From Candidatus Levyibacteriota bacterium (GTDB lineage: Bacteria; Patescibacteriota; Microgenomatia; Levybacterales; UBA12049), in contig JAUSEW010000002.1 in assembly GCA_030651475.1 (NCBI GenBank), forward strand, positions 19,927 through 83,926: a DNA stretch of 64,000 nucleotides. The letters run 5' to 3'. Below the pieces are notes generated by a model. That model was not told the DNA's origin, made no database searches, and saw only the letters and a list, made by a program, of their open reading frames with translations. The translations under genes were made by a program, and so were the position numbers. This document shows positions 1 to 64,000 of the stretch, piece after piece (position 1 is the first letter of the stretch; the number at the start of each line of letters is the position of its first letter).

Positions 1-66
1 ATCTTCCTCAAACCTTCAGTTTCTAATTGCTAATTTAGGTTTTATTTGTTATCCTATGTAGGAATT

Positions 67-627
67 ATGGACAATACGGTTTCGGAAATGCGGCAGAAGA
101 TGGCAAAGGTTTTGGAGGTTATCAGAGGGGATTTGGCAACGGTTAGAACCGGAAGGGCGACTCCGGCTTTGGTAGAAAATATAGCAGTAAGCGTATATGG
201 AGGAGCGCAAAGGCTTCGAATTATGGAGCTTGCCACAATTGGCGCTTCGGAATCAAATGTTTTGACTCTTACTCCTTTTGATAATTCAATTCTTGACGAA
301 ATTCAAAAAGGAATTTTGGCGGCAAATGTCGGATTAACTCCTTCAACAGACGGACATGTCATCCGCATTATTATTCCGTCTCTTTCCGAAGAAAGGCGCC
401 AGGAATTGACCAAACTTGTGGGACAGAAATTGGAAAACGGCAGAATTATGCTGCGCCAGGTTCGGCATGAGGCAATGGATAGTGTAAAAAAACAATTTAG
501 CGATAAATTAGTTTCCAAAGACGAACTTATGAGACTTGAGAAAGACATACAAAAAGTAACAGACGACATAATGGGGCAGATAGAATTGTTAAGAGAAAAT
601 AAAGAAGCGGAGTTAATGCAGATATAA
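67..627 (+). CDS. frr: ribosome recycling factor
   Basis: ORF 46..627. RRF-like N-terminus (..VRTGRATPALVENIAV..) and ~185 aa length. Start is probably the Met at 67. Confidence 0.85.
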   Translation: MDNTVSEMRQKMAKVLEVIRGDLATVRTGRATPALVENIAVSVYGGAQRLRIMELATIGASESNVLTLTPFDNSILDEIQKGILAANVGLTPSTDGHVIRIIIPSLSEERRQELTKLVGQKLENGRIMLRQVRHEAMDSVKKQFSDKLVSKDELMRLEKDIQKVTDDIMGQIELLRENKEAELMQI

Positions 628-631
628 ATTT

Positions 632-1711
632 ATGGCGAAAAAAATAAGAGTTGGTATCATCGGCGTTGGAAATTGCTTCTCCGGACTAATTCAAGGAATA
701 GAATATTATAAAAAAAACAGAACCAAAGAACCAATCGGTTTAATGCACCCGAAAATCGGACAATACTCTTTTGAAGACATAGAATTTGTTTCCGCCTTTG
801 ATGTCGGCGTCAATAAAATCGGCCAGACTTTGGACAAAGCAGTATTTGCCTCTCCAAATTTGGTGAAATGGACAAAACTTCCCAAGAGCAAAGTTATCGT
901 CAGGGAATCTCCTGTTCTGGATGGGGTGGGATTTTATGTAGAAAACAGAATTAAACCGCTGGCAAAACCAACACCAATCGGTATCCTGGAAAAACAAATT
1001 ATTGCTGAAATCAAGAAATCGAAAACCGAAATTTTGGTAAACTATTTGCCCGTAGGAAGCCAAAAAGCGACTGAATTTTGGGCAGAGATTGCCTTGAAAA
1101 CAGGATGCGCTTTCGTAAATTGTCTTCCGGCTTTCATCGCTTCGAAAGAAAATTGGGCCAAAAGATTTAAAGACAAAAGAATTCCAATTATCGGAGATGA
1201 CATCAAGGGGCAAATCGGAGCGACGATTGTCCACCGCGTTTTGGCTCGCCTTTGCGATGACAGAGGAGCAACGATAGATAAAACTTACCAGATAAATGTC
1301 GGCGGCAACACGGACTTTTTAAATATGCTGGAAAGAACCAGATTGGAAAGCAAAAAAATCAGCAAAACGCAAGCAGTCACCAGCCAAATAAGTAAGGATA
1401 TCCATGCGGATAAGGTTTATATCGGGCCTTCGGATTTCATACCTTTCCTGGGAAATACGAAGCTGGCTTTTATCAGAATTGAAGGTAGAATGTTCGCCGA
1501 TATCCCGTATTCAATTGAATTGAGGCTGGATGTTGACGATAAATCAAACAGCGCGGGAGTGGTTATTGACGCCATACGCTGTGCAAGGCTGGCGTTAGAC
1601 AGAAAACTAGGCGGATATCAGGAAGTAAGTTCATATTTCATGAAGCACCCGCTAGTTCAAGAAACCGACAGTGACGCGAAACAAATCGTCGAAGACTTTA
1701 TTAAAAATTAA
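632..1711 (+). CDS. myo-inositol-1-phosphate (inositol-3-phosphate) synthase, archaeal/bacterial short type
   Basis: N-terminal Rossmann motif IGVGNCFSGLIQGIEYY. The ~360 aa length is typical of archaeal-type MIPS. Confidence 0.65.
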   Translation: MAKKIRVGIIGVGNCFSGLIQGIEYYKKNRTKEPIGLMHPKIGQYSFEDIEFVSAFDVGVNKIGQTLDKAVFASPNLVKWTKLPKSKVIVRESPVLDGVGFYVENRIKPLAKPTPIGILEKQIIAEIKKSKTEILVNYLPVGSQKATEFWAEIALKTGCAFVNCLPAFIASKENWAKRFKDKRIPIIGDDIKGQIGATIVHRVLARLCDDRGATIDKTYQINVGGNTDFLNMLERTRLESKKISKTQAVTSQISKDIHADKVYIGPSDFIPFLGNTKLAFIRIEGRMFADIPYSIELRLDVDDKSNSAGVVIDAIRCARLALDRKLGGYQEVSSYFMKHPLVQETDSDAKQIVEDFIKN

Positions 1712-1714
1712 TTC

Positions 1715-2827
1715 ATGTTTTTAACTATTTTGGTTTTCATCTTAATCCTAAGTGTTCTTGTTCTCATTCATGAAGCAGGACATTTTTTTATGGCAAAAAA
1801 GTTCGGAATAAAAGTAGAAGAATTCGGCTTTGGGCTTCCTCCAAGAATTTTTGGCAAGAAAATTGGCGAGACAATTTATTCTTTGAACTGGCTGCCAATC
1901 GGAGGATTTGTCAAACTTTATGGAGAAGACGACGCCGGAGCGGGACGAGTTAAAAATTCAAAGTTAAAAATTAAAAGTGGGAATATTGGTAGGGCGTTTT
2001 TCGCCAGACCTGCTTGGCAAAGAGCAATGGTTATCGGCGCCGGAGTAGCGATGAATTTTTTGCTCGCAGTTGTAATTATCTCATACCTTTTTGGCGTAGT
2101 CGGAGTAGGAATTCCGGGCAATAAAGTAATAGTCGCAGGTGTTGCCAAAGATGCTCCGGCATATAAAGCCGGATTTATGGTCGGAGATGTTATAGAAAAT
2201 ATAAATGGCGTCAAGATTATTGATCCTGGGCAATTAATTGAAATTACCAAAAACCATCTGGGGAAAAATATAACAGTCAAAATTATCCGAGATTCCAAAG
2301 AAAAGATTCTAAATATAGAACCGCGTAAAACTTACCCAACCAATGAAGGACCGATGGGGATTGCCATAACGCAAAATGTCGAGATAAAAAAATATCCTTG
2401 GTATGAGGCGCCAATCGTTGGTACGAAAGAAGCGCTGAAAAATTCCTGGCTTATCATAGAAGGACTGGGAACGGTTGTTTACGGATTGTTTGTTCAGGGA
2501 GCTTTGCCTAAAGACGTTGCCGGGCCAATTGGCATTGCGCAATTAACAGGACAAGTAGTAACTATGGGAACATTGGCAACTCTTTCCTTCGTATCTTTGC
2601 TTTCTCTAAACCTCGCAATTCTAAATATACTGCCAATTCCGGCGTTGGATGGAGGAAGATTATTTTTCATAATTATTGAGGCTGTGACGAGAAAAAAAGT
2701 AAATCAGAGATTTGAAGCTTGGGCGCACACCGTAGGAATGGTCATTCTTCTTACTTTAATTGCGGTTATTACAGTTCATGACCTGATAAGAGTTATAACC
2801 GGTCAGCCAATTCTTCCAAAACCATAG
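1715..2827 (+). CDS. rseP: RIP metalloprotease RseP (site-2 protease, PDZ domain)
   Basis: HEAGH zinc motif in first TM, central PDZ-like region and C-terminal LDGG motif. Confidence 0.85.
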   Translation: MFLTILVFILILSVLVLIHEAGHFFMAKKFGIKVEEFGFGLPPRIFGKKIGETIYSLNWLPIGGFVKLYGEDDAGAGRVKNSKLKIKSGNIGRAFFARPAWQRAMVIGAGVAMNFLLAVVIISYLFGVVGVGIPGNKVIVAGVAKDAPAYKAGFMVGDVIENINGVKIIDPGQLIEITKNHLGKNITVKIIRDSKEKILNIEPRKTYPTNEGPMGIAITQNVEIKKYPWYEAPIVGTKEALKNSWLIIEGLGTVVYGLFVQGALPKDVAGPIGIAQLTGQVVTMGTLATLSFVSLLSLNLAILNILPIPALDGGRLFFIIIEAVTRKKVNQRFEAWAHTVGMVILLTLIAVITVHDLIRVITGQPILPKP

Positions 2828-2842
2828 AATAGTATAGAAAAT

Positions 2843-3649
2843 ATGAACAAAAGTTTGCAAGAACTAAGACAAAGCTTCGTCAGGTTCTTTCTCAAGGCGG
2901 AAAAAGCAAAATTTACAGATAGGGAAGGACTAACTTTGGTTACAGTTGAGTCTCAAACGAAAGGATTAGGGATTGCAAAACAAATATTATATTTGTTAAC
3001 GGAGAAAAACCCAAATACCGTGCTCTTCCTTTCCGGAGGAAAAACGCCGGAAGATTTATACAGGCAGATTACCGAAGAAGCAAGGCTAAAAGTCGAAGCC
3101 GTTGCGATGGTGGATGAACGATTTGGACCCCGTCTGCATAACAACAGCAATGAAAGAATGATTGGGGAAACAGGATTTTGGTCGTATCTTGAAAAGAAGA
3201 AAATTTCGTTCTATTCAATCTTACGATTACACCCCAAGGGTGTAGCCTCAGACTTTGTGAGAGATTATGATAGAAAGGTTAAATATCTTCTAGGGCATTT
3301 TTCAAAAAAGATCGCAGTTTTGGGCATTGGAAAAGACGGTCATACGGCAGGAATAGCTCCCAACAGAAAAGATTTTATTAATCCTCTTTTTTCGAAATCT
3401 TTATTGGTTGGGTCATTTAAGGATCATAGGAGTATGGATGAGGGAGGTTTTGGGACAAGAATAACCTTAACCTTTGAAGCATTAAGGAAAATGGATATAT
3501 TATTGGTGTTGGCTTTTGGAGAAGAAAAAAAAGAGGCTCTTAGAAAAATGTTCAATAGGGGATCATTGGAGGAAATTCCAGCAAGATTTTATACGTCGGA
3601 ACCGCAAATTGTTCAAAGAACTATTTTAATTACGGATCAGAAAGTATAA
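2843..3649 (+). CDS. pgl: 6-phosphogluconolactonase
   Basis: LFLSGGKTP and GIGKDGHTAGIAP motifs of the NagB/Pgl family. Located immediately upstream of zwf. Contains an in-frame palindromic insertion at 3227-3250. Confidence 0.75.
   Translation: MNKSLQELRQSFVRFFLKAEKAKFTDREGLTLVTVESQTKGLGIAKQILYLLTEKNPNTVLFLSGGKTPEDLYRQITEEARLKVEAVAMVDERFGPRLHNNSNERMIGETGFWSYLEKKKISFYSILRLHPKGVASDFVRDYDRKVKYLLGHFSKKIAVLGIGKDGHTAGIAPNRKDFINPLFSKSLLVGSFKDHRSMDEGGFGTRITLTFEALRKMDILLVLAFGEEKKEALRKMFNRGSLEEIPARFYTSEPQIVQRTILITDQKV
3227..3250. repeat. GC-rich palindromic element (family 2) inserted in frame in pgl
   Basis: TTACACCCCAAGGGTGTAGCCTCA. A near-identical copy lies at 57405-57429 in intergenic DNA. Confidence 0.7.
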
Positions 3650-3658
3650 TATAGTTAT

Positions 3659-5122
3659 ATGCAGAGTTCTTTTGTAATGGTTATTTTTGGTGCAACCGGT
3701 GATTTGGCGCAAAACAAACTTATCCCCTCGCTTTTTTCTCTTTTCAAACAAAAACAACTACCAACAGACTTTTTTATAGTAGGTTTTTCAAGAAGAGAAC
3801 TTAGCGACAGCGATTTTGGATCATATTTCAAAGCTCTTCAAGATAAAGAAGGATGGAATGAGTTTGCCAAACATTTATCTTACCAAAAAGGAAGCTTTGA
3901 TGACATAAGCGGATATTCAGAGCTTATAGATAAACTTAAAAAACTTGACGACAAAATCGGCGCGTGCGTAACTCGCTTTTTTTACCTTGCCACTCCTCCG
4001 GATCATTATCAAAATATTCTTAAGTTTTTGCGGGAAACTAAACTATCGGAGGGGTGCGGTCCCCACTTCGCCCCGCTAAGCGGGGCTTCGAGGAGCAAGC
4101 AAGAGAGTAAGTGGACAAGGATAATTATTGAGAAACCTTTCGGTAAGGATCTAGAGACTGCAAAAGCATTGGATATGAAGCTTTCCGAAGTCTTTGAGGA
4201 GAAACAAATTTTTAGGGTGGATCATTACTTGGGTAAAGAAACAATGCAAAATATTATTGCTTTTAGATTTGCCAATGGAATTTTTGAGCCGGTTTGGAAT
4301 AAAAATTTTATAGACCATGTGCAAATTACTTGGGCGGAGGAACAAGGTGTAAAAGAAAGGGGAAATTTTTTTGACGGAGTAGGATTACTTCGGGATGTCG
4401 GACAAAATCATTTGATGCAGCTTGTTACGGCAGTTGCTATGGAAAGCCCGAAGAGTTTTTCCAAAGAAGGAGTCAGAGATGCAAGAGCAGAGGTTATTAA
4501 AAAAATCCGTTGCGTAGAATCAAGTGAAGTTTCGAAAAATATAGTTAGGGGTCAATATGAAAATTATAGATCGGAAAAAAATGTAGCGAAAAATTCCAAT
4601 ACGGAAACATTCGTTGCTATGAAAATTTTTGTTGATACGGATCGGATGGCAGGCGTGCCTTTTTATATAAGAATGGGTAAAAAAATGCCCAAAAATTTAG
4701 TTGAAATATCTGTTGTTTTTATACAGACTTGCCACATTTTGTTTAAAGAATATGGCTGTCCTGAAATAGGAAATGTTTTGGTGTTTAGAATTCAGCCGGA
4801 TGAAGGAATTAATCTTCGCGTCATCGCAAAAAAGCCCGGCGCCAAGCTTTCTCTAGGAACCGTTAATATGAATTTTTCCTACGAAGATCAATTTAGGACA
4901 AATGGAGCAGATGCGTACGAGAAAGTGCTTCTTGATATTTTTGCAGGCGATCAAATGCTTTTCAATAGATCGGATGAGTTGGAAAGTTCATGGGAATTTA
5001 TAACAAAAATTTTGAAAGGATGGGCTAATTTAGGGGTTGAACCCCTAAAGTATAAGGCGGGAACTTGGGGACCGGAAGAGGCGGAGGCGCTAATCGAAAA
5101 AGACGGGAGGAAGTGGATATAA
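3659..5122 (+). CDS. zwf: glucose-6-phosphate 1-dehydrogenase
   Basis: IFGATGDLA NADP motif, IIEKPFG and RVDHYLGKE active-site motifs. Confidence 0.9.
   Translation: MQSSFVMVIFGATGDLAQNKLIPSLFSLFKQKQLPTDFFIVGFSRRELSDSDFGSYFKALQDKEGWNEFAKHLSYQKGSFDDISGYSELIDKLKKLDDKIGACVTRFFYLATPPDHYQNILKFLRETKLSEGCGPHFAPLSGASRSKQESKWTRIIIEKPFGKDLETAKALDMKLSEVFEEKQIFRVDHYLGKETMQNIIAFRFANGIFEPVWNKNFIDHVQITWAEEQGVKERGNFFDGVGLLRDVGQNHLMQLVTAVAMESPKSFSKEGVRDARAEVIKKIRCVESSEVSKNIVRGQYENYRSEKNVAKNSNTETFVAMKIFVDTDRMAGVPFYIRMGKKMPKNLVEISVVFIQTCHILFKEYGCPEIGNVLVFRIQPDEGINLRVIAKKPGAKLSLGTVNMNFSYEDQFRTNGADAYEKVLLDIFAGDQMLFNRSDELESSWEFITKILKGWANLGVEPLKYKAGTWGPEEAEALIEKDGRKWI
4049..4094. repeat. GC-rich hairpin element inserted in frame in zwf
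   Basis: ~46-bp GC-rich segment in an AT-rich gene with internal stem GCCCCGC-TAA-GCGGGGC. Encodes ~15 extra residues (GCGPHFAPLSGASRS) just before the conserved IIEKPFG. Confidence 0.6.
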
Positions 5123-5233
5123 AGAAAATTCAAAAATCAAATCTCAAAAATCAAAAATAAAGTTTGTAATATTGGGATTTGTAATTTAGAGTTTATTTAG
5201 GATTTAAATATTAGAAATTAGAATTTAAAAAGT

Positions 5234-5557
5234 ATGAATATAACGTTTGATGAGTTTAAAAAGCTTGATATTAGAGTTGGGAAGATTTTGAGTGCGGAGA
5301 AAATTGAGGGAACGGATAAATTGTTGAAATTGGAAGTTGATTTCTCTGATTTTCGCCGTCAAATTGTGTCGGGAATAGCACAGTTTTATAAACCCGAAGA
5401 TTTGGTTGGGAAACTTTCTCCATTTATTCTTAATTTAGAACCAAGGGTAATGCGTGGAGTTGAAAGTCAGGGAATGCTTATGGCAGTTGATGTTGATGGC
5501 AAAGCAGTGCTTTTGAAACCTCTCAAAAAAGTCCCCGCAGGAAGTGCGATAGGATAA
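5234..5557 (+). CDS. tRNA-binding domain protein (CsaA/Trbp111-like)
   Basis: KLDIRVGKI...SQGML EMAP/Myf-type tRNA-binding fold. Confidence 0.7.
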   Translation: MNITFDEFKKLDIRVGKILSAEKIEGTDKLLKLEVDFSDFRRQIVSGIAQFYKPEDLVGKLSPFILNLEPRVMRGVESQGMLMAVDVDGKAVLLKPLKKVPAGSAIG

Positions 5558-5561
5558 AAAT

Positions 5562-6449
5562 ATGAAATTTGGGTTTATTGGATTGGGAAAAATGGGTTCA
5601 AGAATGGTTGGAAAACTTCTTCAAGAAGGGCACGAGGTTGTGGCGTGGAATCGATCGGATAATGAATTAAAAAATACAGAAACCGTTGAAGAGTTAGTAA
5701 AGAGTTTAGGAAAACCTAGAATTGTTTGGTCGATGGTGCCGGCAGGGGAGGCAACGGAAGATATTTTAGATGAAGTTTTAAAGTTTATAGAAAAAGGCGA
5801 TATCGTTATCGACGGAGGAAATTCTCATTTTAAAGATACTCAAAGAAGATTTGATAACTTCAAGAAGAAGGGAATTAGATTTTTGGGAATAGGAGTATCG
5901 GGTGGGATTATTGCGGCAAAAGAAGGATATCCGATGATGGTTGGAGGAGATAAATCAGCATATGAACTTATCAAACCTATTTTAAGCTCACTGGCGAAAC
6001 CGCATGGCGGACATGAATATTTCGGTATTGGCGGAGCAGGACATTTCGTCAAAATGCTTCATAACGGAATAGAGTACGGAATTATGCAAAGTCTTGGAGA
6101 GGGGTTTGAGGTTTTGGAAAAAGCTCCATATAAATTAGATTTATTGAAAGTCGCCAAACTTTGGCAAAAAGGAACGCTTGTTTCCGGTTTTATGCTCGAC
6201 AGAACAGTTGAAGTTTTTGCAAAAGACCCGACGCTATCCGATATTCAAGGCATTATTGCCGAATCCGGTGAAGCACGGTGGACTATTGATCAGGCCAAAG
6301 AAGAAGGAGTAAGAGTTGAGATTATTGAAAGGTCTTTGGATTACAGAAAAAGGTCGCAAAGAGATAAAAAAATCCAGAATTCTTTTACGGCCAAATTAGT
6401 TGCCGCCCTCCGTAATGCTTTCGGAGGTCACAAAGTTAAAAAGATTTGA
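5562..6449 (+). CDS. gnd: 6-phosphogluconate dehydrogenase-like, short NAD(P)-binding form
   Basis: FIGLGKMGSRM Rossmann motif and 6PGDH-family central region, ~295 aa. Ends with TGA. Confidence 0.7.
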   Translation: MKFGFIGLGKMGSRMVGKLLQEGHEVVAWNRSDNELKNTETVEELVKSLGKPRIVWSMVPAGEATEDILDEVLKFIEKGDIVIDGGNSHFKDTQRRFDNFKKKGIRFLGIGVSGGIIAAKEGYPMMVGGDKSAYELIKPILSSLAKPHGGHEYFGIGGAGHFVKMLHNGIEYGIMQSLGEGFEVLEKAPYKLDLLKVAKLWQKGTLVSGFMLDRTVEVFAKDPTLSDIQGIIAESGEARWTIDQAKEEGVRVEIIERSLDYRKRSQRDKKIQNSFTAKLVAALRNAFGGHKVKKI

Positions 6450-7869
6450 GGGCATTGGCAATTATTTTCTTTAGTTTTTCTTCATCTGCTTCGACGAAAA
6501 TCGGTTTATTGGCGAAATTAGATTTAATTGGTCCTTTCTTGCGTATAACTTTAGTCTCCGTAATAAACTCCTCATAAAGCTCGCCGCGATGATAGCGGAC
6601 AGTATAATCAGGATCTTTTAAAATGTGTCCGGTAAGAATTGCAATAACGATTTCATTTTTGTCAAACGCTACATCAGTTCCCTCTTTGACGATTTTTTTA
6701 AGCCCTGCAATAGTAACTGCCGACGCAGGTTCGCAACCAATTCCATCTCTACCAATTATCGCTTTAGCATCGGCAATTTCCTGTTCTGTTACTTGAGCTA
6801 CCCATCCGTCAGTTTCTTTTATCCCGTCCATTGCTTTTTTCCAAGAAATTGGATTTCCGATTTTTATGGCAGTTGCCAAAGTTTTGGCATGAACCGCAAT
6901 AAGATTATCAGGATGATTACTGGTGACTGTTTCGTACAGCGGATTGGCGCCTTTTGCCTGAACAACAGTAATTTTGGGCAGTTTTTTAATAAATCCTAGG
7001 CTTTTTAGTTCCCTAAGAGCTTTTCCTATGGATGATGCATGTCCGAGATTTCCTCCGGGGACAACAATTCTGTCCGGCACTTGCCAATCAAGCTGTTCCA
7101 GTAATTCCAAAACCATAGTTTTTTGTCCTTCTATGCGGAAGGGATTGATTGAATTTACAACATAAACATTAAGAAGAGGCGCAACTTTCATAATTAAATC
7201 CATTGCCTTGTCGAAATCTCCGCCGATTTGAATTGTTAGCGCGCCGTAATCCAAAGACTGGGATAGTTTACCAAAGGAAATCTGGCCTTCAGGAATAAGC
7301 ACAATAGGTAGCATTCCTGCTCGTCTTGCATAAGCTGCTTCAGATGCGGAAGTATTGCCGGTTGAAGAGCAGGCGACTGCTTTGGCTCCCAAAATTTTGG
7401 CTTGAGTTATAGCAGCGCTCATCCCGGGATCTTTGAATGAACCCGTAGGATCAAAGCCTTGATGTTTCACCAAAAGTTTGGGGAGTCCTACATATTTTGC
7501 GCAAGTTGGAGCATTCAAAAGAGGAGTATTTCCTTCGCTCATAGTCACTACATTTTTTGGATTATCGCAAAAAGGCATAATTTCTCTAAATCTCCAAACT
7601 CCGCTTCTGTCCTCCTGTTTTGCAGATATTCTTCTAAGTTTCCATAAAGCTTTTAAACTTTCTGGATCCAGATTTTTGGGGAATTTGTATTTGACATCCA
7701 AAATATCATTGCATTTAGGGCAGTTATAAAGAGGATTTGAATTTGCAGGAAATTTGGATTTGCATTTAATGCATTCGATATAGGCGGTATTGGAAAAACC
7801 GGGATTTGCTTTGAGAATTGCTTCGGTTTCTTTGAGAACATTTATTTGGCGGCTGGATTTGGTAGCCAT
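6436..7869 (-). CDS. thrC: threonine synthase with N-terminal zinc-ribbon
   Basis: PLP fold with SFKDPG lysine motif. N-terminal CxxC...CxxC. Start chosen at MATKSS. Confidence 0.85.
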   Translation of the reverse strand: MATKSSRQINVLKETEAILKANPGFSNTAYIECIKCKSKFPANSNPLYNCPKCNDILDVKYKFPKNLDPESLKALWKLRRISAKQEDRSGVWRFREIMPFCDNPKNVVTMSEGNTPLLNAPTCAKYVGLPKLLVKHQGFDPTGSFKDPGMSAAITQAKILGAKAVACSSTGNTSASEAAYARRAGMLPIVLIPEGQISFGKLSQSLDYGALTIQIGGDFDKAMDLIMKVAPLLNVYVVNSINPFRIEGQKTMVLELLEQLDWQVPDRIVVPGGNLGHASSIGKALRELKSLGFIKKLPKITVVQAKGANPLYETVTSNHPDNLIAVHAKTLATAIKIGNPISWKKAMDGIKETDGWVAQVTEQEIADAKAIIGRDGIGCEPASAVTIAGLKKIVKEGTDVAFDKNEIVIAILTGHILKDPDYTVRYHRGELYEEFITETKVIRKKGPIKSNFANKPIFVEADEEKLKKIIANALKSF

Positions 7870-7961
7870 AAAATTTGCGGATGAAAGAGTTTGGTTAAAC
7901 TTACCAGAATAAACCCCCAAAGTCAAGAAAAAGGAACAGAGAAGAGTATTGAGATTATCGT

Positions 7962-8567
7962 TTATTCTCTTGAAAGTGGATTGTCTTGAGGCATACCACG
8001 TCCTTGGATGATAAGAGTCTGTGCACCATTAAGTACTTTTTGGATAAAACACTCGCGATCGTAAGGAGTAGCGTGTCTAAAGTCTTCCAGCCCTATAGCA
8101 GATATTGTATATACGTGGTGGTCTCCATTCGTAATTATTATATCTCTCGAAGACGCAAATATTTGATTTCGTATCATTTGTTCTTTTTCATCCTTCGTTA
8201 ATTTTCTAAGATCTAATTCCGCTCTAATAACATTATCTGCCAAGTCTGTTGTTAAAGATACGAGCGGTGGTTTGCTGGTTGGTTTTTCGGTAATGGGAGA
8301 AGCCATCCTAACCGTAACTTCGTCTGCTCCTTCGATTGACTCTGCTAATTCCTGAAGAGCTCCTTCACGCCCTTTTTTAGAAAAAGGTACTAGCGACACT
8401 TTTATTGCAGGGGTTCTGGTTTTTTTATGCCTATCAAACCAAACAGCCTCGATTGAACTATCTGGATTTTCCTTTTGCGAATAAATAAGCATTGTTGTTT
8501 CCTGTAAAGTAGGATGCCTAAAGCAAAATCTATATGTAGGTATTTGGCCTTTCTCGATATTAGACAT
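7962..8567 (-). CDS. hypothetical protein
   Basis: 201-aa ORF with no recognisable motifs. Confidence 0.4.
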   Translation of the reverse strand: MSNIEKGQIPTYRFCFRHPTLQETTMLIYSQKENPDSSIEAVWFDRHKKTRTPAIKVSLVPFSKKGREGALQELAESIEGADEVTVRMASPITEKPTSKPPLVSLTTDLADNVIRAELDLRKLTKDEKEQMIRNQIFASSRDIIITNGDHHVYTISAIGLEDFRHATPYDRECFIQKVLNGAQTLIIQGRGMPQDNPLSRE

Positions 8568-8601
8568 AATATGGAATTATACGCTAATTTTTAGAAAATT
8601 T

Positions 8602-8940
8602 CTATTGCGAGGTAATTTTGCCTCTAACGTTTTGATCTATTTGAGCAGGTTGTCTAAGAATTATTTCTTCTGCATCTGTCATAGCGTTAACGATAAGATT
8701 AATAGCATTAGCTCTTTTGTCCTCAGGCAATTTCCTTATTGCGTCTACGGCTTGAGAATTTAAAGATAAAGTTGTCCCATTAGGACTTCTTAGAGCAATC
8801 TGAGTTAGATGGCTTCCATTTAGTTGTCCATTCGCAAGTAACTTAAGCTGCTCCTTATTGTATTTTTTTGGATCCACTACTATCGTAGTCCCTTCAGGTC
8901 CAACAGTAATTTTACTCTTTCTGTGTTCTTCGATTGCCAT
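8602..8940 (-). CDS. hypothetical protein
   Basis: 112-aa ORF with no recognisable motifs. Confidence 0.4.
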   Translation of the reverse strand: MAIEEHRKSKITVGPEGTTIVVDPKKYNKEQLKLLANGQLNGSHLTQIALRSPNGTTLSLNSQAVDAIRKLPEDKRANAINLIVNAMTDAEEIILRQPAQIDQNVRGKITSQ

Positions 8941-9119
8941 AGTTTTGAATTATATAACAATTTTCGAAAATATGCTATACATTTCCCAGATGATGTATGT
9001 TAGTTGAGCATTGAGTAATCAATTGTTCATTATAGAACACCGCTATAGCGTACTGATGCACGGAGATTGGGAAAATTGTTTTTGCCTCAAAACAAGCTTT
9101 CTGGTAGAATAGCTCCACT

Positions 9120-9995
9120 ATGAAAGAGAGAGAAGTGTCGCAATTTGGATCAAATCCAGAATTCGCAATAAGCAAAGATCAAAAGGAACGATTTATTACT
9201 CGTAGAATGGTAGTAAAAATTGGAAGTAGTACCTTGTCTAAGGATGGTGATCCGCTCAATAGGGTGTTTATGGATAGTATTGCTTGCCAATCAAGCAGGC
9301 TTTTTAAAAGTGGAGTTGAGCTTCTTATTGTTTCATCAGGAGCTGTGGTAAGTGGGGATTGGCTAATTAGAGAAAGGGGGATCAATATAAATCAACTTTT
9401 TTCAGGTCACCTGCAGAGCTTAACGGAAAAAGAGGGGAAAGTTTTTTTAGATAGAGTAAGGGCATTTTATGGTCAGGCAGAGTTAATGAGCACATGGAGA
9501 GAGGCTTTTGCACATTACGGAATTTTGGCAGGCCAGGGACTCTATGAAGATAGAAATCTGAAAAAGGAAAACACGAAGGATGTTTTGGAGTCTTGTTGTA
9601 AAATCGGCGTGCCAATAATTAACGCAAACGATGCCGTGAGTGATTTCGAGATGCGACAATTTGCACTTTCTGCCGATAACGATAAGCTTGCCGGGTTTAT
9701 TGCAAGAACCGTAAATGCTGATACTTTGATTCTCTTAACAGATGTTGATGGGGTATTGGATAAGAATGGAGAAGTACTTTCTCACGTTGATAGGCTTGAA
9801 GATATCCAAGAGCTTATAAAAGATACAAGCGGTAGGCCGGGCGGTATGTGGGGTAAAGCCATAGTCGCCAAAACTGCGGCAAGGGATGATAAGCGCGCTT
9901 TTATTGCCAGCGGAAGAGAAAAGGACGTATTGGTTCGAATTGCAAAAGGAGAAAATGTGGGAACTAGATTTAAGAAAGGCTGGATGTTATACTAA
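9120..9995 (+). CDS. amino-acid kinase family protein, glutamate 5-kinase-like
   Basis: VVKIGSS, NANDAV, ADNDKLAG, LTDVDGV and GRPGGMWGKAI correspond to ProB motifs. The true start may be the Met at 9207. Confidence 0.65.
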   Translation: MKEREVSQFGSNPEFAISKDQKERFITRRMVVKIGSSTLSKDGDPLNRVFMDSIACQSSRLFKSGVELLIVSSGAVVSGDWLIRERGININQLFSGHLQSLTEKEGKVFLDRVRAFYGQAELMSTWREAFAHYGILAGQGLYEDRNLKKENTKDVLESCCKIGVPIINANDAVSDFEMRQFALSADNDKLAGFIARTVNADTLILLTDVDGVLDKNGEVLSHVDRLEDIQELIKDTSGRPGGMWGKAIVAKTAARDDKRAFIASGREKDVLVRIAKGENVGTRFKKGWMLY

Positions 9996-9999
9996 AAAT

Positions 10000-10353
10000 A
10001 TGATAAAGACGGTAATTAGTTACGAGGATTTTGATAAAGTAGATATTCGGATCGGGAAAATTATAAAAATAGAAGATTTTCCAGAAGCGAAAAAACCTGC
10101 CTTTAAGCTTACTATCGATTTTGGTTCGGAGGTTGGTATAAAAACTTCCAGCGCACAATTTGTTAAAAACCAGACAAAAGAAGATTTGATGGGGAGGAAA
10201 GTTGCATGCGTTGTAAATTTCGCGCCACGACAGATTGGTCCATTCGTATCGGAAGTTCTCACATTGGGTCCTGACGATGGAACAGAAGATGTAAGCAATT
10301 GGGTCGTGTTGACGCCGTTTAAAGACGTGCCAGTGGGAAGGAATGTAAGGTAA
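10000..10353 (+). CDS. tRNA-binding domain protein (CsaA/Trbp111-like), paralog of 5234..5557
   Basis: KVDIRIGKII...FKLTIDFG EMAP-type fold. Internal ATG at 10000 follows the stop of the upstream kinase. Confidence 0.7.
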   Translation: MIKTVISYEDFDKVDIRIGKIIKIEDFPEAKKPAFKLTIDFGSEVGIKTSSAQFVKNQTKEDLMGRKVACVVNFAPRQIGPFVSEVLTLGPDDGTEDVSNWVVLTPFKDVPVGRNVR

Positions 10354-10354
10354 T

Positions 10355-11620
10355 ATGAGATATTCGAAATTATTTGGGAAGACGATTAAGAATGCGCCAA
10401 GTGATGAAGTCGCGGTTAATGCCAAACTCTTAACGAAAGCGGGATTTATTAGAAAAGAAATAGCAGGCGTTTACAATTTCTTACCCCTTGGCTTAAGAGT
10501 GCTTAACAAAATTTCAAACATCGTCCGTGAAGAAATGAATGCGATAGGAGGTCAGGAGTTGGAGCTTACTACTTTGCAAAATAAACAATCATGGGAGAAA
10601 ACAGGAAGATGGAGTTCTTTTGATGTGCTTTTTAAAGCAAAAAGCCAGCTTGATATAGAATACCCTTTAGGTCCTACTCATGAAGAGGTAATCGTGCCTT
10701 TAGCAAAGCAGTTTGTAAATTCCTACAAAGATTTGCCTCTTTACGTTTACCAAATTCAAACGAAATTTAGGGACGAAAAGAGAGCCCAAAGCGGACTTTT
10801 ACGAGGAAGAGAATTTTTAATGAAGGATTTATATTCGTTCCATACGGATGAAAAGGACTTTGAGAAATATTACGAAATCGCGAAAAAAGCCTACAAGAAA
10901 CTTTTCCAAAGATTAGGACTTGACGCCATAGAAACGCAGGCAGGAGGAGGAACTTTCAGCAAATTTTCCCATGAATATCAAGTGGTTGCAGAAGCAGGAG
11001 AAGATGAGATTATCTATTGTCCCGCCTTCGCCAAGGCTTCGGTGGGCAAGCCGGGCTGTCATTTTTCCCAGAATCAAGAGATAGCAGGGGTAAAAGAAAA
11101 TGAATCATGTCCGATTTGTCAGAAAAAACTCGCCAAAGCCAAAGCGATTGAGGTTGGTAATATTTTTCCCTTGAAGACTAAATTTTCGGAAACTTTTGGG
11201 CTTACGTATAAGGGTAAAGACGGCAAAGAAAATCCTGTTGTGATGGGCTGTTATGGCATTGGCATATCAAGATTAATGGGGACGATTGCTGAAGTTTATA
11301 ATGATGAGAAGGGGATTATTTGGCCGAAAAGTGTGGCGCCATATCAAGTGCACTTGATAATGATTAATGATAAAGGATTAAGGATTAAGAAAAGAGCGGA
11401 TGAGGTTTACGAGAAGCTGCAAAAAGCCGGAATTGAAGTTTTGTATGATGACAGAGAAGATGTTTCCGCAGGAGGGAAATTTGCAGACGCGGATTTAATT
11501 GGAATTCCGGTCAGACTTGTTGTTTCAGAAAAGACTGGGGATAAGATAGAGTGGAAGAAAAGAAGCGAAGAAAAAACAGAATTCTTAAGTGAAGAAGAAC
11601 TAATTAGACGCCTAGTTTAA
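10355..11620 (+). CDS. proS: prolyl-tRNA synthetase (bacterial type lacking INS editing domain)
   Basis: Close N-terminal match to E. coli ProRS (GPTHEEVI, YQIQTKFRDE, REFLMKD). Only 421 aa. Confidence 0.9.
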   Translation: MRYSKLFGKTIKNAPSDEVAVNAKLLTKAGFIRKEIAGVYNFLPLGLRVLNKISNIVREEMNAIGGQELELTTLQNKQSWEKTGRWSSFDVLFKAKSQLDIEYPLGPTHEEVIVPLAKQFVNSYKDLPLYVYQIQTKFRDEKRAQSGLLRGREFLMKDLYSFHTDEKDFEKYYEIAKKAYKKLFQRLGLDAIETQAGGGTFSKFSHEYQVVAEAGEDEIIYCPAFAKASVGKPGCHFSQNQEIAGVKENESCPICQKKLAKAKAIEVGNIFPLKTKFSETFGLTYKGKDGKENPVVMGCYGIGISRLMGTIAEVYNDEKGIIWPKSVAPYQVHLIMINDKGLRIKKRADEVYEKLQKAGIEVLYDDREDVSAGGKFADADLIGIPVRLVVSEKTGDKIEWKKRSEEKTEFLSEEELIRRLV

Positions 11621-11951
11621 GTTTCCACTGCTTGACTTTTTGCCTAGCGTCTGCTGCAACTTCAGCAACAAGCTGTTCTGGCGTAAGAGTTTTTTGTCTT
11701 GCAATTTCTTCTAGAACTGAATCTGCAATGATTGAATGATTCGATGCGACGAATGACGGAGGCAATGGTAATGTGGCGGATCTAATTTGTTTTTCTTTGT
11801 ATTTTTCTATATCCTCCGGAGAAATGTTGCCCGAAAGCATTCTTAATACAGAAGCTTCTTCCGCGATTGTATGACCTCTCATGATATCTCTTACCTTTTC
11901 AGCAAAAGTTTTCCTTACATTACTAACTACTGGTCCTAATTCTATTGTCAT
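11604..11951 (-). CDS. hypothetical protein
   Basis: 115-aa ORF. Confidence 0.35.
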   Translation of the reverse strand: MTIELGPVVSNVRKTFAEKVRDIMRGHTIAEEASVLRMLSGNISPEDIEKYKEKQIRSATLPLPPSFVASNHSIIADSVLEEIARQKTLTPEQLVAEVAADARQKVKQWKLKLGV

Positions 11952-12042
11952 AGAAAATTCCTAAGGTAGATAAAATATCTATTACTTTATTAACAGAAAT
12001 TAGTTTAAAAGTCAAGATGTTGAGCTAATATTATTTTGATAT

Positions 12043-12381
12043 TTAGGGTGCGAAGGGGAGTTTGAAATTGAAGATTTTAACCCACGCAAGCGCATAGATA
12101 ATAACGAAAGTAAATCCTCCCAAAATCCATACCATGGGTGAAATATGTCCATGCGGTTTGACTGAAATAGCTTGAGTTTGGATTTGGGGAGCAGTTGGCA
12201 CTTGCGGCATTTGAGGTTTCGGACTTTCAGGTTGAGGGATTGAGGCAACGGGTGTTGGCATCACCAGTTTAGGCGGAACAGGAGAAGCTTGCGGGCTTGA
12301 GGCAACAGAAGTTCCCATGACCCGTTCGTAAACTTCTTTAAGCTTGGGATCCAGTTGCCCAAATTGCTGCTTGTAATCCAT
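12043..12381 (-). CDS. proline-rich tail-anchored membrane protein
   Basis: Pro/Gln-rich low-complexity region and C-terminal hydrophobic helix. Confidence 0.45.
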   Translation of the reverse strand: MDYKQQFGQLDPKLKEVYERVMGTSVASSPQASPVPPKLVMPTPVASIPQPESPKPQMPQVPTAPQIQTQAISVKPHGHISPMVWILGGFTFVIIYALAWVKIFNFKLPFAP

Positions 12382-12488
12382 AAAATTCCCTCTATTTAAT
12401 AGTAGTTGCCTCGTACTTTATTTGTCAAGTAGTCAGCAAGTTAAGAGTCGATTATTGAATAGGGTTTGGGGATAGAGTATACTAGCTG

Positions 12489-13412
12489 TTGAGTGTAAAT
12501 CGAAACATGAAGATTATAGTTACCCACAGCTCGCCGGATTTAGATGCAATTACCTCTGTCTGGCTGATTAAGAAATTTTTGCAGGGATGGGAAAATGCGA
12601 ATGTTCAGTTCGTGCCGGCAGGAGAAAGACTTGAGAGCTCGGGGCAGCCGCCTCTCACAGCTATAGAAATAATAAATGGAAATGAGGTTGTGCATGTGGA
12701 TACCGGCTTAGGGCCTTTGGATCATCATCAAACCTTGTCAGATGCGGTTTGCGGAGCAAGCCTGACGTGGGATTACGTCAAGACGCATAGCGCAGAATTC
12801 AAATTTGAAAATTCCGATAGAACAAAACAAAAGATTGAAGCGATTTCAAGAATTGTCAGAGTGGTGGTTGAGATAGATCACTTTAAGGAAGTTTTCTGGA
12901 GCGATCCAACGGCTGATTATCACGAATTTGGCTTGGAAGGAATTTTGGACGGTTTGAAGTTGCAAAAACCCGATCAAGACGAATATTATGTGGAATTTAT
13001 TAGTAATTGTCTGGATGCGCTTTTGCATAATTTCGAGAATAGAATTTGGGCAGAAAGAGAAATAAAAGAGAACGGGCAGATATTTGAAACCAGTTTTGGC
13101 AAAGGCATCGGATTTGAGACGATCAATGACGATGTTATCAAGCTTGCCCAAAAAATGGGTTATGTAATAGTTCTGCGAAAAGACCCGCGCAAAGGCTATG
13201 TTCGGATAAAAGCGCTTCCCAAAGCTGAAAATAAGAAAGAAAGCATAGATTTGACGCTTGCCTATGAAAAACTTAGGAAAATGGATCCGGATGCGACTTG
13301 GTTTCTGCATATTTCCAAAAAAATGCTTCTGAATGGTTCTGTAAAAAATCCCAAAATGCGGCCGACAAAATTAAGCTTAAGTGATATAATAAAGGTGTTA
13401 AAAGAGATTTAA
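12489..13412 (+). CDS. DHH family phosphoesterase (NrnA-like)
   Basis: HSSPDLDAITS (DxD) and LDHHQT (DHH) motifs, ~300 aa. Confidence 0.65.
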   Translation: MSVNRNMKIIVTHSSPDLDAITSVWLIKKFLQGWENANVQFVPAGERLESSGQPPLTAIEIINGNEVVHVDTGLGPLDHHQTLSDAVCGASLTWDYVKTHSAEFKFENSDRTKQKIEAISRIVRVVVEIDHFKEVFWSDPTADYHEFGLEGILDGLKLQKPDQDEYYVEFISNCLDALLHNFENRIWAEREIKENGQIFETSFGKGIGFETINDDVIKLAQKMGYVIVLRKDPRKGYVRIKALPKAENKKESIDLTLAYEKLRKMDPDATWFLHISKKMLLNGSVKNPKMRPTKLSLSDIIKVLKEI

Positions 13413-13729
13413 TGAACTGTATTTTTTGCAAAATAAGAGACAGAGAGATTCCGAAAGAATTTACTTATGAAGATGAAGATATTATGGTTTTTCCGGACAT
13501 TAATCCATTAAAACCGATACATCTTTTGGTTATGCCAAAAAAGCACCTGAAGGACTTTTTGGATCTTAAAGATAAGACGCTTTTAGAAAAAATTAAAAAT
13601 ATTATACAAAAAATGATCAAAGAACAAAAACTTGAAGATAAAGGATACCGTTTGGTTATTAATGGCGGAGGAACACAAATAGTAGATCATTTACATGTCC
13701 ATTTGGTTGGACCGTTGGGAGGTGTTTAA
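13412..13729 (+). CDS. HIT family protein
   Basis: C-terminal DHLHVHLVG histidine triad. Confidence 0.8.
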   Translation: MNCIFCKIRDREIPKEFTYEDEDIMVFPDINPLKPIHLLVMPKKHLKDFLDLKDKTLLEKIKNIIQKMIKEQKLEDKGYRLVINGGGTQIVDHLHVHLVGPLGGV

Positions 13730-13732
13730 TTT

Positions 13733-13915
13733 ATGGTAGTTGTTAGAAAAATGCCGGGGGACAGCGATGACGCGCTTATCAGAAAATTTTCCAGAAAAGT
13801 TATCAATGAGGGAATTCTTCAAGAAGCGAAAAGGCGCGCATTTTATCTAAAGCCTTCTTTGGCTCGTAAACAGAAAATACAGGATGCAAGAAGAGCTAAG
13901 AAGATTTGGAGCTAA
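13733..13915 (+). CDS. rpsU: 30S ribosomal protein S21
   Basis: 60 aa, basic, ..FYLKPSLARKQK.. S21 signature. Confidence 0.8.
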   Translation: MVVVRKMPGDSDDALIRKFSRKVINEGILQEAKRRAFYLKPSLARKQKIQDARRAKKIWS

Positions 13916-13919
13916 CTTT

Positions 13920-14306
13920 ATGGACAATATACAAGTCCCAATTTTTGTGGAAAGCAGATATAAAGTTAACAGAAGAAAGATAAAAGAAGCTGTTAATAAG
14001 GTGTTGGGCAAACAGGAAATTACAGGACCGGTTGAGGTTTCTGTGGCTATTGTCGGAGATAGGAAGATGAGGACACTTAGCCGTAAGTACAAAAACGAAG
14101 ATAAAACCAGAAATGTTTTGTCATTTTCTCTAATGGAAGGAGAATCGACACGTATTCCCGATGACATTCTTAGGCTTGGCGATATAATTATTTCTTACCC
14201 GGTAGTGATAAAAGAGGCGTCCAAAGAAGAGATGCTGGTGGATGATAAAGTAAGTCAGCTTGTTGAACACGGGCTAATGCATCTTTTGGGAATTAATCAC
14301 GAGTAA
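13920..14306 (+). CDS. ybeY: rRNA maturation RNase YbeY
   Basis: C-terminal HGLMHLLGINHE metal-binding motif. Start taken at MDNIQ to avoid overlap with rpsU. Confidence 0.8.
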   Translation: MDNIQVPIFVESRYKVNRRKIKEAVNKVLGKQEITGPVEVSVAIVGDRKMRTLSRKYKNEDKTRNVLSFSLMEGESTRIPDDILRLGDIIISYPVVIKEASKEEMLVDDKVSQLVEHGLMHLLGINHE

Positions 14307-14363
14307 TATTTTCGATTACTAGTTAACGGATTAACGAGTTAACGAATAATTGGATAATTAATT

Positions 14364-15833
14364 ATGGTATACTACCGAAAATACCGTCCCCAAACAATTA
14401 ATGAACTCGATAGTAAGGCTGTCAGGCAGACCTTATTGGATGTTTTGTCCGGTAAGGAAATTCCCCATGCGTTTCTATTTACAGGACCAAAAGGACTGGG
14501 TAAAACTTCCACTGCGAGAATTGTGGCGAAAGTAGTTAACTGCGAAAAGAAAAAAAACGATATTGAGCCTTGTAATAAATGCGATCAATGTAGGTCAATA
14601 TCCAACGGCACCAATATGGATATTTTGGAGATTGACGGAGCATCCAACCGGGGAATAGATGAGATAAGGGATTTGAGGGAAAAAGTCAGGCTTTCAGCGC
14701 TTAGGGCAAAAAAGAAGGTTTACATAATCGATGAGGTGCACATGCTAACAACAGAAGCATTCAATGCTCTTCTCAAAACTTTGGAAGAGCCGCCAAGTCA
14801 CGTGATGTTTATTCTCTGCACTACAGAACCGCACAAAGTTCCGGCAACTATAGCTTCCCGATGTTTTCACATCGCTTTTAGAAAAGCAGAGCCGTTGGAG
14901 CTTGTCAGATCGTTTAAAAGAATTGCTAAGAAAGAAAAATTAAATATCGACATGGAGGCTTTGGAGCTTATCGCAAGCCTTTCCGATGGAAGTTTTAGGG
15001 ATGGAGTAAAAATTTTGGAAGAGGTGGTGGGTTTTGCCGGACGAAAGAAAATTACCAAAAAACTCATTGAAGAAAGATATCAAATATCGAATTTAGAACA
15101 CCAAGTTTCTCAAATGATTAAATTTCTGGAAGAGAGAAATACGGCTTCGGCTCTTAAATTAATAAGCGAACTTACGAAACAAGGTTTGGATATGAAATAT
15201 CTGTTGGAACAGATTATTGAAAAGTTGCATTCATTGCTTCTTGCTAGAGCCGGCGTAACCAAAGAAGCCAAAATCTTGGATAGCAATTTGCAGATAGGGG
15301 AGATTAAGGGATTGGTGGAATTGCTGGTAAAAGCCCATCAGGAATTAAAATATGCGATTTTGCCCCAACTGCCGCTTGAAATGGTAATAATTGAATGGGG
15401 AGGCAAAAAAGAAAGAACCGACAATCTGTCGCACATTGCAAATGACGCTCAAAACACTGTTTCTAAAATCCAGTCAAAAACTCCTTCGCTAAGTGAACGC
15501 CAACAGCAAAATTTAACAGAAAATTCAAAGGTTAATCAGTCGGCGTTCAGTTCATTTGCAAGTGAACAGCTAGTCGGTTCTTCAAAAAGAGAGGGCAAGA
15601 GCGATTTTTGGACGAAATTCATAGAAAAGGTCAGACCGTATAATCATTCGGTGGCTGGAGTTTTGCGCGGCTGTTCCTTGAAAGATTATAGCGGAGATAA
15701 GCTTGTGATTGAGACCAAATTCAAATTCCACAAAGAGCGTTTGGATGAAAGAAAAGTTAGGGATATCTTGGAAAAAGCAACGGAAGATATAACAGGCAAA
15801 AAAGTTCAAGTGTCGGTTATATTAAAAAATTAA
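14364..15833 (+). CDS. dnaX: DNA polymerase III subunit gamma/tau
   Basis: MVYYRKYRPQT N-terminus, GPKGLGKTS Walker A and zinc CxxC module. Confidence 0.9.
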   Translation: MVYYRKYRPQTINELDSKAVRQTLLDVLSGKEIPHAFLFTGPKGLGKTSTARIVAKVVNCEKKKNDIEPCNKCDQCRSISNGTNMDILEIDGASNRGIDEIRDLREKVRLSALRAKKKVYIIDEVHMLTTEAFNALLKTLEEPPSHVMFILCTTEPHKVPATIASRCFHIAFRKAEPLELVRSFKRIAKKEKLNIDMEALELIASLSDGSFRDGVKILEEVVGFAGRKKITKKLIEERYQISNLEHQVSQMIKFLEERNTASALKLISELTKQGLDMKYLLEQIIEKLHSLLLARAGVTKEAKILDSNLQIGEIKGLVELLVKAHQELKYAILPQLPLEMVIIEWGGKKERTDNLSHIANDAQNTVSKIQSKTPSLSERQQQNLTENSKVNQSAFSSFASEQLVGSSKREGKSDFWTKFIEKVRPYNHSVAGVLRGCSLKDYSGDKLVIETKFKFHKERLDERKVRDILEKATEDITGKKVQVSVILKN

Positions 15834-15852
15834 AAAAGGGGGGTGAGGATTT

Positions 15853-16137
15853 ATGTTTAATCCGTTCAAACAAATTGGGGATATCAAAAAAATGCGGGAT
15901 CAGGCAATGGCGATTCAAAGAGAGCTTCAGGCTGAAGAAATAGCAGTTGAGAGAAACGGAGTGGCGATTTTGATAACAGGGGACCAGAAAATAATAAACC
16001 TTGCTTCCAACGGCCGTTCGGATGAAGATGTCAAAGAAGCGGTAAATGAAGCGATTAAAAAAGCCCAGGAAGTTGCAGCCCGCAAACTTTCGCAAATGGG
16101 TGGAGGGTTGGGGGGATTATTAGGAGGAGGGAACTAA
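15853..16137 (+). CDS. ybaB: nucleoid-associated protein YbaB/EbfC
   Basis: 94 aa with YbaB-like pattern, in the typical position downstream of dnaX. Confidence 0.7.
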   Translation: MFNPFKQIGDIKKMRDQAMAIQRELQAEEIAVERNGVAILITGDQKIINLASNGRSDEDVKEAVNEAIKKAQEVAARKLSQMGGGLGGLLGGGN

Positions 16138-16140
16138 AAT

Positions 16141-16491
16141 ATGCCAGAAAATAAGCCAGGAGCAGATGCTTTATTTGTTCTTAAGCCAAAAGATGGTAAT
16201 CCAAAGGAAGAATTCAAGAAAGTCATGAAGGGTTTCAATAGCGGAAAGCGAACCGAACGGAAACAGGCAAATAAGCGACTTGTAGAAGAGGCACGAAGGA
16301 TTGGGTTCATGGGTATACTTGGGCCAAGAGAGCGAAAGGCCTTAGATCTTAGATTCCCGGAAGAGGGGGAAGAAGATATAACGCAAAAGGAGTGTGGCAA
16401 ATATTTTGGAGTCAGCCCGACCAGAGTACAACAGATCGAAGCAAAAGCTTTAGCCAAGCTTAGAGTCGCTAGTCGAAAATCTGCAGGATAA
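16141..16491 (+). CDS. stand-alone sigma-70 region 4-like HTH protein
   Basis: LGPRERKALDLRF ... YFGVSPTRVQQIEAKALAKLR matches sigma region 4.2. Confidence 0.6.
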   Translation: MPENKPGADALFVLKPKDGNPKEEFKKVMKGFNSGKRTERKQANKRLVEEARRIGFMGILGPRERKALDLRFPEEGEEDITQKECGKYFGVSPTRVQQIEAKALAKLRVASRKSAG

Positions 16492-16539
16492 ACGCCTTAA
16501 TCCTTATTGATAAGCGCATTTTACAATAGTAGAATAGGG

Positions 16540-16570
16540 TTATGACCCTTCGACTTCGCTCAGGGTCATA
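16540..16570. repeat. palindromic element (family 1) in prs 5' region
   Basis: TTATGACCCTTCGACTTCGCTCAGGGTCATA lies after a TTGATA-17-TAGAAT promoter. Confidence 0.7.
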
Positions 16571-16586
16571 GTGAGGTATTCGAACT

Positions 16587-17507
16587 ATGAAGATATTTAG
16601 CGGAACTTCCAATGAGCCTTTGGCTAAGAAAATCGCGGAAGGCTTAAGACTTACCTTGTCTCCTTTGGAAATCCACGTTTTCCCTGACGGCGAAAAAAGA
16701 ATAAGGGTATTGGATGAAGTTGTGGAAGAAAATTGCATAGTTATCCAAAGCACATCTCCAAACGTTAATGAGAATTACATCGAGCTTTTCTTTATCGTGG
16801 ACGCTTTGAAGCGAAGCGGAGCAAAGTCTGTGATAGCGGTTATTCCGTATCTTGGTTATCAAAGGCAGGATCATGTATTTCGAGAAGGAGAGGCAGTTTC
16901 CATAGAGGTGATGATAAAAACTTTACAGGCGTCCGGAGTAGATAAAATTATAACTTTTGATCTTCATTCCATAAAAATTCCAGAGTTTTTCGCAATTCCC
17001 ATAGCTCATTTATCTGCTTTGCCGCTTTTTGCCGAAAAAATAAGGGTGATATCGGAAGAAGGCGCGTTATCAGGAGCATCACCAATTCTAATCTCTCCGG
17101 ATATGGGAGGAATAAGAAGGATAAAATTGCTTTCGGAGCTTTTGGGAGATATGCCGTATGCGAGCATAGAAAAGGATAGGAATTTAAAAACAGGAGAAAT
17201 TAAAATCAAAAATATTCATGTAGCGCCGAACATCAATCTCAAAGGACGTTTCGCCTTTATCGTGGATGACATGATTGCAAGCGGGGGAACTATAGACAAA
17301 GCAGTAAATTTCCTAAAGAAAAAAGGACTAGCGAAGGTTTGGATTTTCGCAACACATGCGATTTTTGCCGAAAATGCGAAATTGATTTTGAAAAAGATAA
17401 AAGCAGAAAAAATATACGTTACCAACAGCGTTTTTATCCCTAAAGAAAAACAATTTCCCAAGCTCCAGATCCTTTCAATCGCCAGAATAGTAATTGAGAA
17501 TTTATGA
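16587..17507 (+). CDS. prs: ribose-phosphate pyrophosphokinase
   Basis: PRPP synthetase N-terminal domain and DDMIASGGT PRPP-binding motif. Confidence 0.9.
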   Translation: MKIFSGTSNEPLAKKIAEGLRLTLSPLEIHVFPDGEKRIRVLDEVVEENCIVIQSTSPNVNENYIELFFIVDALKRSGAKSVIAVIPYLGYQRQDHVFREGEAVSIEVMIKTLQASGVDKIITFDLHSIKIPEFFAIPIAHLSALPLFAEKIRVISEEGALSGASPILISPDMGGIRRIKLLSELLGDMPYASIEKDRNLKTGEIKIKNIHVAPNINLKGRFAFIVDDMIASGGTIDKAVNFLKKKGLAKVWIFATHAIFAENAKLILKKIKAEKIYVTNSVFIPKEKQFPKLQILSIARIVIENL

Positions 17508-18118
17508 AAATCCCAAAAGCCATACAAAACCTTATAGAGGCATTCGAGAGATTGCCGGGAATTGGACCTAAAACTGCGCAGCGGCTTACATTTTATCTTT
17601 TGCACGTTCCGCAAGGCGAATTGGATAAGTTTGCATCTTCAATTCAAAGCTTAAAAAAAGAAACAGTTATTTGTTCATCCTGTTTTTCAATTGGAGAAAG
17701 TAACCCGTGCGATATATGTTCGGATCAGGCAAGAGATGCTTCAACTATCTGTGTGGTGGAGGAGCCATTGGACATTATCGCTTTGGAAAAAAACGGACAG
17801 TACAAAGGGCTTTACCATGTGCTTCATGGAAGGATAGATCCGCTTAATAATATCGGGCCGGATGAAATTTATATAAAACAGTTATTGGATAGGATAAAAA
17901 ATTCTAAAAACGGAAAAGGGATAAAAGAAGTAATCTTAGCCACGAACCCGACCATGGAAGGCGAGGGGACAGCGATGTATATTGCAAAACAGCTAAGATC
18001 TCAAAACGCAAACTTCAAAATTACTAGGATTGGGCGGGGACTGCCGGTCGGAGCAGATATAGAATACGCTGATGAAGTAACGCTCCAAAGAGCAATGGAA
18101 GGCCGAAGCGAATATTAA
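17504..18118 (+). CDS. recR: recombination protein RecR
   Basis: LPGIGPKTAQR HhH, C4 zinc finger and Toprim region. Confidence 0.9.
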   Translation: MKIPKAIQNLIEAFERLPGIGPKTAQRLTFYLLHVPQGELDKFASSIQSLKKETVICSSCFSIGESNPCDICSDQARDASTICVVEEPLDIIALEKNGQYKGLYHVLHGRIDPLNNIGPDEIYIKQLLDRIKNSKNGKGIKEVILATNPTMEGEGTAMYIAKQLRSQNANFKITRIGRGLPVGADIEYADEVTLQRAMEGRSEY

Positions 18119-18999
18119 GCTTTTTGTAAAACGGCTGGAACGTAAATTTCCCAAGGCCCAATACCTCTTTTTCTTGCTGCTTCAGCGGTAAGTCCGACTA
18201 CTGCGTTACCGTTTGCCGTCTTTGCATAGTAGCCTAAATTGTCAGTAAGCGTCGTTAGATTAAATGCTTCAGAAACATTTAGTGATTTTCCAAAATATGC
18301 CCTGCGTTCATTAAATCTAACCATCAATGCGTTATCGTGAGGGGAACGTATCATATTATCCTTCTCTCGTACTGCTTTCTGCATTTCAGGGGTTATAAAA
18401 GCAGCGGTTTTGTAAGGACGCTTTTTGTACGTCGGAAGAGAGGTCACTAATTGAGAACGAAGATTCCAAGAGGTATCCCAGTCATCGTTTAAATAAGGCG
18501 GACATTCACTATAGGGCATAGATACATTTAATTCTGTAAGACGGTTACCTTCAGTTAGGTCATAAGTAACAGCAACAACTCTATTTTGGATCACACCGGC
18601 AATTCTGATGAGAGAGGGAAAGAATTCCCCTTTTCCATTACGAATTTTTATTTGTCTTGCAATTTCCAAGGTAGCAGCTGCATCGTCTAAATGGTTATTT
18701 ATAAAAGCCTCTTTTTGACTAGGACGTTTGCCTAAAACTAGTAATGGTAGCGTGTCTTCGGAGGGGTTGGCGGGGATCCACTTTATTGACTCTAATTTCA
18801 TGTCTTTGATTAAGGAATCTGGAATCTTTACGCCCGCGTTTACAATAAGAAAAAGCTCGACTGCCGCAAAAGCTGATGGTCGATCTTTGTGTACTGGAGC
18901 AGTTTCAAGTAAACTAGAAAGATAAGATTCCCCTATCCTTTTTCTTCCTGCTGCATCTGGTGAGTAAAGAGTACCTCTCTCTAAAGGTTGTCCTGCCAT
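18115..18999 (-). CDS. hypothetical protein (294 aa)
   Basis: Long ORF, GC-richer than neighbours, no recognisable motifs. Divergent from the TrpR-like regulator. Confidence 0.5.
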   Translation of the reverse strand: MAGQPLERGTLYSPDAAGRKRIGESYLSSLLETAPVHKDRPSAFAAVELFLIVNAGVKIPDSLIKDMKLESIKWIPANPSEDTLPLLVLGKRPSQKEAFINNHLDDAAATLEIARQIKIRNGKGEFFPSLIRIAGVIQNRVVAVTYDLTEGNRLTELNVSMPYSECPPYLNDDWDTSWNLRSQLVTSLPTYKKRPYKTAAFITPEMQKAVREKDNMIRSPHDNALMVRFNERRAYFGKSLNVSEAFNLTTLTDNLGYYAKTANGNAVVGLTAEAARKRGIGPWEIYVPAVLQKA

Positions 19000-19155
19000 A
19001 GGCTTGCTTTATATCATATTGCTTTCAGTTTGTCAAAAAAATGAGAGCTTGGATTAGTTTTTGGCAACTTCCTTTGCTCTTTCGTTCAAATGCCCCAGAT
19101 AAAAAATCGTAGACATTCGTAGGTATTATTACATATTGTTGATATTGACAAGTCA

Positions 19156-19179
19156 CTTTAATAATATATATTATTAAAG
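19156..19179. promoter_or_regulatory. 24-bp perfect AT palindrome overlapping the -10 region and abutting the start codon of the TrpR-like gene
   Basis: CTTTAATAATATATATTATTAAAG, with TTGACA at 19145-19150. ATG at 19181, so the transcript is leaderless. Confidence 0.6.
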
Positions 19180-19180
19180 T

Positions 19181-19624
19181 ATGACACAGATTTCTAAATA
19201 CCCTGTTCATAAAAAAGTTGAAGAGAGAATGTTTGAGGTTCTTCGAGAAACAATCTCTCATCTAAATAACGCAGAAGACATAGAAGATTTTCTAACCGAT
19301 TTCCTTTCTCCTGTTGAAAAGATTATGTTGGCAAAACGGCTTTCTATTGCCATTCTCTTGCATAAGGGATATAAATATGGAACTATAGCGGAAATATTAA
19401 GGGTTACGCCTCCAACAATTGCGACAGTCAGCTTATTGCTTAGATATTCCGGTAAGGGTTACAGAAAGGCTGTAGGGAAAATAGCGGCAAACGAAAAAAT
19501 GAATCTATTTTGGGAAAAAGTGGAGGATATGCTATCTAAAATACCTAATTCAAAAGGGAGCGATTGGGTATATCAGAAGAGAGAATACGAGAGAAAGAAA
19601 AGCGTCCGCAAAAAAGCTTTTTAG
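19181..19624 (+). CDS. TrpR-like DNA-binding protein (YerC/YecD family)
   Basis: LSPVEKIMLAKRLSIAILL and GYKYGTIAEILRVTPPTIATVS helix-turn-helix. Confidence 0.7.
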   Translation: MTQISKYPVHKKVEERMFEVLRETISHLNNAEDIEDFLTDFLSPVEKIMLAKRLSIAILLHKGYKYGTIAEILRVTPPTIATVSLLLRYSGKGYRKAVGKIAANEKMNLFWEKVEDMLSKIPNSKGSDWVYQKREYERKKSVRKKAF

Positions 19625-19632
19625 AATACTCA

Positions 19633-19656
19633 CTTAAATAATATATATTATTTAAG
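19633..19656. promoter_or_regulatory. second 24-bp AT palindrome, near-identical to 19156-19179
   Basis: CTTAAATAATATATATTATTTAAG, upstream of ORF 19741. Confidence 0.55.
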
Positions 19657-19740
19657 TATTTGAGACGTTGGAGTTTTTGAAATGATTAGGGTAGAATCTA
19701 AAATAGAGGATAATTGGGATTATAGGGTTTGGTTTTATTT

Positions 19741-20259
19741 ATGGATGATAGCGGAATTTTGGGTAAAGCATTGGGGCAGTTGGGGACTATTGCCAAAAAA
19801 ACAGGCGAAGAAATTATCAAAAAACCTGAAGAGATGGCAGGCGATGTTGCTTCGGAGTTTGGTTTGAAAACCGATATTGCTCCTCAATCCCCCAAACCGA
19901 CATCTTCCGATGAACAGGCTACGAAAGAGGTCGTGAAAAGTTTATACGCGCCAAGCGAAAAACCAAAAGACACTTCGCAATCTCCAAAACCCGATGATTC
20001 TGAATTTGCCAAGCAAATTGCCAATGAAACTCCGGAAGAACAGCAAAAACTGATAACTCTTAGACAGCAGCTGCACAAAGAGTATTATGAGAAATTAGTC
20101 AATCCGCCGAAGCCTCAGGAAGAAAGACCGGCAGAGAAAGTGGAGAAAGAAAAAAAGCAGGAGATGGCAGAACTCCAAAAAAAAGAAGAGAAAAAACCGT
20201 CACCTTTAATTCAAAGAGCAAGGGAAAGAGTAGAGAAATTTCCCGGCGCATCGGGATAA
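19741..20259 (+). CDS. hypothetical charged low-complexity protein
   Basis: Lys/Glu/Pro-rich protein. Start chosen at MDDSG. Confidence 0.45.
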   Translation: MDDSGILGKALGQLGTIAKKTGEEIIKKPEEMAGDVASEFGLKTDIAPQSPKPTSSDEQATKEVVKSLYAPSEKPKDTSQSPKPDDSEFAKQIANETPEEQQKLITLRQQLHKEYYEKLVNPPKPQEERPAEKVEKEKKQEMAELQKKEEKKPSPLIQRARERVEKFPGASG

Positions 20260-20291
20260 GGATTACGTTGTCAGGATGACATGAAGAATAT

Positions 20292-21707
20292 ATGTTGAAA
20301 ATCTATAATACGCTAACAAAAAAGGTTGAGGAGTTTAAGCCGATTAATTCTCCAAAGGTTAATATCTATTCCTGCGGTCCCACGGTTTATGATTACCAAC
20401 ACATAGGGCATATGAGAAGGTATGTGGGTGATGATATTTTGATTAGGGTTTTGGATTTCAATAACTTCAGGGTTAAGCACGTAATGAATATTACGGATGT
20501 CGGACATTTGGTTTCGGATGCGGATACAGGCGAGGATAAGATGGAAAAGGGTGCCCGAAAGTTTAATAAGACTGTTTGGGAGATTGCGAAAATGTTTGAA
20601 GAGCAGTTTTTTGCATCCGCGAAAGCTTTGAATATCAAAAAACCGGATCTGGTGATGCATGCAACAGATTACATTAAAGAGCAAATTGTTTTTATTCAGG
20701 CGCTTGAAAAGAAAGGATATACGTATAAAATAGATGACGGGATTTATTTCGATACTTCGAAATTCTCAAACTACAACAAGCTTTCCGGTCAAAACCTTAA
20801 GGATATGAAAGCGGGCGCAAGAGTAGAGATGGTTAAAGGCAAAAAACATCCGTCAGATTTCGCTCTCTGGAAATTTAGCCCCAACCCTTCGACAAGCTCA
20901 GGGCAACCTAAAAGGTTGATGGAGTGGGAAAGCCCTTTTGGTATTGGATTTCCCGGTTGGCATATTGAGTGTTCAACTATGGCGATAAAGGGTTTGGAAA
21001 CCGAGACTTTGGATATTCATACAGGAGGAATTGATCATATTGCCATTCATCATACCAATGAAATTGTTCAAAGCGAGGCCGCAACAGGAAAAACGTTTGT
21101 TAAATACTGGATGCATCATAATTTTCTGCTGGTTGACGGGCAAAAAATGAGCAAAAGCCTGGGGAATATTTATACTGTCGAAGATATTATTAAAAAAGCC
21201 ATGCCTGCCGGCAGGCAGGGTTTTGAGCCTCTGGCTCTTCGCTATCTTTATTTGCAAACTCATTATCGGCAGGAAGCAAATTTTACATTTGAGGCTTTGG
21301 AATCGGCGCAAACCGCATTAAACCGCTTAAGGGAGAATATTTCCAATTGGGGAAAACCAAAAGTGGGATGCGCGGAATTTGAAGAAAGATTTTTGCAGGC
21401 GATTAACAATGATTTAAATATGCCGGAAGCGCTTTCTATCGTTTGGGAATTAGTGAAATCCGATTATCCGACATCTGCCAAAGCGGAAAGCTTGTTCAAA
21501 ATGGATCAGGTTCTAGGCCTAAATCTTGGACAAGATCAGAAGCTTGAAGTACCGGAAGAGATAATGAAAATGGTCAAAGAACGAGAAGAGCTAAGGAAGA
21601 TTCAGAGTTACCATCTGGCAGATCAAATGAGAGGCAGAATTAAGAAATTGGGCTACAATGTTTTGGACACGGAAAAAGGCTCTCTGGTAAAAAAGATTGG
21701 AAAATAG
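20292..21707 (+). CDS. cysS: cysteinyl-tRNA synthetase
   Basis: CGPTVYDYQHIGH (HIGH) and KMSKSLGN motifs. Carries an in-frame palindromic insertion. Confidence 0.9.
   Translation: MLKIYNTLTKKVEEFKPINSPKVNIYSCGPTVYDYQHIGHMRRYVGDDILIRVLDFNNFRVKHVMNITDVGHLVSDADTGEDKMEKGARKFNKTVWEIAKMFEEQFFASAKALNIKKPDLVMHATDYIKEQIVFIQALEKKGYTYKIDDGIYFDTSKFSNYNKLSGQNLKDMKAGARVEMVKGKKHPSDFALWKFSPNPSTSSGQPKRLMEWESPFGIGFPGWHIECSTMAIKGLETETLDIHTGGIDHIAIHHTNEIVQSEAATGKTFVKYWMHHNFLLVDGQKMSKSLGNIYTVEDIIKKAMPAGRQGFEPLALRYLYLQTHYRQEANFTFEALESAQTALNRLRENISNWGKPKVGCAEFEERFLQAINNDLNMPEALSIVWELVKSDYPTSAKAESLFKMDQVLGLNLGQDQKLEVPEEIMKMVKEREELRKIQSYHLADQMRGRIKKLGYNVLDTEKGSLVKKIGK
20882..20907. repeat. palindromic element (family 1) inserted in frame in cysS
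   Basis: AACCCTTCGACAAGCTCAGGGCAA encodes PSTSSGQ between the conserved ALWKF and WESPFG segments. Confidence 0.7.
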
Positions 21708-21744
21708 ACATCTAAATGCTATAATTTGCTTACATTTTATATAA

Positions 21745-22503
21745 ATGGCTGAACCAAGAACCGAGACGACACAACCAATAGCTACAATAGAAATTAAGAA
21801 GGGCTTAAGTAGATTGGCAATTAATCCTCATGGTGCAAGAATTGAAGAGTTAACGTTAAAAGGGCAGAAGATTCTTACTAAAGTAAGAAGAGCGGATCTT
21901 ACCCAAGCATCCACCCATCCGTGTATTCCTATTTTTGGTCCCGAAACCACGACTAGATTTGGTATTCCGCAGCATGGATCTGCAAGAAAAAAAGATTTTG
22001 ACGTTTCTATAGTAGAAGGACATATTATTTTATCTCAAGAAATTGTAGACGGTCAATATCCCAAAGGATTAAGCATAAGACAGGTTCATAGTCTTTCGGA
22101 AGAAGAATATTCCTTAACAACAATTGTTTCAAATAGCTCTACAGAAGCACTTCCCGTTAATTTCGCAGAACATTTTTATTGGGATACTCCTGGCGGGTGG
22201 GGTGGTTTGATCATTAACGGCAAAGATGTTGAAGACATCGTGAGAAGAGATGGGGCAATCCCTGCACTAAAAGGAAAAAATGTGATTCATATACCATTGA
22301 GGAGGGAGATAATTTTAGACGCAAAAGGATTTTCTATTCTTCAGCTGTGGACAGGCAAAAATCCAGAAGGTAAATTTGATCAACATTATGTTTGCATAGA
22401 ACCAGCAGAGGGTAATCCTGCAGAGAATTTTTTTGGCTCCAAAGATTCAATGATAAAACCCCAACAATCGAGAACTACAGAAATTAAGATTAGCTTACAA
22501 TGA
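21745..22503 (+). CDS. aldose 1-epimerase family protein
   Basis: INPHGARIEELTLKG and mutarotase-like fold motifs. Confidence 0.65.
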   Translation: MAEPRTETTQPIATIEIKKGLSRLAINPHGARIEELTLKGQKILTKVRRADLTQASTHPCIPIFGPETTTRFGIPQHGSARKKDFDVSIVEGHIILSQEIVDGQYPKGLSIRQVHSLSEEEYSLTTIVSNSSTEALPVNFAEHFYWDTPGGWGGLIINGKDVEDIVRRDGAIPALKGKNVIHIPLRREIILDAKGFSILQLWTGKNPEGKFDQHYVCIEPAEGNPAENFFGSKDSMIKPQQSRTTEIKISLQ

Positions 22504-23267
22504 ATACTTCTTGGCAGAAAGTTTCCGGATGGTATAAAAATTTGGTCAAGGAAAAGGGGCATTATTTTCACGAGCATTTGGTTATCCCAAGATCATTAGC
22601 GCTTCTTTCGTTGGATAGTGAGAGCAGCCTGCCTACCGGCGAGGCAAGTCTTTTGGATTTGGGATGCGGAGAAGGGGTTTTGGCAAGGGCAATCCCTAAA
22701 AATATTTATTATCAAGGGGTTGATATTGCGACCTCTTTGATAGATTATGCTAAAAAAAACGACCATAATCCGTTGCATAAATATGCGGTTGGCAATGTCG
22801 CTAGACCTCTTCCGATATCCAAGAAAGATTTTACTCATGCAGTTTTTATTCTCGCTCTGCAAAATATTTCCGAACCTTTTTTGGCGTTGCAAAATGCTGC
22901 TTCCTATCTCAAAAAAGGCGGAAAACTGCTGATAGTTCTGAACCATCCATATTTCCGAATTCCCAGGCAAACGTCCTGGGGGATTGATGAAAAAAATAAA
23001 ACCCAGTACCGAAGAATCGACCGCTACCTAACGCCTCTTAAAATTCCGATAAATATGCATCCGGGAGAAAAGGAATCTTCAGTAACTTGGTCTTTCCATT
23101 TTTCTCTTTCTGCTTACAGTAAATTTCTTTTTGATTCAGGTTTGGTAATAGAGAAAATAGAGGAGTGGACTTCGGATAAAATAAGCGTTGGCAAAGCGGC
23201 AAAAATGGAAAATAGAAGCCGGGAAGAATTCCCTCTTTTCATGGCAATCCTCGCAAAACTTGGATAA
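22500..23267 (+). CDS. class I SAM-dependent methyltransferase
   Basis: LLDLGCGEGVL motif I. Confidence 0.7.
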   Translation: MNTSWQKVSGWYKNLVKEKGHYFHEHLVIPRSLALLSLDSESSLPTGEASLLDLGCGEGVLARAIPKNIYYQGVDIATSLIDYAKKNDHNPLHKYAVGNVARPLPISKKDFTHAVFILALQNISEPFLALQNAASYLKKGGKLLIVLNHPYFRIPRQTSWGIDEKNKTQYRRIDRYLTPLKIPINMHPGEKESSVTWSFHFSLSAYSKFLFDSGLVIEKIEEWTSDKISVGKAAKMENRSREEFPLFMAILAKLG

Positions 23268-23291
23268 GGATTTTTTGATATAATACAATTT

Positions 23292-24200
23292 ATGGATTTC
23301 GGATTTATCATTTTAACTGTTCTCGGGCTTTCGCTGTTTGAGATAATCACCAGCGTTGATAATGCCATTATCAATGCGGAAGTATTAAGAGGAATGAGCC
23401 AAAGAGCAAGAAAATGGTTTCTCCTGTGGGGTTTTCTTTTTGCAGTTTTTGTCGTCCGCGGTTTACTGCCTCTTCTTATTGTGTGGATTGCAAATCCCCA
23501 GATTGGCGTAATCAGGATATTTTTTGCAGCATTTTCTTCAGATCCTCAAATCGCAGAAGCTGTTGAGAAAACATCGCCTTTTCTTCTTTTGGGTGGAGGA
23601 GTATTCCTTTTATTCTTATTTTTCAACTGGCTGTTTTTGGAACCTAAGAATTTCGGATTAAAAGGAGAACGATTTTTCCAAGCCCAAGGAGCTTGGTTTT
23701 TTGCCATTGTCTCTATTCTTCTTGCCGTAATAGTGTGGTTTGCCTTGCAAAAAGACTCTATGCTCGCATTTGCGGCAGTTATAGGTTCTACGGCATTTTT
23801 TATCATTCATGGATTCAGGCAATTTGCAGAAGAACAGGAAAGAAAGCTTATTGCCGGAAATATGTCGGATATAAGCAAGATTGCCTATCTTGAGGTTTTA
23901 GATTCAACTTTTTCAATCGACGGAGTAATAGGGGCATTTGCTTTTACATTTTCAATACCGTTAATTCTTTTGGGAAATGGCCTTGGGGCATTGGTTCTGC
24001 GGAAGCTGACGGTAAGCAATATAGAAAGAATAAAAAAGTATAAATATTTAAAAAACGGAGCCATGTATTCAATATTATTTTTGGGAATAATAATGATTTT
24101 AGACAGTTTCGGATTCTATATTCCCAATTTCGTTTCTCCTATTATTGCTTTTGGAACAGTTGGCTATTTTTTCCTCAAATCCAAAGCCGAATTATTGTGA
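23292..24200 (+). CDS. integral membrane protein, TerC/DUF475-like
   Basis: Multi-TM protein with SVDNAIINA motif. Confidence 0.5.
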   Translation: MDFGFIILTVLGLSLFEIITSVDNAIINAEVLRGMSQRARKWFLLWGFLFAVFVVRGLLPLLIVWIANPQIGVIRIFFAAFSSDPQIAEAVEKTSPFLLLGGGVFLLFLFFNWLFLEPKNFGLKGERFFQAQGAWFFAIVSILLAVIVWFALQKDSMLAFAAVIGSTAFFIIHGFRQFAEEQERKLIAGNMSDISKIAYLEVLDSTFSIDGVIGAFAFTFSIPLILLGNGLGALVLRKLTVSNIERIKKYKYLKNGAMYSILFLGIIMILDSFGFYIPNFVSPIIAFGTVGYFFLKSKAELL

Positions 24201-24205
24201 AAAAC

Positions 24206-24234
24206 TTGACAATCGACTATTAATCGACTATAAT
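24206..24234 (+). promoter_or_regulatory. perfect consensus sigma-70 promoter upstream of fic
   Basis: TTGACA, 17-nt spacer, then TATAAT. The spacer contains the direct repeat TCGACTAT x2. Confidence 0.6.
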
Positions 24235-24314
24235 CCGATTATCCACCGCATTTTACCTTTCGCCTTTTCAGTACTATTCGTACACGGCTCAAGGAGCAAT
24301 GTTGGCGGACAAGT

Positions 24315-25343
24315 ATGTTCTATCCAAAATATACTATTACCGATCGGCTTCTTGCTAATATAAAAAGAATTAATATCTTAGTAAGCGAATTGAACAATAG
24401 ACGGTTTCCTCATGTTGTTTTATTAGAATTAGAGAGAGTAGCTAGGGAAGTATCTGCTTATGCTTCAACTAGCATTGAGGGTAATCCATTGCCCCTAACA
24501 GAAGTCAAAAAAATTCTTAAATCAACGCCCGTACACATACGAGACAGCGAGAGAGAAATATTAAATTATAATCAAGCACTGCAAGATTTAAATAGAAAAC
24601 TTAAGGAAGAGAGTGCGCGTTTATCCCTTGACCTTATTTTACAAATTCAAAAACAAGTTATGAGGGATTTATTGTCGGAATCTGAAGCAGGAAGACTTCG
24701 AGAAAAACCGGTAGTTGTTAACGATCCGCGAACGGGACAGGTTGTATATTTGCCGCCTGAAATTAAAGACGTAAAACGCCTTATGGAAGATTTGATTTCG
24801 TTTGTCAATTCGAATAGGGAAGCTATTGATTCCCTCATTCTTGCCGGTATTTTCCACAAACAAATGGTTATTATTCATCCCTTTATGGATGGTAACGGAA
24901 GAACAACTCGTCTTGCAACTAAGGTGTTACTTGCTGAAATGGGACTTAACACATTTAATCTCTTTAGCTTTGAAAATTACTATAATAAAAATGTTACAAA
25001 GTATTTCCAAACAGTAGGGGAATTTGGCAATTATTATGATTTAACCGAAGAAATTGACTTTACTTCTTTTCTTGAATATTTTACTGAAGGAATTATCGAT
25101 GAGCTCTTACGAGTAAAAAAAATACTGCCAAAATTTGCGGCAACTCCGCAAACGCAATTACAAACTTATCACTTGAAATTACTTAAGCATATTCGAGAAG
25201 AAGGTTTTATTAACGATAGGAATTATGCTCAATTGACAGATCGAGCTAAAGCAACAAGGACACAAGACTTTAAAAAGCTGCTAAAATTGGGTTTAATTGA
25301 AAAAAAAGGGAAAGGTAAAGCCACATATTATATTTTGAAATAA
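24315..25343 (+). CDS. fic: Fic family protein (class II, AMPylase-type motif)
   Basis: HPFMDGNGRTTR Fic motif, N-terminal inhibitory-helix motif STSIEG ([ST]xxxE[GN]) and C-terminal wHTH-like tail. Confidence 0.85.
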   Translation: MFYPKYTITDRLLANIKRINILVSELNNRRFPHVVLLELERVAREVSAYASTSIEGNPLPLTEVKKILKSTPVHIRDSEREILNYNQALQDLNRKLKEESARLSLDLILQIQKQVMRDLLSESEAGRLREKPVVVNDPRTGQVVYLPPEIKDVKRLMEDLISFVNSNREAIDSLILAGIFHKQMVIIHPFMDGNGRTTRLATKVLLAEMGLNTFNLFSFENYYNKNVTKYFQTVGEFGNYYDLTEEIDFTSFLEYFTEGIIDELLRVKKILPKFAATPQTQLQTYHLKLLKHIREEGFINDRNYAQLTDRAKATRTQDFKKLLKLGLIEKKGKGKATYYILK

Positions 25344-25365
25344 AGATAAAACTCCCAATAAAAAT

Positions 25366-25394
25366 TTGACAAACGCCTTATAGCGTGATATAAG
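25366..25394 (+). promoter_or_regulatory. leaderless promoter, conserved motif copy A
   Basis: TTGACAAACGCCTTATAGCGTGATATAAG. About 26 nt are shared with 27285-27314. ATG follows 8 nt after the -10. Confidence 0.55.
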
Positions 25395-25402
25395 CTAAAC
25401 AT

Positions 25403-25603
25403 ATGCCAGCGGAACGTTTGAAGAAAGGACAACCGACAGATAGAGGAACTAAAAACGCAGTAAACGAATTCAGTTCCCATGTCGCTCATGTTGTCGTTGC
25501 CGACCCTGATGGTGGTTTCAGTGTCGTCGTCGACCGAGGTGTTGCCAATAACCTTGATCCTTTCAGCCGCACTGTTCGTCCGGTAGTGGCAAAAAATAAA
25601 TAG
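25403..25603 (+). CDS. small GC-rich ORF (66 codons) of unknown function; possibly non-coding
   Basis: GC content higher than surroundings and shares a promoter motif with the DGR target. No homology recognised. Confidence 0.3.
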   Translation: MPAERLKKGQPTDRGTKNAVNEFSSHVAHVVVADPDGGFSVVVDRGVANNLDPFSRTVRPVVAKNK

Positions 25604-25676
25604 GAAATTGGGTTTTAGCCTCCGCATATCTTGCGGTATTGCAATTTTAACCACACTGGCTTAAGATTTACTTAAG

Positions 25677-26456
25677 GTGAGATTGGAAAATAAAGTTGCG
25701 ATTGTTACAGGCGGGGGAAGCGGAATCGGGCAGGCGATAGCTATTCTGTTCGCCAAAGAAGGCGCCAAAGTCGTTGCTGCCGGCAGAAGGATTGAGGCTT
25801 TGCAAAGTACAGTAGCGGAAATTGTCCGCCAAAGGCGGATCAGCCTAGGGCTGAAAAAATCAGGCGGTGAAGCTCTAGCAGTAACAGCAGACGTTTCTTC
25901 TTTTTCTTCAATACAAAATCTTATCCAAAAAACTCTGGAAAAATTTGGCAGAATTGATATTCTGGTCAACAATGCTGGCATTTATTTAGCCGGCGACGCA
26001 GTATCGACAACCGAAGAAGATTGGGATAAAGTTCTGGCAATTGACGCCAAAGGAACATTTTTGTGTTCCAAAGCAGCTCTTCCATCGATGATAAAACAGG
26101 GAAAAGGGAAAATCGTCAATACAGCTTCTATAGCCGGATGGATAGGTTTCGAAGAAAGCATAGCTTACTGTGCGGCAAAAGGCGCGGTTGTTAATATGAC
26201 TAGGGAGATGGCTTTGGATTTCGGACCAAAAAATATCAATGTCAATGCAATTGCGCCCGGTGTCGTAGAAACGGATATGACCCAAAGTTTTTTGCAGGAT
26301 GAAAACGCCAAAAAATCCTTTTTGGATAAAATCCCAATAGGAAGAATTGGAAAACCTTTGGATATTGCTTATGCGGCCTTGTATTTGGCATCGGATGAAT
26401 CGGATTTTGTTACTGGAGAAACGCTGATAGTTGACGGCGGATGGACAGCCAGATAA
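25677..26456 (+). CDS. SDR family oxidoreductase (FabG-like)
   Basis: TGGGSGIG NAD(P) motif, NNAG and catalytic YxxxK (YCAAK). Confidence 0.85.
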   Translation: MRLENKVAIVTGGGSGIGQAIAILFAKEGAKVVAAGRRIEALQSTVAEIVRQRRISLGLKKSGGEALAVTADVSSFSSIQNLIQKTLEKFGRIDILVNNAGIYLAGDAVSTTEEDWDKVLAIDAKGTFLCSKAALPSMIKQGKGKIVNTASIAGWIGFEESIAYCAAKGAVVNMTREMALDFGPKNINVNAIAPGVVETDMTQSFLQDENAKKSFLDKIPIGRIGKPLDIAYAALYLASDESDFVTGETLIVDGGWTAR

Positions 26457-26566
26457 TGGAGAGAAAAATTTCGGTAACACATCTAAATGTAAGACAGAGC
26501 ATTTTCTTTTTGCTTCAGAAAAACACGTCTTAGCGGAAAAAGTTATAGAAGAAGAGAAAAGATAGA

Positions 26567-27223
26567 TTATAAAGCTGCGACCGAAACTGTAAGAATTTCG
26601 CCGTCATAATCAAACTTAAATTCTATGGGTACATTTTTATTATTGGTTATATAGAGATTTTGTACCTGATTTGAATAGCTTTTGCCAGGATCATCATAAA
26701 TAGCTACCCCAAACTCTTTTGGAATTTCCGGAATAGGCGTAAAATCATGGTTGGTAGGCGCTTTTGCCTCAAGACCTGCATCTTTCGCAGCCCAATAAAT
26801 AATTGAAGCTAAATGACAAATTCCATCACCTACAAGATAACCGTCGGATTTGAAGCCCTCCTGTGAATTAAAATGAGCATTTGTAGTTTTTACAATCTTC
26901 TCTTGGTATTCCGGCAACACATCATCGTGGAAAGAAAATACCTCGTTTGGTTTTAAAGTCCATTTATAATGGAAAGGTTTTCCTATCTCTTGCCAGTTTA
27001 TGCTCGCGTTTTTGCCAACTTTATCCGCCATATAGGCAATATTTAGCAAAATGTTGTCTTTGAAAATATCATTTACGAATTTATTGGAATAACGTTTTTC
27101 CAAAGATATGGCACGAGAGGATAGCACCTGTTCAGAGGGTTTATTTTGTTGGGGAAGGTTTTGTACGATAGGCAGGTTTATGCCAAAAAACAGCACAGCT
27201 CCTAAAAGTGTTGATGTAAACAT
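26567..27223 (-). CDS. VanW-like protein with N-terminal membrane anchor
   Basis: GDGICHLASIIYWAA resembles the VanW GGGVCQ motif. N-terminal hydrophobic segment. Confidence 0.5.
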   Translation of the reverse strand: MFTSTLLGAVLFFGINLPIVQNLPQQNKPSEQVLSSRAISLEKRYSNKFVNDIFKDNILLNIAYMADKVGKNASINWQEIGKPFHYKWTLKPNEVFSFHDDVLPEYQEKIVKTTNAHFNSQEGFKSDGYLVGDGICHLASIIYWAAKDAGLEAKAPTNHDFTPIPEIPKEFGVAIYDDPGKSYSNQVQNLYITNNKNVPIEFKFDYDGEILTVSVAAL

Positions 27224-27284
27224 AAGTGTTGCAGTATATCACACTATAAGCCCAAAGTCAAGTATAGACTATTCGATTTAGAGC

Positions 27285-27314
27285 TTGACAAGACGCCTTA
27301 TAGTGTGATAATAT
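27285..27314 (+). promoter_or_regulatory. leaderless promoter, conserved motif copy B (DGR target gene)
   Basis: TTGACAAGACGCCTTATAGTGTGATAATAT. ATG at 27324. Confidence 0.55.
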
Positions 27315-27323
27315 CTTAAAATT

Positions 27324-28109
27324 ATGACAATGCGACACATTGAAAGCAAAGAAGGATTAGGAGAATTCGTTGGGGATCCCAATGGCGATAAAGCCAAATT
27401 AGCAATAACTCTCATAGAGGGCGCAAGAAAATGGAGGGAGACATTTGGAGATATTTCTTTGCCATCTGTTACAGCTTCAGTTGAAGTAAAACCATTTTCT
27501 CCAGAAGCAGTTACTAATTATTGGCGAACAAAATTACAAGCAGATGGTAAAAGAATAGGACTTTCTATTTCCGTGCCAGATTGTAGTTGGACAGAAGCAG
27601 AAATAAGAAAGCCAATGGTAGATGTTAAAGGAAACGAAGTTCCTTCAATGTTAGTTTATGTTCCGCAAGAGCTTATGGGAAAAGAAGGATTAGTAAGATT
27701 AGGACAGATGTATCCAAAGATGAATAACTGGTCTGTTCAAGAAGACACTAGCGTGCAAAATAGTCCTGATGCAAACAAAAAAGGCGGATGGGTTAAAGTA
27801 GAAGCAATTGTTGATGCCCCAAATCTTAATACTACTCAGGAAGATCTTGAACAGCATGCCAAAGATAAAAAATATTTCGCACAAACATTAAATACTTTTA
27901 TTCTTGCTTCTCAAGCAAATAAAGATTTAACAGGACGTTACTTAGATGAAGGATCGACATGGTCTCGTTTGCTTGGTTCTCGTCGCGCGAGCGGTGTGGT
28001 TCATGCCGACTTCGGTTCGGGTGGGTACTTGTTTGTCGGTTGGGGTCTGGGTCCGCAGGGTCACGGTTCGGGCATAGGCGGGCGTTTTGAAGAAGTGAAG
28101 AAAGCTTAA
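27324..28109 (+). CDS. DGR variable (target) protein, C-terminal CLec/FGE-like variable region
   Basis: C-terminus carries the VR (..GSTWSRLLGSRRASGVVHADFGSGGYLFVGWGLGPQGHGSGIGGRF..). Confidence 0.8.
   Translation: MTMRHIESKEGLGEFVGDPNGDKAKLAITLIEGARKWRETFGDISLPSVTASVEVKPFSPEAVTNYWRTKLQADGKRIGLSISVPDCSWTEAEIRKPMVDVKGNEVPSMLVYVPQELMGKEGLVRLGQMYPKMNNWSVQEDTSVQNSPDANKKGGWVKVEAIVDAPNLNTTQEDLEQHAKDKKYFAQTLNTFILASQANKDLTGRYLDEGSTWSRLLGSRRASGVVHADFGSGGYLFVGWGLGPQGHGSGIGGRFEEVKKA
27971..28097 (+). repeat. DGR variable repeat (VR)
   Basis: 127 bp aligned to the TR without gaps. 26 of 28 mismatches are at TR adenines. Confidence 0.85.
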
Positions 28110-28430
28110 ACCTTTGCCTCTTTGTCCTTTTAGCTCCTTTGACTTTCGTTTTTTTATAGTCCTCCCAAACTATTTTATGCTACAATACTCCTGAGAGTAG
28201 GTTAATACATTCTTAAGCTAAGACTTTAGAATTACCGAAATCCTTGATTTTCAAAATTTTGTTCGATTTCTGTTGTTTATGGATAACAGAAGAATACAAA
28301 AGAAAAACAAGACACTTCTTGCCTAATGCTTGCGAAGATGTCCTGAGCTTGTCGAAGGACTACTTCCAAATAAAATACAACAGTAAGAGTAATCAAACTG
28401 TGGTGGTAATTGATGGCATAAGGCAAAAAA

Positions 28431-28557
28431 GCTTGGTTCTCGTAACGAGAGCAATGTGGTTAATGCCAACTTCAATTCGGATGGTAACTTGAATGTCAAT
28501 TGGAATCTGAATCCGCAGAATCACAATTCGAACATAGGCGGGCGTTTTGGAGAAGTA
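28431..28557 (+). repeat. DGR template repeat (TR)
   Basis: AAY-codon-rich (Asn) copy: ..NVVNANFNSDGNLNVNWNLNPQNHNSNIGGRF.. Confidence 0.85.
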
Positions 28558-28564
28558 GCTTGTT

Positions 28565-28861
28565 TTAAATTTGAGTTAATGATCTTTTCCATCCTCCAAG
28601 CATCCTGCCAACTTCTTGGAGGAATTGTTCTAACTGTAGATATTTATTATTGTCAAGAGATTGAACATCTTTAGCCAGTCTGAGCAATATCTTTAAAAGA
28701 TCTAATGAGATGATAGCTTTTTCAAGATAAAGAAGCTTTTTGTCTTTCTGACTTGTTCCTGCCATAAGGATTAGTTCGAAAATTGTAAGCGTTAGACTAT
28801 CCAGCTTTTGTCCTAAAGTGTAGCGGTCTTTTTTGGGGAAAAGCTTCAGGTATCCATACAA
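28565..28861 (-). CDS. avd: accessory variability determinant (Avd), four-helix-bundle family
   Basis: C-terminal EVGRMLGGWKRS matches Bordetella phage Avd EVGRILGSWIAR, and FPKKDRYTLGQKL is the helix-2 signature. TTG start. The frame stays open upstream through the (AC)n tract. Confidence 0.75.
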   Translation of the reverse strand: MYGYLKLFPKKDRYTLGQKLDSLTLTIFELILMAGTSQKDKKLLYLEKAIISLDLLKILLRLAKDVQSLDNNKYLQLEQFLQEVGRMLGGWKRSLTQI

Positions 28862-28911
28862 TAATTTGTAGAAATCATAGAATCTTTGAATAAGAGGTAT
28901 GTCAAAGTCAG

Positions 28912-28932
28912 GTGTGTGTGTGTGTGTGTGTG
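28912..28932. repeat. (GT)10 dinucleotide microsatellite between divergent avd and RT
   Basis: GTGTGTGTGTGTGTGTGTGTG. Confidence 0.9.
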
Positions 28933-28947
28933 AATATCTTTATCTGT

Positions 28948-30012
28948 ATGCATATTGATACATTCGACGGTGCCGAGCACCGCTCAGTATCAACCCTGAG
29001 CGAAGTCGAACGGGTTGATTATTCCAAGCTTATCTCAATAGAAAATTTATTTCAAGCATGGAAAGAGTTTAGAAAAGGAAAAGCTAAGCGTTTTGATGTT
29101 GCGGAATTTGAAAGGAATTTAGAAGATAATTTATTTGAATTACATTTAAAATTGAAAAATAAAAGTTATAAACATGGAGGTTACGAATCATTTTATGTTC
29201 ACGACCCAAAACAGCGGCATATTCATAAAGCAAGTGTTATAGATAGGGTAGTTCATCATCTGCTTTACACCTTTTTGTATAAGTTGTTTGACAGAGTATT
29301 TATTTATGATTCCTATTCCTGCAGACTTAATAAAGGAACCCATAAAGGAGTAAAGAGATTAGCGGAACTTACAAGAAAAGTTTCTAAAAACTATACAAGA
29401 CCTTGTTTTGCTTTAAAATTAGATATTAAAAAGTTTTTTGCCAGCGTTGACCATGAAGTTTTACTTACCTTACTTAAGAAAAAGGTTAAAGATAAAGATA
29501 TTATTTGGTTGTTAGTACAGATAATCAATAGTTTTTACTCGGATAAAGGAGAAGGGAAAGGAATGCCTCTTGGCAATTTAACCAGTCAGGTTTTTGCCAA
29601 TATTTACCTCAATGAACTTGACCAGTTTACAAAACATAAGTTAAAAGTAAAATATTATCTTCGTTATGCAGATGATTTTCTGTTTTTATCAAAGAATAAA
29701 GAGTTATTGTGTAAATATATTGACGTATTAAGACAATTCCTGAGCAACGGACTTAAACTTGAACTTCATCCTAATAAGATTATCTTTCGTAAATTAGAAT
29801 GGGGAATTGATTTCTTAGGCTACATAGTTTTACCTCATTATATTTTGCCAAGGACAAAAACTAGAAAAAGGATTTTTAAAAAATTAAAGGAAAATGTTGG
29901 TTCAGAAAACTTTAATCAATCCTTGCAATCCTATTTAGGATATTTAGGGCATGCCAGCAGTTTTAAAATAGCCCAATCTCTACTTTACTTTTACCAAAAA
30001 TATAGCTTATGA
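28948..30012 (+). CDS. DGR reverse transcriptase
   Basis: N-terminus ENLFQAWKEFRKGK resembles Brt. GNLTSQVFANIYLNELD carries the DGR SQ motif. RYADDFLFL is the YxDD motif. Start could instead be GTG 28912. Confidence 0.85.
   Translation: MHIDTFDGAEHRSVSTLSEVERVDYSKLISIENLFQAWKEFRKGKAKRFDVAEFERNLEDNLFELHLKLKNKSYKHGGYESFYVHDPKQRHIHKASVIDRVVHHLLYTFLYKLFDRVFIYDSYSCRLNKGTHKGVKRLAELTRKVSKNYTRPCFALKLDIKKFFASVDHEVLLTLLKKKVKDKDIIWLLVQIINSFYSDKGEGKGMPLGNLTSQVFANIYLNELDQFTKHKLKVKYYLRYADDFLFLSKNKELLCKYIDVLRQFLSNGLKLELHPNKIIFRKLEWGIDFLGYIVLPHYILPRTKTRKRIFKKLKENVGSENFNQSLQSYLGYLGHASSFKIAQSLLYFYQKYSL
28990..29018. repeat. palindromic element (family 1, inverted orientation) within the RT 5' region
   Basis: TCAACCCTGAGCGAAGTCGAACGGGTTGA. 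Confidence 0.65.
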
Positions 30013-30019
30013 TGGATAT

Positions 30020-30700
30020 ATGAAGAGAGTTTCGATTTTCCTTTCAATAGTTTTCCTTCTTGTTTTGGGAGTTTTCGTCTACAAGCACAATACTGATAAC
30101 ACATGCGGGAATTCAATTTCCTGCGCCAAAAATCTTACGGGTAAATACGAAAATACGAATTCGGGGATATTTTTGGGCAGGAAAGTAAGTATTCCCAGCG
30201 AAGTCGCGGATAAGATCCTTGCAGGGGGAGTAAGGTCGGTTTTGGGCGATACAACTGTTCAGAAAAGAATTGAAGTTAATCTTAACACCCAGCATCTTTA
30301 CGCATTTGAGGGTAATGAAGTCGTTATGGATTTTCCCATATCATCCGGCAAATGGTATCCTACCCCAACAGGCACATTTCATATTTGGTCGAAATTTCGC
30401 TTCGTGCGCATGGAGGGCGGAAATCCGGCAGCTAATACGTATTATAATTTGCCCAACGTACCTTTTGTGATGTTTTATTACAATGACGACATCGTACAGT
30501 CCAGAGGCTTTAGTCTGCACGGAACCTATTGGCATAATAATTTCGGTCATCCGATGAGCCACGGGTGCGTAAATATGAGAACAGAAGATGCTCAAAGAGT
30601 TTATTATTGGTCTAATCCGCCTGTTTCGGAGAATTCCACTTTCGCCAAAAACAACGAAGGAACAGAAATTATTGTTTACGGACAAGCTCCGGAGGAATAA
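30020..30700 (+). CDS. L,D-transpeptidase (YkuD domain), signal-anchored
   Basis: HGT...SHGCVNM catalytic motif and N-terminal TM. Confidence 0.8.
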   Translation: MKRVSIFLSIVFLLVLGVFVYKHNTDNTCGNSISCAKNLTGKYENTNSGIFLGRKVSIPSEVADKILAGGVRSVLGDTTVQKRIEVNLNTQHLYAFEGNEVVMDFPISSGKWYPTPTGTFHIWSKFRFVRMEGGNPAANTYYNLPNVPFVMFYYNDDIVQSRGFSLHGTYWHNNFGHPMSHGCVNMRTEDAQRVYYWSNPPVSENSTFAKNNEGTEIIVYGQAPEE

Positions 30701-30704
30701 GTAT

Positions 30705-31316
30705 ATGGGTTTTGGAAAAAGTGAAATCAAGATAATAGTAGGCAGCATCGTATTTTTAATTCTTGCTGCGATTTCTTACAAATTGTATTTTGCCGGGCAA
30801 ACGTCTATATCTCAAAATCAAATACTACGGCCTTATCCAAGCCAAGTTCAGCCTTTGGCAGTTCATTCCGGAGACGGAACAGCACAGCTCATTATGCGCA
30901 AAGCCAGTCAAAAAGACGGTTCTGTTCTTTACTCATTTTTCACTGCCAATGCTTCAGGCAAAATTGAAAGAACCTTATTTACCAAAAATATTCCAACTTC
31001 AGACGCTATGGTAATTCCTGCCAATACTTGGTCTCCGGATAACAAATACGTGTTTTTGCGGGAAAATAATTCTAATTCTTTCAGCATATTCGTATTTAAG
31101 GCATCAGGTGAAACTTTCAGCAACAAAGAGCAATATCTTGATCTGACTTCACTTTTTGACCAACGGAATTTGCCTTATGCTGTGGCTGACGTAACGGGAT
31201 GGGATTCCGAAACGCTTTTGCATATGCATACAACTGCCAAGGAGAAAAACAGCAGAGGACCTTCGTATTGGTTCGACGTTACGGATCGGGCACTCCTCCA
31301 ACTCGCCAATCTCTGA
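30705..31316 (+). CDS. hypothetical membrane-anchored protein
   Basis: GGAGG SD precedes ATG at 30705. One N-terminal TM. Confidence 0.45.
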   Translation: MGFGKSEIKIIVGSIVFLILAAISYKLYFAGQTSISQNQILRPYPSQVQPLAVHSGDGTAQLIMRKASQKDGSVLYSFFTANASGKIERTLFTKNIPTSDAMVIPANTWSPDNKYVFLRENNSNSFSIFVFKASGETFSNKEQYLDLTSLFDQRNLPYAVADVTGWDSETLLHMHTTAKEKNSRGPSYWFDVTDRALLQLANL

Positions 31317-31420
31317 TAACTCGCATTGGGTTTTCCTATTGAGATAAAAAGTTCATAATTCTTTTAAGTGTGTTTTTTTGGCTATTGACAAAGTTATAGC
31401 TTTGTTATAACATGGTTATA

Positions 31421-31441
31421 ACCCTTCGATAAACTCAGGGT
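31421..31441. repeat. palindromic element (family 1) between promoter and antitoxin start
   Basis: ACCCTTCGATAAACTCAGGGT, preceded by TTGACA-17-TAACAT. Confidence 0.65.
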
Positions 31442-31447
31442 AAATAT

Positions 31448-31690
31448 ATGGAACAAACAGTAATGCAAGTTGGCAATTCTTTAGCAGTCACTTTACCCAA
31501 GCAATTTGTTGACGCTAAAAAAATAAAAGCAGGACAAAAAATGCTTGTGGATGCAGACAATGATCTCTCTGTGGTTCAAATAAGAACAAAGAATTCTAAA
31601 GCCTCCAAGATTACTCCCGAATTTAAGAACTGGCTTGACGCATTCAATACCCGCTACAAGACAGCGCTTACTGAGCTTGCAAAAAAGTGA
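31448..31690 (+). CDS. AbrB/MazE-family antitoxin
   Basis: VGNSLAVTLPK swapped-hairpin motif. Overlaps doc by 4 nt. Confidence 0.7.
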   Translation: MEQTVMQVGNSLAVTLPKQFVDAKKIKAGQKMLVDADNDLSVVQIRTKNSKASKITPEFKNWLDAFNTRYKTALTELAKK

Positions 31691-32079
31691 GACAGACTAA
31701 GCACCTTATCCTCGACGAAGTAATTGCGATACACGATAGCATGATCGAACAGTATGGAGGAAGTTTCGGAATTCGCGATATTGGACTACTTCAGTCAGCG
31801 ATTAGCAGGCCGCAGGCATCATTTGGGGGCGTTGATCTTTATCCAACTATATTTGATAAGGCTGCCGCTCTTTTTCATTCATTGATGTTCAACCATGCTT
31901 TCATGGATGGAAACAAGAGGACAACCATGACAACAACTGCCAGATTCCTTGCAATAAATGGTTACTTGGTTGTAGTAGAACAAAGAGAATTTGTAGATTT
32001 TCCTCTTCGAGTGGAGAATAAACACCTCTCTCTTGGGGAAATCGTCGCTTGGCTGAAGAAACATACAAAGAAGATGTAA
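31687..32079 (+). CDS. doc: Doc toxin (Fic-fold kinase)
   Basis: HAFMDGNKRT Doc motif, 130 aa. Confidence 0.8.
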   Translation: MRQTKHLILDEVIAIHDSMIEQYGGSFGIRDIGLLQSAISRPQASFGGVDLYPTIFDKAAALFHSLMFNHAFMDGNKRTTMTTTARFLAINGYLVVVEQREFVDFPLRVENKHLSLGEIVAWLKKHTKKM

Positions 32080-32092
32080 TTTGGGAGAGATA

Positions 32093-32107
32093 AAATTCCC
32101 CAAACCT
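32093..32107 (+). repeat. 3' motif AAAATTCCCCAAACC (copy 1 of 5)
   Basis: Starts 13 nt after the doc stop. Confidence 0.5.
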
Positions 32108-32161
32108 CACTAATTTGTCATATTTTTTGTTTTTAAGCGTGATTTTTGTTATAATAAATAT

Positions 32162-32641
32162 ATGGGTAAAGATACAGCTCCTGTCGTTGATGATTTTAAA
32201 GCTTACTCTGACTGGGTTAAGCTTCCTGAGGGAGCGTCCAATGAAAAGTTGACTAATTGGTTTGACCAGATTTTTGTTCAGTGGAGGCGTGATCCTGGAG
32301 ATTTTACTAGCAGCGGGTTGTTGAAAGCAATGAAGGAGTTGGGTCAAAAGGACTGGACATTTACGTTGACTTTGTTTAAAGGTCAGAATCGGAACGATGT
32401 ACCGGATGGAATAGAAACTGTAGCAAGAGAAGCTTATAAAGGTTCTAATGCTTACCATCACGATATTTCTGCTCGGGCAATCGGATTTGCTAACGCTGAC
32501 TCACAGTTGTTTTTAGGAGTATCCCAAGATCATTTGACGTTGAGTAGACGGAGAGCTGGTTTGATCAAAGCCTTCAAAGCAGATGAGGTTATTGGTCTCC
32601 GGGCGGTGGCGCCTAAAAAAGACGCGAGCAAAATAGGCTAA
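32162..32641 (+). CDS. hypothetical protein
   Basis: 159-aa ORF. Confidence 0.4.
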   Translation: MGKDTAPVVDDFKAYSDWVKLPEGASNEKLTNWFDQIFVQWRRDPGDFTSSGLLKAMKELGQKDWTFTLTLFKGQNRNDVPDGIETVAREAYKGSNAYHHDISARAIGFANADSQLFLGVSQDHLTLSRRRAGLIKAFKADEVIGLRAVAPKKDASKIG

Positions 32642-32690
32642 AAGGTTTCGTGCTCAACTTCTGGGGTCTGGCTTCGGAGTCAGATCTCAT

Positions 32691-32706
32691 AAAATTTCCC
32701 AAACCT
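32691..32706 (+). repeat. 3' motif AAAATTTCCCAAACC (copy 2)
   Basis: Downstream of 32162..32641. Confidence 0.45.
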
Positions 32707-32724
32707 CTTTGCATTTTCAAAATT

Positions 32725-33507
32725 CTACTTTAATCTTTTTATATCGTCTTCTGTTGGCAGACGAACTCCATGTATCCAGATTGGTTCTTTGCGTTCGTTG
32801 AGAATCTCTAACAATGCACTTTCATAGTCAGGAACAGAAAGAGATAGGGTTCTCGTAAGAAGTTTTCTTTTGATGCTTTGGGCAACTAGTCTAGTTCTAA
32901 TGTTTCTATCCGTTTGTATTTTTTGATTTTGATAATTAGCCCATACTGTTTGCGGAAAGATTAAATAAGAAAACCTATCGCTTGGCACTATATGTTCTTT
33001 TGGTTTTCCTATGGTTTCGAGACCTTCAAATCTTTCTTTTCTGGATGTAAATAAAAAGTGACTCGATTTTTTCATTAATTCATCCATAGTCTCATTAATT
33101 ACAATAAGAAATGAGGAGGATATTCTAGCTTCTAAAATTTCCTTTGCGCCGTTTTTATCCACCTCTTCTTGGGACCATGCGGGTAATTGATCAATTGGGT
33201 CAGGCTCTTTAAGACGATAGCTTGGCCTTTCTGTCATTACCGGCAGAACAGAAATATTCCTAAGATAAAGGGCATCTTCTAAATTGTTAGAAAAAGCTTG
33301 AAGGTTCTCATGCAAGTGCGGAGGGAAAATCAGTCTAAAAGATATAAAATCTTTAGGAGATAGATCTCCAGATCCAAAATATAATGAGCTTTCCCTTCGT
33401 AATCTACCAGCTGATTTAAGGCCATCTTTTAGTATGCTGTTAATAATCTCTGCCCGTTGTGCGGCAACTTCAGCTGTAGCATTAATCTTAGGCAATACTT
33501 CTGACAT
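32725..33507 (-). CDS. hypothetical protein
   Basis: 260-aa ORF. Confidence 0.4.
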   Translation of the reverse strand: MSEVLPKINATAEVAAQRAEIINSILKDGLKSAGRLRRESSLYFGSGDLSPKDFISFRLIFPPHLHENLQAFSNNLEDALYLRNISVLPVMTERPSYRLKEPDPIDQLPAWSQEEVDKNGAKEILEARISSSFLIVINETMDELMKKSSHFLFTSRKERFEGLETIGKPKEHIVPSDRFSYLIFPQTVWANYQNQKIQTDRNIRTRLVAQSIKRKLLTRTLSLSVPDYESALLEILNERKEPIWIHGVRLPTEDDIKRLK

Positions 33508-33615
33508 ATAATTTAAAGTCGCTAAATTGTATCAGTCTGATATTATACAATAAATTGCGTTTTTAATCTTGTTAAGGACGAAGTTTTAATAATTTTTCTG
33601 ATATAATGAGAGTTC

Positions 33616-35160
33616 ATGTTGTCCAATATATCAAATTCACAAAAAATAACTGTTATGATCGGGGTTATGCTTGCCATACTTTTGTCTGCGCTTGATCAGA
33701 CGATTGTGGCAACCGCAATGCCGCGAATTGTCAGCGAACTCAAAGGATTAGAACACTTCAGCTGGGTATTTACCGCCTATATGCTTGCCTCTACGGTAAC
33801 GGTGCCAATATACGGAAAACTGTCTGATATTTACGGAAGAAAATGGTTCTTTTTCGGAGGAATTGTCATTTTTATTTTGGGTTCAATCCTGTCAGGGCTA
33901 TCGCAAAATATGACGCAGCTTATTGTCTTTCGCGGTTTGCAGGGAATAGGCGGAGGGGCAATGATGGCAAATTCATTCGCTATTATCGGTGATTTATTTG
34001 TTCCGTCAGAACGGGGAAGATGGCAGGGAATGTTGGGAGGAATGTTTGGCTTGGCTTCTGTTATTGGCCCGACGCTTGGCGGATGGATTACGGATAATGC
34101 TTCATGGAGGTGGAATTTCTTTGTTAATATTCCTATAGGTATTTTAGCGCTTGCGGCAATCGGATTTTTGATGCCAAAAATTACTTCAGGTATAAAAGAA
34201 AGAAGCATTGATTATCTTGGCGCTCTCGCCTTAACGCTTGGATTGGTTCCGTTTCTTTTGGCTCTTGTTTGGGGAGGAAATCAGTATGCTTGGAGTTCTA
34301 TGATGGAAATTGGACTATTTATTATGTCGATGATATTTCTTACCCTTTTTGTTATTACAGAGCGGTTTGCCAAAGAGCCGATTATACCATTGGGACTTTT
34401 TAAAAATTCCATCTTTACTGTTTCAGTTATCATTACTTTTTTAACCGCCATGGGAATGTTTGGCGCCATACTATACATCCCTCTTTTTTCCCAAGTAGTT
34501 CTTGGATTAAGCGCTACGAATTCGGGCACAATTCTGACGCCTCTAATGTTTGCGTTGGTCATCGCAAGTATTATTTCCGGGCAAGTTATTTCCAAAACGG
34601 GAAAATATAAGCGGATAGCGATATTTGGTATGGCAATAGTTGTGGTAGGGATGTATTGGCTTTCAACAGTCACTTCTACGACTACTCAAGTGGAATTACT
34701 GATGCGGATGATTGCGTTGGGAGTTGGTTTGGGAATAACAATGCCTATTTTTACTATCGCCGTGCAGAATTCATTTGACAATTCTAAATTAGGAGTGGTT
34801 ACTGCTTCAACTCAAGTTGCCAGAAGCATTGGGGGAACAGTCGGAGTGGCGATATTTGGAAGCGTATTGAATAATGCTTTGACGGGGAAATTAGGCAATA
34901 TGGCAACCGATCCGTTCGTCCAAACATTATCCAAAGCAAATCCCAAGTTCGCAATTACGAATATTAGTGCGAATAATTTACAGGGATTTCTCGATGTCTT
35001 TACAGGAGCAATTACAGAGGTTTTTCTTCTCGGTACCATTCTTATGGGCGTAGCTTTTGTCGTCACATTTTTCTTAAAAGAAATACCGCTGCGAAAATCT
35101 CACAGCGTACGGCCAATTCTTGAGGAAGCGGGAATTGAAGTAGCAGTGGAAGAGGAATAA
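33616..35160 (+). CDS. MFS transporter, DHA2 (EmrB/QacA) family
   Basis: 14-TM topology with LDQTIVATAMP and GKLSDIYGRK motifs. Confidence 0.85.
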   Translation: MLSNISNSQKITVMIGVMLAILLSALDQTIVATAMPRIVSELKGLEHFSWVFTAYMLASTVTVPIYGKLSDIYGRKWFFFGGIVIFILGSILSGLSQNMTQLIVFRGLQGIGGGAMMANSFAIIGDLFVPSERGRWQGMLGGMFGLASVIGPTLGGWITDNASWRWNFFVNIPIGILALAAIGFLMPKITSGIKERSIDYLGALALTLGLVPFLLALVWGGNQYAWSSMMEIGLFIMSMIFLTLFVITERFAKEPIIPLGLFKNSIFTVSVIITFLTAMGMFGAILYIPLFSQVVLGLSATNSGTILTPLMFALVIASIISGQVISKTGKYKRIAIFGMAIVVVGMYWLSTVTSTTTQVELLMRMIALGVGLGITMPIFTIAVQNSFDNSKLGVVTASTQVARSIGGTVGVAIFGSVLNNALTGKLGNMATDPFVQTLSKANPKFAITNISANNLQGFLDVFTGAITEVFLLGTILMGVAFVVTFFLKEIPLRKSHSVRPILEEAGIEVAVEEE

Positions 35161-35161
35161 A

Positions 35162-35731
35162 TTATTCTTTGGGTTCAGGAGGAAGGAATTCTTCACCGCC
35201 ATTATCAGTTTTGTCAGCTTGTTGGGGGTATTCTTCAGGTTTAAGCCAATAAACATAAGGACATCCGGTTGCTTGGCGCGCAACTTTATCCCATCCCGAA
35301 GTACTGCATTTCTTCATCTTTTTGCCATTGGCGGTTGTATAAAGAACTAGTTTCTCTCCGCACTGGGGGCATTCTTCATCAAGCGGTTCTGTTGTACCGT
35401 TAATCCATTCGATGTAATCGCATCCGATGGCTTTTTTGGCTTCTTTATCCCAACTGCCACTGGAGCATTTTTTCATTTTCTTGCCAAAGCGGGTAACTGC
35501 CAAAATTAATTTACTGCCGCATTTGGGACATTTCTCGTCAAGCTCTTGAGGTTCAACCTCAAACCATTTGACATAATCGCATCCTTCATTCTTTCTGGTT
35601 TCGGGATTCCATGAGCCCTTAGAACATCTTTGAAGCTTGCGTCCTGTTTTGGTAATAGTTATTTCTGCAAGCGGAGAACCGCAATTAGGACACATTCCTT
35701 CTGGAGTTTTTTGTTCATTTGCTTTTGCCAT
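35162..35731 (-). CDS. triple zinc-ribbon protein (topoisomerase-type C4 zinc finger repeats)
   Basis: Three ~55-aa repeats CPxCGxKL..GKKMKKCS.GSWDK....GCDY..W. Confidence 0.6.
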   Translation of the reverse strand: MAKANEQKTPEGMCPNCGSPLAEITITKTGRKLQRCSKGSWNPETRKNEGCDYVKWFEVEPQELDEKCPKCGSKLILAVTRFGKKMKKCSSGSWDKEAKKAIGCDYIEWINGTTEPLDEECPQCGEKLVLYTTANGKKMKKCSTSGWDKVARQATGCPYVYWLKPEEYPQQADKTDNGGEEFLPPEPKE

Positions 35732-35878
35732 AGGTTTCTATAGTACTGTGTTTAAAAGAAATAAGTCAAGGAGCATATTACGAAACAATTTAGGAAAGTC
35801 ATAATTTTGTCAGGTAAATGTCAAGCCGCAGATTTTTTTTCGATTACACTTATTGTCGAGGGTAAATTTTACTAACAG

Positions 35879-38560
35879 ATGACAACTACAGAAATCAAAG
35901 GGTTTGAAATTGGTAACGCTAGGGAAGCTATAGGGCAACTTCCGTTAACAGTTTTCTTAGAAGATCCCCGGGCGAAGAGAATAGATCTTGTTGGAGGAAA
36001 AGGAGCAAGTCTTGCAGAGCTTAATACAATTCCCGGCGTAAAAGTTCCAGAAGCTTTTGTTATAACCACTTCTTTATGCAATCAACTTCTTGAGCAGAAC
36101 TCCGAAATCAGAGAAAAAGTCGATAAATTAGATAGTCTATCGGTTAGTTGGCTAAGAGCAAAGCTAGCCGGAGATAGTGGGGAAGCGGAACGATTAGAGA
36201 AACAAATGTCTATTGGCGGAAAATCTTTAAGAGAGCAATTGATTGGCATAGAGTTATCACCAGGCGTAAAAAACGAAATTATTGAAGCTTACGGTAAATT
36301 ATGTGAGACAACTGGAGTAGAAAATGTAGATGTTGCAGTGCGGAGTTCGGGTAAGAGTGAAGATGGAGGAAGCAACAGTTCTGCCGGACAATACGAAACC
36401 TTTCTTCATCAAGAAGGAGAAAAAGAAGTACTAAATTCCGTTAAGAAATGTTTAGCTTCTCAATTTACAGAAAGAGTAATTGTTTATAGGAATGAGGCAA
36501 GACTTGCAATTACAGATCAAGTATTAAAAGATTATCCAGAAGATATAGAAAAGGCATTGGCAGAAAGCAAAAAGTTTTCCCATAGAGAAGCAGGGCTGGC
36601 AGTTGTTGTACAGAGAATGGTAAATGCTCATTCTGCAGGAGTTGGTTTCTCAATAGATTCGATTAGCGGAGCAAAAGTTGCCCGCATAGACGTAAATTAT
36701 GGTTTAGGTGAATCAGTCGTTAGCGGTAGTGTTACCCCAGACGCTTATTTTGTTGATCCTATTACAGGGGAGATAGTCGGGCGAACTTTAGGAGCAAAAA
36801 CAGTTAGAACTGTTTACATTGAAGGAGGGACGGAAAACGTAGCGGTTCCAGAAGAAGAAAGAAAGAGATTTGTTCTTCCAGATGAGAAAATAAAACAGAT
36901 TGCACGTGCGATTACAGCCATAAGCGAACATTATGAAAAACCCATGGACACAGAATTTGCTTTAGGTGCGGATGGAGAAGTCTATTTTACTCAAGCAAGA
37001 CCCGAGACAGTTGCTTCAAATAAGGATCAGATGGTAGTACGAATGAAAGAATATGTTGTTTCTGAAGAGGCAGCTGGGGCAGCAGAGGAAATTTTTAAAG
37101 GTGGAGTATCCGGTTGTCCGGGAGCTGCTGCCGGAATAAAGCTAATTGCAGGGACGGTAGATGAAGCAAATATTCTTCTTAAGTCTGACAGATATAAAGG
37201 CAAAGAGGTAATTTTGGTGACTGATAGAACCGACCCTGATTGGGTTCTTATAATGAAAAAGGTTAAGGGTATTATTACTCGTGTAGGAGGACCGAATTGT
37301 CATGCTGCAATTGTTAGTCGTGAATTAGGTATTCCTTGTCTTGTAGGAGTAGGGGATAAAATAGAAGCCCTTAAGGATAGTGAGGTTCAAGAAATAACAT
37401 TAGATGTTAGAGGATTGAAAGTTTACAAAGGCAAATTGCCTTTGAAGGAGGTAGGAGTAGATATAGATGTCAGAGAAATACTGAATAATCCTACAGAAAC
37501 CATAGTGGGAGTAAATATGGCGATGCCTGAAGAAGCGAGGAAACTGCATGCCTTAGCGGAATTGGGAGAAAAGTTTAAGATTTCTCTTTTGCGTATTGAG
37601 TTCCTTCTACAGGATATTGGAGTACATGTAAATGCCTTAGTGGATTTCGATGAGAGAAAGATAGATCCCAACTCCGATTTATATAAAGGAATAGCAGATA
37701 AAATTGCAGGCTATGGAAGTGGAAGAGAGTACTATATAGGGAAACTTTCGGAAGGGATTGCCAGCATCGCTTCTACTTTCCCCAATAGCGATATAGTTCT
37801 AAGAACTACAGATTTTAAAACGAATGAATATCGAAGCTTAATTGGCGGTGAAAGATACGAGGTCATTGAAGCTAATCCCATGATGGGAGAAAGAGGGTTA
37901 GTCCGCTCGTTATTTCCAAAAAATAGAGCGGCATTTAAATGGGAGTTAGAGGCAATTAAAAAAGCTAGAGATATGGGATATAAAAGTGTCAAGATTATGT
38001 TTCCTGTCGTACGGGATCCTAAAGAATTAACAGGCGGTCCTGAATTAGTTGCAATCCGTTTTAAAGGTGCATATGAGATTATGGAAGAGGTTGGTATGAG
38101 AAGAGGCAAGGATGGGCTGAAGGTTGGAATAATGGTTGAGGATCCGGCAAATGTAGTAAGGATAAATGATTTCATTGATGCGGGTCTAGATTTTATTTCC
38201 TTTGGGACGAATGACCTTACCCAATTTACTTTGGCAGTTGATAGGGATAACGGCGTGTTAGCAAAGATACCATGGTATGGGGAAACAAATCCTGCGGTTG
38301 TCAGTCAAGTCAGGAGAGTGATTCAGATTTGTAAGAGCCGTGGTGTGGAAACTGGCATTTGCGGTAATGCCCCATCTAATAGTCCAGAATTTGTCCGAAT
38401 GTTAGTTGAAGAAGGAATAGATTCAATTGGAGTTACGCCGGATAGATTATTGCCGACTTATGAATTGGTGAGGCAGGAGGAGAGAAAAAGAAAGATAAAG
38501 GGGGGAACAATATTTATTAGTGCTTCTGGAAGCGTTGGCGGAAATGGTAGCCGTCCATAA
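35879..38560 (+). CDS. ppsA: phosphoenolpyruvate synthase / PEP-utilising enzyme
   Basis: VGGKGASLAEL ATP-grasp start, GPNCHAAIVSRELGIPCLVG phospho-His domain and SFGTNDLTQFTLAVDRDN PEP-binding domain. Confidence 0.8.
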   Translation: MTTTEIKGFEIGNAREAIGQLPLTVFLEDPRAKRIDLVGGKGASLAELNTIPGVKVPEAFVITTSLCNQLLEQNSEIREKVDKLDSLSVSWLRAKLAGDSGEAERLEKQMSIGGKSLREQLIGIELSPGVKNEIIEAYGKLCETTGVENVDVAVRSSGKSEDGGSNSSAGQYETFLHQEGEKEVLNSVKKCLASQFTERVIVYRNEARLAITDQVLKDYPEDIEKALAESKKFSHREAGLAVVVQRMVNAHSAGVGFSIDSISGAKVARIDVNYGLGESVVSGSVTPDAYFVDPITGEIVGRTLGAKTVRTVYIEGGTENVAVPEEERKRFVLPDEKIKQIARAITAISEHYEKPMDTEFALGADGEVYFTQARPETVASNKDQMVVRMKEYVVSEEAAGAAEEIFKGGVSGCPGAAAGIKLIAGTVDEANILLKSDRYKGKEVILVTDRTDPDWVLIMKKVKGIITRVGGPNCHAAIVSRELGIPCLVGVGDKIEALKDSEVQEITLDVRGLKVYKGKLPLKEVGVDIDVREILNNPTETIVGVNMAMPEEARKLHALAELGEKFKISLLRIEFLLQDIGVHVNALVDFDERKIDPNSDLYKGIADKIAGYGSGREYYIGKLSEGIASIASTFPNSDIVLRTTDFKTNEYRSLIGGERYEVIEANPMMGERGLVRSLFPKNRAAFKWELEAIKKARDMGYKSVKIMFPVVRDPKELTGGPELVAIRFKGAYEIMEEVGMRRGKDGLKVGIMVEDPANVVRINDFIDAGLDFISFGTNDLTQFTLAVDRDNGVLAKIPWYGETNPAVVSQVRRVIQICKSRGVETGICGNAPSNSPEFVRMLVEEGIDSIGVTPDRLLPTYELVRQEERKRKIKGGTIFISASGSVGGNGSRP

Positions 38561-38573
38561 GTAAAAGGTTTTC

Positions 38574-38912
38574 TTATTCAGAAAAAGACTTTTGTTTTTT
38601 GAGAGCAGCGATATAAACTCCATATAGTGCGAAATCAAATGCCGCGCTAGGGGTACGCTTGACGCAATTTATCCAAGGACCGAATTTCCAGAGAGCTTCT
38701 GCTACTTGGCTATGGGAATGTACTATACCATTTGTTATGTCCGACGCTAGTTGAAGGAGCTTTTTCTCTCCTCCCTGAAGAGTTAAAGAGCTATCCATGG
38801 GAACGTTATTGTTGGGATATCCGTAGAAGCTTGCTAAAGTTCTAACTGCAGTTTCAGCCTGTTCAATAGTGGGTCTAAGCAAATCTGAATGTCTTCCAAG
38901 ATCTTTTTCCAT
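38574..38912 (-). CDS. hypothetical protein
   Basis: 112-aa ORF. Confidence 0.35.
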   Translation of the reverse strand: MEKDLGRHSDLLRPTIEQAETAVRTLASFYGYPNNNVPMDSSLTLQGGEKKLLQLASDITNGIVHSHSQVAEALWKFGPWINCVKRTPSAAFDFALYGVYIAALKKQKSFSE

Positions 38913-38970
38913 GTGCCAAATTATAAGTCTGTATTAATAGATTGTCAATAATTTCTGTTATAATGTTTCT

Positions 38971-39591
38971 GTGAAACTTTTTTTGGCTTCGGAAGTAAAA
39001 AATCCTCAAACGACAAAGAAATTGGAGGAATATATGGGCGGATTTAAAAGAAAGAAAATTGCTTATATTCCAACCGCCGGAAATGGGGAAGGATGGGGAT
39101 CTTGGAAAAGCGGCGGATCTTGGAAGCTGGTTCAAAAACTTGACGCGGAAATTACTTTATTGCAATTAGAAAATTATTGGGATAAAGATGTAATAAATAA
39201 ATTAGAGGGAAAAGATGTTATTTGGTTTGCAGGAGGGCAAGCGGGATACCTTATGTATTGGATAAGAAGAACCCAAATTGATAAACACATAAAAAGAATA
39301 TTGAATAACGGTACTCTTTTTTTGGGTTCTAGCGCAGGAAGTATGATTACAGGAAAAACATTGGATGTTACAGGTTGGTACATTAAAGAGAATGAGTACG
39401 GGGCAAACGTTATTCCCGGTCTTGGTTTAGTTGATTTTGACATTTATCCTCATTACCAAGAAAGCTTCCTTAATGAAATAAAAAGTCATTATAAAGGCAA
39501 TAAGTTATATTTGCTAAAAAATGGGGAAGAGATTATTGTCGAAGATCAAAAGATCACTGTAATAGGAGAAGAAAGAATAGTTACCGGTTAA
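38971..39591 (+). CDS. peptidase S51 (dipeptidase E-like) family
   Basis: IAYIPTAG and LGSSAGSMI motifs. Confidence 0.6.
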   Translation: MKLFLASEVKNPQTTKKLEEYMGGFKRKKIAYIPTAGNGEGWGSWKSGGSWKLVQKLDAEITLLQLENYWDKDVINKLEGKDVIWFAGGQAGYLMYWIRRTQIDKHIKRILNNGTLFLGSSAGSMITGKTLDVTGWYIKENEYGANVIPGLGLVDFDIYPHYQESFLNEIKSHYKGNKLYLLKNGEEIIVEDQKITVIGEERIVTG

Positions 39592-39605
39592 AATAAATCC
39601 CGGTA

Positions 39606-39620
39606 AAATTCCCCAAACCC
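39606..39620 (+). repeat. 3' motif AAAATTCCCCAAACC (copy 3)
   Basis: Starts 14 nt after the stop of 38971..39591. Confidence 0.5.
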
Positions 39621-39703
39621 CAGAGCGCAATCTCCACGCATTATAACAGTCAGTGGTACGGCATTGACATGAAAAAGTAATTGTGATAGATTGTCGCTAA
39701 TAA

Positions 39704-40098
39704 TGAACGAAGCATTAAGGCCGGAAAATTCAGGAAAACCAAACATTATAAATACCACTATTTTGGTAAAAGAAAATGAGGTCGTAATTCCGACAGTCGA
39801 TGGTAAGCCATATAGAGAAAGAAAGCCCGCCCAATTGGGAAAAAGATTTGTTTGCGCACAGGAAATAGTGAGCGTATCGACTCGTGAAATTGTAGATCCT
39901 AAAACAAATGAATCCACTATGGTTACTACTCAAACATCCGAATTACAATCGGGCGAATTCAAAGATACAAATGGAAATTCTATTAATTTAGGTTGCGGAA
40001 CTCAAGTATTATGTACAAAAGCATCTGATGGTATACCATCTTGTTGTGATATTCCTATGACTTTAGTGCAGCCGAAGCCTCTTCCTTCCTCGGATTAA
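39704..40098 (+). CDS. hypothetical protein
   Basis: Preceded by TTGACA-17-TAGATT. Cys-rich C-terminus. Confidence 0.35.
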
Positions 40099-40137
40099 GA
40101 TAATAAAATTATACCAGGTAATATTTTGGGTTGAGAG

Positions 40138-40152
40138 AAAATTCCCCAAGCC
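40138..40152 (+). repeat. 3' motif AAAATTCCCCAAGCC (copy 4)
   Basis: Downstream of 39704..40098. Confidence 0.45.
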
Positions 40153-40652
40153 TACGCTGTAATTAATTTTAGGATTTCTTTTGGAGATAGTGTTCCATCA
40201 ATAAATCGGATACCGAGAGCTTTTGCTTCTTCCTCATTTTTGTCTGCCCATTCAAGAACTACCTGTTTTTGGAAATCTGTTTTTCCCATAGGATTTTTTC
40301 GGCTTTGATGATCGAGTCTTTGAATCAGTACATTCTTTGGGACTTTAAGAAAATATATTTTGTCAAACAAATCTATCATCTTTGACGCATTGCCTGAATT
40401 CCCAAATAAGTAAATATCAGGATTTTGTGCAAGAAAATTCTTCAAGAATTTTCTATCCCAAAGAAATTCGTGGTTGTCCATAAATTCTTTTCCTGCATCA
40501 CGAGGGAAGGGAACTTTTTTCTTTTGTGAATCATACCAACCATGTAATCCTTCCAACTCATCGGTATCAAAGACATTTAATCCCATTTTCTTAAACTCTT
40601 TTGAGAGATGGGTTTTTCCTGCTCCTGATGGTCCAATAATCAATATTTTCAT
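40152..40652 (-). CDS. P-loop NTPase / small-molecule kinase-like protein
   Basis: IIGPSGAGKTHLSK Walker A. Confidence 0.6.
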   Translation of the reverse strand: MKILIIGPSGAGKTHLSKEFKKMGLNVFDTDELEGLHGWYDSQKKKVPFPRDAGKEFMDNHEFLWDRKFLKNFLAQNPDIYLFGNSGNASKMIDLFDKIYFLKVPKNVLIQRLDHQSRKNPMGKTDFQKQVVLEWADKNEEEAKALGIRFIDGTLSPKEILKLITA

Positions 40653-40721
40653 AGATTAATTATACCTTAGTATTTCAAATTATGGTAATACTTTCAAACA
40701 CGGCATTTTATTTAAAAATTC

Positions 40722-40730
40722 TGCTATAAT
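40722..40730 (+). promoter_or_regulatory. extended -10 promoter TGCTATAAT (family AAAATTCTGCTATAAT)
   Basis: TTAAAAATTCTGCTATAATC lies 5-7 nt upstream of the TTG/GTG start of 40737. Confidence 0.5.
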
Positions 40731-40736
40731 CAGGTT

Positions 40737-41075
40737 GTGATAATTACGAAAACAACTCCTTTTACCAAAGAAGAAATTAGAAAGTTAAGAGAGCAATTTG
40801 GCGTTTATATAAAAACAGTTATTGATATCAAGAAAAAGATTTGTTCTGCTGGTTGTGATAGGCATTTTGAATCAGAAAAAATTCTTCTTGACGCTGGATC
40901 AAAACAAGAAGATATCTGGGGTGGAGGATTGGATATCGAAACAAAAATTATAGACTGTAACTCTTTTATCAATATCAGACCTGCTGATAAAAATACCAGT
41001 AATGAGATTCAAGACGCTAATAAAAGGAAGAAATTTGAAATTTTGACAAAGTATTTCTTTGGAGAAATCTTATGA
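40737..41075 (+). CDS. hypothetical protein
   Basis: 112-aa ORF with a non-ATG start. Confidence 0.35.
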   Translation: MIITKTTPFTKEEIRKLREQFGVYIKTVIDIKKKICSAGCDRHFESEKILLDAGSKQEDIWGGGLDIETKIIDCNSFINIRPADKNTSNEIQDANKRKKFEILTKYFFGEIL

Positions 41076-41338
41076 ATAATAAAGTGGCCTTATCTTCTTT
41101 GGCAATGGATTTGAAGAGGGTAGCATTGGGATACCATCGCGGATCTTGGGCTTTAGCGAATCGCTTTTTCGCTGAAGCATTAAAAAGAAGAGGAGAAATA
41201 AATAAAACCTCATTGAAGCCTTACCTAATAAGATTTTTAAAGGATATGGACAAACTTAAAGATGAACGAGATAACATGAAAAAAGCAGAAGATGCTTTGA
41301 TGTATAGCACGCTTTTCCAAAACGCCGCTCTTAAATAA
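41072..41338 (+). CDS. hypothetical protein
   Basis: 88-aa ORF overlapping the previous gene by 4 nt. Confidence 0.35.
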   Translation: MNNKVALSSLAMDLKRVALGYHRGSWALANRFFAEALKRRGEINKTSLKPYLIRFLKDMDKLKDERDNMKKAEDALMYSTLFQNAALK

Positions 41339-41346
41339 GATTCGGT

Positions 41347-41360
41347 AAAATTCCCCAACC
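41347..41360 (+). repeat. 3' motif AAAATTCCCCAACC (copy 5)
   Basis: Downstream of 41072..41338. Confidence 0.45.
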
Positions 41361-41372
41361 TGTTATAAAATC

Positions 41373-41381
41373 TGCTATACT
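41373..41381 (+). promoter_or_regulatory. extended -10 promoter TGCTATACT
   Basis: AAAATCTGCTATACT lies 14 nt upstream of ATG 41396. Confidence 0.45.
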
Positions 41382-41395
41382 TCTGGTGTTGGAAT

Positions 41396-42343
41396 ATGAA
41401 ATTCAAGAAGGCTCTGATAATAAATATCAGCGAAGATAAATTAGACCCGACCTATTGGGAAAAGTTAGATAAGTTAGTTGAGAATAGAGTAGGTCTTCCA
41501 AAAGACAGTCCTCAAATTCAAAAAGAATTATCTGATGCAGATTGTATATTAACAGGATTTCAAGTAAATATTGGTAAAAAGGAAATAGATTCTGCGCCAA
41601 ATTTAAAATATATCAGTGTTTTGGCTACGGCTTATGGAAAAATTGACGCAAATTATGCAAAGAAAAAAGGGATAGTTGTAACTAATGTTCCGGGTTATGC
41701 TACAGAATCAGTAGCGGAACTCGTTTTTGCAGTAATTTTAGACAAAATAAGGGAGATAGCTAAAGCAAAGAAGCGGGGAAGTAAGGGTGATTATTCAGAA
41801 GTAGGATTAAAAGCAACAGAGATAAAGGACAAAATATTTGGAGTAATTGGTTTGGGAAGAATTGGAAGAAGAGTAGCGGAAATTGCAAAAGGTTTTGGGA
41901 CAGATGTCAGATATTGGTCGAAAAATAGAAAAAAGGATTTAGAGAAAGCAAGCATTAAATATCAAGCTGCCGACAAATTAATTTCCCAAGCGAATATAAT
42001 TTCTCTCCATTTGGCAGAAACTCCTGAAACAAAACATTTTTTGAACAAAACAAGGATAAATAATGTTAAATCAGGCAGTTTGATTATAAGTACAGTTCCC
42101 AATGAAATTACAGACTTAATTGCATTGGAAGATAGACTTAAAAAAGGAGATATAACTTTTATTACTGATCATGCAGATGAATTAGATCCAAAAGACGCTA
42201 AACGATTATCTAAGTATGAAAATTGCATATTCTATCCACCTATTGGTTATATTTCGGATGAAGCAAGGATTGCCAAGCAAGAGATTTTTATTGGTAATAT
42301 GGAAAGTTTTTTAAATGGAGAACCCCAAAACGTAGTGAATTAA
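41396..42343 (+). CDS. D-isomer-specific 2-hydroxyacid dehydrogenase
   Basis: GVIGLGRIGRRVA NAD-binding motif. Confidence 0.8.
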   Translation: MKFKKALIINISEDKLDPTYWEKLDKLVENRVGLPKDSPQIQKELSDADCILTGFQVNIGKKEIDSAPNLKYISVLATAYGKIDANYAKKKGIVVTNVPGYATESVAELVFAVILDKIREIAKAKKRGSKGDYSEVGLKATEIKDKIFGVIGLGRIGRRVAEIAKGFGTDVRYWSKNRKKDLEKASIKYQAADKLISQANIISLHLAETPETKHFLNKTRINNVKSGSLIISTVPNEITDLIALEDRLKKGDITFITDHADELDPKDAKRLSKYENCIFYPPIGYISDEARIAKQEIFIGNMESFLNGEPQNVVN

Positions 42344-42381
42344 ATCTCGATAGCTTCCAAAAGATTTTAGAATTAAAATTC

Positions 42382-42390
42382 TGCTATAAT
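42382..42390 (+). promoter_or_regulatory. extended -10 promoter TGCTATAAT
   Basis: TTAAAATTCTGCTATAATC. ATG at 42399, about 8 nt after the -10, so the transcript is leaderless. Confidence 0.5.
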
Positions 42391-42398
42391 CTTCAAAG

Positions 42399-43148
42399 AT
42401 GAGCTTTACTTTAAAAGACTATAAAAAGATAAGAACGCCTTTTGCATTTTTTGATGAGACGGGAAGCATTAATGATAAAGCTAATAGATTTTTCTGCCTA
42501 GGAATGATTAAATGCATGCAGCCGTTTTTCCTTGATTCAAGAATTAGGGAAGTGCGAGAAAGGAATCATTTTTACGATGAAATTAAATGGAATACTTTAT
42601 CAAAGGCAAAGTCAGCAGTGATTTTGGATATAATAAAAGCCGTTTTCGATACGCCGGGCATATATTTCTCATGCATAGTTATTGATAAAAACAATGTAAA
42701 TTTTGAAAAAGAATTTGATAATAATCCATATAAAGCTTACCAAGAATTTACCGAAATTCTTTTAAAGCAAGGCATAGAGGAGGACGAGATATTAACGATT
42801 TTAGCGGACTTCGTTACCACTCCTAAAAATATTAAATTTGAAGTTGATGTTAAACATAACATCAATAAAAATCTAGATAGATTAGCAATTGGAGGAATAC
42901 ATAGGGTGGATTCAAAAGGAGTAAATATAATACAAATTGTAGATTTGTTTATAGGGGCGGTTTCTTATTCTTACAAAATAAATTTGAAATTGGTATCAGG
43001 GGACAAAAATAAAATTAAGGTTTTAAATGCTATTTTACGTAAGCTTAATATGAAAAGTTTTGCAGGAGGATTAAACTTAAAATACTTCAAAGTGTTTGAG
43101 CATAATAATGGACTAGGAACAGGAAACAAAAAAGGGCCATCATCCTAA
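42399..43148 (+). CDS. DUF3800 family protein
   Basis: N-terminal FFDETGS, 249 aa. Confidence 0.5.
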   Translation: MSFTLKDYKKIRTPFAFFDETGSINDKANRFFCLGMIKCMQPFFLDSRIREVRERNHFYDEIKWNTLSKAKSAVILDIIKAVFDTPGIYFSCIVIDKNNVNFEKEFDNNPYKAYQEFTEILLKQGIEEDEILTILADFVTTPKNIKFEVDVKHNINKNLDRLAIGGIHRVDSKGVNIIQIVDLFIGAVSYSYKINLKLVSGDKNKIKVLNAILRKLNMKSFAGGLNLKYFKVFEHNNGLGTGNKKGPSS

Positions 43149-43220
43149 CGGTTGACGCCCTATTTATAAATATATGTTATCAGATGTTAGTATGAGTGTC
43201 AATAGTCTATTTTATAATTT

Positions 43221-44318
43221 ATGAATTTGTCGGTTGGGATAGTTGGGCTGCCGAATGTGGGGAAGAGTACGCTGTTTAATGCGCTTCTAAAAAAGCAGGC
43301 GGCATTTGTGGCAAATTATCCTTTCGCCACAATTGAGCCAAATGTCGGAGTTGTTCCTGTGCCGGATTCAAGACTTCAAAAGTTAGCAGAAATTACCAAG
43401 GAAGAAGAAAAAATGTCCGCGTTTCCTCCGATAAAACCAGCTATTGTAAATTTTGTGGACATTGCCGGACTTGTTAAGGGTGCCAGTGAGGGAGCGGGTT
43501 TGGGAAATAAATTTTTGTCTCACATCAGAGAGGTTTCGATAATTGCTCATGTTGTCCGCGCGTTTGAGGATTCAGATATTATTCGTGAAGGTTCTATGGA
43601 CCCCAAAAGCGATTACGAAACTATAAATACAGAGCTGATGCTGGCTGATTTGCAAACAGTTAAGCAGGCCCAAGGCAGGGCTAGGAAGTTTCAGAAGCAG
43701 TCGGAAAAAGACGCAATTGATAAATTGTATAAAGGTTTGGATAGCGGAAAACCCGCAAGGGAAATAGAGCTGACGGATGAAGAGCGGGAATTCGCAAATA
43801 CCTTTTTTCTGCTTTCTGCAAAACCGGAACTTATTGTCTTGAATGTTTCGGAACAAACGCTGAAAGACGCGGACAAGATAATTCAGAACTACGCGGAATT
43901 GTTGGGAATTAGTAAGGAAAAGTTTGTTGTCATATCTGCCAAAATCGAAGCGGAGCTGGCAGAACTTTCCGAGGAAGAACAGAAAATATATCTTGCGGAT
44001 TTGGGCTTACAAACTTCAGGTTTGGAACGACTTATCAAAAAAGCCTACGAAACTCTTGGTTTAATCTCGTTTTTAACTTGCGGGGAAAAAGAGGTAAGGG
44101 CATGGACCATTCGGCTCGGTTCAACCTCGCTCATGGCCTCCGGCACTATACACACTGATTTCATGAAAAACTTTATCAAGGCAGAGATTGTTTCATTTAA
44201 AGATTTTGTAAGTTTGAATGGTTGGAAAAAAGCCAGAGAACAAGGGCGCGCAAGATCCGAAGGCCGGGATTATATAATGCAGGATGGGGAAGTGGTGGAA
44301 TTTAAGATTGGACAATAG
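43221..44318 (+). CDS. ychF: ribosome-binding ATPase YchF
   Basis: GIVGLPNVGKSTLFNAL G1 motif and C-terminal TGS domain. Confidence 0.9.
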   Translation: MNLSVGIVGLPNVGKSTLFNALLKKQAAFVANYPFATIEPNVGVVPVPDSRLQKLAEITKEEEKMSAFPPIKPAIVNFVDIAGLVKGASEGAGLGNKFLSHIREVSIIAHVVRAFEDSDIIREGSMDPKSDYETINTELMLADLQTVKQAQGRARKFQKQSEKDAIDKLYKGLDSGKPAREIELTDEEREFANTFFLLSAKPELIVLNVSEQTLKDADKIIQNYAELLGISKEKFVVISAKIEAELAELSEEEQKIYLADLGLQTSGLERLIKKAYETLGLISFLTCGEKEVRAWTIRLGSTSLMASGTIHTDFMKNFIKAEIVSFKDFVSLNGWKKAREQGRARSEGRDYIMQDGEVVEFKIGQ

Positions 44319-44462
44319 GGATGGGTCTTATACGCTCTCGTGATTTTATCTTTTTATCCGCAATAAGTTTTTTAATAAGATTATCGTATGCTTTTCTTTG
44401 TGTTTGTAATTTTAGCATTTTGATTATTGTTTCATTCGTAAGACCTTTTCCCCTTAGATTTA

Positions 44463-44875
44463 TTATTTCGCTGATTGCTTTTGGGAGATAAGGTTTGGTT
44501 TAATACGCGGACTTTTAAGTAGCTCGAGATTTTTTTTCGCTTCTAGGTCTATTTCAACTTCCAACTTTGTCCAGATATCTCCTGAGTTGGGATCGTAAAT
44601 AACCGCATTTATATGCCGTGTTACTCGTTCTAATGGGATTTTCAGAATAGTAGCAACAGCATTAGGGCTTTTTAGCTTTTTGGCTGACACTCCTCTTTTT
44701 TCTCCAAAGAGAGACCGTTTAGTCTGTCTATGCAACCGGCTATTATTTTCCCAATAGGATAGCTCTCGAAAAGAGCAATATTTAGATTTGCCAGTAAGCT
44801 ACTATTATCTGGCTTAGTAGGTTCGGTAACTTGTTTTCCTAAAGAATTGATCGTTTCAGGTGCCATAATAAACAA
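44463..44875 (-). pseudogene. possible frameshifted HTH-protein gene remnant
   Basis: Two overlapping minus-strand ORFs in different frames (44672..44875 and 44463..44735). Confidence 0.3.
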
Positions 44876-44943
44876 CCCATAGTTTACAAGATTAAGCGGA
44901 ATATGTCAACCCGCATATCAGCTCCAATAATTTTTTTGACTTT

Positions 44944-45525
44944 TTGAATTCACTTCTGTATACTCTCTGCCATATGTCAATTGAGACAGGAGAGCGAGCA
45001 GGAATTGGTGATGGTTTTAGGCCAATGGAAGGATTTAATTATAATGGTAGCTTTTCTACCGTAATGCAGGTGAATGAGGAAGCTATTAATAAGGCTTTTG
45101 GGATTGCCGGTCTAGCTTACGGTGGGATAGATATTAAATCTATGCCTCAATCAGGCAAAGATATAGACAAAGGCCTGCGTAAAAATCCCTTACTTACAAC
45201 TGCTAAGGTAAATAACCGATGGAGAATTGAAATCGATGATGTGGCAATGGTTACAAAATTAGTAAAAGAAGGATCAGGAGGAGGTAATCAGAAAAGATTT
45301 ATCCAACAATTCGACAGTCTTATGAAAGCTGCAGTTTTAGAATGTGTAATAAAAGAGAAGCATTTAGAGACGCAATCAGAAGACTTTTCAGCCTTAGTTT
45401 TAAAGACAATTACATTAGACTTTTCAGCTCTAGCTTTGAAGACATTTCCTTGGTACGACATCGCAAGGTGCTGGCTTTTCCTTTATCCAAAAAATGGAAT
45501 AACGCTGGTTAGAGAGAGTAAGTAA
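44944..45525 (+). CDS. hypothetical protein with internal 30-bp tandem repeat
   Basis: Protein repeat DFSALVLKTITL / DFSALALKTF. Confidence 0.35.
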   Translation: MNSLLYTLCHMSIETGERAGIGDGFRPMEGFNYNGSFSTVMQVNEEAINKAFGIAGLAYGGIDIKSMPQSGKDIDKGLRKNPLLTTAKVNNRWRIEIDDVAMVTKLVKEGSGGGNQKRFIQQFDSLMKAAVLECVIKEKHLETQSEDFSALVLKTITLDFSALALKTFPWYDIARCWLFLYPKNGITLVRESK

Positions 45526-45662
45526 AATCCGCATTTTTCTGGCTTGGATTTTGACAATTCCTGCAACCATGATCTTCGGAGGCCTCCTTAGCCTGGTATT
45601 TAAATTCTAAAACCACAAAGGGGCTTGTTTTGTATTTTTTTATATGATAGGATAATTGCATT

Positions 45663-45941
45663 ATGCGTACATACGAGTTGGTTTTGGTTCTGAAAACCTC
45701 CCTTACCAAAGACAAAGTAAAAAAGCTTATCGGAGAAATTGGTAAATGGTTAAAAGACATAAAAATTGTTAAACAGGATGAATTAGGAGAAAAAGAATTG
45801 GCTTTTAAAATAAAAAAAGAAACAAGAGGAATTTTTTTGGATTTAAAGCTGGAAGGAAAAGACGTGGTTTCTTCGGATTTTGAAAAAAGAATTCGGGAAG
45901 AAGCAGATATTTTAAGACACTTACTGTTAAGGGAACAATAA
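45663..45941 (+). CDS. rpsF: 30S ribosomal protein S6
   Basis: MRTYELVLVL start and rpsF-ssb-rpsR synteny. Confidence 0.8.
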   Translation: MRTYELVLVLKTSLTKDKVKKLIGEIGKWLKDIKIVKQDELGEKELAFKIKKETRGIFLDLKLEGKDVVSSDFEKRIREEADILRHLLLREQ

Positions 45942-46034
45942 AATTATAAGCACTAAGCACTAAATTCTAAATAAATTCAAAGAACTAAAATACAAAATTC
46001 AAAACAGTTTAGGATTTAGGATTTTTGAAGAATT

Positions 46035-46571
46035 ATGGCACGAAGTTTGAATAGGGTACAATTAATCGGAAATTTGACTAGAGATCCGGAACTGCGATAC
46101 ACGCCAAACGGCACAGCTGTTTGCTCTTTCTCTATCGCAACCAATAGAACTTGGAAAACAGAAGCCGGAGAGAAACGCGAAGAAACGGAATTTCATAGGA
46201 TTGTTTCCTGGAATAAGCTGGCGGAATTATGCAGCCAGTTTTTAACTAAAGGAAGAAAAGTGTACGTTGAGGGACGGCTTACAACTAGAAGCTGGACAGG
46301 ACAGGACGGAAATCAAAGGACAACAACGGAAATAGTTATCCAAGACATGATACTTCTTGATCGAAGACCTGAGGGAGTTGCGGCTTCGGAAAATGGCAAT
46401 GAACAGACAACGGGAGAAGATGAAAAGAAAGCGCCTAAAGTGAGTAAAGAGCCTGTTAAAAAAGAAAAAAGCGAAGAAGTAACTGAAGAGACGGCCGCCT
46501 CCGCTAAGAGCTCCGGCGAGCCAAAGGAAGAAGGAAGCGAAGAAGTTGCACCGGACGATATACCTTTTTAA
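46035..46571 (+). CDS. ssb: single-stranded DNA-binding protein
   Basis: OB fold and acidic DDIPF tail. Confidence 0.9.
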   Translation: MARSLNRVQLIGNLTRDPELRYTPNGTAVCSFSIATNRTWKTEAGEKREETEFHRIVSWNKLAELCSQFLTKGRKVYVEGRLTTRSWTGQDGNQRTTTEIVIQDMILLDRRPEGVAASENGNEQTTGEDEKKAPKVSKEPVKKEKSEEVTEETAASAKSSGEPKEEGSEEVAPDDIPF

Positions 46572-46573
46572 AT

Positions 46574-46816
46574 ATGGCTAAAGAAAAATTTACAAAACGA
46601 AGAAGAATAAAGCCTGCACCCAAAGAGTGTTTTTTCTGCAGTAAAAAACTGGAGCCTTCTTTTAAAGAGGCGGAAGTTCTAAGAAGATGGCTTACGGAAC
46701 GGGGCAAGATTGTTCCTGCATCCAGAAATGGTCTTTGCTCAAAACACCAAAAGGCTCTTGGTAAAAATATAAAACTTGCCAGATTTTTGGCTCTTTTGCC
46801 ATACGTCGTAGTTTAA
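46574..46816 (+). CDS. rpsR: 30S ribosomal protein S18
   Basis: CFFCSKK...RRWLTERGKI S18 signature. Confidence 0.85.
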   Translation: MAKEKFTKRRRIKPAPKECFFCSKKLEPSFKEAEVLRRWLTERGKIVPASRNGLCSKHQKALGKNIKLARFLALLPYVVV

Positions 46817-46823
46817 TCTTCTG

Positions 46824-48092
46824 ATGAAAAACAATACTGCCTTTCGCATAGTTCTAATAATTTTAATTTCTGCGCTTTTTGGCTACTACATCGGCGTTAA
46901 TAAAGTTGCAGTTGATTGGAAAAACTACAAACCCAAGATTTCTATATCAAGCAAAGAGCCTCCTTCAGTTTTGACCAATATTGATTTTTCACTTTTTTGG
47001 ACAGTGTGGGATAAACTTTCCCTTGATTACTACGATAAGTCCAAACTCGATTCCCAAAAAATGCTTAACGGCGCAATTTCAGGTATGATTCAAAGTCTTG
47101 GAGACCCATACACTGTTTATCTTCCGAAAGTACAAAATAACAATTTCAAAGAGGGATTGGCAGGACAGTTTTCTGGAATCGGAGCAGAGCTTGGGATGAA
47201 AGATAAAGATATTATAGTTATAGCTCCTCTTAACGGAAGTCCTGCGGAAAAGGCAGGGATAAAACCTGGAGATACTATTCTTAAAGTTGATAAAGAAACA
47301 ATTGCAGGATGGTCGCTTCAGCAGGCAGTTTCCAAAATACGAGGGGAAAAAGGTACGCCGGTTACATTAACATTAGTGCATAAGGATGCCACCAGTCCTT
47401 CAGAAATTACCATAGTAAGAGATATAATTACAATTAAAAGCGTTGATGGATGGATCAAGCCTTGGAAGATAGAAAATGGAAGATGGAAGATAGATGAAGA
47501 ATGTAAAAATTGCGCTGAAGTGGCTTACATCCAGCTTTCGCAGTTCGGAGACGCTACCAATCAGGACTGGACGAATCTTATAAATAAATTAAATTTGCGA
47601 ATTCAGCAGAACAAAAATGTAAAAGGTTTGGTTTTGGATCTGCGTAACAATCCGGGCGGGTATCTTACTGATGCTGTTTTTATTGCTTCTGAATTTCTTA
47701 AACAGGGTCAACCGGTGGTTATAGAAGACAGAGGGGAAAAAGGACAGAAAACTCTTTCTGTTTCACGCAAAGGAACGCTGTATGACACGCCTTTGGTGGT
47801 TTTGATGAATAAAGGTAGTGCTTCGGCAAGCGAAATTGTTGCCGCAGCCTTAAAAGATAATAAGCGGGCGATTTTGATAGGCGAGGTTTCATTTGGAAAA
47901 GGAACAATACAGCAGGCGGAAGATTTGGGAGATGGAGTAGGCCTGCATGTGACAATTGCCAAGTGGTTAACGCCAAAAGGCATATGGATTAATGGCGAAG
48001 GACTTAAACCGGATATTCAGATTGCCCTTGATCCAAAAGATCCAACCAAAGATACCCAGCTTGAAAAAGCAGTAGAAGAGCTAATAAAATAA
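46824..48092 (+). CDS. carboxy-terminal processing protease (S41), PDZ domain
   Basis: PDZ (GIKPGDTILKVD) plus S41 catalytic region GSASASEIVA. Confidence 0.8.
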   Translation: MKNNTAFRIVLIILISALFGYYIGVNKVAVDWKNYKPKISISSKEPPSVLTNIDFSLFWTVWDKLSLDYYDKSKLDSQKMLNGAISGMIQSLGDPYTVYLPKVQNNNFKEGLAGQFSGIGAELGMKDKDIIVIAPLNGSPAEKAGIKPGDTILKVDKETIAGWSLQQAVSKIRGEKGTPVTLTLVHKDATSPSEITIVRDIITIKSVDGWIKPWKIENGRWKIDEECKNCAEVAYIQLSQFGDATNQDWTNLINKLNLRIQQNKNVKGLVLDLRNNPGGYLTDAVFIASEFLKQGQPVVIEDRGEKGQKTLSVSRKGTLYDTPLVVLMNKGSASASEIVAAALKDNKRAILIGEVSFGKGTIQQAEDLGDGVGLHVTIAKWLTPKGIWINGEGLKPDIQIALDPKDPTKDTQLEKAVEELIK

Positions 48093-48135
48093 TTCTGCTT
48101 TGTAAACTTTTAAAAAACGTGTTAGTGTAAATATT

Positions 48136-49827
48136 GTGGGAGATTTTTTCCTTGAGCTAACAATCCTTGTTTGCATAGCTTCCTTTCTTGCTATTGTTTT
48201 TAGGATTTTAAAACAACCCCCAATACTTGCTTATATCTTAACAGGTATATTAATTGGACCTCTAAGTTTTTTTAATTTTTCAAATAAAGATTTTCTTCAA
48301 ACTATGGCTGAGTTGGGCGTTACTCTTCTTTTATTCATGATAGGCCTTGAGCTTAGATTTAGTGAGCTTCGTACCGTAGGTAAGGTGGCGGTATTAACAG
48401 GCATTGGGCAAATTGTCTTTACTTCTGTAATTGGTTATCTTATCTGTATTGCTCTTGGATTTTCTCCACTTACATCTTTATATCTTAGCATTGCACTGAC
48501 TTTCTCAAGCACGATAATTATCGTAAAGCTTTTGTCCGATAAAAAAGATCTAAATAGTCTATACGGAAAAATATCAGTGGGTTTTTTGCTAGTTCAGGAC
48601 TTTTTTGCAATTATATTCCTAATCTTTCTTTCCGGCTTTAATAATGTTGGCGGTAATACTATAAACATTTGGGATTTCCTAATTGTATTTATTAAGGGGG
48701 CAATTTTGCTAGGGGGTATAGTTTATCTAAGCAAAACATTTTTGCCAAAACTTGTTGATGTAATTGCTCGTTCTCCGGAAACACTGTTTTTATTTAGCAT
48801 CGCTTGGGCTTTTGGATTAGCTGCTTTAGTAAGTTCTCCAATCATAGGATTTTCGATAGAAATTGGAGGATTTTTAGCTGGTCTTTCTTTGGCTAACTCA
48901 AGCGAAAATTTTCAAATAGCCTCGAAAATAAAGCCGCTAAGGGATTTTTTTATTACCATTTTCTTTGTAATCCTAGGCACAAATCTTGTATTTAATAACA
49001 TGCAGGAAATACTCTTGCCATCGCTTATTCTTTCAACATTTGTACTCATAGGCAATCCTTTAATTGTAATGGCAATAATGGGTTTTATGGGTTATCGCAA
49101 AAGAACTTCATTTTTGGCAGGCTTAACTGTGGCTCAAATTTCTGAATTTAGCTTAATTTTGGTTTTTTTGGGACAAAGGCTTGGTCATTTAGATTATAAA
49201 GCTGTATCTTTAATAACAGCTGTTGGAATAATTACGTTTACACTTTCGACATATATGATAGTTAATGGCAATAAGCTATATTTATTTTTAAGTAGATTTT
49301 TAGGAATATTTGAGAGAAGAAATGCCCATAGTGAGCAAATGGCTTATGGCTTAGAAGATATGGAAAATCTTAAAGACCATGTAGTATTGGTAGGAGCAGA
49401 CCAGATGGGACAAAGAATTCTGGATGCCTTGGGGGATTTAGGAAAAGACGTTGTAGTAATTGATTTTGATCCGGATATCGTCAGAAGGCTTGGAGAAAAA
49501 CATGTCCGCAGACTTTTCGGAGACATAGGCGATTATGAAATTCAAAAAAAGGCAAATCTTGATACGGCGAAACTTGTTATTTCTACAATACCAGATACGG
49601 AAGATAATTTACTCATTCTTAAGGAACTAAATAAAGAAAATAGAAGAGCGAAAGTTGTAGTTATGGCTCTTGATTCCCAGGATGCGAAAATTTTATACAA
49701 AGCAGGTGCGGATTATGTGATTTTGCCTCATTTGGCAGGCGGACGGCAAATAGCGAGACTTATTAGGGAAAACAATCTGGAAAATATTGGAAAGCTAAAA
49801 GAAAAAGACTTAAGCTATCTTGTCTAA
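48136..49827 (+). CDS. monovalent cation:proton antiporter (CPA2) with C-terminal RCK/TrkA-N domain
   Basis: ~12 TM followed by [11 protein letters not shown] Rossmann motif. Confidence 0.8.
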
Positions 49828-50712
49828 ATTTTCCCTTACAGTTTCGATAACTTTAATCAACTCTTCACCCTCAAGTATTGATTCGATGTTTCGCCAGGAT
49901 TTGCCTATCCGATGATCCGTAAGTCTGTCCTGCGGAAAATTATAGGTTCTGATTTTTTCCGCTCGCATACCTCTTCCTATCTGCGTAGATTTAAGAGAAG
50001 AAATTTCGCTATGTTGTTTTTCAACTTCTATTTCCCAAAGTTTGGATCTTAAAAGTTCCATAGCAATACTTCTATTTTGTATTTGGAAACGTTCGGTTTG
50101 GGCGGTAACTACAATGCCTGTAGGTTTATGAGTAAGCCTTACCGCTGTTGAAACTTTGTTGACATTTTGGCCTCCATGACCGCCGCTTCTATACGCTTCA
50201 AATTGTATATCGTCGGGATTTATATGAAGATCAATATCCTCAAGCTCCGGAAGCACCGAGACGGTGGCGGTAGAAGTGTGAATACGGTCTCTTTTCTCTG
50301 TGGTTGGAATTCTTTGGACCCTGTGTACTCCAGCCTCGTATTTAAAAAGACCGAAAGGATTATTTTCTGGTACACCTGCTATCTTGATAACATTTTCGTC
50401 AACTTTTTCAACTTTAAATGCTTTTTTTTGGGAGTACCTGACATACATTTTCATTAGTTCTTCTGCCCAAAGTTTGGCTTCTTCTCCTCCTGCAGCCCCT
50501 TTTATTTCCAGAATAACGTTTCTCGTATCTAGAGATTCTTCTACCGTCGGCTGGCTCTCTTTAATACTTTTTTCAAGCTCGTTTTTTTGCTGTTCCAAAC
50601 CTTTTAGCTCCGTATCTGCCAACGCGGAAAGTTCAGGATCGGAAAGCAATTTCTTGGTTTCTTCTATTTTTTGCAGTAACTCTTGAAGCTGTATGTATCT
50701 ATAGTCATCCAT
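49810..50712 (-). CDS. prfA: peptide chain release factor 1 (short N-terminus)
   Basis: GGQ motif, RIPTTE (PxT tripeptide type) and [16 protein letters not shown] match RF1 rather than RF2. Confidence 0.85.
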
Positions 50713-50856
50713 AATATATTTTGACGGTAGAAAATAGAATGTAGAATATGGAACATATGAAGATAGAAGATTGAGGATGGATTATTAAGAGAATTTCTAA
50801 TTTCTATTTTCCAGTTTCAAATATCTATCTTCTAGTTTCCATCATCTACCGTCTAG
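50713..50856. promoter_or_regulatory. AT-rich intergenic region with imperfect long inverted repeat (GACGGTAGA arms)
   Basis: ..ttgacggtagaaaatagaatgtagaat.. / ..ccatcatctaccgtctag.. Confidence 0.35.
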
Positions 50857-51156
50857 CTACTTTATTGCCATGAGCATCTCTCGGAGTGTTTTTGGCGCTT
50901 CCTGCTTTTTCTTTATTTCCTCATGCTTTTTCTCTCTTAATGTCTCATACTTTTTGGCAACTTCTTGTTTTTGCTGGAACTTTTGGATTTTGGAAGCGCT
51001 GTCTACGAATCTTTGCTCTCCGGTATAAAACGGATGGCATTTATTGCAAAGCTCCACATGAATTAATTCTTTGGTTGAGCCAATGGTAAATTTATTGCCG
51101 CAAACACAAATAACTTGCGCACTTTCGAAATACTTTGGATGAATAGCTGTTTTCAT
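50857..51156 (-). CDS. rpmE: 50S ribosomal protein L31 with C-terminal Lys/Glu-rich extension
   Basis: IHPKY..CVCGN..CNKCHPFYTG. Confidence 0.8.
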   Translation of the reverse strand: MKTAIHPKYFESAQVICVCGNKFTIGSTKELIHVELCNKCHPFYTGEQRFVDSASKIQKFQQKQEVAKKYETLREKKHEEIKKKQEAPKTLREMLMAIK

Positions 51157-51196
51157 ATAGTATAATTATACCCTATTTTGAAAAACCAAGCAAGCA

Positions 51197-52390
51197 TTAA
51201 GAGGCTAGCAATTTTTCGATTTCGTTTTGTAAAACTGTTTTTTGGTTGCGGGTTTTCATATTTTTAAGAGTAACCATATTTTTCGAAACTTCATCCGGGC
51301 CGATAATTATCGCATAAGGAATTTGTTTTTTGTCAGCGTATTTTAATTGTTTATCCATTTTGACATTTTCCTCCAAATATATTTCCGTATTTATTCCTTT
51401 CTCACGAAGAAGCGTTGTGATTTGTAAAGATTTCTCTTTTAATTCCGGGGAAAAAACAGTGACCAAGATTTTTGTTGTCTGCAGATCTTTTGGAAAAAGA
51501 TTAAGATCTTCCATCGCTTCCATAAGCCTGTCAAATCCAAACGCAAACCCAACAGCAGGAATTTGTTTCCCTGCAAACATTCCGATCAAATTATCATATC
51601 TTCCTCCTCCGCAAACACTTCCTGCAGAATATCCCTCAATTTCAATTTCAAAAATCATTCCCGTATAATAATCAAGTCCACGAGCTAAAGTCGGAAAAAA
51701 TTCACAGTTACTTTGGTTAATTCCCAGATTGTTAAGCGTTTTTAAAATAACGTCAGTCGTTTCTAAGGGCTTTGAATTTTCGATTTTGTTCAAAATCTCC
51801 TTACTGTTAATTCTTTCTAATTCTTCCTCAACTTTCTTCGGTCCAATCTTTCCCAGTTTGTCTAAAATTTTGATTGATTCCAAATCGATATTTTCAAAAA
51901 TTTTTCTGTCATTCACTTTTATTTTATATTTTTTAAAACCAAGCGTTTCCAAGCTTTTATTCGCGAGGGCTATTATTTCCGCGTCGGCAAGGGGAGAGGA
52001 AACGCCGACAATATCTGCATCGCATTGGAGGAATTCTCTATAGCGGCCTTTTTGGGTGTTTTCTGCGCGCCAGACATTTTGAATTTGATAACGTTTAAAT
52101 GGCATTGGCAGTTCGTTTTGGCCTTGGGCGACAACGCGGGCTAGAGGAACTGTCTGATCGTATCTTAAAGCGACTTTTCTTTTTCCATTATCTTCAAATC
52201 TGTACATCAATTTATCGCCTTCGTCTCCGTACTTGCCCAGCAAAATTTCCTCGTACTCCAAAGCCGGAGTCTCCAAAGGTTCAAAGCCATAGGACTCAAA
52301 CACTTTTTTCAAAGTGTCCAAAACGTACTGTCTTTTTTTCGCCTCCTTAGGCAAAAAATCTCTAAAACCCTTCAGAGTTTGATTAACCAT
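51197..52390 (-). CDS. hisS: histidyl-tRNA synthetase
   Basis: LKGFRDFLP motif and class II core. Confidence 0.9.
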   Translation of the reverse strand: MVNQTLKGFRDFLPKEAKKRQYVLDTLKKVFESYGFEPLETPALEYEEILLGKYGDEGDKLMYRFEDNGKRKVALRYDQTVPLARVVAQGQNELPMPFKRYQIQNVWRAENTQKGRYREFLQCDADIVGVSSPLADAEIIALANKSLETLGFKKYKIKVNDRKIFENIDLESIKILDKLGKIGPKKVEEELERINSKEILNKIENSKPLETTDVILKTLNNLGINQSNCEFFPTLARGLDYYTGMIFEIEIEGYSAGSVCGGGRYDNLIGMFAGKQIPAVGFAFGFDRLMEAMEDLNLFPKDLQTTKILVTVFSPELKEKSLQITTLLREKGINTEIYLEENVKMDKQLKYADKKQIPYAIIIGPDEVSKNMVTLKNMKTRNQKTVLQNEIEKLLAS

Positions 52391-52476
52391 ATCAATATCA
52401 TATCATAAATTATTGTATTTTAAGTTTCGGATTTAGTTTATCTAGCTGGGTATGAAATCTTTAGAGAAGAAAGAGA

Positions 52477-52974
52477 CTATCTTGGATTAAATTGCCATTT
52501 CCGGGGTACTTTACCTAGGGCTGCTTTAATTATCGATTTTGCGTCTCTTTCGGAAAGTCTTGTGAATAGCTTAATTTTGTCAACAAACAATAATCCTAGA
52601 TTATCTTCTAAGTCTTTATTAAATGCTATTCCAGCAACAAATTCCGTAGGACGCCATATTTGTCTTTCCTCTTTTCCCCTAGTCTCTGGTTCTCTTCTCT
52701 TGAGCGGGCCGGTTATATAAATAATCGAATCAAATTCTTTAAGTTTATTTACCCTAAAGAGAGTAGGGGTAGGGAATATAATCCCTAAATCTCTTTCGGA
52801 TTGATTAGTCCGTATGGATGTATTTACATCAAGACCTTTAATAAATGCAATTACTTCATGAAGTGGATATCCAGCGTTAATATTGCCTAGTCCTTTTCCT
52901 AGTGTTTCTAATTTGAGCGGTGGTAGAATTCTCTCTTGTTGTTTTGGTTTATCAACTGTTACCAACTCAGTCAT
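52477..52974 (-). CDS. hypothetical protein
   Basis: 165-aa ORF. Confidence 0.4.
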   Translation of the reverse strand: MTELVTVDKPKQQERILPPLKLETLGKGLGNINAGYPLHEVIAFIKGLDVNTSIRTNQSERDLGIIFPTPTLFRVNKLKEFDSIIYITGPLKRREPETRGKEERQIWRPTEFVAGIAFNKDLEDNLGLLFVDKIKLFTRLSERDAKSIIKAALGKVPRKWQFNPR

Positions 52975-52992
52975 ATGAATGTCTAGGTAATA

Positions 52993-54135
52993 TTATAATT
53001 CAATAAGTTCTCTTGAGCAACGGGTTAAGAAGCGGGGACCGGATTTTCCTAGGACTACCAAATCTTCAATTCTTACCCCTCCAAATCCGGGAATGTAGAT
53101 CCCCGGTTCTATAGAGAAAACCATATTTTCTTTTAAAATATCTTTCGAAAGGGGAGAAAGGCGAGGAGATTCATGTACCTCAAGGCCAATGCCGTGGCCA
53201 AGAGAATGAGGAATTGTCGGGAATCCTTTCGTAGTAATATAATCTCTGGCGATTTTATCAATTTCGGATGCCTTTATTGCTAATTGCTTCATTGTTAAAT
53301 TGTTTAATTGCTGAATTGCTTTTTGCTGGGCTTCTAGAACCGTTTGGTACATCTTTTTAAATTCTGCATTTGCAGAACCAAAGAAAACGGTTCTTGTCAT
53401 ATCGGAACAATAATTATTCAGTTTCACGCCAAAATCCAGCAATACGATTTGGTCTTTAGCCGTTAGTCTTTGGTCGCTAGCTTGATGGTGGGGGACAGAA
53501 GAATTTTTTCCAAAGGCAACGATAGGAGGAAAAGATATATTAGCCCCCTGTTTTTTGATAAAAAATTCTATTTCAAGGGCAATTTCTTTTTCACTTATTC
53601 CTTCTTTTATTTTCTTTAAAACATATTCAAAAGCTTTGTCTCCCAATTCGCATGCTTTTTCAATTTTAGAAATCTCATCAGGCGTTTTAACGCTTCGTAG
53701 ATTCGAAATACTTAAATGATATATATTATTAAAGTATTTTGACAGCCTTTTGTGTTCTAGAAAACTAATATTGTGACCTTCGAATCCTAATCGTTTTATG
53801 TTATTTTTTTGTGTAAGATTTTTTATTGCTTCTCCAAAAGAAAGTTTTGAAGAAATTTCAATAAGTTCAAAATCTTTGACTTGTTTTTTAACGGCTTCAG
53901 AATATCGCCCATCGGTAAGAATATACCCCAAAACCCCAGGGGTTCCGTGCGTCAACCCCTGGGGTTGAGCCACGATTAAAAGGAAAGCTTCCCGTTCATC
54001 CTTGGAGAAATTGGAAAATCCTGTTAGGTAAGTAATGTTAGGAACGGAGGAAATGAGTAGTCCGTCAATGTTCTTATTTAGCATTAAACTTTTTAAATTT
54101 AAGAGACGATTATTCATAAATTTAACATGTTTCAT
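52993..54135 (-). CDS. pepP: Xaa-Pro aminopeptidase (M24B)
   Basis: HGLGHGIGLEVHE and pita-bread fold motifs. In-frame palindromic insertion near the N-terminus. Confidence 0.85.
   Translation of the reverse strand: MKHVKFMNNRLLNLKSLMLNKNIDGLLISSVPNITYLTGFSNFSKDEREAFLLIVAQPQGLTHGTPGVLGYILTDGRYSEAVKKQVKDFELIEISSKLSFGEAIKNLTQKNNIKRLGFEGHNISFLEHKRLSKYFNNIYHLSISNLRSVKTPDEISKIEKACELGDKAFEYVLKKIKEGISEKEIALEIEFFIKKQGANISFPPIVAFGKNSSVPHHQASDQRLTAKDQIVLLDFGVKLNNYCSDMTRTVFFGSANAEFKKMYQTVLEAQQKAIQQLNNLTMKQLAIKASEIDKIARDYITTKGFPTIPHSLGHGIGLEVHESPRLSPLSKDILKENMVFSIEPGIYIPGFGGVRIEDLVVLGKSGPRFLTRCSRELIEL
53932..53966. repeat. duplicated 13-bp GC palindrome inserted in frame in pepP
   Basis: AACCCCAGGGGTT-ccgtgcgtc-AACCCCTGGGGTT encodes ..QPQGLTHGTPGVLG.. 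Confidence 0.65.
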
Positions 54136-54220
54136 TTTTCATTTATCATTGGTTTCTTCATTTAAGCAATTATTGATTATGTGAATAAATGGTAAATGGT
54201 GTCTGATAAATGATAAATAT

Positions 54221-54961
54221 TTACTTCGTGATTGGAGTTAATTTTTTTCCGCTTCCTGTTGAAGGTATAATTGCCTGATTAGGACTTAATGCTTCTTGGG
54301 CCACGGTAATATTGGGATTTTTGGGAATGTTAGGGAAAATATACAGGTTATTTCCTACAATTATGATATTTTGATTTTCTTTAACTTTGGAAAATCCCAA
54401 ACGCGCAAGCCCTGCGTCTTTGGTATAAGAAAGAATTTTAGTTGTCGTTTCTATGTCAACACTTAGTATTTTATTGCTGTCAGTCGCAACAGAGAAATTA
54501 AAATTTTTGCTGTCAATAGAGATGATTACTCCATGGGTAATAGTTGGAAGAGAAATTACGTTTACGAAACGCCCCAAAAGTCTTCGAGATTCTTTATTGT
54601 ATAGTCCTAAAACCTCCAAGGTGTCACCTTTTGAAATATCGGAAATGCCGAAAGAGCCTTTCGCATTCGGAGAAGAAAACTTAGTTAATTCATCTACGTC
54701 AACAAATCTAATTCTTCCCGCAAGATCGGAAAGGGTAACTTGGGTATTGGACACATCCGAAACTTTGCCGACAATTCCGCGTTTTTCAACCAGTTTTAAT
54801 TGAGCTACTTTAGAGGCGATATTATTGATTAGATCTTGTTTTATTTGATCGGTTGCATTAGGAGTAGGCGTTGCGGCAGAAACAGAAATGAAAAATGAAA
54901 AATGAAAAATGAAAAATAAGGAAAAAAAGAATAAAATAAATTTAGACAAGTTTTTTTTCAT
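54221..54961 (-). CDS. secreted hypothetical protein with repeat-containing signal peptide
   Basis: Hydrophobic N-terminus FILFFFSLFFIFHFSFFISVSAATP. Confidence 0.5.
   Translation of the reverse strand: MKKNLSKFILFFFSLFFIFHFSFFISVSAATPTPNATDQIKQDLINNIASKVAQLKLVEKRGIVGKVSDVSNTQVTLSDLAGRIRFVDVDELTKFSSPNAKGSFGISDISKGDTLEVLGLYNKESRRLLGRFVNVISLPTITHGVIISIDSKNFNFSVATDSNKILSVDIETTTKILSYTKDAGLARLGFSKVKENQNIIIVGNNLYIFPNIPKNPNITVAQEALSPNQAIIPSTGSGKKLTPITK
54886..54917. repeat. heptanucleotide tandem repeat (AAAAATG / TTTTTCA) x ~4.5 in signal-peptide coding region
   Basis: aaatgaaaaatgaaaaatgaaaaatgaaaaat. There is also an A8/T8 tract at 54951-54958 next to the start codon. Confidence 0.85.
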
Positions 54962-54963
54962 AG

Positions 54964-55443
54964 TTAGAATTCCTCCATGGAATAAGTTACAGTTCTGGTA
55001 ATTTTTGTTTCCTCACCGTTGGCCGCGATAGCGGTTATTTCTATAACACTTGATCCGTTACCTAAATTTACCGTTGTTGAAAAATCTCCATTGAGCGATG
55101 GCGAAACAACCTGTTCGAAGTTGTTGGAAATTATTACGATTGTTGCATCCGGCATAGATTTGCCAGAAATAGTCAGCGTTTTATTGTTAACAACGCTTTC
55201 GTCAGCGGGAGTTATTAGATTTAAGAAGATAGATGGTTTTGGCGTTGGAGTTGGTATAGTTATCGCTATCGGCTTTATTTTGGACGAGGGTATAGCTCTT
55301 GTTGTTTGATATATATAGAAGACTATTCCTGCAACTAAAAGTCCGCCCAATATTGCAATAAAAGATAATACAAGTTTTTCTGTTTTCATCTGGGTGCGGG
55401 GTTGATAATACGATAAAAATATCCTCTTGTCAAGGAAAGGCAA
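54964..55443 (-). CDS. hypothetical membrane-anchored protein
   Basis: One TM followed by a Pro/Thr-rich linker. Confidence 0.4.
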   Translation of the reverse strand: MPFLDKRIFLSYYQPRTQMKTEKLVLSFIAILGGLLVAGIVFYIYQTTRAIPSSKIKPIAITIPTPTPKPSIFLNLITPADESVVNNKTLTISGKSMPDATIVIISNNFEQVVSPSLNGDFSTTVNLGNGSSVIEITAIAANGEETKITRTVTYSMEEF

Positions 55444-55462
55444 GCTATGTTAGGATTGGGGA

Positions 55463-55987
55463 GTGGATATAGCAATCGTTAATGAAAGTTCAATAAAAAT
55501 TCGGGGAAAACACGTTGGTTTTATTATAGACCCGCCCATAGATGGTCCAAAAATAAGCGCGGACGGCGTTATTTATCTTTCCAATGATTTACCCGTTGAC
55601 GTTTCCAGAGTAGAGGAATATAGAGTAATAATTAAAGGTCCGGGCGAATATCAGGTAAGCGGAGCAATGATTACAGGAGTAAAAGCGGACAAAGAATATG
55701 TTTATAAAATAGTCCTTGATGATGTACAAATTTTAGTTGCCAAAGCAAGCGACATATCTAAATTTAAAGGAGATATGGATTCATCCGAAGTTCTAATTTT
55801 GAATGTAAATTCTGAAATTGAAGCATCGGTTATAACGAATATGGAACCCAGGGTTGTGATATTGTACGGGGAGAAAAAAGAAGAGGCTGCAAAAATTTTG
55901 GGCAAAAGCGAAATAAAAAAAACGGAAAAAGCAACCGTTTCCAAAGAGCAATTACCGGAAATGATGGAAGTAATAGTATTGGGATAA
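55463..55987 (+). CDS. hypothetical protein
   Basis: 174-aa ORF. Confidence 0.4.
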   Translation: MDIAIVNESSIKIRGKHVGFIIDPPIDGPKISADGVIYLSNDLPVDVSRVEEYRVIIKGPGEYQVSGAMITGVKADKEYVYKIVLDDVQILVAKASDISKFKGDMDSSEVLILNVNSEIEASVITNMEPRVVILYGEKKEEAAKILGKSEIKKTEKATVSKEQLPEMMEVIVLG

Positions 55988-55994
55988 ACTTCAT

Positions 55995-57323
55995 ATGGCA
56001 AACATTAAAGTTCCTCCGCATAATGACGAAGCAGAAGAAAGCGTCTTGGGCGCTATACTTCTTGACAAGGATGCGGTAAGTACGGTTTCTCAAATTATCT
56101 CCCCAATGGATTTTTATAACCAGATAAACGGAATAATTTTCGATTCCATGCTCTCTTTGTATGAACAAGGAAAACCGATTGACATTCTGACTCTTAAAAC
56201 TCATCTCAAAAAACAAAAAGGCGAGACGAAGATTGAATCTTCTTATCTTACGGAATTGGTGAATGCTGTTCCAACCGCAGCCAATGTAGAGCATTACGCA
56301 ACAATTATTAAGGAAGCATCTACGAAAAGGTCGCTAATTCAAACAGGCTCACGAATGGTGGAAATGGCTTTTATGGAAGACAAAGAAGTGGGCGACCTTT
56401 TAAATAAAGCGGAATCTTCGATATTTGCTATTTCTCAAAAAAGTTCGCTTAAAACTTTTATTCCGCTTAAGGAAGCTCTTGCGGAAAGTTTTGATAGGAT
56501 AGATGAGCTTCATAAAAAAGGAGTAGGGTTTAGAGGGCTTCGGACAGGATTTGTTGATTTGGATAATATGTTATCCGGAATGCAGCCGTCAAACCTGATA
56601 ATTCTTGCGGCAAGACCAGGACAGGGAAAAACCGCGATGGCTGTAAACATCGCCCAAAATGTGGCGGTAATTGATAAAAAAGCAGTAGGAATATTTTCTT
56701 TAGAAATGAGCAAGGAAGAGTTGGTAGACAGGCTTTTGGTTGGACAGGCAGATGTGGATGCTTGGAGAATAAAGACAGGCAAACTTTCAGAAACAGATTT
56801 TACTAAACTTTCGCGCGCGATGGGAGAATTGGCAGATGCGCCGATTTTTATAGACGATACTCCGGGAATTTCAATGTCCGAAATGAGAACCAAAGCCAGA
56901 AGGCTCCAGCTTGAACACAACGTATCTTTATTTATAGTTGATTATTTACAGCTTGCCGATCCGGGAAGAAGATATGACAACAGGGTACAGGAAGTTTCTA
57001 TTGTTTCCCAATCGCTGAAAAATTTGGCAAGAGAATTAAAGGTTCCTGTTCTCGCAGTTTCCCAGCTTTCCCGTGCAGTTGAGCATAGAGGAGAGAAGAG
57101 GCCCCAGCTTGCGGATCTAAGAGAGTCAGGGGCTATTGAACAGGATGCGGACGTGGTAATGTTTCTGTATAGGCCCGAAGATGAATATGCTCCGACAATG
57201 CAAACCAAACTTTTGGTGGCAAAGCATCGAAACGGGCCTTTGGGAGAGATAGATTTACTTTTCCGCGGAGACAGGGTAAAATTTTATAATGTTGACAGAA
57301 AACGAACCGAAGAATCCGCCTGA
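55995..57323 (+). CDS. dnaB: replicative DNA helicase
   Basis: N-terminal PHNDEAEESVLG, Walker A GQGKTA and RecA-like core. Confidence 0.9.
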   Translation: MANIKVPPHNDEAEESVLGAILLDKDAVSTVSQIISPMDFYNQINGIIFDSMLSLYEQGKPIDILTLKTHLKKQKGETKIESSYLTELVNAVPTAANVEHYATIIKEASTKRSLIQTGSRMVEMAFMEDKEVGDLLNKAESSIFAISQKSSLKTFIPLKEALAESFDRIDELHKKGVGFRGLRTGFVDLDNMLSGMQPSNLIILAARPGQGKTAMAVNIAQNVAVIDKKAVGIFSLEMSKEELVDRLLVGQADVDAWRIKTGKLSETDFTKLSRAMGELADAPIFIDDTPGISMSEMRTKARRLQLEHNVSLFIVDYLQLADPGRRYDNRVQEVSIVSQSLKNLARELKVPVLAVSQLSRAVEHRGEKRPQLADLRESGAIEQDADVVMFLYRPEDEYAPTMQTKLLVAKHRNGPLGEIDLLFRGDRVKFYNVDRKRTEESA

Positions 57324-57404
57324 ACTTGCCTCGATTGAAGAAAAGTTAGCAGCAATTTCTGCAAAACTCGGCGCTTAGAACAGGCTTTTTAGACTTTGTA
57401 TAGC

Positions 57405-57429
57405 TTTACACCCCAAGGGTGTAGCCTCA
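57405..57429. repeat. GC-rich palindromic element (family 2), intergenic copy
   Basis: TTTACACCCCAAGGGTGTAGCCTCA lies between convergent dnaB and the hydrolase gene. Confidence 0.7.
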
Positions 57430-57433
57430 AACT

Positions 57434-58021
57434 TTATAGTGAAAGCTTGAGGAGGGAATTTAAAACGATGGGGAGTTTGACTACATCATCTTCATCGGTA
57501 AAATGTCCCCTTGCGTGTTCAATAATTGTTTTTGTTCCCAATTCTTTTTCAAATATTTCTTTATTGTCAAGCGGAACATAAGGATCATTATCGGAGAAAA
57601 TGGCAATACTTTTAGGAAGATGAGATTTAACTTTTGCTAAATTTATAGAAGTATTTAGCCATGGAGATATAATTTCTTTTTCTTCATCCGTTAGGTTTGC
57701 GAGAGTAGATTCTCCAGTTGAAAAGAAACCGGCAACGAAAACTGTTCCGCCAACTTTTATATTTTCAGGTAATTTTTCTAGAAATCTTAAAATCGTTTGG
57801 CATCCTACGCTATGTCCTACGAAATAAGTTTTGTCATCGGGTTTGTTGACGGATTCATAAAGACAATCAACCCAGTCTTTGATTGTAGGTTCTTCCGGAT
57901 GAGGCATTACTGGGATATAAACTTCAAAATTATTTTTCTCAAGTTCCTTTTTAAGCCAAGAATACCAATCTCTTTTTGGATGTCCATCCCATCGGTGAAC
58001 AATAAAAACTCGCTTCTTCAT
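57434..58021 (-). CDS. alpha/beta hydrolase (RBBP9/YdeN-like serine hydrolase)
   Basis: VGHSVGC nucleophile elbow. Confidence 0.7.
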   Translation of the reverse strand: MKKRVFIVHRWDGHPKRDWYSWLKKELEKNNFEVYIPVMPHPEEPTIKDWVDCLYESVNKPDDKTYFVGHSVGCQTILRFLEKLPENIKVGGTVFVAGFFSTGESTLANLTDEEKEIISPWLNTSINLAKVKSHLPKSIAIFSDNDPYVPLDNKEIFEKELGTKTIIEHARGHFTDEDDVVKLPIVLNSLLKLSL

Positions 58022-58023
58022 TG

Positions 58024-59400
58024 TTATTTTTCAAGCGCGATAATTTTGAGCTGTGTTAATTCGCGAAATCCATGTTCTCCATGCTCGCGTCCCATCCCTG
58101 AATTCTTATATCCGCCAAAAGGATTACAGGGCAGCCAATGATTCCCTTGATTAATATCAATTGCACCTGCATCTATCTTAGATATCATCTTGAGAGCGCG
58201 ATTTTTGTCTTTGCAATAAATCTGCGCGCCCAAGCCATAGCTGGTATCGTTGGCAAGTTCTATCGCTTCCTGTTCTGTTTTAAAAGGTACAATTACCAGG
58301 ACGGGACCAAAGGTTTCCTCTGCCCAAACCCTCATATTTTTCTTAACATTAGTTAAGATAGTTGGTAGATAATAAGCGCCTTTCAAATCTCTTGGTCTTC
58401 TTCCGCCGGTAATAATTTTAGCCCCTTTTCTAATCGCATCCTCAACTTGCGATTCAAGCAGATCTAATTGTCTTTTTGCCGCTAGGCTTCCGATATCTGT
58501 GTTTTTATTTTGCGGATCGTTGACTATTTTTGTCTCAATTAACGCTTTGAGTTCTTTCACGATTTTATCAAAAATCGATTCGTGTACGATTAATCTTTTT
58601 ACAGCATCGCAAACCTGACCGCAATTCAAAAACCTCCTGATATAAATCTTGCTAATAATTTCTTCTACGTTTACGTCAGCAAAAACAATCGCCGGATTTG
58701 ATCCTCCCATTTCCAGAACGGTCTTGATAAATTTCCGGCCGGCAATTTCATAAAGTTTTTTTCCTACCTTCGTACTGCCTGTAAACCAGATAAGATTAAC
58801 ATCTTGGTTTGCTAATTGTTCGCCGACTTTGCCATCGCCATAAACTTCAGCAAATACGCCTTTTGGAAGCTGGCTTTTATTCATAACTTCTTCTATAAAC
58901 TTTCCCGTCAGGGGACATTCTTCAGAATGTTTGAATACTACGGTATTTCCGGCAATTAGATTAGGAATTACTGCCCAAAGAAATGTATCGAAAGGGAAAT
59001 TCCATGGTGTTATGACTGCGGCAACACCGATTGGCTCATAAACTATTTTATGAACGGATTTATCATCTTCAAAAGTTTTCTCCGCAGCTAAATATTTTTC
59101 GCCATTTTCCAAAAACCATTTAAAGTAACCTTCGTCCCAAGCGATATCATCCAGGCTTTCCGTTATCGGCTTACCTATTTCTTTGGTGATAAGAAGAGCA
59201 AGCTCTGCTTTTTTACTCATGAATTCGCTAAGAAGCGGTTTGATTAGCTCAATTCTTTTTGCAACTCCAAGTTCTTTCCAGAGAGTTTTTGCTTTTTGAG
59301 CCATTGCCACTTTCTGTTTTATTTCGGAAAGAGTAGAAATGGGAACAGAGCCAACTTGTTCATAATTTCGAGCAGGATTAGTAGAGATTAGTTGCTTCAT
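58024..59400 (-). CDS. NAD(P)-dependent aldehyde dehydrogenase
   Basis: FTGSTKVGKKL, EMGGSNP and catalytic Cys (CGQVCDA). Start taken at MKQLIS. Confidence 0.85.
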   Translation of the reverse strand: MKQLISTNPARNYEQVGSVPISTLSEIKQKVAMAQKAKTLWKELGVAKRIELIKPLLSEFMSKKAELALLITKEIGKPITESLDDIAWDEGYFKWFLENGEKYLAAEKTFEDDKSVHKIVYEPIGVAAVITPWNFPFDTFLWAVIPNLIAGNTVVFKHSEECPLTGKFIEEVMNKSQLPKGVFAEVYGDGKVGEQLANQDVNLIWFTGSTKVGKKLYEIAGRKFIKTVLEMGGSNPAIVFADVNVEEIISKIYIRRFLNCGQVCDAVKRLIVHESIFDKIVKELKALIETKIVNDPQNKNTDIGSLAAKRQLDLLESQVEDAIRKGAKIITGGRRPRDLKGAYYLPTILTNVKKNMRVWAEETFGPVLVIVPFKTEQEAIELANDTSYGLGAQIYCKDKNRALKMISKIDAGAIDINQGNHWLPCNPFGGYKNSGMGREHGEHGFRELTQLKIIALEK

Positions 59401-59451
59401 TATTATTTGTTGATAGGGAATATCGAAAAGTATATAATATGTTGAGGTTTT

Positions 59452-59534
59452 GGGCAAGTGGCGGAATGGTATACGCGGTAGTCTCAAAAACTACTGGTCG
59501 CAAGGCCATGAGGGTTCGACTCCCTCTTTGCCCA
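59452..59534 (+). tRNA. tRNA-Leu (anticodon CAA), type II with long variable arm
   Basis: Acceptor GGGCAAG/CTTTGCCC, D-arm GCGGAATGGTATACGC, anticodon stem GTAGT/ACTAC with loop CTCAAAA, T-arm GAGGGTTCGACTCCCTC. The 3' CCA is not encoded. Confidence 0.7.
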
Positions 59535-59541
59535 CAAAAAT

Positions 59542-62085
59542 ATGGCAGAAAAAAACACAAAAAATGTAAGACTCCCGAATCATGTTGTTCCAGAGCGTTA
59601 TTCGATAACTCTTTTTCCCAATCTTAATGAATTTACTTTTAAAGGAGAAGAGGAGATTCTTCTGGAATTTACAAAATCTGCGAAAGAAATTACTCTTCAC
59701 GCGGCAGAATTGGAGATTGAATCTTGCGAAATGCTTGTGGGGGCAAAAAAAATGAAAGCTCAAAATATTTCCTATGATGAGCAATCTGAAACTGCAACAA
59801 TTTCATTTGACAGAGTTGTTTCAAAAGGTCAAAGCAAATTAAAACTTAATTTTACAGGAATTTTGAATGACAAGATGCGTGGATTTTATAGAAGTAAATA
59901 TGAAATTGAGGGAAAAGATCACCATATGGCTGTTACGCAATTTGAATCAACAGATGCAAGACGGGCTTTTCCTTCATTTGATGAACCGGCAAAAAAAGTA
60001 ATTTTTGACGTTCGGCTAATTGTTCCGCAAGATCATACTGCAATTTCAAATACTATCGAAACAGAAATTGCAGAGCATTCGCCCGGATATAAAATTGTCA
60101 CATTTGAACCAACTCCTAAAATGTCAACCTATCTTTTGGCTTTTATCGTTGGGAAATTTGAGCATATAGAGACCAAAACAAAAGCTGATGTAAAAGTTAG
60201 GGTTTTTACAACCCCCGGTAAAAAACACCAAGCCAAATTTGCTTTGGAAACAGCAGTGAAGGTTCTGGAATTCTACGAAGAATATTTTGGAATTCCATAT
60301 CCTTTGCCTGTTTTAGATCTAATCGCGATTCCGGATTTTGCTGCCGGGGCAATGGAAAATTGGGGAGCAGTCACATATCGCGAAACAGCATTATTAGTTG
60401 ACGAAGAACTTTCTTCAACAGCGAACAGACAGCACGTTGCGCTTGTCATCGCGCATGAATTGGCGCACATGTGGTTTGGGAATTTGGTGACAATGGAATG
60501 GTGGACGCATTTGTGGCTTAATGAAGGATTTGCGTCATACATAGAATATTTGGCAGTTGATCATTTATTCCCTGCCTGGCATGTCTGGACGCAATTTGTT
60601 TTTATGGATCATGCAAGAGCTCTAGGGCTGGATGGGTTGAAAAATACACATCAGATTGAAGTCGAGGTATATCATTCATTGGAAATAAGTGAAATTTTCG
60701 ATGCAGTCAGTTATTCAAAAGGAGCATCAATCATAAGAATGCTGGCCGCTTATTTGGGGGAAAAAGTTTTCCAAAAAGGCCTTCAGGCGTATCTAAAAAA
60801 ACATCAATATGCCAATGCAAAAACGATAGATTTATGGGCATCTTTGGAAAAAGTATCCGGAAAAAAAGTGCAAAAAATTATGGAAAATTGGACAGGCAAA
60901 CCCGGATATCCATTGGTAAATATTTCAGATGTAGGCAAAAAATTAAAACTTACTCAAGCAAGATTTTTTTCCAGCCCCATTTCCGCAAAGGAATCAAAAG
61001 ACAAAACACTTTGGTCAATTCCCTTAGATTCTCTTCTATTTTCCAAAAAATCTCTTTTTATACCAAAATCAAAAGGATGGGTGAAATTTAATAGGGGAGA
61101 AACCAGCTTTATTCGCGTTCAGTATCCGTCCTCTCTTTTGAAATTGTTGGGAAAACCAATAAGCGAAAAAGTTCTGTCTCCGGAGGACCGCTATGGATTA
61201 ATTAGAGATGTATTTATGCTGGCTCAATCAGGACACAGTTCAACTGTTGATGCTTTACGTCTGACGCAGACTTTTGAAAAAGAAGATGATTATATAGTTT
61301 GGGTAGAAATTGCCTCTAATTTGCATTCGATTGATAATCTGATTTTTAAAGAAAATTTTTATGAGGAATATAGATCTTTTTGCCGAAAAGTTTTTAAGCC
61401 AATTGCCGAAAAATTAGGATGGAATAAAAAAGAAGGGGAGTCGCATTTTCAAACACTTTTAAGAAGTATGGCTTTGTATGGGTTAGGAACAAATGGGGAA
61501 GAAAGCATTATTCAAAAAGCAAAAGAATTTTTTGAGAAATCTGTTTTGGGAAGAACTAAACTGGATTCTGATTTGCGAAGCGTTGTTTATAATTTGGTTG
61601 CGGAAAATGGAGGAGAAAAAGAGTATTTAGAGCTTAAAAATCTTTATGCAGGGACTCCTTTTCAGGAAGAGAAAGACCGTATCTTTAGGGCGCTTTGTTC
61701 GTTTAGAAACGAAAACTTACTGGAAAAATCACTGGAAATGGCATTTTCGGAAAAAATGAGAGCTACCGATCGAGTTAAGGCAGTGAGTTTCGTTTGGGCA
61801 AATCCTCTGGGACAAGATTTGGCTTGGGAGCATGTTAAGAAAAACTGGAAATCAATTCAGAAGACCTTTGCCGGAGGACATCTATATTCGAGATTTATTC
61901 AACCGGCTGTTAATTTCGTAGACAGCAAAAAAGCCAAAGAAATAGAAGATTTTTTCAAAAAAAATACGCCAAAAGGGCTTGAGCGGACAATAGCTCAAGT
62001 TGCAGAACAAATTCGGGCAAATGATCTTTGGTTAAAACGGGACAGAACCAAAATCTCCGTGTTTCTTCGTCAGACAACGAATTAG
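59542..62085 (+). CDS. pepN: aminopeptidase N (M1 family)
   Basis: GAMENWG and HELAHMWFGNLVTMEWW...E gluzincin motifs. Confidence 0.9.
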   Translation: MAEKNTKNVRLPNHVVPERYSITLFPNLNEFTFKGEEEILLEFTKSAKEITLHAAELEIESCEMLVGAKKMKAQNISYDEQSETATISFDRVVSKGQSKLKLNFTGILNDKMRGFYRSKYEIEGKDHHMAVTQFESTDARRAFPSFDEPAKKVIFDVRLIVPQDHTAISNTIETEIAEHSPGYKIVTFEPTPKMSTYLLAFIVGKFEHIETKTKADVKVRVFTTPGKKHQAKFALETAVKVLEFYEEYFGIPYPLPVLDLIAIPDFAAGAMENWGAVTYRETALLVDEELSSTANRQHVALVIAHELAHMWFGNLVTMEWWTHLWLNEGFASYIEYLAVDHLFPAWHVWTQFVFMDHARALGLDGLKNTHQIEVEVYHSLEISEIFDAVSYSKGASIIRMLAAYLGEKVFQKGLQAYLKKHQYANAKTIDLWASLEKVSGKKVQKIMENWTGKPGYPLVNISDVGKKLKLTQARFFSSPISAKESKDKTLWSIPLDSLLFSKKSLFIPKSKGWVKFNRGETSFIRVQYPSSLLKLLGKPISEKVLSPEDRYGLIRDVFMLAQSGHSSTVDALRLTQTFEKEDDYIVWVEIASNLHSIDNLIFKENFYEEYRSFCRKVFKPIAEKLGWNKKEGESHFQTLLRSMALYGLGTNGEESIIQKAKEFFEKSVLGRTKLDSDLRSVVYNLVAENGGEKEYLELKNLYAGTPFQEEKDRIFRALCSFRNENLLEKSLEMAFSEKMRATDRVKAVSFVWANPLGQDLAWEHVKKNWKSIQKTFAGGHLYSRFIQPAVNFVDSKKAKEIEDFFKKNTPKGLERTIAQVAEQIRANDLWLKRDRTKISVFLRQTTN

Positions 62086-62148
62086 ATTGATAATTGCAGC
62101 GCGCTCGTTTTATGAGTATAATTGAAAAACCTTTAACAATTTTATTTT

Positions 62149-62703
62149 ATGATTCCAGTGACATCACTTAGAAGCGGTATTACTTTCAGAGAGGACGGCG
62201 ATATTTTCGTAATCGTTTCCTACAGCCATCTCCATCTTAGAAAAACAAGCGCGGTTGTTAAGGTAAAGGCGAGAAATATCAGAAACGGTTCTTTGGTTGA
62301 GAAAAGTTTTGGCAGCAATGCGAAAGTGAACGATGTGCATGTTGAGAAAAAGGATTTGCAATTTCTTTATAAAGACGCTGACAGCGCGTATTTTATGAAT
62401 CCTACGACTTTTGATCAAATTACCATTCCTCTTTCGGTAATTTTAGATTATCAATACCTAAAAGAAGGAGCTTCCTTTACCATCAGCTTTTTGGGAGAAG
62501 ATCCAATAGCTGTAGCTTTTCCTCCCAAAATGGATTTTAAGGTTACGGAAACAGGTCCGTCGGTCAGGGGAAATTCCGCAACCAATGTTTTTAAAGACGC
62601 GACTTTGGAAAACGGACTTAAGACAAAAATTCCTTTATTTGTCGATGCCGGCGATATAATCCGTGTGGATACCAGGACAGGGGAGTACAGCGAAAAAGCC
62701 TAA
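62149..62703 (+). CDS. efp: elongation factor P
   Basis: 184 aa with a three-domain EF-P pattern. Confidence 0.9.
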   Translation: MIPVTSLRSGITFREDGDIFVIVSYSHLHLRKTSAVVKVKARNIRNGSLVEKSFGSNAKVNDVHVEKKDLQFLYKDADSAYFMNPTTFDQITIPLSVILDYQYLKEGASFTISFLGEDPIAVAFPPKMDFKVTETGPSVRGNSATNVFKDATLENGLKTKIPLFVDAGDIIRVDTRTGEYSEKA

Positions 62704-62712
62704 ATAGAATCT

Positions 62713-63981
62713 ATGACTAACGATATTTTCAAGGTTTTGAAGGTTAGGCCATTTCTCTTTATGATGGTTTCCGAGTTCTTTTCCCAATTTGCTTTCAACA
62801 TGCAGAATTTCGTGCTGATATTTATTGTCTATGGGATTACCCATTCCAATACTGCGGTTTCCGGAATAGTGCTTTCGTTTACCATACCCGCAGTTTTCTT
62901 AAGCTTGGTAAGCGGGGTATATGTGGATAGATGGGATAAGAAAAAAGTGCTGTTTTTTACCAATCTTATTCGGGGGCTACTGCTTTTGTTTTTCTTAATC
63001 CCAAACCTTCATGTTGGGTTTATCTACACTCTTACATTTTTCATCGCTGTTGCAACGCAATTTTTTATCCCCGCGGAATCTGCTTTTATTCCAAGACTTG
63101 TTCCTCAAAGACTTATTTTGTCCGCCAATTCAATCTTTTCCTTAGGAATATACAGTACTATTTTGATAGGCTATGTGGTTTCAGGACCTTCGCTTCTTCT
63201 TTTGGGGAAAAATGCCACGATAATTTTTCTTTCATCATTATTTCTGCTGGCATCTCTGGCAACGCTTCTTATAAAACCCCTAACTAAAGGAAATGCCATG
63301 GAATTACAGCCAAAAAACAATGGCGTTTCGGATTTAAAGCTTGAGATACAGGAGATATTTACTTTTCTTTCAAAAGCCAAAAAAGTAATGAGGGCGTTAA
63401 TTGCCATAACGTTGGCGCAGGCAATAATTTTCACCTTTTCGGTATTGGCTCCGGGATATATGACCAGCATTCTGAATGTCCAGATAGAAAGCCTTTCCTG
63501 GATTTTGCTTGCTCCTGCTGGTTTGGGAATGGGATTTGGCGCGCTTTTGCTAGGCACTATTGGCAAAAGATATGAGCATAAGTGGCTTATCAAAGTTGGT
63601 TTTATAATTTCAGGCGTTATCTTTATTCTTTTTCCCTTCGCCAGCAAAGTCACGTCCAGAGCATTCATACAAACCCTAAATGATTTCTTGCCCAACTTTC
63701 TAGATGTAACCATATTGCATTTAGTAATTGTCCTGGCTTTTATTGTAGGTTTTGCCAATTCTTTGATTTTCGTTACCTCAAATACCGCAATCCAAGTTTC
63801 GGCAGGGGAGGGAATTAGAGGAAGAATATACGGGCTTTTAAATGCTTTGGTTGGGGCAGTTTCATTTCTCCCCGTAGTTTTGGCAGGAGCACTCGCTGAT
63901 CTCTTGGGAGTCGGAACTGTAATTACAGCGATAGGAATTTTGATGCTTTTAGTTGCTGTTCTATTTTCTGTCTTCGATTGA
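62713..63981 (+). CDS. MFS transporter
   Basis: 12-TM protein with YVDRWDKKK motif between TM2 and TM3. Confidence 0.75.
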   Translation: MTNDIFKVLKVRPFLFMMVSEFFSQFAFNMQNFVLIFIVYGITHSNTAVSGIVLSFTIPAVFLSLVSGVYVDRWDKKKVLFFTNLIRGLLLLFFLIPNLHVGFIYTLTFFIAVATQFFIPAESAFIPRLVPQRLILSANSIFSLGIYSTILIGYVVSGPSLLLLGKNATIIFLSSLFLLASLATLLIKPLTKGNAMELQPKNNGVSDLKLEIQEIFTFLSKAKKVMRALIAITLAQAIIFTFSVLAPGYMTSILNVQIESLSWILLAPAGLGMGFGALLLGTIGKRYEHKWLIKVGFIISGVIFILFPFASKVTSRAFIQTLNDFLPNFLDVTILHLVIVLAFIVGFANSLIFVTSNTAIQVSAGEGIRGRIYGLLNALVGAVSFLPVVLAGALADLLGVGTVITAIGILMLLVAVLFSVFD

Positions 63982-64000
63982 AATTATGTATTTTTTATTC

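Follow-up and report, generated by a model that had tools for sequence, protein, structure and literature searches.

A spacer box common to the promoters of a DGR variable-protein gene, a putative target-gene stump and a vanW-family gene in a Candidatus Levybacteria genome

The question raised by this locus is why a reading frame of 66 codons and the variable-protein gene of a DGR should be preceded by almost the same promoter. To our knowledge, almost nothing is known about gene control in uncultivated candidate-phyla-radiation bacteria or about the transcription of DGR variable-protein genes. In the window, by which we mean the whole 64,000-nucleotide stretch of DNA analyzed here, promoter A (25366-25394, plus strand) consists of a -35 hexamer TTGACA (25366-25371), a 17-nt spacer and a -10 hexamer TATAAG (25389-25394) that ends 8 nt before the ATG at 25403 of the 66-codon ORF, and its spacer contains the heptamer CTTATAG (25377-25383), hereafter the box, followed by CGTG (25384-25387). 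Promoter B (27285-27314, plus strand) has the -35 hexamer TTGACA (27285-27290), an 18-nt spacer with the box at 27297-27303 followed by TGTG (27304-27307), and a -10 hexamer TAATAT (27309-27314) that ends 9 nt before the ATG at 27324 of the DGR target; it can alternatively be parsed with a 16-nt spacer and GATAAT (27307-27312). The initial annotation had reported these two as near-identical promoters, and they do agree at 25 of 26 positions when one gap is allowed, and also have in common a variable 5-nt stretch, ACGCC. Both copies are real, but a third was missed: promoter C, on the minus strand (27261-27233), has a -35 of TTGACT (27261-27256), a 17-nt spacer with the box at 27250-27244 followed by TGTG, and a -10 of TATACT (27238-27233) that ends 9 nt before the ATG at 27223 of a vanW-family gene (26567-27223, minus strand; Pfam VanW, E = 1.6e-11). 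Promoters C and B form a perfect 14-nt inverted repeat, and the 18-mer ACGCCTTATAGYGTGATA occurs three times in the window when up to three mismatches are allowed, compared with 0.03 occurrences expected per shuffled window; neither an HMM built from the motif nor a relaxed scan with the family consensus found a fourth copy in the 64 kb.

Each of the three has the near-TTGACA -35, the 16-18-bp spacing and the TAnnnT-type -10 of sigma-70/sigma-A promoters, together with a TRTG motif one base 5' of the -10 (TGTG-A in B and C; CGTG-A in A, which matches at three of four positions), and we predict them to be sigma-A (sigma-70-type) promoters of one class with a TRTG extended -10. Extended -10 promoters with a TRTG "-16 region" were reportedly described in Gram-positive bacteria by Voskuil and Chambliss in 1998. 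Such promoters are like A, B and C in the -35 TTGACA, the 17-18-bp spacer and the T(G/A)TG one base 5' of TAnnnT, whereas the promoters here have an additional invariant YYYATAG 5' of the TRTG, and this at few promoters only. The class-defining feature is this 7-nt box, CTTATAG in the window and YYYATAG in the family consensus, directly 5' of the TRTG, and we found nothing resembling it in that position described in the literature. The earlier suggestion of more conservation in the spacer than a promoter requires therefore holds for CTTATAG, which is unusual, but not for the 3' half of the conserved stretch, YGTGA, which is an ordinary TRTG extended -10.

In the case of the start codons, the -10 elements of A, B and C end 8, 9 and 9 nt upstream of the ATG with no GGAG-type motif in between, so that transcripts from the predicted start sites are expected to be leaderless or to carry a leader of at most 3 nt. 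The initial annotation had singled this out for A and B, and the geometry fits, but it is the norm of the organism: an SD-like motif is seen at few of the 61 window genes, a TGnTATAAT-type -10 with its end 6-10 nt 5' of the ATG at most of them, and leaderless expression appears to be the mode for most genes of this Candidatus Levybacteria genome, so it is no distinguishing trait of the genes behind A, B and C. The leaderless mRNAs of Actinobacteria and Deinococcus (TSS maps of M. tuberculosis, PMC3898074; survey, PMC3160421) are alike in having a TAnnnT -10 that ends 6-9 nt upstream of the AUG and no SD, but the present genome is one of Patescibacteria known from sequence alone, with leaderlessness apparently its organism-wide default.

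Promoter B is predicted to drive the variable-protein gene of an intact DGR. The target gene (27324-28109, plus strand, 261 aa) contains a VR at 27971-28096, the TR lies at 28431-28556 on the same strand, and 25 of the 27 mismatches between VR and TR fall at TR adenines; avd (28565-28953, minus strand; annotated as an ORF of 28565-28861) is bAvd-like by its Pfam match, and the reverse transcriptase gene (28948-30012, plus strand) matches Pfam RVT_1, giving the element at 27324-30012 the RT, the Avd and the adenine-specific TR/VR substitutions of a DGR. The RT is 49-76% identical to those of loci L001-L108, and the target has 45 homologues, all named ones being from Levybacteria; its AlphaFold model (pLDDT 85) has its best PDB matches in Mtd, TaqVP and FGE, all of the C-type-lectin fold, though these matches are weak (E = 0.03). 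The DGR (about 27263-29975) sits between vanW and ykuD, an L,D-transpeptidase gene (30020-30700, plus strand; Pfam YkuD). The latter is the ancestral divergent neighbor of vanW, the evidence being that the two genes are adjacent and divergent in L131-L136, together with homology blocks with L015 and L026. Of vanW itself there are more than 2,500 homologues, and those that are named all come from Microgenomates. The DGR of Bordetella phage BPP-1 is organized as mtd-avd-TR-brt, and DGRs are said to be abundant in CPR genomes (Paul et al., 2017). The window DGR is like these in its RT, bAvd, adenine-specific TR/VR pair and C-type-lectin-like variable protein with a C-terminal VR, and differs in that avd is on the opposite strand and contains a dinucleotide repeat, that a promoter of a conserved class is dedicated to the target, and that a putative truncated second target lies 1.7 kb away.

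That second target is the 66-codon ORF itself (25403-25603, plus strand; hypothetical protein Q7R31_00305). Its segment 25446-25614, which includes 11 nt beyond the stop codon, is homologous to the 3' end of the target at locus L029 (74% identity over 172 nt, E = 3e-24), and within it a VR remnant (25473-25525) matches the L029 TR at 83% over 53 nt, with seven of the nine mismatches at TR adenines. In a three-way alignment, the homology reaches beyond the TR-matching part on both sides and up to the same stop codon, with the C-terminal ~50 aa aligning with the end of the L029 target and the common ending VVAK(N/K)K-stop, and the tail of the ORF is depleted in A (fraction 0.20 compared with 0.44 in the head). 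Given this homology of the 3' end to a known target gene and its VR, with differences mostly at template adenines, we take the ORF to be a truncated second DGR target that has kept the family promoter, and promoters A and B would be alike because the ORF is a stump left by internal deletion from a second variable-protein gene. The lost gene was of the type found beside the closest related RT (L029), and the stump retains the family promoter, the start codon, the adenine-mutagenized VR end and the original stop. As it keeps only ~50 C-terminal residues of a ligand-binding (C-type-lectin-like) domain that comprises ~200 residues in the resident target model, we class it as a remnant rather than a functional member. 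At the 5' junction of the presumed deletion the similarity falls short of significance (E = 2.5). Orphan or degenerate DGR targets are comparable in having an A-depleted, VR-like 3' end, the stop-codon region and no matching TR, but the 66-codon ORF is without the ~200 N-terminal residues and yet has its promoter and frame intact. The L029-type TR matches the window at the 66-codon ORF only; a cognate TR was not found in the 64-kb window, where the resident TR (28431-28556) gives no significant match, and we rejected the possibility that the ORF is a remote target belonging to the resident DGR, because its alignment to the resident TR/VR is no better than to shuffles.

The initial annotation had offered a duplicated regulatory module as one explanation of the likeness, and this is what paralogous target-gene promoters would amount to; its link between the small ORF and the DGR is likewise borne out by the motif, but the link is one of homology and not merely of a common operator. 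The description of the ORF as GC-rich applies mildly (45-52% compared with an average of 39%), and the N-terminal part of the neighboring SDR gene is richer. For annotation, it is relevant that small "orphan" ORFs beside DGRs can be what is left of former targets.

The search for further copies of the motif that had been recommended turned up promoter C in the window and, when 185,579 species genomes were scanned for the exact pattern, 28 loci, about 20 of which we counted as Patescibacteria-like; because the scan required the exact pattern, the invariance of the box among these loci is by construction. Among them are bona fide targets with A-type VR/TR mismatches (19/19 in L001, 25/25 in L018 and 17/18 in L021), target homologues with A-depleted tails (L007, L017, L024 and L026b), ORFs without a VR signature (L009, L012, L013 and L023), and, in L002, a promoter that precedes a tRNA-Arg pair. 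A class of tRNA or stable-RNA promoters was considered and rejected, as only L002 fits and the window tRNA-Leu and five other tRNA promoters are without the box. An association with phages was also rejected: the 22 matching stretches on viral contigs are redundant copies of three unrelated sequences and do not qualify as promoters, since the match is followed by neither a -10 hexamer nor a start codon close by.

Two small samples (8 + 5) were retrieved independently of the motif. The box is present at five of five target promoters from RT-seeded metagenome loci with an RT at least 61% identical to the window RT and with the target upstream region present (L029, L031, L036, L038 and L042; leaderless subclade), and at eight of eight further vanW lineages of Microgenomates, orthologues at 56-70% amino acid identity in whose retrieved flanks no DGR genes were called and which differ among themselves in their -10 hexamers and neighboring genes. 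In these eight more distant lineages, the vanW orthologue promoters retain YYYATAG-TNTGN-TAnnnT, with TATG or TTTG at the TRTG position. The box is thus ancestral at vanW promoters of Microgenomates without an adjacent DGR, which makes it a mark of a promoter class rather than an element private to DGRs. Outside the class, 66 further leaderless promoters with an extended -10 all lack an in-register ATAG (Fisher p = 4e-15), and under a relaxed definition of the box 20 of 352 candidate sites match, 18 of them class members and two off-class.

The explanation that we favor, to which we give a probability of roughly 70%, is that A, B and C belong to one box class, that A is the promoter of a target stump, and that the box is functional. 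Promoters A and B would be alike by descent, as the common 5' module of the DGR target genes of this clade, and the box would be more than a by-product of that descent, given its ancestry at vanW, its presence at all motif-independently retrieved targets of the leaderless subclade and its absence from other leaderless promoters. It could then serve as a spacer recognition site for a host-encoded trans-acting factor of Microgenomates, which could be a repressor that occludes RNAP or a class-specific activator or sigma; we infer binding of such a host factor at a little under even odds, with a spacer element intrinsic to RNAP given less. If a factor does recognize the box, vanW, a cell-wall gene, and the DGR variable proteins would be under common regulation. 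The common operator proposed earlier fits in that conservation in orthologous promoters extends past the RNAP elements to the box, which only a subset of genes has, as would be the case for an operator, but the box has no dyad symmetry and is at most a putative operator in the strict sense. Neither dyad nor direct-repeat symmetry was found in the box in B, C or the vanW orthologues, and we rejected a palindromic operator, CTTATA-N6-TATAAG, which is seen in copy A only, where it coincides with the -10, and whose conserved center, GTGTGA, is asymmetric. In an informal comparison with known binding-site consensus sequences, the CRP site TGTGA-N6-TCACA, the NrdR box, the WalR/PhoP direct repeats, the DnaA box, Fur and cre gave half-site fits at most. 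Spacer operators of the MerR type and repressor sites that overlap the spacer are similar in being conserved sequence between -35 and -10 limited to a gene subset, though here dyad symmetry is lacking, the -35 and -10 stand at the optimal 17-18 bp instead of 19-20 bp, and the regulator is putative. A TrpR-like protein is a circumstantial candidate for binding the box, with one gene in the window (19181-19624) and another ~2 kb from vanW in L135. The Fic-wHTH gene (24315-25343) is absent from the relative CAYPUE, where the promoters persist.

Possible, though we would not bet on it, is that YYYATAG and TRTG together form an optimized spacer that is read directly by the RNAP holoenzyme of Microgenomates, through DNA shape or through contacts with sigma region 3 or the beta' zipper, and that simply makes strong promoters with no dedicated regulator. 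The asymmetry of the box, which abuts the TRTG and keeps a fixed distance of 5-6 nt to the -10 and a variable one to the -35, is what would be expected of such an element, as is its use by the tRNA-Arg operon, and the published division of spacers into AT, GC, AT and G-rich (TRTG) zones, such spacers being able to change promoter strength up to 600-fold (PMC12641261, where the TRTG element is also described), has its counterpart in AACGCC-TTATA-GTGTG. Against this, the ATAG is better conserved than the -10 hexamer across the vanW promoters, the box was not found at the housekeeping genes or the tRNA-Leu of the window, whose promoters in this same genome have T-rich spacers, and strength alone is not expected to hold the box invariant in one gene family over 56-70% protein identity.

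We consider it improbable that the box is functionless and the spacer identity mere ancestry, the promoters being recent duplicates carried along by DGR cassettes and the remnants of these. The ACGCC of A and B, the attachment of promoter A to a target remnant, and the decayed DGRs that are common in the relatives L015 and L026 would all agree with such hitch-hiking, but the target coding sequences behind the box have diverged past recognition by BLAST (for example, L001 compared with the window target) while the box is exact, and at vanW promoters without an adjacent DGR the box is retained amid intergenic bases that vary.

A still smaller probability goes to an exchange of gene cassettes by recombination or integration at the conserved promoter, which would account for a differing ORF behind promoter A in three close relatives and for breaks of homology at the promoters. 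Promoter A is the sole conserved block of its interval in the close relatives L013 and L015 (25345-25393, 82-86% identity), with homology present again from 25610; the ORFs behind it, of 66, 159 and 168 aa, are unrelated; homology with CAYPUE stops at 27332, just inside the target gene; and targets have shuffled N-terminal modules. However, these sites adjoin no gene for a recombinase or integrase, and the vanW gene behind promoter C is stable, and homologous recombination between conserved promoters plus promoter selection accounts for the same pattern. The 159- and 168-aa ORFs were also considered as target homologues and gave no significant matches, and L015a shows intermediate A-depletion only.

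It is about as unlikely that the 66-codon ORF or the GC-richer region is a functional small protein or ncRNA co-regulated with the DGR. Its frame is intact, its ATG stands behind a strong promoter and a hairpin lies 3' of it, but a search of 5.8 billion proteins returned only the ORF itself, Pfam and Rfam gave no match to it, it has ~50 of the roughly 200 residues of a lectin-like domain, and the syntenic slot holds unrelated ORFs in relatives; as for an ncRNA in 25300-25720, Rfam at the gathering threshold and at E <= 10 returned only noise. Least credible is a generic promoter consensus of the organism, the outcome that the initial annotation had named as fatal to its proposal, for although TTGACA, TRTG and TAnnnT are generic and the leaderless geometry is genome-wide, the box stands at only three of the window's promoters and is missing from the 66 others and from all but two of the off-class sites counted above.

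The box is a short, computationally scorable cis-element at DGR targets and vanW across Microgenomates, and could be used for regulon prediction, for finding orphan or decayed DGR targets such as the 66-codon ORF, and for pull-down of the presumed binding factor. A more speculative extension, which we would put forward only tentatively, is that a small YYYATAG regulon across Microgenomates couples the DGR lectin-like proteins to vanW and, with a (GT)n tract in avd, makes for two-layer control of the DGR, in which regulated transcription of the variable protein would be combined with stochastic on/off switching of the mutagenesis machinery. The tract may be a phase switch for the DGR and, if confirmed at the read level, the avd dinucleotide repeat would let a simple genetic switch turn targeted hypermutation on and off. 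The microsatellite, (GT)10 at 28912-28931, lies in the 5' coding region of avd on the minus strand, 16 nt upstream of the RT ATG at 28948. The Pfam bAvd match to the annotated avd begins at profile position 15, and the conserved Avd N-terminus extends upstream across the (AC)n tract as far as an ATG on the minus strand (28953-28951) that, by frame analysis, is out of frame in this genome. In different relatives, the (GT)n tract places avd in or out of frame.

Three promoters in the window share one architecture. Promoter A, which precedes the 66-codon ORF (25403-25603, Q7R31_00305), consists of TTGACA, 17 nt, TATAAG and 8 nt before the ATG at 25403, and promoter B, which precedes the target gene of the intact DGR (27324-28109, Q7R31_00320), of TTGACA, 18 nt, TAATAT and 9 nt before the ATG at 27324. 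Both strings were reported in the initial annotation and were recovered exactly where it had placed them, but a third copy had been overlooked: promoter C, on the minus strand, reads TTGACT (27261-27256), 17 nt, TATACT and 9 nt before the ATG at 27223 of vanW (26567-27223), is divergent from B, and forms with it a perfect 14-nt inverted repeat. With up to three mismatches allowed, the 18-mer core occurs three times in the window against 0.03 expected per shuffled window, and neither a motif HMM nor a relaxed consensus scan found a fourth promoter copy in the 64 kb. The two ORFs and vanW are NCBI proteins on one shared 158,244-nt contig of a Candidatus Levybacteria (Microgenomates, Patescibacteria/CPR) MAG. 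The leaderless transcripts originally proposed are plausible for A, B, and C from their geometry, but a GGAG-type Shine-Dalgarno motif precedes few of the 61 window genes, and in most of them the ATG follows the end of a TGnTATAAT-like -10 hexamer by 6-10 nt. This suggests that the Levybacterium makes leaderless mRNAs by default, so that the geometry does not set the three promoters apart. A perfect 12/12 consensus promoter (TTGACA-17-TATAAT, 24206-24234) lies ~80 nt 5' of the start of the Fic gene (24315-25343) and, unlike the promoters of most genes of the window, would yield a leadered transcript.

The conserved spacer, which had been thought to exceed what a promoter needs, is only partly unusual. 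Its 3' part, YGTGA, is the TRTG extended -10 of Gram-positive promoters (PMC12641261), but the 7-nt box CTTATAG (family form YYYATAG) directly 5' of TRTG is distinctive. The spacers of other leaderless promoters, in the window as in related genomes, are T-rich (e.g., ATTTTTCTGATATAAT), and ATAG in the box register occurs in 0/66 other extended -10 leaderless promoters. A relaxed definition (YYYATAR, 4-6 nt, TAnnnT) is satisfied by 20 of 352 candidate sites, of which 18 are vanW, DGR-related, or were themselves retrieved via the motif. The box is also absent at the housekeeping genes checked (G6PD, PPDK, CysRS, HisRS, DnaX, and others) and at tRNA-Leu, and thus it is not a generic promoter consensus, the case that would have undone the original claim. 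We found no paper containing the motif string or describing a DGR target promoter in CPR.

The vanW gene is common throughout Microgenomates, and in eight further lineages (protein identity 56-70%; no DGR gene was called in the flanking sequence retrieved) its promoter reads TTGAC(A/T)-N5-C(T/C)(T/C)ATAG-T(A/G/T)TG-N-TAnnnT. The ATAG is invariant despite -10 hexamers that differ among lineages (TATACT, TAAAAT, TACAAT, TAGAAT, TATAAT), partly degenerate -35 hexamers, and neighbors that vary between a divergent ykuD and an upstream PBP gene. Fisher's test of the 66 controls against the 13 promoters chosen independently of the motif gives p = 4e-15. By these comparisons the box is ancestral at vanW. 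The ancestral arrangement has ykuD and vanW back to back with 75-260 nt between them (cf. loci L131-L136 from other genomes), and the window DGR (~27263-29975) lies between vanW and ykuD (30020-30700). Its VR (27971-28096) lies within the target gene and is followed by the TR (28431-28556), bAvd on the minus strand, and the RT, which ends at 30012. In a close relative (L015:3117-3135) there is no DGR at this site, and another (L026, 2108-3190) has a decayed one, comprising a target-like gene (247 aa) that has a box promoter and an A-depleted tail, together with the final 26 RT codons.

Scanning one genome per species for the exact pattern TTGAC-N6-7-CTTATAGYGTGATA gave 28 loci, compared with ~17 expected by chance at uniform base composition; ~20 of the 28 were counted as Patescibacteria-like MAGs, most with an ATG 11-15 nt after the motif. 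The genes behind these promoters include true targets with VR/TR pairs, in which adenine-type mismatches number 19/19 (L001), 25/25 (L018), and 17/18 (L021), and target homologues with A-depleted tails (L007, L017, L024, L026b). Because the scan forces the pattern by design, an additional sample was chosen by RT homology (at least 61% identity to the window RT, with the upstream region of the target present; n = 5), and in all five a leaderless TTGACA promoter carries the box in its family-consensus form: exact in L029, with a 1-nt insertion in L031, and as TTTATAG in L038, CCCATAG in L042, and CCCATAA in L036. Where the RT is more distant (58% identity or less, ~27 loci), most loci have leaders with a GGAG-type Shine-Dalgarno motif and none has the box, so the box follows both the element and the lineage of its host. 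Several box-bearing MAGs (L007, L009, L013, L017, L023, and L026 from CAZRWL01, CAYPUE01, CAZDTO01, and CAZKYX01, and L002 from CAYSAM01) are titled uncultured Gammaproteobacteria or Pseudomonadales but look like relatives of Levybacteria with wrong taxonomic labels: CAYPUE01 is syntenic with the window at 80-90% nucleotide identity, and the others have box promoters and in some cases DGR target homologues.

Because the box persists where all surroundings have diverged, we take it to be kept by selection. The reading we find most likely, at a probability of roughly 45%, is that the box is recognized within the spacer by a host factor; vanW and the DGR variable proteins would then form one small regulon. 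The main rival, which we consider somewhat less likely, is that the box is an intrinsic RNAP spacer element: it is asymmetric, it abuts TRTG in a fixed register, and it matches the AT/GC/AT/G-rich spacer layout reported to alter promoter strength up to 600-fold (PMC12641261). A near-identical box promoter (TTGACAAACGCCTTATAGTGTGATAATAT) also drives a pair of tRNA-Arg genes (L002:2600-2840, minus strand, on a 4-kb contig labelled Pseudomonadales), the sole stable-RNA case. We rate three other readings as less likely: pure hitch-hiking of promoter copies, recombination at a conserved promoter, and a function for the 66-codon ORF region as a small gene or RNA. If a host factor does bind the box, a TrpR-family protein is a circumstantial candidate; a YerC-like gene of this family lies at 19145-19624 behind a strong leaderless promoter, and a homologue (L135:74-520) lies ~2 kb from vanW on a Gottesmanbacteria contig. 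In the window, an AbrB/MazE-like and Doc toxin-antitoxin pair (31448-32079) has a promoter (31385-31447) in which the palindrome GTTATAAC occurs twice (31404-31411 and 31415-31422), probably the operator of the antitoxin and without relation to the box.

Searches of Pfam and Rfam gave no match for the 66-codon ORF, a homologue search retrieved just the ORF itself, and the resident TR and VR do not match it. The DGR with the RT closest to that of the window (L029, 76% identity) has a TR that matches window 25473-25525 at 83% identity, with 7/9 mismatches at TR adenines, and the 3' end of its target gene matches window 25446-25614 at 74% over 172 nt (E 3e-24). In a three-way alignment the similarity includes sequence 5' of the VR that the TR does not contain, and it passes the common stop codon to reach 11 nt of 3' flank; at the protein level, RGTKNAVNEFSSHVAHVVVADPDGGF...RTVRPVVAKNK of the ORF aligns with GRTKNPVNESGSLVAGVGGAYPDDGL...RIWVVRLVVAKKK of the L029 target. 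The tail of the ORF is A-depleted (A fraction 0.20 vs. 0.44 in the head), intermediate between intact targets (0.08-0.14) and ordinary genes (0.28-0.38). The resident target is predicted to form a confident domain of ~200 residues (pLDDT 85), whose closest PDB structures, Mtd, TaqVP, and FGE, all have the C-type-lectin fold but match it weakly, and the ORF stump retains just ~50 residues of such a domain. We conclude that the ORF is a second DGR target, presumably internally deleted, with promoter, start codon, VR end, and stop retained. The proposed link between the ORF and the DGR is thus real, but the ORF is a relic rather than an independent gene. Promoter A resembles B by descent, both being 5' modules of DGR target genes, and the two also have the variable stretch ACGCC in common. 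In two relatives with flanks 80-90% identical to the window (CAYPUE010000018, comprising L013 and L026, and JBBTZX contig 84, L015), the promoter (25345-25393) is the sole part in common from the TerC-like gene to the SDR gene (25677-26456); the ORFs behind it, of 66, 159, and 168 aa, are mutually unrelated, and the Fic gene is missing from the CAYPUE relative. Behind this orthologous promoter there is thus a variable slot (window 25345-25610 vs. L013:7466-8046 and L015:852-1527).

Between the RT ATG at 28948 and the start annotated for avd there is a (GT)10 tract (28912-28931), 16 nt upstream of that ATG; on the minus strand the tract falls within the true avd 5' coding region (context 28565-28953). 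The Avd N-terminus has a conserved start peptide, M(H/P/N)T(D/N)KDI, then (HT)n, then Avd helix 1 (..DIPIFAKTYEFYK..); the window reads MHTDKDI-(HT)n-...DIPLIQRFYDFYK, and the Pfam bAvd match begins at profile position 15, consistent with the extended start. Such a tract, of 6 to 20 GT/TG or 8 to 11 AG/GA units, occurs in 11/74 RT loci, with 21 such repeats in total across the 1.08 Mb of sequence examined, and the loci concerned (besides the window, L001, L018, L021, L029, L030, L031, L033, L034, L037, L038, and L079) are essentially the same subclade as the box-bearing loci. We found no paper connecting DGRs with simple-sequence repeats. Of the 11 loci, three (L031, L037, L079) have the upstream ATG in the Avd reading frame, close to the one-third expected of a slipped-strand switch, and in eight, the window included, the ATG is out of frame. 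The repeat may act as such an on/off switch for the DGR.

DGR targets have a modular N-terminal stretch of 40-100 residues (alignment A4). Protein P0126 joins the N-terminus of L024/L001-type targets (MSMQHLETEFRKQGK...; cf. L024:3452) to a body of the window-target family, and the L001, L031, and L038 targets have ~47 N-terminal residues in common with otherwise different bodies. In two loci (L029:3395-3425, L001:212-243) a gene ending in ...YKGSTNI lies upstream of the target, its stop codon overlapping the -35 of the target promoter; this ending is homologous to the end of a 325-aa unknown gene (L144:2960-3000) before P0131, which suggests a conserved upstream partner of these targets. P0131 itself (3001-3687 in L144-L153) is a 228-aa target homologue with 61% identity and a VR-like end (...GGRFEEVKKA); it is identical on at least 29 contigs, lies between infB and rpsO-pnp without a DGR or a box promoter, and is a fixed target copy in which diversification has ended.

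Follow-up and report, generated by a model that had tools for sequence, protein, structure and literature searches.

A simple-sequence repeat at the avd gene of a Levybacteria diversity-generating retroelement looks like a conserved phase-variation switch

The prototype diversity-generating retroelement (DGR), that of the Bordetella phage BPP-1, is ordered mtd-avd-TR-brt and transfers sequence from TR to VR with changes specific to adenines. Its VR lies in the C-type-lectin-like C terminus of the target protein, and a non-A position distinguishes the 3′ end of the VR from that of the TR (IMH versus IMH*). The RNA domain of BPP-1 is the 3′ "Sp" spacer (bioRxiv 10.1101/2023.10.23.563531), and its VR has a GC-rich inverted repeat downstream (PMC5758913). 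The motif RT-10 is located in the BPP-1 TR-RT spacer, and the other RT motifs (RT-1 to RT-19) have been speculated to serve DGRs (Weinberg et al. 2017, PMC5737381). Among DGRs of the CPR, the architecture called B3 accounts for 90% (PMC5758913). Control by slippage is known from a different setting—the contingency loci of Neisseria, Haemophilus, Campylobacter, and Helicobacter—where a non-triplet tandem repeat sits in the 5′ coding region, sequences alike in all else vary in unit number, alleles occur both in and out of frame, and the genes controlled are surface or restriction-modification genes.

How does the present locus compare with these systems? The window—the whole 64-kb stretch of DNA analyzed here—holds a genuine, chromosomal DGR in a Candidatus Levybacteria MAG (Table 1). 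As a DGR it is an unremarkable addition to a known CPR class, because its layout of target, VR, TR, reversed avd, and RT is the known B3 architecture; the equation with B3 is ours, the gene order not being spelled out in the passages of PMC5758913 consulted. Its organism group, RT clade, and motif-less target are those of the CPR B3 DGRs (Wu et al. 2018, PMC5758913; DGR clade 2 of Roux et al. 2021, PMC8144416), and its architecture shows no difference from theirs; the searched text of the two papers makes no mention of a junction repeat, an upstream RNA domain, or TR-end pairing. With BPP-1 it shares the adenine-specific transfer, an RT homologous to bRT with the I/LGxxxSQ motif, an Avd homologous to the four-helix-bundle bAvd (4dwl), a VR at the end of a target whose C-type-lectin-like fold is predicted, and a non-A difference between the VR and TR 3′ ends. 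Unlike the phage-borne BPP-1 element, it has a simple-sequence repeat in the 5′ end of avd and a covariation-supported RNA domain 5′ of the TR, and no stem-loop or inverted repeat of the BPP-1 type was found 3′ of the VR (DNA fold z-score +2). Exact-protein look-ups for the window's proteins found no other assembly.

Table 1. Features of the DGR locus, in positions of the window.
Feature	Position	Strand	Basis and remarks
Promoter-like site of target gene	27285..27312	+	TTGACA-16-GATAAT with TG, 11/12 matches; consensus scan only
Target (variable protein) gene	27324..28109	+	261 aa; ORF open through VR
VR	27971..28097	+	Match to TR; last ~42 target codons (~217-258) ahead of EVKKA-stop
IMH-like VR 3′ end, ATAGGCGGGCGTTTTGAAGAAGTG	28074..28097	+	Direct reading; differs from TR end at 28090 (non-A) and 28097
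Extended -10-like element, TGCTACAAT (lineage consensus TGCTATAAT)	28178..28186	+	Conserved block in 16-locus alignment
Structured noncoding RNA domain, directly 5′ of TR	28260..28430	+	RNAalifold, covariation
Helices of RNA domain	28260-62/28296-98; 28268-77/28282-91; 28319-30/28415-26; 28334-37/28364-67; 28380-84/28397-401	+	RNAalifold, covariation
Long-range duplex, upstream strand	28305..28318	+	Near-invariant motif AGACACU; pairs with 28553-28566
TR	28431..28557	+	AAY-rich: 13 AAY codons, 37 A
Long-range duplex, downstream strand	28553..28566	+	Last 5 nt of TR and 9 nt beyond; overlaps complement of avd stop codon
avd reading frame	28565..28939	-	Annotated ORF 28565..28861, TTG start, 98 aa; frame open to 28939
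(GT)10/(CA)10 simple-sequence repeat, avd 5′ end	28912..28931	.	Between upstream ATG and first helix
avd upstream ATG, leader MHTDKDI-(HT)n	28951..28953	-	In frame with (GT)9 or (GT)12; 2 nt out with (GT)10
DGR-type RT	28948..30012	+	354 aa, LGNLTSQ and YADD; RVT_1 81 bits; ORF intact
In-frame 66-nt GC-rich insertion, RT N terminus	28954..29019	+	Hairpin ATCAACCC...GGGTTGAT, flanked by TTGAT repeats; unique to window's RT

A preliminary description of this DNA had reported an ungapped 127-nt repeat with 26 of 28 mismatches at TR adenines, and realignment returned the same figures: 20 A>G, 3 A>C, and 3 A>T, with 26 of the 37 adenines among the 127 TR nucleotides changed (hypergeometric P = 3e-16). 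Tabulated by TR base, the substitutions are concentrated on A instead of being spread over all bases; the two others lie at 28025 (TR T, VR G) and 28090 (TR G, VR A). The proposed signature of an AAY template is also borne out, all 13 AAY codons being altered in the VR, eight of them to GGY. Apart from the last base, 28097, the altered adenines fall on codon positions 1 and 2. The downstream copy does start at 28431 as described, with a spacer of 333 nt (28098-28430) in place of the 334 bp given. Scanning both strands of the window with the TR, with A treated as N, found this single VR only. By likeness to BPP-1, reading the VR and TR 3′ ends as an IMH/IMH* pair is plausible. The arrangement recurs elsewhere: at least 44 related loci with a similar RT carry A-specific VR/TR pairs (45 nonredundant pairs with the window's), and avd is inverted in every related locus where it was detected, none having it on the RT strand.

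The target protein begins with ~53 variable, disordered residues, followed by a conserved body (residues 55-260) that ends in a predicted C-type-lectin/FGE-like domain. Its predicted structure resembles those of FGE, TvpA, Mtd, and CTLDs and so agrees with the CLec/FGE fold suggested earlier. Across target homologues the residues at VR positions are hypervariable and the body is conserved. The family is specific to Levybacteria. One variant is identical across 29 contigs, and homologues occur on four other contigs without RT, Avd, or TR in the sequence covered—5 kb on each side in L001-L003, while L004 stops 79 nt past the target gene.

The solved structure closest to the RT is bRT of the Bordetella phage DGR (8ub7, E = 7e-41), with group II intron RTs at 3.5e-16, and its LGNLTSQ aligns with IGSLTSQ of bRT. 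The assignment of this protein, with its YADD, to the DGR type and away from group II or retron RTs therefore stands. Homologues at E ≤ 1e-40 number 7379 among 8000 candidates scored. The N-terminal insertion is missing in all relatives, which run MH(S) directly into DYSNLI, and its hairpin core recurs at 16546-16564. The 98-aa ORF beside the RT carries the Avd domain it was taken to have (Pfam bAvd, 62.1 bits against a cut-off of 40, profile positions 15-106), but it lies on the minus strand, in the orientation opposite to the target and RT genes. The earlier label of a complete element calls for a reservation: the upstream ATG of avd is out of frame with the gene body at (GT)10.

Where does avd begin? 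The 98-aa ORF starts at a TTG within helix 1, and its frame contains no ATG, GTG, or TTG between TTG 28861 and the end of the open frame at 28939, a stretch that covers (HT)n and, from 28903, the first part of helix 1 (DIPLIQRFYDFYKLL). The only upstream ATG lies 50 nt from helix 1 in frame +2. One palindrome, ATGCAT, holds both this ATG and the RT start codon, and the ATG is partly a by-product of the palindromes at that start (ATGCAT, CATATG); direct reading revealed no evident Shine-Dalgarno-like sequence ahead of it. When rebuilt with (GT)9, Avd is 128 aa long and matches Pfam bAvd at 69.3 bits over profile positions 4-106, and the NCBIfam DivGenRetAVD score rises from 65.3 bits for the TTG ORF to 77.7 bits, both below the equivalog cut-off of 80. 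The alignment with bAvd (4dwl) begins at helix-1 residues. In an AF2 model of Avd from the closest in-frame relative, helix 1 spans residues 19-35 and the tail (residues 1-13) is disordered; the tract-encoded residues fall in this tail, and the TTG product would miss 12 of the 17 helix-1 residues. The leader MHTDKDIHTHT... also heads full-length database Avd proteins: among the best 120 homologues, 44 begin M..K[DE]I(HT)n, a PPP leader occurs in 7, and ~26 are 91-100-aa truncations without helix 1. Between tract and helix 1 the protein sequence is conserved, xDF(T/S)L-DIPIF.

How widespread is a repeat at this junction of avd and RT? The (GT)10 tract is the sole repeat of such size in the window. 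A junction repeat is present in 69 of 80 related loci, versus three such repeats in the other ~403 kb. It comes in five sequence types, with tract lengths of 12-43 nt and units of 1, 2, 4, or 5 nt, never 3 or 6. Among repeat-bearing junctions (62 related loci and the window), 18 of 63 are in frame and 45 out of frame; this in-frame fraction of 29% equals the random-frame expectation and is therefore no proof of coding on its own. Close pairs of loci differ in unit number: a single GT unit is the sole difference between L016 and L017 over 3118 nt, one 5-nt unit and one VR base separate L054 and L055 over 5890 nt, L031 and L032 are two GT units and two substitutions apart, L082 and L084 one G and four substitutions apart, and L005 and L006 are also polymorphic. 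Of the hallmarks of a phase-variable gene, the window itself has a non-triplet unit between start codon and ORF body, and unit polymorphism is seen in the relatives only. The near-identical contigs L043 and L044 differ at 21 sites, 20 of them in the VR and 17 of these at TR adenines, a pattern that speaks for DGR identity; since both read OFF, however, the pair counts against a switch. All five members of the closest sub-lineage, the window included, read OFF. Overall, the (GT)10 tract looks like a conserved phase-variation switch, here OFF, and since the upstream ATG is out of frame at (GT)10, the element is probably off as sequenced. Contingency loci control other kinds of genes; here the gene would be that of an accessory protein of targeted hypermutation in uncultivated CPR hosts, with switching deduced from sequence.

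The RNA domain directly upstream of the TR is supported by covariation. RNAalifold gave 34 pairs, 32 of them with compensatory changes; 90.7% of cells are paired versus 42-55% in slid alignments, covariation is 0.784 versus ≤0.24, and 0 of 500 shuffles reach the observed values. Rfam RT-16 (RF03019), likewise an RT-adjacent structured RNA, matches at full length (28267-28432), including its AUAAAAUACA-hairpin-GGUG core, at 32.1 bits (E = 0.004), below the gathering score of 50, which none of 20 related loci reaches. We do not file the domain as an RT-16 member, though it behaves like a relative. The window's RNA is placed exactly, abutting the TR start, and through AGACACU it base-pairs with the 3′ end of the TR. 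Across 26 loci this long-range duplex has 83.2% of cells paired versus 34-56% slid and covariation of 0.316 versus ≤0.14, with seven compensated pairs and one C mostly unpaired. The conserved extended -10-like element, which a two-hexamer promoter scan did not detect, is a candidate promoter of the TR-containing RNA.

These features suggest the following scheme. An RNA would be transcribed from the extended -10 element, with a putative start near 28180, and would consist of a ~240-nt structured 5′ domain, the TR, and a short 3′ tail that could pair back to AGACACU. RT and Avd would copy the TR into cDNA from a presumed priming event, misreading adenines, and the cDNA would replace the VR, rewriting the predicted ligand-binding face of the target's C-type-lectin-like end. 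With avd head to head with the RT gene and the repeat in its disordered N-terminal tail, replication slippage would alter the tract by whole units and shift the ATG in and out of frame. Avd, and hence mutagenic homing, would then be toggled stochastically and heritably between putative expression states, (GT)9 or (GT)12 corresponding to ON and the window's tract to OFF, so that an already diversified VR would now be frozen. Avd expression and present-day activity of the DGR are what we infer here. As an explanation of the whole locus, a B3 DGR with slippage-gated avd and a structured RNA 5′ of the TR has, in our estimate, a probability of about 0.62.

Three other readings have to be weighed. 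That the locus is no DGR at all, being a chance or duplicated repeat beside a group II intron maturase or a retron RT, is suggested by database annotation: NCBI calls the RT "reverse transcriptase/maturase family," and NCBIfam gives only sub-threshold group II and other RT models, the top one being a group II intron RT/maturase (141 bits against a cut-off of 300). This reading is refuted by the adenine bias, the presence of an Avd gene, a match to bRT 25 orders of magnitude better than that to group II RTs, and the same VR/TR geometry in dozens of related loci; an Rfam search found no group II intron RNA. That the DGR is decaying or already a fossil, with VR/TR differences left over from earlier activity, a repeat that is a tolerated hotspot and not a selected switch, and no further diversification of this copy, strikes us as decidedly unlikely. 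Relatives do show decay: the RT is almost wholly deleted in L085 and split into two ORFs in L089, and the tract is out of frame in L086, L087, and L088, being also interrupted in L086. The target homologues without RT, Avd, or TR and the variant shared unchanged by many contigs point the same way, as do the frameshift of the window's avd at a slippery repeat and the unique insertion in its RT. With some cassettes decaying in the closest relatives and a whole sub-lineage OFF, permanent inactivation is therefore a live alternative. However, the RT ORF is intact with its insertion in frame, the target ORF is open through the VR, and TR, structured RNA, and long-range duplex are all intact; a one-unit change restores the avd frame, and that so many loci keep a repeat, in one of five sequence types, at exactly this position is difficult to account for unless mutability is selected.

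The third reading, which we hold to be unlikely, accepts a working DGR but has the repeat act on transcription or the 5′ UTR—through promoter geometry, DNA structure such as Z-DNA or a G-rich structure, or the mRNA leader, for avd, RT, or both—and not on the reading frame; Avd would be translated from a non-canonical start past the tract or from TTG 28861, and the element would remain variable in phase or as a rheostat, though not by frameshift. Promoter repeats with 1-, 2-, 4-, and 5-nt units do occur in contingency loci of other bacteria. Here the intergenic zone has zero length, with the tract ~20-40 nt from the RT start; since the avd and RT start codons abut or overlap in palindromes, each promoter must sit within the other gene. 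The random-like in-frame fraction and the upstream ATG without evident Shine-Dalgarno-like sequence fit this reading too. Yet the range of tract lengths is too wide for a -35/-10 spacer, a consensus scan found no promoter at the junction, and no unit length is a multiple of three. Moreover, the linker to helix 1 is conserved as protein, with no canonical start past the tract, and many database Avds start at the upstream ATG and run on across (HT)n or PPP, with the conserved K[DE]I leader. Slippage acting on the avd reading frame is the reading we prefer.

What would this mean for the CPR? Taken alone, the DGR extends a well-described class by one member, whose target family is confined to Levybacteria. 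For the whole CPR DGR clade, a slippage tract conserved at avd offers a concrete, testable answer to how DGRs might spare a successful variant from being rewritten. The broader proposal—that in this clade an avd simple-sequence repeat gates targeted hypermutation between diversifying and locked states, and that the DGR RNA is circularly permuted relative to Bordetella, with its protein-binding and priming domain ahead of the template and a conserved AGACACU duplex clamping that domain to the template's 3′ end—we rate as an even bet. The literature searched yielded neither avd-repeat gating nor a permuted DGR RNA, nor any published account of the junction tract; it did not extend to the main 2017 CPR DGR study, and an earlier description is possible. 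For annotators there is a warning that many "truncated" 91-100-aa Avd ORFs would be off-phase alleles and not short proteins. The 5′ RNA with its TR-end duplex provides a defined RNA for reconstituting a CPR DGR and suggests a possible role for the orphan Rfam RT-16 motif. If the gating reading is true, lineages could lock in a receptor variant that serves them well and resume the search at a later time.

How closely does this element conform to a diversity-generating retroelement (DGR)? The preliminary description had proposed a target gene whose 3' end, the variable repeat (VR), differs from a downstream template repeat (TR) specifically at adenines. The two copies lie where it placed them. 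Their alignment covers 127 nt, needs no gap and leaves 28 mismatched positions, of which, when tabulated by TR base, 26 coincide with a TR adenine (A>G in 20 cases, A>C and A>T in 3 each). With 37 adenines among the 127 nt of TR, the hypergeometric probability of this concentration is 3e-16. The changed adenines occupy codon positions 1 and 2, except at the last base, and all 13 AAY codons of TR are altered, 8 of them to GGY (Gly). Adenine substitutions are strongly biased toward G both in the window and across the lineage (G in 413 cases, T in 180 and C in 130 over 45 non-redundant VR/TR pairs, including the window's own); candidate causes are the misincorporation spectrum of the reverse transcriptase (RT) or a selection that favours Gly, Asp and Arg. 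No second VR was found when both strands of the 64-kb window were scanned with TR, reading A as N. No hairpin follows VR here of the kind seen in BPP-1, the Bordetella phage prototype.

The encoded proteins fit this picture. The RT matches RVT_1 (81 bits), and its proposed DGR type is borne out: the closest solved structure is the BPP-1 enzyme bRT (8ub7; E 7e-41), compared with only 3.5e-16 for group II intron RTs, and its motif LGNLTSQVFANIY stands opposite IGSLTSQLFANVY of bRT in the structure-database alignment. The 98-aa ORF read as Avd-like indeed carries the Avd domain (Pfam bAvd, 62 bits; cut-off 40), although it does not simply precede RT in the same direction: it is read from the minus strand and faces RT head to head. 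The target matches nothing in Pfam or NCBIfam and has only 45 homologues among 5.8 billion proteins; where a source is named, it is always Candidatus Levybacteria, and the entry identical to the window's target bears the name of the source MAG. These homologues share a conserved body and are hypervariable at adenine-templated residues, and an AlphaFold model built on their alignment reaches a pLDDT of ~97 over residues 55-260. Searching public assemblies for exact copies of RT and target gave no match, and hence no second assembly of the strain for comparison. The finding is real and its original interpretation is right; the protein identifications all hold.

Features of the DGR and its surroundings (window coordinates)
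Feature	Position	Strand	Remark
GC-rich hairpin, first copy	16546-16564		intergenic
Fic-domain protein	24315-25343		342 aa; upstream of DGR
VanW-like gene	26567-27223	-	cell-wall neighbour of DGR
Inverted repeat, 14 nt	27237-27250 / 27297-27310		perfect; TATCACACTATAAG / CTTATAGTGTGATA; 46 nt between arms
Target gene	27324-28109	+	
VR	27971-28097		3' end of target gene
Extended -10-like element	28178-28186		TGCTACAAT; lineage consensus TGCTATAAT
RT-16 match	28267-28432		full length
AGACACU segment	28305-28318		
Complement of AGACACU segment	28553-28566		last 5 nt of TR and 9 nt downstream
TR	28431-28557		
avd, 98-aa ORF	28565..28861	-	frame open to 28939
(GT)10 tract	28912-28931		(CA)10 on the avd strand
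Start-codon palindrome	28948-28953		ATGCAT
Upstream avd ATG	28953	-	
RT	28948-30012	+	
RT insertion with second hairpin copy	28954-29019		66 nt, in frame; TTGAT repeats flank
YkuD L,D-transpeptidase	30020-30700		cell-wall neighbour of DGR
MazE-like antitoxin and Fic/Doc toxin pair	31448-32079		1.4 kb 3' of RT

How typical is the element of its lineage? A metagenome scan with RT as query yielded 80 related loci, at least 44 of them with adenine-specific VR/TR pairs. The layout, target with VR, then TR, inverted avd and RT, appears to correspond to architecture B3, which, according to Wu et al. (PMC5758913), makes up 90% of CPR DGRs and is almost absent elsewhere. Two near-identical contigs, L043 and L044, differ at 21 positions, 20 in VR and 17 of these 20 at TR adenines; elements of this lineage therefore diversify in nature. 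One locus (L074) carries a single TR and two VRs (3461-3582 and 5780-5901) that flank RT on both sides. The scarce substitutions in the near-identical pairs L031/L032 (5850, 5856) and L065/L066 (5703-5715) cluster ~1 kb 3' of RT and may mark second, remote VRs.

Target-family genes also occur alone within the available sequence. A genome search with an 8-sequence target alignment returned three loci, none (0/3) with RT, Avd or TR nearby; around the homologues at 5001-5693 in L001-L003, all three are missing over 5 kb per side. A fourth contig (L004) has none of them in its available sequence, which stops 79 nt past the target gene. The genes in L001-L004 are already diversified at the C-terminus, L002 holds two paralogues 4 kb apart (the second at 9454-10014), and one target variant (P0010) is identical across 29 contigs. 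Either a DGR elsewhere serves these solitary genes as remote targets, or they are what remains of a lost cassette.

Where does avd begin? The bAvd profile match of the 98-aa ORF, which opens at a TTG, starts only at profile position 15, and the minus-strand frame upstream stays open, coding DIPLIQRFYDFYKLL—the start of helix 1—with no ATG, GTG or TTG ahead of it. Just 5' of the helix-1 start lies the tract, and beyond it, 50 nt 5' of the helix-1 codon, an ATG whose frame is open across the tract and offset by 2 nt. Removing one GT unit in silico yields a 128-aa Avd (MHTDKDIHTHTHTPDFDIPLIQ...), for which the bAvd match widens to profile positions 4-106 (69.3 bits) and the NCBIfam Avd model gives 77.7 instead of 65.3 bits, which does not reach its cut-off of 80. 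The alignment to the bAvd structure (4dwl) begins at the same helix-1 residues, and AlphaFold, applied to the nearest relative in frame (P0166), predicts disorder over residues 1-13 and places helix 1 at 19-35. On this model the tract would encode a floppy tail, and the predicted TTG product would lack 12 of the 17 helix-1 residues. In the window and in L005-L077 the start codons of RT and avd share a palindrome or adjoin one (ATGCAT, CATATG or GCATGC), so that no intergenic DNA remains and each promoter must sit within the opposite gene. An RT start at GTG codons within the tract is unnecessary, as relatives show ATG directly before DYSNLI.

Is the tract a peculiarity of this copy? Taking the junction as a 220-nt stretch that leads up to the beginning of the RT match and spans it, we found a simple-sequence repeat in 69 of the 80 related loci; the remaining ~403 kb of these loci contain three such repeats in total, and (GT)10 is the only one in the 64-kb window. 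Five types occur on the avd strand: (CA)6-21, C9-11, (CAGA)n, (AATC)n and (CAGGA)n. Their units measure 1, 2, 4 or 5 nt, and none has 3 or 6. The repeats lie 4-27 nt ahead of the first helix-1 codon (52-63 nt in four loci with a GC-rich insert), and in every repeat-bearing locus the upstream ATG is open through the tract, in frame at 18 of 63 repeat-bearing junctions and out of frame at 45 (window counted). Tract length also varies between close relatives. A single GT unit is the sole difference between L016 and L017 over 3118 nt; one 5-nt unit and one VR base, at a template adenine, separate L054 from L055 (5890 nt); two GT units and two substitutions separate L031 from L032 (9005 nt), and one G and four substitutions L082 from L084 (2267 nt). 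L005 and L006 (5085 nt) differ by one GT unit, at 11 positions in VR and by 21 substitutions outside it. Gene calls made independently agree at the level of sequence: among the best 120 Avd homologues in the database, 44 begin M..K[DE]I(HT)n, the leader is PPP in 7 and (QDRTG)n or (QTDR)n in several, and ~26 ORFs of 91-100 aa begin inside helix 1, like the window's; short leaders without a tract are a minority.

What might the tract do? The most economical reading, to which we assign a probability of about 0.6, is a translational phase-variation switch of avd: slippage would change tract length by whole units and so bring the ATG into or out of the Avd frame. The window's tract reads as OFF, and the 26 VR substitutions would date from earlier activity. 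At 29%, the share of in-frame junctions is what chance alone would give and therefore does not discriminate between such a switch, an effect on transcription and decay. A transcriptional role is conceivable, since the palindromes in which the two start codons meet or overlap (ATGCAT in the window, CATATG in other loci) leave no intergenic space. We nevertheless consider it unlikely: the linker that follows the tract shows protein-level conservation, and a tract range of 12-43 nt, together with a junction in which no consensus promoter was found, led us to reject service as a promoter spacer.

Simple decay is a real alternative for the window's own cassette, if a rather improbable one. Its five closest relatives include two that are out of frame (L087 and L088); in the others, the tract of L086 is out of frame and interrupted (CACACACACGCACAG), the RT of L085 is reduced to residues 303-345, and that of L089 is split into ORFs of 240 and 97 aa, though its avd is in frame; the four contigs with solitary target homologues point the same way. 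L085, L086 and L089, whose cassettes are closest to the window's, stand at differing stages of decay.

A second conserved feature lies in the 333-nt spacer between VR and TR, which is maintained among loci with quite different targets. RNAalifold predicts a structured domain that terminates at the first base of TR, with 34 pairs, 32 of them showing compensatory changes. In the MAFFT alignment 90.7% of cells are paired, against 42-55% with partners slid, and covariation is 0.784 against at most 0.24; none of 500 shuffles reached the observed values. At the gathering threshold an Rfam search of the window returned tRNA only; below it (32.1 bits; gathering score 50) the domain matches RT-16, an orphan "RT" motif from a study that placed RT-10 in the TR-RT spacer of BPP-1 and guessed that other RT motifs serve DGRs (Weinberg et al., PMC5737381). 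A near-invariant AGACACU at 28310-28316, within the domain, is complementary to the 3' end of TR; across 26 loci 83% of cells in this duplex are paired, against 34-56% when slid, with compensatory changes at seven pairs and one C usually unpaired. We infer from these sequence patterns a functional RNA permuted relative to BPP-1, in which the structured domain precedes the template and is clamped onto the latter's 3' end. Such an arrangement would explain how an inverted avd can directly follow TR. In the relatives compared, no conservation was found 3' of TR other than what Avd coding explains, and a 9-bp stem there (28592-28600/28615-28623) is not kept. An 82-aa ORF (28244-28492) that overlaps both the structured RNA and the first part of TR is probably no gene and was treated as spurious.

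Other elements lie around the cassette. The window contains two copies of a GC-rich hairpin (CCTGAGCGAAGTCGAA[C/G]GG, bounded on each side by a short inverted arm), which resembles a miniature mobile element or a REP-like one. The second copy belongs to an insertion within the N-terminal part of RT that lies just 5' of the avd ATG and is missing from all relatives. Cell-wall genes surround the DGR. The 14-nt inverted repeat covers the -10 regions of divergent promoter-like sites for the VanW-like gene (-) and the target (+), and may be an operator common to both.

The DGR itself is an ordinary, routine CPR example. Literature searches combining DGRs with phase variation, repeats, slippage or frameshifting returned nothing relevant, within a scope that excluded the primary CPR DGR paper (Paul et al. 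2017), and neither Wu et al. 2018, Roux et al. 2021, a 2024 BMC Genomics survey nor the bRT structure preprint yielded a relevant passage when searched by term. As far as established, two features are new: the slippage tract conserved in avd, and the RNA domain 5' of TR with its pairing to the end of TR. Because cDNA synthesis in the Bordetella system needs Avd together with RT, according to a preprint (bioRxiv 10.1101/2023.10.23.563531), a switch in the Avd frame would toggle the DGR between a diversifying and a locked state.

Follow-up and report, generated by a model that had tools for sequence, protein, structure and literature searches.

The DGR described here raises a question about its avd gene, which runs antisense between the template repeat (TR) and the reverse transcriptase (RT) gene: where does translation begin, if the sequence encoding the first helix of Avd is preceded by no canonical start codon? 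A preliminary description of this DNA had left three explanations side by side, namely (i) initiation at a non-canonical codon, (ii) fusion of reading frames dependent on a dinucleotide repeat, and (iii) a truncated Avd. The results presented below argue for a form of the second. We consider, with a probability of roughly 0.78, that avd is a phase-variable (contingency) gene and that the allele in the window (the whole stretch of DNA that was analyzed, 64,000 nt) has been caught in its OFF phase.

The DGR of the window and the reading frame of avd

The features of the locus are listed below in window coordinates.

27324..28109, + strand: DGR target (variable protein) gene, an ORF of 261 aa with the variable repeat (VR) at its 3′ end
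27971..28096, + strand: VR, a 126-nt match to TR, inside the target gene
28349..28376, + strand: sigma-70-like promoter match about 55 nt upstream of TR, a weak candidate for the start of the TR transcript
28431..28556, + strand: TR, pairing with VR
28565..28567, − strand: avd stop codon, 8 nt from the TR end
28565..28861, − strand: avd as given by the ORF caller (TTG start, 98 aa)
28565..28911, − strand: avd body (post-repeat residues PDFD, helices 1–4 and stop), delimited by the reading frame, Pfam bAvd and the structure model
28846..28848, − strand: TGA closing the 35-codon out-of-frame peptide that would be read from the proposed ATG (OFF allele)
28847..28900, − strand: coding sequence of avd helix 1 (residues 5–22 of the extended sequence), with the TTG (28861–28859) inside it
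28912..28932, + strand: putative frame-setting simple sequence repeat found by TRF, (GT)10.5, read in the avd sense as (CA)10.5 and coding for His-Thr repeats
28933..28953, − strand: proposed avd start codon (28953–28951) and leader MHTDKDI, matching in-frame homologs
28948..28953, both strands: palindrome ATGCAT, with the RT start codon (+) and the proposed avd start codon (−) back to back
28948..30012, + strand: DGR RT gene, 354 aa from the ATG (Pfam RVT_1, 1.1e-22)

The window holds a complete DGR. TR and VR differ at 27 positions of the 126-nt pair, and 25 of these are adenines in TR. The adjoining RT is of the DGR type, as indicated by its Pfam RVT_1 match, by its identity of 57–63% to the RTs of the closest CPR DGR loci and by its translation, which includes GMPLGNLTSQ; we take the PLGNLTSQ motif to be a mark of DGR RTs. 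The RT ORF stays open from a GTG at 28912, within the repeat. A Pfam search with the target gene gave no match. The divergence of VR from TR, together with VR differences between otherwise identical contigs of relatives, suggests that mutagenic retrohoming may be ongoing.

The avd frame upstream of the TTG at 28861 is open through the repeat (...R, stop, RYSHTHTHTPDFDIPLIQRFYDFYKLL, then YGYL), and the stretch RYSHTHTHTPDFDIPLIQRFYDFYKLL contains no ATG, GTG or TTG in that frame. This stretch is real Avd sequence. The match to bAvd (PF22296; E=3.3e-19; 69.8 bits, cut-off 40) begins at residue 8 of the upstream-extended protein and covers profile positions 4–106 of 107, and the profile is matched over its full length only if the residues upstream of the TTG are included. 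The AlphaFold model of the extended Avd (pLDDT 92.8) has helices at residues 5–22, 27–53, 56–82 and 88–113, and a Foldseek comparison placed this four-helix bundle on the Bordetella phage Avd structures 4dwl and 8ub7 with a TM score of 0.84–0.86 and an rmsd of 1.3–1.5 Å. The TTG is residue 18 of the extended sequence; on the model, its product would be without 13 of the 18 residues that form helix 1, a helix which the modelled bundle indicates is needed for the Avd fold. The calculated pI of the protein is 9.2, beside a mean of 9.5 for the bAvd family (PMC5758913). An exact-protein look-up of the 98-aa ORF found it not on record. The preliminary description had read the same upstream segment as helix 1 lacking a start codon, and the open frame, the bAvd profile and the AlphaFold model all bear this out.

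The missing start is accounted for by an ATG that lies upstream of the (CA)10.5 tract in another frame. Reading on the − strand from the ATG at 28953, the codons HTDKDI are followed, 21 nt after the ATG, by the tract, read without interruption as HTHTHTH, and then by sequence which misses helix 1 and ends at the TGA (28846–28848) after 35 codons; at the present repeat length the avd body is in a frame other than that of the ATG. Reconstruction revealed that the loss of one CA unit (9.5 units) or the gain of two (12.5 units) yields a full four-helix Avd of 128 or 130 aa, respectively, whereas the gain of a single unit does not restore the frame. The 128-aa product begins MHTDKDIHTHTHTPDFDIPLIQ... 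The arrangement is that of phase-variable genes, in which the start codon is followed in frame by a perfect repeat whose unit length is not divisible by three. Besides one (AAGA)3, the (GT)10.5 tract is the unique non-A/T simple repeat of its class in the 64 kb. The proposed ATG is not preceded by any visible Shine-Dalgarno-like sequence.

Protein databases contain full-length homologs that start M..KDIHTHTHT..(D/E)F.DIPLIQ with a varying number of His-Thr pairs (e.g. MSSLHKDIHTHTLADFDIPLIQ, MQTSKEIHTHTHTHTLLMFDIPLL, MNTSKEIHTHTHTPIAGFDIPIF and MQTHKDIHTHTHTAPTVFDVPII), while many further Avd homologs are annotated as stumps of 91–100 aa. The leader MHTDKDI matches the in-frame N-termini of the homologs P0001, P0007, P0013, P0037 and P0040, as well as those of the related loci L060 and L075. 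The shared N-terminus and the frame arithmetic therefore identify the avd of the window as an out-of-frame allele whose start codon most probably lies beyond the dinucleotide repeat. Among the three initial explanations, it is thus repeat-dependent frame fusion that gains support from the ATG at 28953, the effect of −1 or +2 units and the N-termini of homologs.

Gene order and the avd/RT start region in related loci

We gathered 160 related loci from metagenomes and GTDB genomes, the named relatives being CPR/Patescibacteria (e.g. Daviesbacteria, Levybacteria, Curtissbacteria and Microgenomates). An RT match was obtained in 146 related loci, and in every one of them RT is on the other strand, upstream of avd. 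For TR, 124 unique loci were testable; in 104 of them, a TR whose mismatches are biased towards adenines begins about 0–140 nt (median about 20 nt) from the avd stop codon, on the opposite strand, and in most of these 104 the VR lies about 450–600 nt beyond the TR.

The initial observation that avd is encoded on the opposite strand between TR and RT, with its stop codon 8 nt from the TR end, agrees with the coordinates (the gap being 28557–28564). Its interpretation as a departure from the canonical DGR was not sustained by the comparison with the architectures of related DGRs. The order TR-(avd)-RT is the published architecture B3, which accounts for 90% of a set of CPR DGRs (Wu, Gingery, et al., Nucleic Acids Res 2018, PMC5758913), and the window, in which avd occupies the reverse strand between TR and RT, has the same order and strands of target/VR, TR, avd and RT, without any difference in layout. 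Since this architecture is published and was present in all 146 related loci with RT, we rejected the antisense avd as a novelty. Wu et al. (PMC5758913) make no mention of repeats in avd or of missing avd start codons.

In comparison with the DGR of Bordetella phage BPP-1 (avd-TR-brt, architecture B1), the window shares the ..GN..SQ motif of RT, the adenine-specific TR/VR pair and a basic four-helix Avd (bAvd forms a pentamer in the phage system), but its avd is inverted, converges on TR and is arranged head to head with RT so that the start codons overlap. The Avd-binding RNA segment of BPP-1 lies 3′ of TR; by analogy, its counterpart in the window would be antisense to the 3′ part of avd. 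We know of no simple repeat in the avd gene of BPP-1.

The ATG codons of avd and RT share the ATGCAT at 28948–28953, and the same ATGCAT is found in the closest relatives L161, L162 and L164. Most relatives have the two start codons overlapping or at most about 20 nt apart, although automated calls of RT starts are noisy. There is therefore no intergenic region, and any upstream signals of each gene must be located inside the other. Within 28050–29150, a promoter scan found one sigma-70-like site versus 2.9 expected by chance (the promoter rules of the host may differ), with no promoter-like site near the avd/RT start region, and no terminator was detected in the same interval. RNAalifold predicted no pairs in the TR 3′ flank (antisense to avd) of 39 sequences, the alignment of which is gappy at the TR end.

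Frame-shifting repeats in avd and RT of related DGRs

The 5′ site of avd, within 130 nt 5′ of helix 1, was analyzed in 133 unique loci, including the window. A perfect, frame-shifting simple repeat with a unit of 1, 2, 4 or 5 nt was found in 79 of these loci (59%). Seven unit types occur: poly-C (encoding PPP), CA (HTHT), AG (RERE), AGAC (RQTD), AATC (INQS), GGACA (GQDRT) and AACAG (NRTEQ); poly-C tracts of 8–13 nt are common. Repeats with a unit of 3 or 6 nt were absent from this site in all 133 loci. The local density of repeats is 4.56 per kb, well above the background of 0.25 per kb elsewhere in the loci (0.07 without A/T runs).

All 79 repeat loci have an ATG at most 50 nt upstream with a frame open to the repeat, as compared with 41% of random positions in the same loci, and a start codon between the repeat and helix 1 is absent from all 79. 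In the repeat-free loci, on the other hand, an ordinary ATG is present in frame 3–15 codons upstream of helix 1 (51 of 54). Relative to the upstream ATG, 22 of the 79 loci are ON, 28 are OFF+1 and 29 are OFF+2.

The preliminary description had allowed for helix 1 being genuinely absent from this clade. Instead, OFF, ON and repeat-free loci retain its invariant residues to an equal degree (P6, Y12, F14 and Y15 being conserved in all three classes), while the codon of Ile5, with which the helix starts, is a mixture of ATT, ATA and ATC without preference. Since the helix-1 residues are kept and an internal stop is present in just 1 of the 57 OFF loci, the out-of-frame genes do not, judging from their sequences, appear to be decaying pseudogenes.

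L104 is an exception: at about 3935–3990, a stop codon comes after its (CA)28 tract, and helix 1 is directly preceded by an ATG of its own (stop, LYMDIPIF). A repeat can therefore exist outside the avd reading frame.

A second repeat site was found inside the RT gene of 19 unique loci, all of which lack the avd repeat. In the RT sense these are (AG)7–27 or poly-G9–12 tracts, situated just before the motif G-[IL]-P-I-G-N-x-T-S-Q, about 575–657 nt upstream of avd helix 1:

RT (AG)n, (CT)n on the avd strand: L040, L048, L059, L063, L065, L073, L080, L092, L094, L100, L103, L143, L151, L159
RT poly-G, poly-C on the avd strand: L107, L110, L112, L120, L140

The RT frame is intact in 7 of the 19, shifted in 11 and unclear in one, calls near contig ends being noisy, and in one sample series the RT repeat has 7 units in five contigs and 8 in a sixth. 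None of the 133 loci has both an avd and an RT repeat. A frame-setting repeat in one gene or the other is present in 98 of the 133 loci (74%), the share of RT being 14%.

At the corresponding position the RT of the window has a purine-rich, non-repetitive stretch and no repeat. It carries about 22 extra N-terminal codons (TFDGAEHRSVSTLSEVERV..., about 28958–29020, + strand) which are absent from L161–L164. This segment is G+C-rich and contains CTGAGCGAAGTCGAA, a second exact copy of which is located at 16549–16563 (−); it may be a small inserted repeat element.

Variation in repeat length was analyzed in sister groups, defined by an identity of 99.5–100% in the 400-nt flanks on both sides of the repeat. 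Seven such groups differ in repeat length:

L004 vs L003/L082, GGACA-type: 42 nt (ON) vs 37 nt (OFF)
L023 vs L022, CA: 27 nt (ON) vs 29 nt (OFF)
L039 vs L035, poly-C: C8 (ON) vs C9 (OFF)
L060 vs L061, CA: 23 nt (ON) vs 21 nt (OFF)
L026/L027/L090 vs L028, poly-C: C10 vs C11
L047/L056 vs L055, poly-C: C10 vs C9
L031 vs L153, GGACA-type: 38 nt vs 43 nt

The sister pairs were then compared over their full shared length of 2–7 kb. The repeat is the sole difference in L022/L023 and L026/L028, and L003/L004 differ in the repeat and one VR base. In L031/L153 and L060/L061 the VR differs too, by 7 and 11 positions, respectively, while L035/L039, L047/L055 and L060/L061 have further differences elsewhere, some of them clustered in the latter two pairs. 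From these alignments, the repeat and the VR appear to be the two recurrent variable spots of sister loci. Repeat-number polymorphism with both ON and OFF alleles is a feature of the relatives, and both states are represented in five clusters formed at 90% identity.

Some substitution clusters are situated outside the known VR: at +2507 to +2591 from the avd stop codon in L060 vs L061, and at +1382 to +1392 and +3803 to +3812 in L047 vs L055. These may be second VRs or target genes of the same DGR.

The avd genes closest to that of the window (L161–L164; 90–92% aa identity) are also out of frame. In the lineage of the window, the sole evidence of polymorphism is provided by L162 and L163, which encode the same Avd protein and are 3 CA units apart. 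The CA tract in the 5′ region of the L161 avd is short and interrupted (CACACACACGCACAG) and out of frame, and this allele may be locked OFF.

A proposed switch in the DGR machinery and the competing explanations

How such a switch might work can be outlined from these data. In ON alleles, translation would proceed from the ATG (28953, − strand, in the window) through the His-Thr tract encoded by (CA)n into helix 1. Slipped-strand mispairing at the tract would change the number of units at high frequency and reversibly, and OFF alleles would make no functional Avd. The RT-Avd complex and the DGR RNA are described as necessary and sufficient for cDNA synthesis in the Bordetella phage DGR (PMC6182149); by analogy with that system, which is distant from the DGR of the window, Avd would be needed together with RT for cDNA synthesis from TR. 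If slippage is reversible, if OFF alleles yield no Avd and if Avd is required, slips would therefore toggle targeted mutagenesis, each of them switching mutagenic retrohoming into 27324–28109 on or off in a subpopulation. The VR-TR-(avd)-RT layout would be the normal CPR arrangement and no part of the switch, and with the repeat only 15 nt upstream of the RT start, an additional effect on RT expression is possible.

As the three phases are nearly equally frequent, consensus alleles do not seem to be held ON, which fits a hypermutation that is costly and only occasionally useful. The same ratio is the main weakness of the phase-variation reading, since it would also be given by a repeat that is irrelevant to translation. 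The lack of an alternative start, the restriction to frame-shifting units, the matching N-termini of ON alleles and the second site in RT argue that the repeat is not irrelevant.

Two alternatives concern the missing start and the frame break of the window. The TTG is the sole canonical start in the avd frame, and products of 91–100 aa are called in many databases, which would suit a functional 98-aa protein initiated at TTG 28861, or a start at a non-canonical codon near helix 1. However, the TTG product would be without 13 of 18 helix-1 residues of the four-helix bundle, the four conserved residues of this helix are kept in all classes, the Ile5 codon is free to vary, repeat-free relatives use an ordinary ATG upstream of helix 1 (51 of 54) and in ON relatives the frame extends from the upstream ATG across the repeat. 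On the grounds of helix-1 conservation, the structure model and the free use of Ile5 codons, both non-canonical initiation and a functional truncated Avd were rejected as very improbable, which leaves two of the three initial explanations unsupported. Repeats are also error-prone in sequencing, and the shortened, interrupted tract of the close relative L161 is itself out of frame, as might be expected if the break were an assembly or sequencing error within the repeat or the mark of a decaying pseudogene. This is harder still to believe, because the tracts are perfect, the same repeat lengths recur across separate records (L015/L016/L017, L026/L027/L090 and L061/L071), independent repeat types occupy the same avd site, and an internal stop accompanies only one of the 57 out-of-frame loci among the 79.

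The remaining alternatives assign the repeat another role. It might mainly control RT, through the 5′ untranslated region, ribosome binding or promoter spacing on the + strand, the avd frame being a by-product. The repeat of the window stops 15 nt short of the RT ATG; the avd and RT starts of most relatives overlap or are no more than about 20 nt apart, so that the repeat is always just upstream of the RT start, and in several poly-C loci the G run of the RT strand is 2–14 nt from the RT ATG, which is about the position of a Shine-Dalgarno sequence and might act as one. The equal frequency of the three phases and the long repeat kept outside the avd frame in L104 point in the same direction. 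Such control leaves unexplained, however, why all 79 repeat loci lack a start between the repeat and helix 1 while repeat-free loci have one, why only frame-shifting unit sizes are used, and why a second set of DGRs carries its repeat midway through the coding sequence of RT. We regard it as unlikely to be the main role of the repeat; the two readings are not exclusive, as the repeat length decides whether full-length Avd is encoded regardless of any role in RT expression.

Transcriptional slippage on long homopolymers is established in bacteria, and Avd might be made at a low level from all alleles by slippage of RNA polymerase or the ribosome, with the repeat damping expression. The poly-C tracts of 8–13 nt at the avd site and the equal abundance of OFF+1 and OFF+2 would be in keeping with this, but slippage is poorly documented for the 4- and 5-nt units which are used at the same site, and the repeat length differs at the DNA level between otherwise identical contigs, which implies heritable switching in any case. 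We consider this less probable than a main role in RT control, and a phase-variable avd remains the preferred reading.

A phase-variable avd would have much in common with the SSR contingency loci (Neisseria opa/pilC, Haemophilus lic and mod, and the poly-G genes of Campylobacter), in which the start codon is likewise followed closely by a perfect repeat, the unit of which is not divisible by three. Tracts of slippage-prone length, ON and OFF states among near-identical strains and many unit types at one position are further points of resemblance. Classical contingency loci control surface structures or restriction-modification methyltransferases (phasevarions), whereas avd encodes a part of a hypermutation machine, so that one stochastic switch would gate another diversity generator; their hosts are pathogens, whereas the hosts of avd repeats are uncultured CPR bacteria. 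The (TA)n tract of Haemophilus influenzae hifA/hifB is likewise a dinucleotide repeat between divergent genes that could affect both, but it is located between −35 and −10 and alters transcription, while the repeat of the window is inside the avd frame and would set the frame of translation.

With less assurance than for the window itself, we lean towards the view that most CPR/Patescibacteria DGRs are gated by a simple-repeat switch in their own machinery (avd in 59%, RT in 14%), with at least seven repeat types recruited independently to the avd site and about two thirds of the assembled alleles OFF, and that hypermutation is phase-variable in these lineages. Apparently, the switch is widespread among CPR DGRs, arose convergently and has gone undescribed. 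A search of the full-text literature for DGR together with terms for phase variation and repeats found no report of repeats in avd or in a DGR RT, though an earlier description is possible.

Little is known of how DGRs are regulated, and hypermutation without control should be costly. For the lineages in which the largest share of known DGRs is found, a stochastic switch in avd or RT that is heritable and reversible would be a simple answer: superimposed on a diversity generator, it would confine the cost of hypermutation to a subpopulation. Populations are then predicted to contain mixed repeat-length alleles, with an ON fraction that tracks VR heterogeneity. Many of the 'truncated' avd and RT genes in databases would be OFF alleles, gene callers would systematically mis-start or truncate such genes, and DGR surveys requiring intact genes would under-count these elements or class OFF alleles as defective. 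In any reconstitution of a CPR DGR, the repeat length would have to be chosen deliberately.

Elsewhere in the window, two ORFs on the + strand carry Fic/Doc-type motifs, as seen in the ORF translations: HPFMDGNGRTTR in the ORF at 24315–25343, and HAFMDGNKRTT in a second ORF within 31448–32079. The latter is preceded by a small ORF (31448–31690), and the pair looks like a toxin-antitoxin system.

Follow-up and report, generated by a model that had tools for sequence, protein, structure and literature searches.

What is a perfect GT repeat doing where the avd and reverse transcriptase (RT) genes of a DGR diverge? The question is raised by a 21-nt run in the 64,000-nucleotide stretch of DNA analysed here (the window), for which the sequence-only reading had proposed a slipped-strand switch governing DGR activity. 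The run was recovered at exactly the coordinates first assigned to it, 28912-28932, and does lie between the called TTG of avd (28861, minus strand) and the ATG of the RT (28948). The tract is real and non-random: in a window of 38% GC, a scan of the 64 kb identified it as the sole dinucleotide SSR with at least five units, the remaining simple repeats being A8/T8 runs and one (AAGA)3, and it was matched in 0 of 100 dinucleotide-preserving shuffles with two mismatches permitted. At the tract, Rfam returned nothing beyond a chance-level match (E = 0.76).

The DGR context suggested from the letters was borne out by the following features.

27324-28109, plus strand: target gene, with the variable repeat at its 3' end
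27971-28096, plus strand: variable repeat (VR), forming a 126-nt pair with the template repeat
28431-28556, plus strand: template repeat (TR), 126 nt
28948-30012, plus strand: DGR reverse transcriptase, 354 aa, RVT_1 match

The TR and the VR differ at 27 of 126 positions, 25 of which are TR adenines, the Avd protein belongs to Pfam bAvd, and the RT is matched by RVT_1 with an E-value of 1e-22. This RT is 100% identical to a protein from a Candidatus Levybacteria MAG (P0121), and RT homologues adjoining Avd genes in CPR MAGs number in the thousands. Exact-protein look-ups of the window RT with both starts, of the 98-aa Avd and of P0121 gave no match. [quoted passage not shown] 2018 (PMC5758913). 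The window shares with these CPR DGRs the gene order and orientation, the A-specific TR/VR differences, an RT of the same clade and, according to structural modelling, the Avd four-helix bundle, whereas repeats or frame switching in avd or RT were not reported in that survey.

At the 5' end of avd, the features on which the role of the tract depends are the following.

28912-28932, minus strand (avd leader): GTGTGTGTGTGTGTGTGTGTG, (GT)10G on the plus strand and C(AC)10 in avd sense, encoding (His-Thr)n; the proposed slipped-strand switch
28948-28953: ATGCAT palindrome holding both start codons, the RT ATG (28948-28950, plus strand) and the avd leader ATG (28953-28951, minus strand)
28846-28953, minus strand: leader ORF as assembled, the putative OFF-state product MHTDKDIHTHTHTHLTLTYLLFKDSMISTNYCMDT followed by a stop, 35 aa, which starts at the avd ATG and exits the Avd frame past the tract
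28565-28909, minus strand: Avd body, from Asp15 to the stop of the frame-restored 128-aa protein, a predicted four-helix bundle
28565-28861, minus strand: called avd ORF with a TTG start, 98 aa, covering residues 31-128 only of the restored protein

The tract had been placed in a divergent avd/RT control region, upstream of an avd gene starting at TTG 28861. Instead, this TTG is Leu31 of a longer protein, and it is the 5' coding leader of avd, not a non-coding region, that contains the tract. The avd frame is open across the tract as (TH)n, as originally read, and it remains so up to a TAA at 28942-28940; the sequence that precedes the called TTG in this frame is ...HTHTHT-PDFDIPLIQRFYDFYKLL. 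The avd and RT genes overlap head-to-head by 6 nt, and the minus-strand ATG, first given as the complement of 28953-28955, corresponds to 28951-28953. The repeat lies 21 nt past this ATG, near the 5' end of the ORF, and its unit is not divisible by 3. Frame simulation showed the leader ATG of the (GT)10 allele to be shifted by two bases relative to the Avd body, yielding the 35-aa peptide, while (GT)6, (GT)9 and (GT)12 gave a full-length Avd of 126-130 aa. The restored leader opens with MHTDKDI-(HT)n. In the same simulation the gain of one GT unit, which had been expected to fuse the ATG to Avd, led to a 15-residue peptide, and the loss of one unit or the gain of two was needed.

The restored protein was compared with the called one. 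The Pfam profile bAvd (PF22296) is matched by the called 98-aa ORF at positions 15-106, from residue 2 of the protein, with 62 bits, and by the frame-restored protein at positions 4-106 of 107, with 69.3 bits. An AF2 model of the restored Avd, built with 32 homologues (pLDDT 88), contains four helices, of which helix 1 comprises residues 18-35, while residues 1-13 are disordered. Avd is predicted from this model to be a four-helix bundle like Bordetella bAvd; superposition by Foldseek on chains of 4dwl/8ub7 gave TM values of 0.76-0.92 and rmsd values of 1.3-1.8 A. The use of TTG 28861 as a genuine or alternative start was rejected, as it would drop 13 of the 18 helix 1 residues of the model and as the codon is not conserved as start-capable among relatives. 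At the Leu31 position, the surveyed loci described below carry TTA (20 loci), TTG (16), CTG (14), CTA (12) or CTT (5), and ATG, GTG and TTG are all absent from the first 30 core codons in 43 of the 75 loci with an SSR. Because no internal start is conserved, a truncated Avd made from such a start would not be a conserved product.

On the opposite strand, a GTG at 28912 shares the RT frame and gives (CV)n, as had been noted, but the resulting RT extension is a gene-caller artefact. This codon was discarded as an RT start since the RTs of relatives begin with MHxDY at ATGCAT, and CV extensions occur among them only where callers chose a GTG inside the tract.

From this arrangement and from the comparisons reported below, the tract most probably acts, with a probability of about 70%, as a slipped-strand translational on/off switch on Avd, the assembled allele being OFF. 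Translation would begin at ATG 28953-28951, read the disordered leader MHTDKDI, cross the repeat as (His-Thr)n and enter the Avd body. Slipped-strand mispairing at replication would add or remove GT units, and the ATG and the body would share a frame only when n is 0 mod 3 (6, 9, 12). With n = 10, the assembled allele would consequently be OFF, producing a 35-aa peptide and no full-length Avd. Because mutagenic retrohoming needs Avd along with the RT in the DGR of the Bordetella phage (PMC5758913), the only DGR for which this dependence on Avd has been shown, the repeat would gate DGR hypermutation in a stochastic, heritable and reversible manner in a subpopulation. By analogy with that phage, Avd would be essential in the window DGR as well. 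OFF alleles presumably make no functional Avd; they could also leak some of it through low-level starts at ATA (Ile18) or ATT (Ile21), through slippage during transcription or through frameshifting of the ribosome. Of the earlier proposal, the idea of a switch is strongly supported by the relatives, while its mechanism and details are not.

The mechanism originally put forward was transcriptional. In Haemophilus influenzae, the divergent hifA/hifB genes are controlled by a (TA)n promoter-spacing switch, and the tract was likewise thought to lie in or beside the RT promoter or divergent promoters, so that its length would alter promoter spacing and tune transcription. As in hifA/hifB, a dinucleotide repeat is found between divergently transcribed genes, both of which could in principle respond to a change in its length. 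The RT ATG follows the end of the tract by 15 nt and, because the two start codons overlap, a dedicated RT promoter, if any, must lie within the avd 5' region; by inspection, TGTGAATAT at the 3' end of the tract resembles an extended -10 element. Unlike in hifA/hifB, however, the window repeat is inside an ORF and no workable -35/-10 pair brackets it. The hexamers cited as promoter elements, GTCAAA (28901) and GAATAT (28932), are present with their 25-nt gap, but each agrees with the consensus at only 3 of 6 positions. A sigma-70 scan returned no site spanning the tract, which is a weak test as CPR promoters are poorly known. Its sole match was TTGTCG-16-TAAAAT at 28349-28376, upstream of the TR, that is, one match against 3.2 expected by chance in the region. 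Promoter spacing is thus an unlikely explanation of the tract, and the geometry of the repeats in relatives, given below, further argues against it. Beside a translational switch on Avd, tract length may additionally influence how the RT is transcribed, or its 5' UTR, given that 15 nt separate the end of the tract from the RT ATG.

A search with the restored Avd retrieved 200 homologues. Many homologues of 125-146 aa open with M-x-x-K-D/E-I-(HT)2-4, followed by DIPLxxKxYDFYKLL, and one in-frame homologue (P0028/L099) begins with MHTDKDIHTHTHT, its leader being identical to the MHTDKDI(HT)n of the window. This conservation of (HT)n at the protein level in many in-frame homologues would also be expected if the (His-Thr)n peptide itself were selected, for example as a metal-binding or flexible tail, with the frame effects being incidental. 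Yet other homologues carry (GQDRT)3-4, QNRT or RQTD repeats at the leader position, corresponding to penta- and tetranucleotide DNA repeats, and across lineages poly-Pro, (GQDRT)n, (RQTD)n, (SINQ)n and (ER)n are encountered there, which have no common chemistry. The property common to these lineages is a repeat unit not divisible by 3. Moreover, the leader is predicted to be disordered by AF2, and one homologue (P0025) starts right at the core and does without a leader. Selection for the peptide is therefore extremely improbable.

The closest relatives of the window provide a view of the same repeat at shorter distance. The three closest (90-92% identical) have each been annotated with a 98-aa protein that begins at this same internal codon. 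At the DNA level, loci L001-L004 have the ATGCAT start, which is conserved in all four, and the same leader as the window. Their tracts are (CA)9.5 in L002, (CA)6.5 in L003 and (CA)8.5 in L004, and that of L001 is decayed and interrupted (CACACACACGCACAG). L004 is without its RT and its leader ATG has an offset of 1. None of the four is in frame, and all five members of the immediate clade of the window are OFF or decayed. The 98-aa Avd is the same in L002 and L003, as is the upstream flank, while their repeats differ by three units; both sit in the same OFF frame.

Such a clade could be taken to mean that the tract has no function and is a neutral mutational hotspot, or an assembly error, in a decaying avd pseudogene. 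The decayed and interrupted tract of L001 and the loss of the RT in L004 point in this direction, as does the fact that NCBI lists no Avd protein for this MAG, which is consistent with a pseudogene annotation. The survey of further loci bears on this possibility.

In this survey, which was kept independent of called genes and blind to reading frame, 160 further loci were fetched by a match to the Avd body from GTDB species genomes and JGI metagenomes; the sample was thus chosen by similarity to the window Avd, and it comprised 147 unique loci after removal of duplicates. The conserved Avd core was anchored by tblastn and the sequence upstream was then scanned, a leader SSR being defined as a perfect repeat of at least 10 nt and at least 3 copies located no more than 95 nt upstream of the core. 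A leader SSR was found in 75 of the 147 unique loci. The types observed were (CA)5.5-28, (C)10-13, (AGGAC/ACAGG/CAGGA)7-13.6, (ACAG/CAGA), (ACAGA)6, (AATC)19.8 and (AG)12; apart from three runs (TCT, TAT and TTC), the repeat units are not multiples of 3. Non-triplet SSRs of at least 14 nt numbered 54 in 14 kb of leader sequence against 27 in the other 684 kb, which represents an enrichment of about 100-fold.

In all 75 loci with a leader SSR, an upstream ATG reads through the repeat. The offset of this ATG to the Avd core was 0, 1 and 2 in 21, 27 and 27 loci, respectively (p = 0.62 against a uniform distribution), and a distribution of about 1:1:1 is also the neutral expectation if frame did not matter. 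An in-frame start upstream of the core was present in 24 and absent in 51 loci with an SSR, against 69 and 3 loci without one (Fisher p = 2.5e-17, a value that overstates independence as the loci are phylogenetically related). The Avd core ORF is intact, with 110-121 codons, in 54 of 54 OFF loci, and likewise in the 21 in-frame and the 72 SSR-free loci. ON and OFF alleles hence both occur among relatives, with the coding sequence downstream intact.

These data are difficult to reconcile with promoter spacing. The repeats of the relatives are 10-79 nt long and lie 1-50 nt from the RT ATG (median 19), which corresponds to no single -35/-10 spacer geometry. In addition, a promoter model leaves unexplained the read-through ATG in every SSR locus, the in-frame ATG near SSR-free cores and, as described below, SSRs in the middle of the RT ORF. 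They equally argue against the absence of function: OFF loci keep full-length Avd cores throughout, and the enrichment of non-triplet SSRs concerns exactly the leader position and involves several independent unit types.

With intact bodies, about two thirds of the consensus alleles are nonetheless out of frame, and this excess could be read in another way, namely that out-of-frame is the normal state, that slippage gives a constant low level of Avd, and that its dose is set by the repeat. In favor of such a recoding rheostat, transcriptional slippage is known to occur on long homopolymers such as C10-13. Against it, offsets of +1 and +2 occur equally often (27 loci each), whereas dedicated recoding signals normally fix one direction, and in-frame alleles occur in the same lineages. 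Furthermore, neither polymerases nor ribosomes slip readily on units of four or five nucleotides. Taken with the changes of copy number in the DNA of identical siblings detailed below, a rheostat is unlikely, and an on/off switch remains the preferred reading of the leader repeats.

A second repeat site was found inside the RT. In 19 loci, all without a leader SSR, an (AG)n repeat (RT sense) is located inside the RT ORF, at approximately residues 196-205 of the window RT, in a loop that reads KKKVKDKD in the window. The RT frames before and after the (AG)n differ in 14 of the 19 loci and agree in 5. Among loci without this repeat, 99 are in frame across the site and 7 are not, and a poly-G (G7-G12) occupies the same RT loop in 4 of these 7. 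The leader repeat alone was counted in 73 loci, the RT repeat alone in 19 and both in none. A second convergent site of this kind is not expected of a functionless hotspot in avd. Independent unit types at two sites of the DGR, with the frame scrambled in about two thirds of consensus sequences at each, are difficult to account for other than by selection for reversible inactivation.

Changes in repeat length were then looked at between nearly identical contigs. Five sibling pairs, 99.5-100% identical over 2.2-4.9 kb, have a single indel, which is at the repeat. L108 and L107 are identical over 3,716 nt save one CA unit, placing one allele ON and the other OFF, and L111 and L112 are identical over 2,193 nt save C11 versus C10. 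Substitutions accompany the indel in the three remaining pairs: L090/L091 differ by one substitution and one AGGAC unit over 3,858 nt, L039/L155 by three substitutions and one CA unit over 4,456 nt, and L132/L151 by 23 substitutions and one CA unit over 4,862 nt. The same pattern of a single indel at the repeat was seen for L143/L141 over 800 nt of flank. L132/L151/L157 and L002/L003 belong to the Rifle and Hainich time-series metagenomes. For L090/L091 and L039/L155, all substitutions fall in the VR at TR-adenine positions. In L132/L151, a first cluster of substitutions is in the VR, with a mixed TR base (about half T on this strand); for a second cluster (4381-4465) no TR-like copy was matched, and it presumably represents a second VR. 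Where this can be checked, the repeat and the DGR-mutated sites account for all differences between sibling populations.

The DGRs of the relatives would accordingly appear, from these contig comparisons, to have been active recently, with the repeat toggling on a comparable time scale, and we infer that switching within a population is reversible and occurs at high frequency. The sibling pairs also bear on the two remaining alternatives. Between identical siblings, copy number differs in the DNA itself, which speaks against a rheostat. As for the absence of function, the VRs are still diversifying between siblings, and differences of 5-nt and 2-nt units, found repeatedly in independent assemblies whose flanks are otherwise identical, are atypical of sequencing error. 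A decaying pseudogene or an assembly error is very improbable in view of these observations. The comparison of repeat length in related genomes, recommended at the outset as a check, therefore yielded polymorphism among relatives, and the window's own population is represented by one length. This population was recovered in SRR13727527 via the neighbouring YkuD and VanW genes, with contigs that stop at the VR and inside the RT and do not span the tract; one Logan contig of this population extends about 16 nt into the VR before it ends.

Beyond the window, it appears moderately likely that CPR/Patescibacteria routinely place their DGRs under heritable, stochastic ON/OFF control by SSRs, located either in the avd leader (about half of the sampled loci, window included) or, in a further 13-16%, in a loop inside the RT, with unit types that would have arisen independently several times. 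Such a phase-variable targeted hypermutation would be a bet-hedging switch and the first widespread contingency-locus system described in CPR.

Contingency SSRs are known from Neisseria opa, with (CTCTT)n in the signal-peptide coding region, from the tetranucleotide repeats of Haemophilus influenzae lic and mod, and from the poly-G tracts of Campylobacter. As in these loci, and as in Neisseria opa in particular, a non-triplet repeat is situated in a length-tolerant N-terminal segment just past the start codon; its copy number varies between otherwise identical genomes, here those of relatives, with ON and OFF frames and an intact body; and different lineages carry different repeat units at the same site. 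In contrast to these loci, the gene that would be gated encodes an accessory protein of targeted hypermutation and not a surface antigen or a restriction-modification methylase, and the hosts are uncultured groundwater CPR/Patescibacteria and not host-adapted pathogens. General mutators can also be switched, through indels at short tandem repeats of mutL/mutS or the excision of a prophage from mutL. Both would be reversible genetic switches of mutagenic capacity in a subpopulation; however, mutL/mutS switches act on the genome-wide rate via loss of repair, whereas the diversification concerned here is site-directed, adenine-specific and confined to one target protein. Translational phase variation of contingency loci driven by SSRs is itself classical (reviewed in PMC11868660 and PMC3546556). 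The proposed switching mechanism is a known one; the class of target, a targeted hypermutator, is new, and so is the group of organisms, in which it would operate at scale.

In the DGR literature searched, neither repeats nor phase switching are described for the avd or RT of DGRs, although Paul et al. 2017 (Nat Microbiol), outside that literature, may contain a prior mention. Where DGR occurs there together with SSR, phase variation, frameshift or CPR, the mentions are unrelated, and no paper joins DGR, CPR and frameshift. According to a recent study, the regulatory mechanisms of retrohoming await discovery. Since the control of DGR mutagenesis in cells is an open question, a repeat-length switch on avd or RT would offer a concrete mechanism that can be read from sequence, and one that is testable in existing metagenomes by relating the fraction of in-frame reads to VR diversification. 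Annotation practice would change as well: CPR Avd and RT proteins called as truncated, like the 98-aa P0008-P0010, given spurious (CV)n N-termini or set aside as pseudogenes may be alleles of functional genes in the OFF phase. The biology of contingency loci would be extended from host-adapted pathogens to ultra-small groundwater bacteria, and the switch suggests a natural design for pulsed mutagenesis in DGR-based directed-evolution tools. Other DGRs have already been reconstituted in E. coli (for example PMC12875486).

Finally, the RT of the window has about 20 extra in-frame codons (~28954-29016) after MH in comparison with its closest relatives. A 23-nt complementarity between the VR and this RT 5' insertion was judged to be a chance match. 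The GC-rich segment at the RT 5' end was also considered as a mobile insertion; a variable N-terminal extension is more likely, a similar peptide being present in another homologue (P0166).

Besides the leader of avd, a second repeat site exists in this family of diversity-generating retroelements (DGRs), inside the reverse transcriptase (RT) ORF. Its forms in the related loci and its counterpart in the window are the following, with distances counted from the core, i.e., the conserved Avd body:

(AG)n, RT sense, 5-16.5 units, within the RT ORF near residue 200 (roughly 565-650 nt upstream of the avd core)
Poly-G (G7-G12), same RT loop, in L028, L047, L076 and L041
Window 29530-29560 (approximate), RT loop KKKVKDKD, no repeat in the window RT

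The (AG)n tract occurs in 19 loci (L017-L019, L025, L026, L029, L033-L037, L040, L043, L046, L050, L053, L057, L060 and L128), and the RT frame was shifted across it in 14 of them. The RT-loop repeat and the avd-leader repeat were mutually exclusive. Among the leader repeats, the longest was the (CA)28 of L031 (core -63 to -7), where an ATG is in frame, yet a stop directly precedes the core. In two close relatives of the window, the tract of L001 is interrupted (CACACACACGCACAG), and L004 (1-1500) retains avd, its leader and what is left of the RT N-terminus (reverse complement of ...CCATGCTTGAAATATGTTTTCTATTGAGATAAG), followed by an HrcA gene in place of the RT. L004 looks like a DGR that has decayed or been rearranged.

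Three pairs of near-identical sibling contigs from different samples (L039/L155, L090/L091 and L132/L151) differed in two respects only, the avd repeat and substitutions grouped in tight clusters, the variable repeat (VR) lying at core +800 to +940. In L039/L155 and L090/L091, the clusters correspond to VR positions opposite adenines of the template repeat (TR), a sequence pattern that indicates recent DGR activity. L132/L151 showed two clusters, one of them in the VR, where the TR bases were mixed. No TR-like copy was matched for the other (4381-4465), which may be a second target gene. Two Logan contigs of SRR13727527 belong to the same population as the window: L165 stops inside the RT (window equivalent about 29784), and L166 stops about 16 nt into the VR (about 27987). 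A break at the VR start is to be expected if the VR is heterogeneous in that sample.

In the window, the 5′ end of the TR is directly adjoined by a full-length but sub-threshold match to the Rfam RT-16 RNA (RF03019; 28267-28432, plus strand; 32.1 bits, with the gathering score at 50; E = 0.004-0.009). The match takes in the AUAAAAUACA box and the outer stems, but not the first hairpin. This segment, which contains the sole sigma-70-like match (28349-28376), may represent the structured 5′ portion of the RNA of the DGR. Compared with L001-L004, the window RT carries about 20 extra in-frame codons (IDTFDGAEHRSVSTLSEVERV) directly after MH (about 28954-29016, plus strand). These codons are locally GC-rich, occupy the expected place of an avd promoter and resemble in their product the N-terminal segment NDRVLDEVARS of the RT homologue P0166.

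A small antitoxin-like ORF followed by an overlapping 130-aa ORF, Fic/Doc toxin-like by eye, lies at 31448-32079 (plus strand), and a separate Fic-domain protein (PF02661, 342 aa) is encoded upstream of the DGR at 24315-25343 (plus strand). Several MAGs labelled "uncultured Gammaproteobacteria" or "Candidatus Saccharibacteria" (L008, L009, L011, L027, L029, L031 and others) carry Levybacteria/Microgenomates-type DGR cassettes with 61-68% Avd identity, and these record labels look unreliable. Elsewhere in CPR loci, perfect tetra- and heptanucleotide repeats, e.g., (TCCA)10, (ATTGCCC)4.4, (AAATGTC)4.6 and (AATTTCA)4.6, were observed (L006:5100, L009:391, L010:5183, L020:1893, L027:5678, L122:847, L072:474 and L160:3808), which may be further contingency loci of these genomes.
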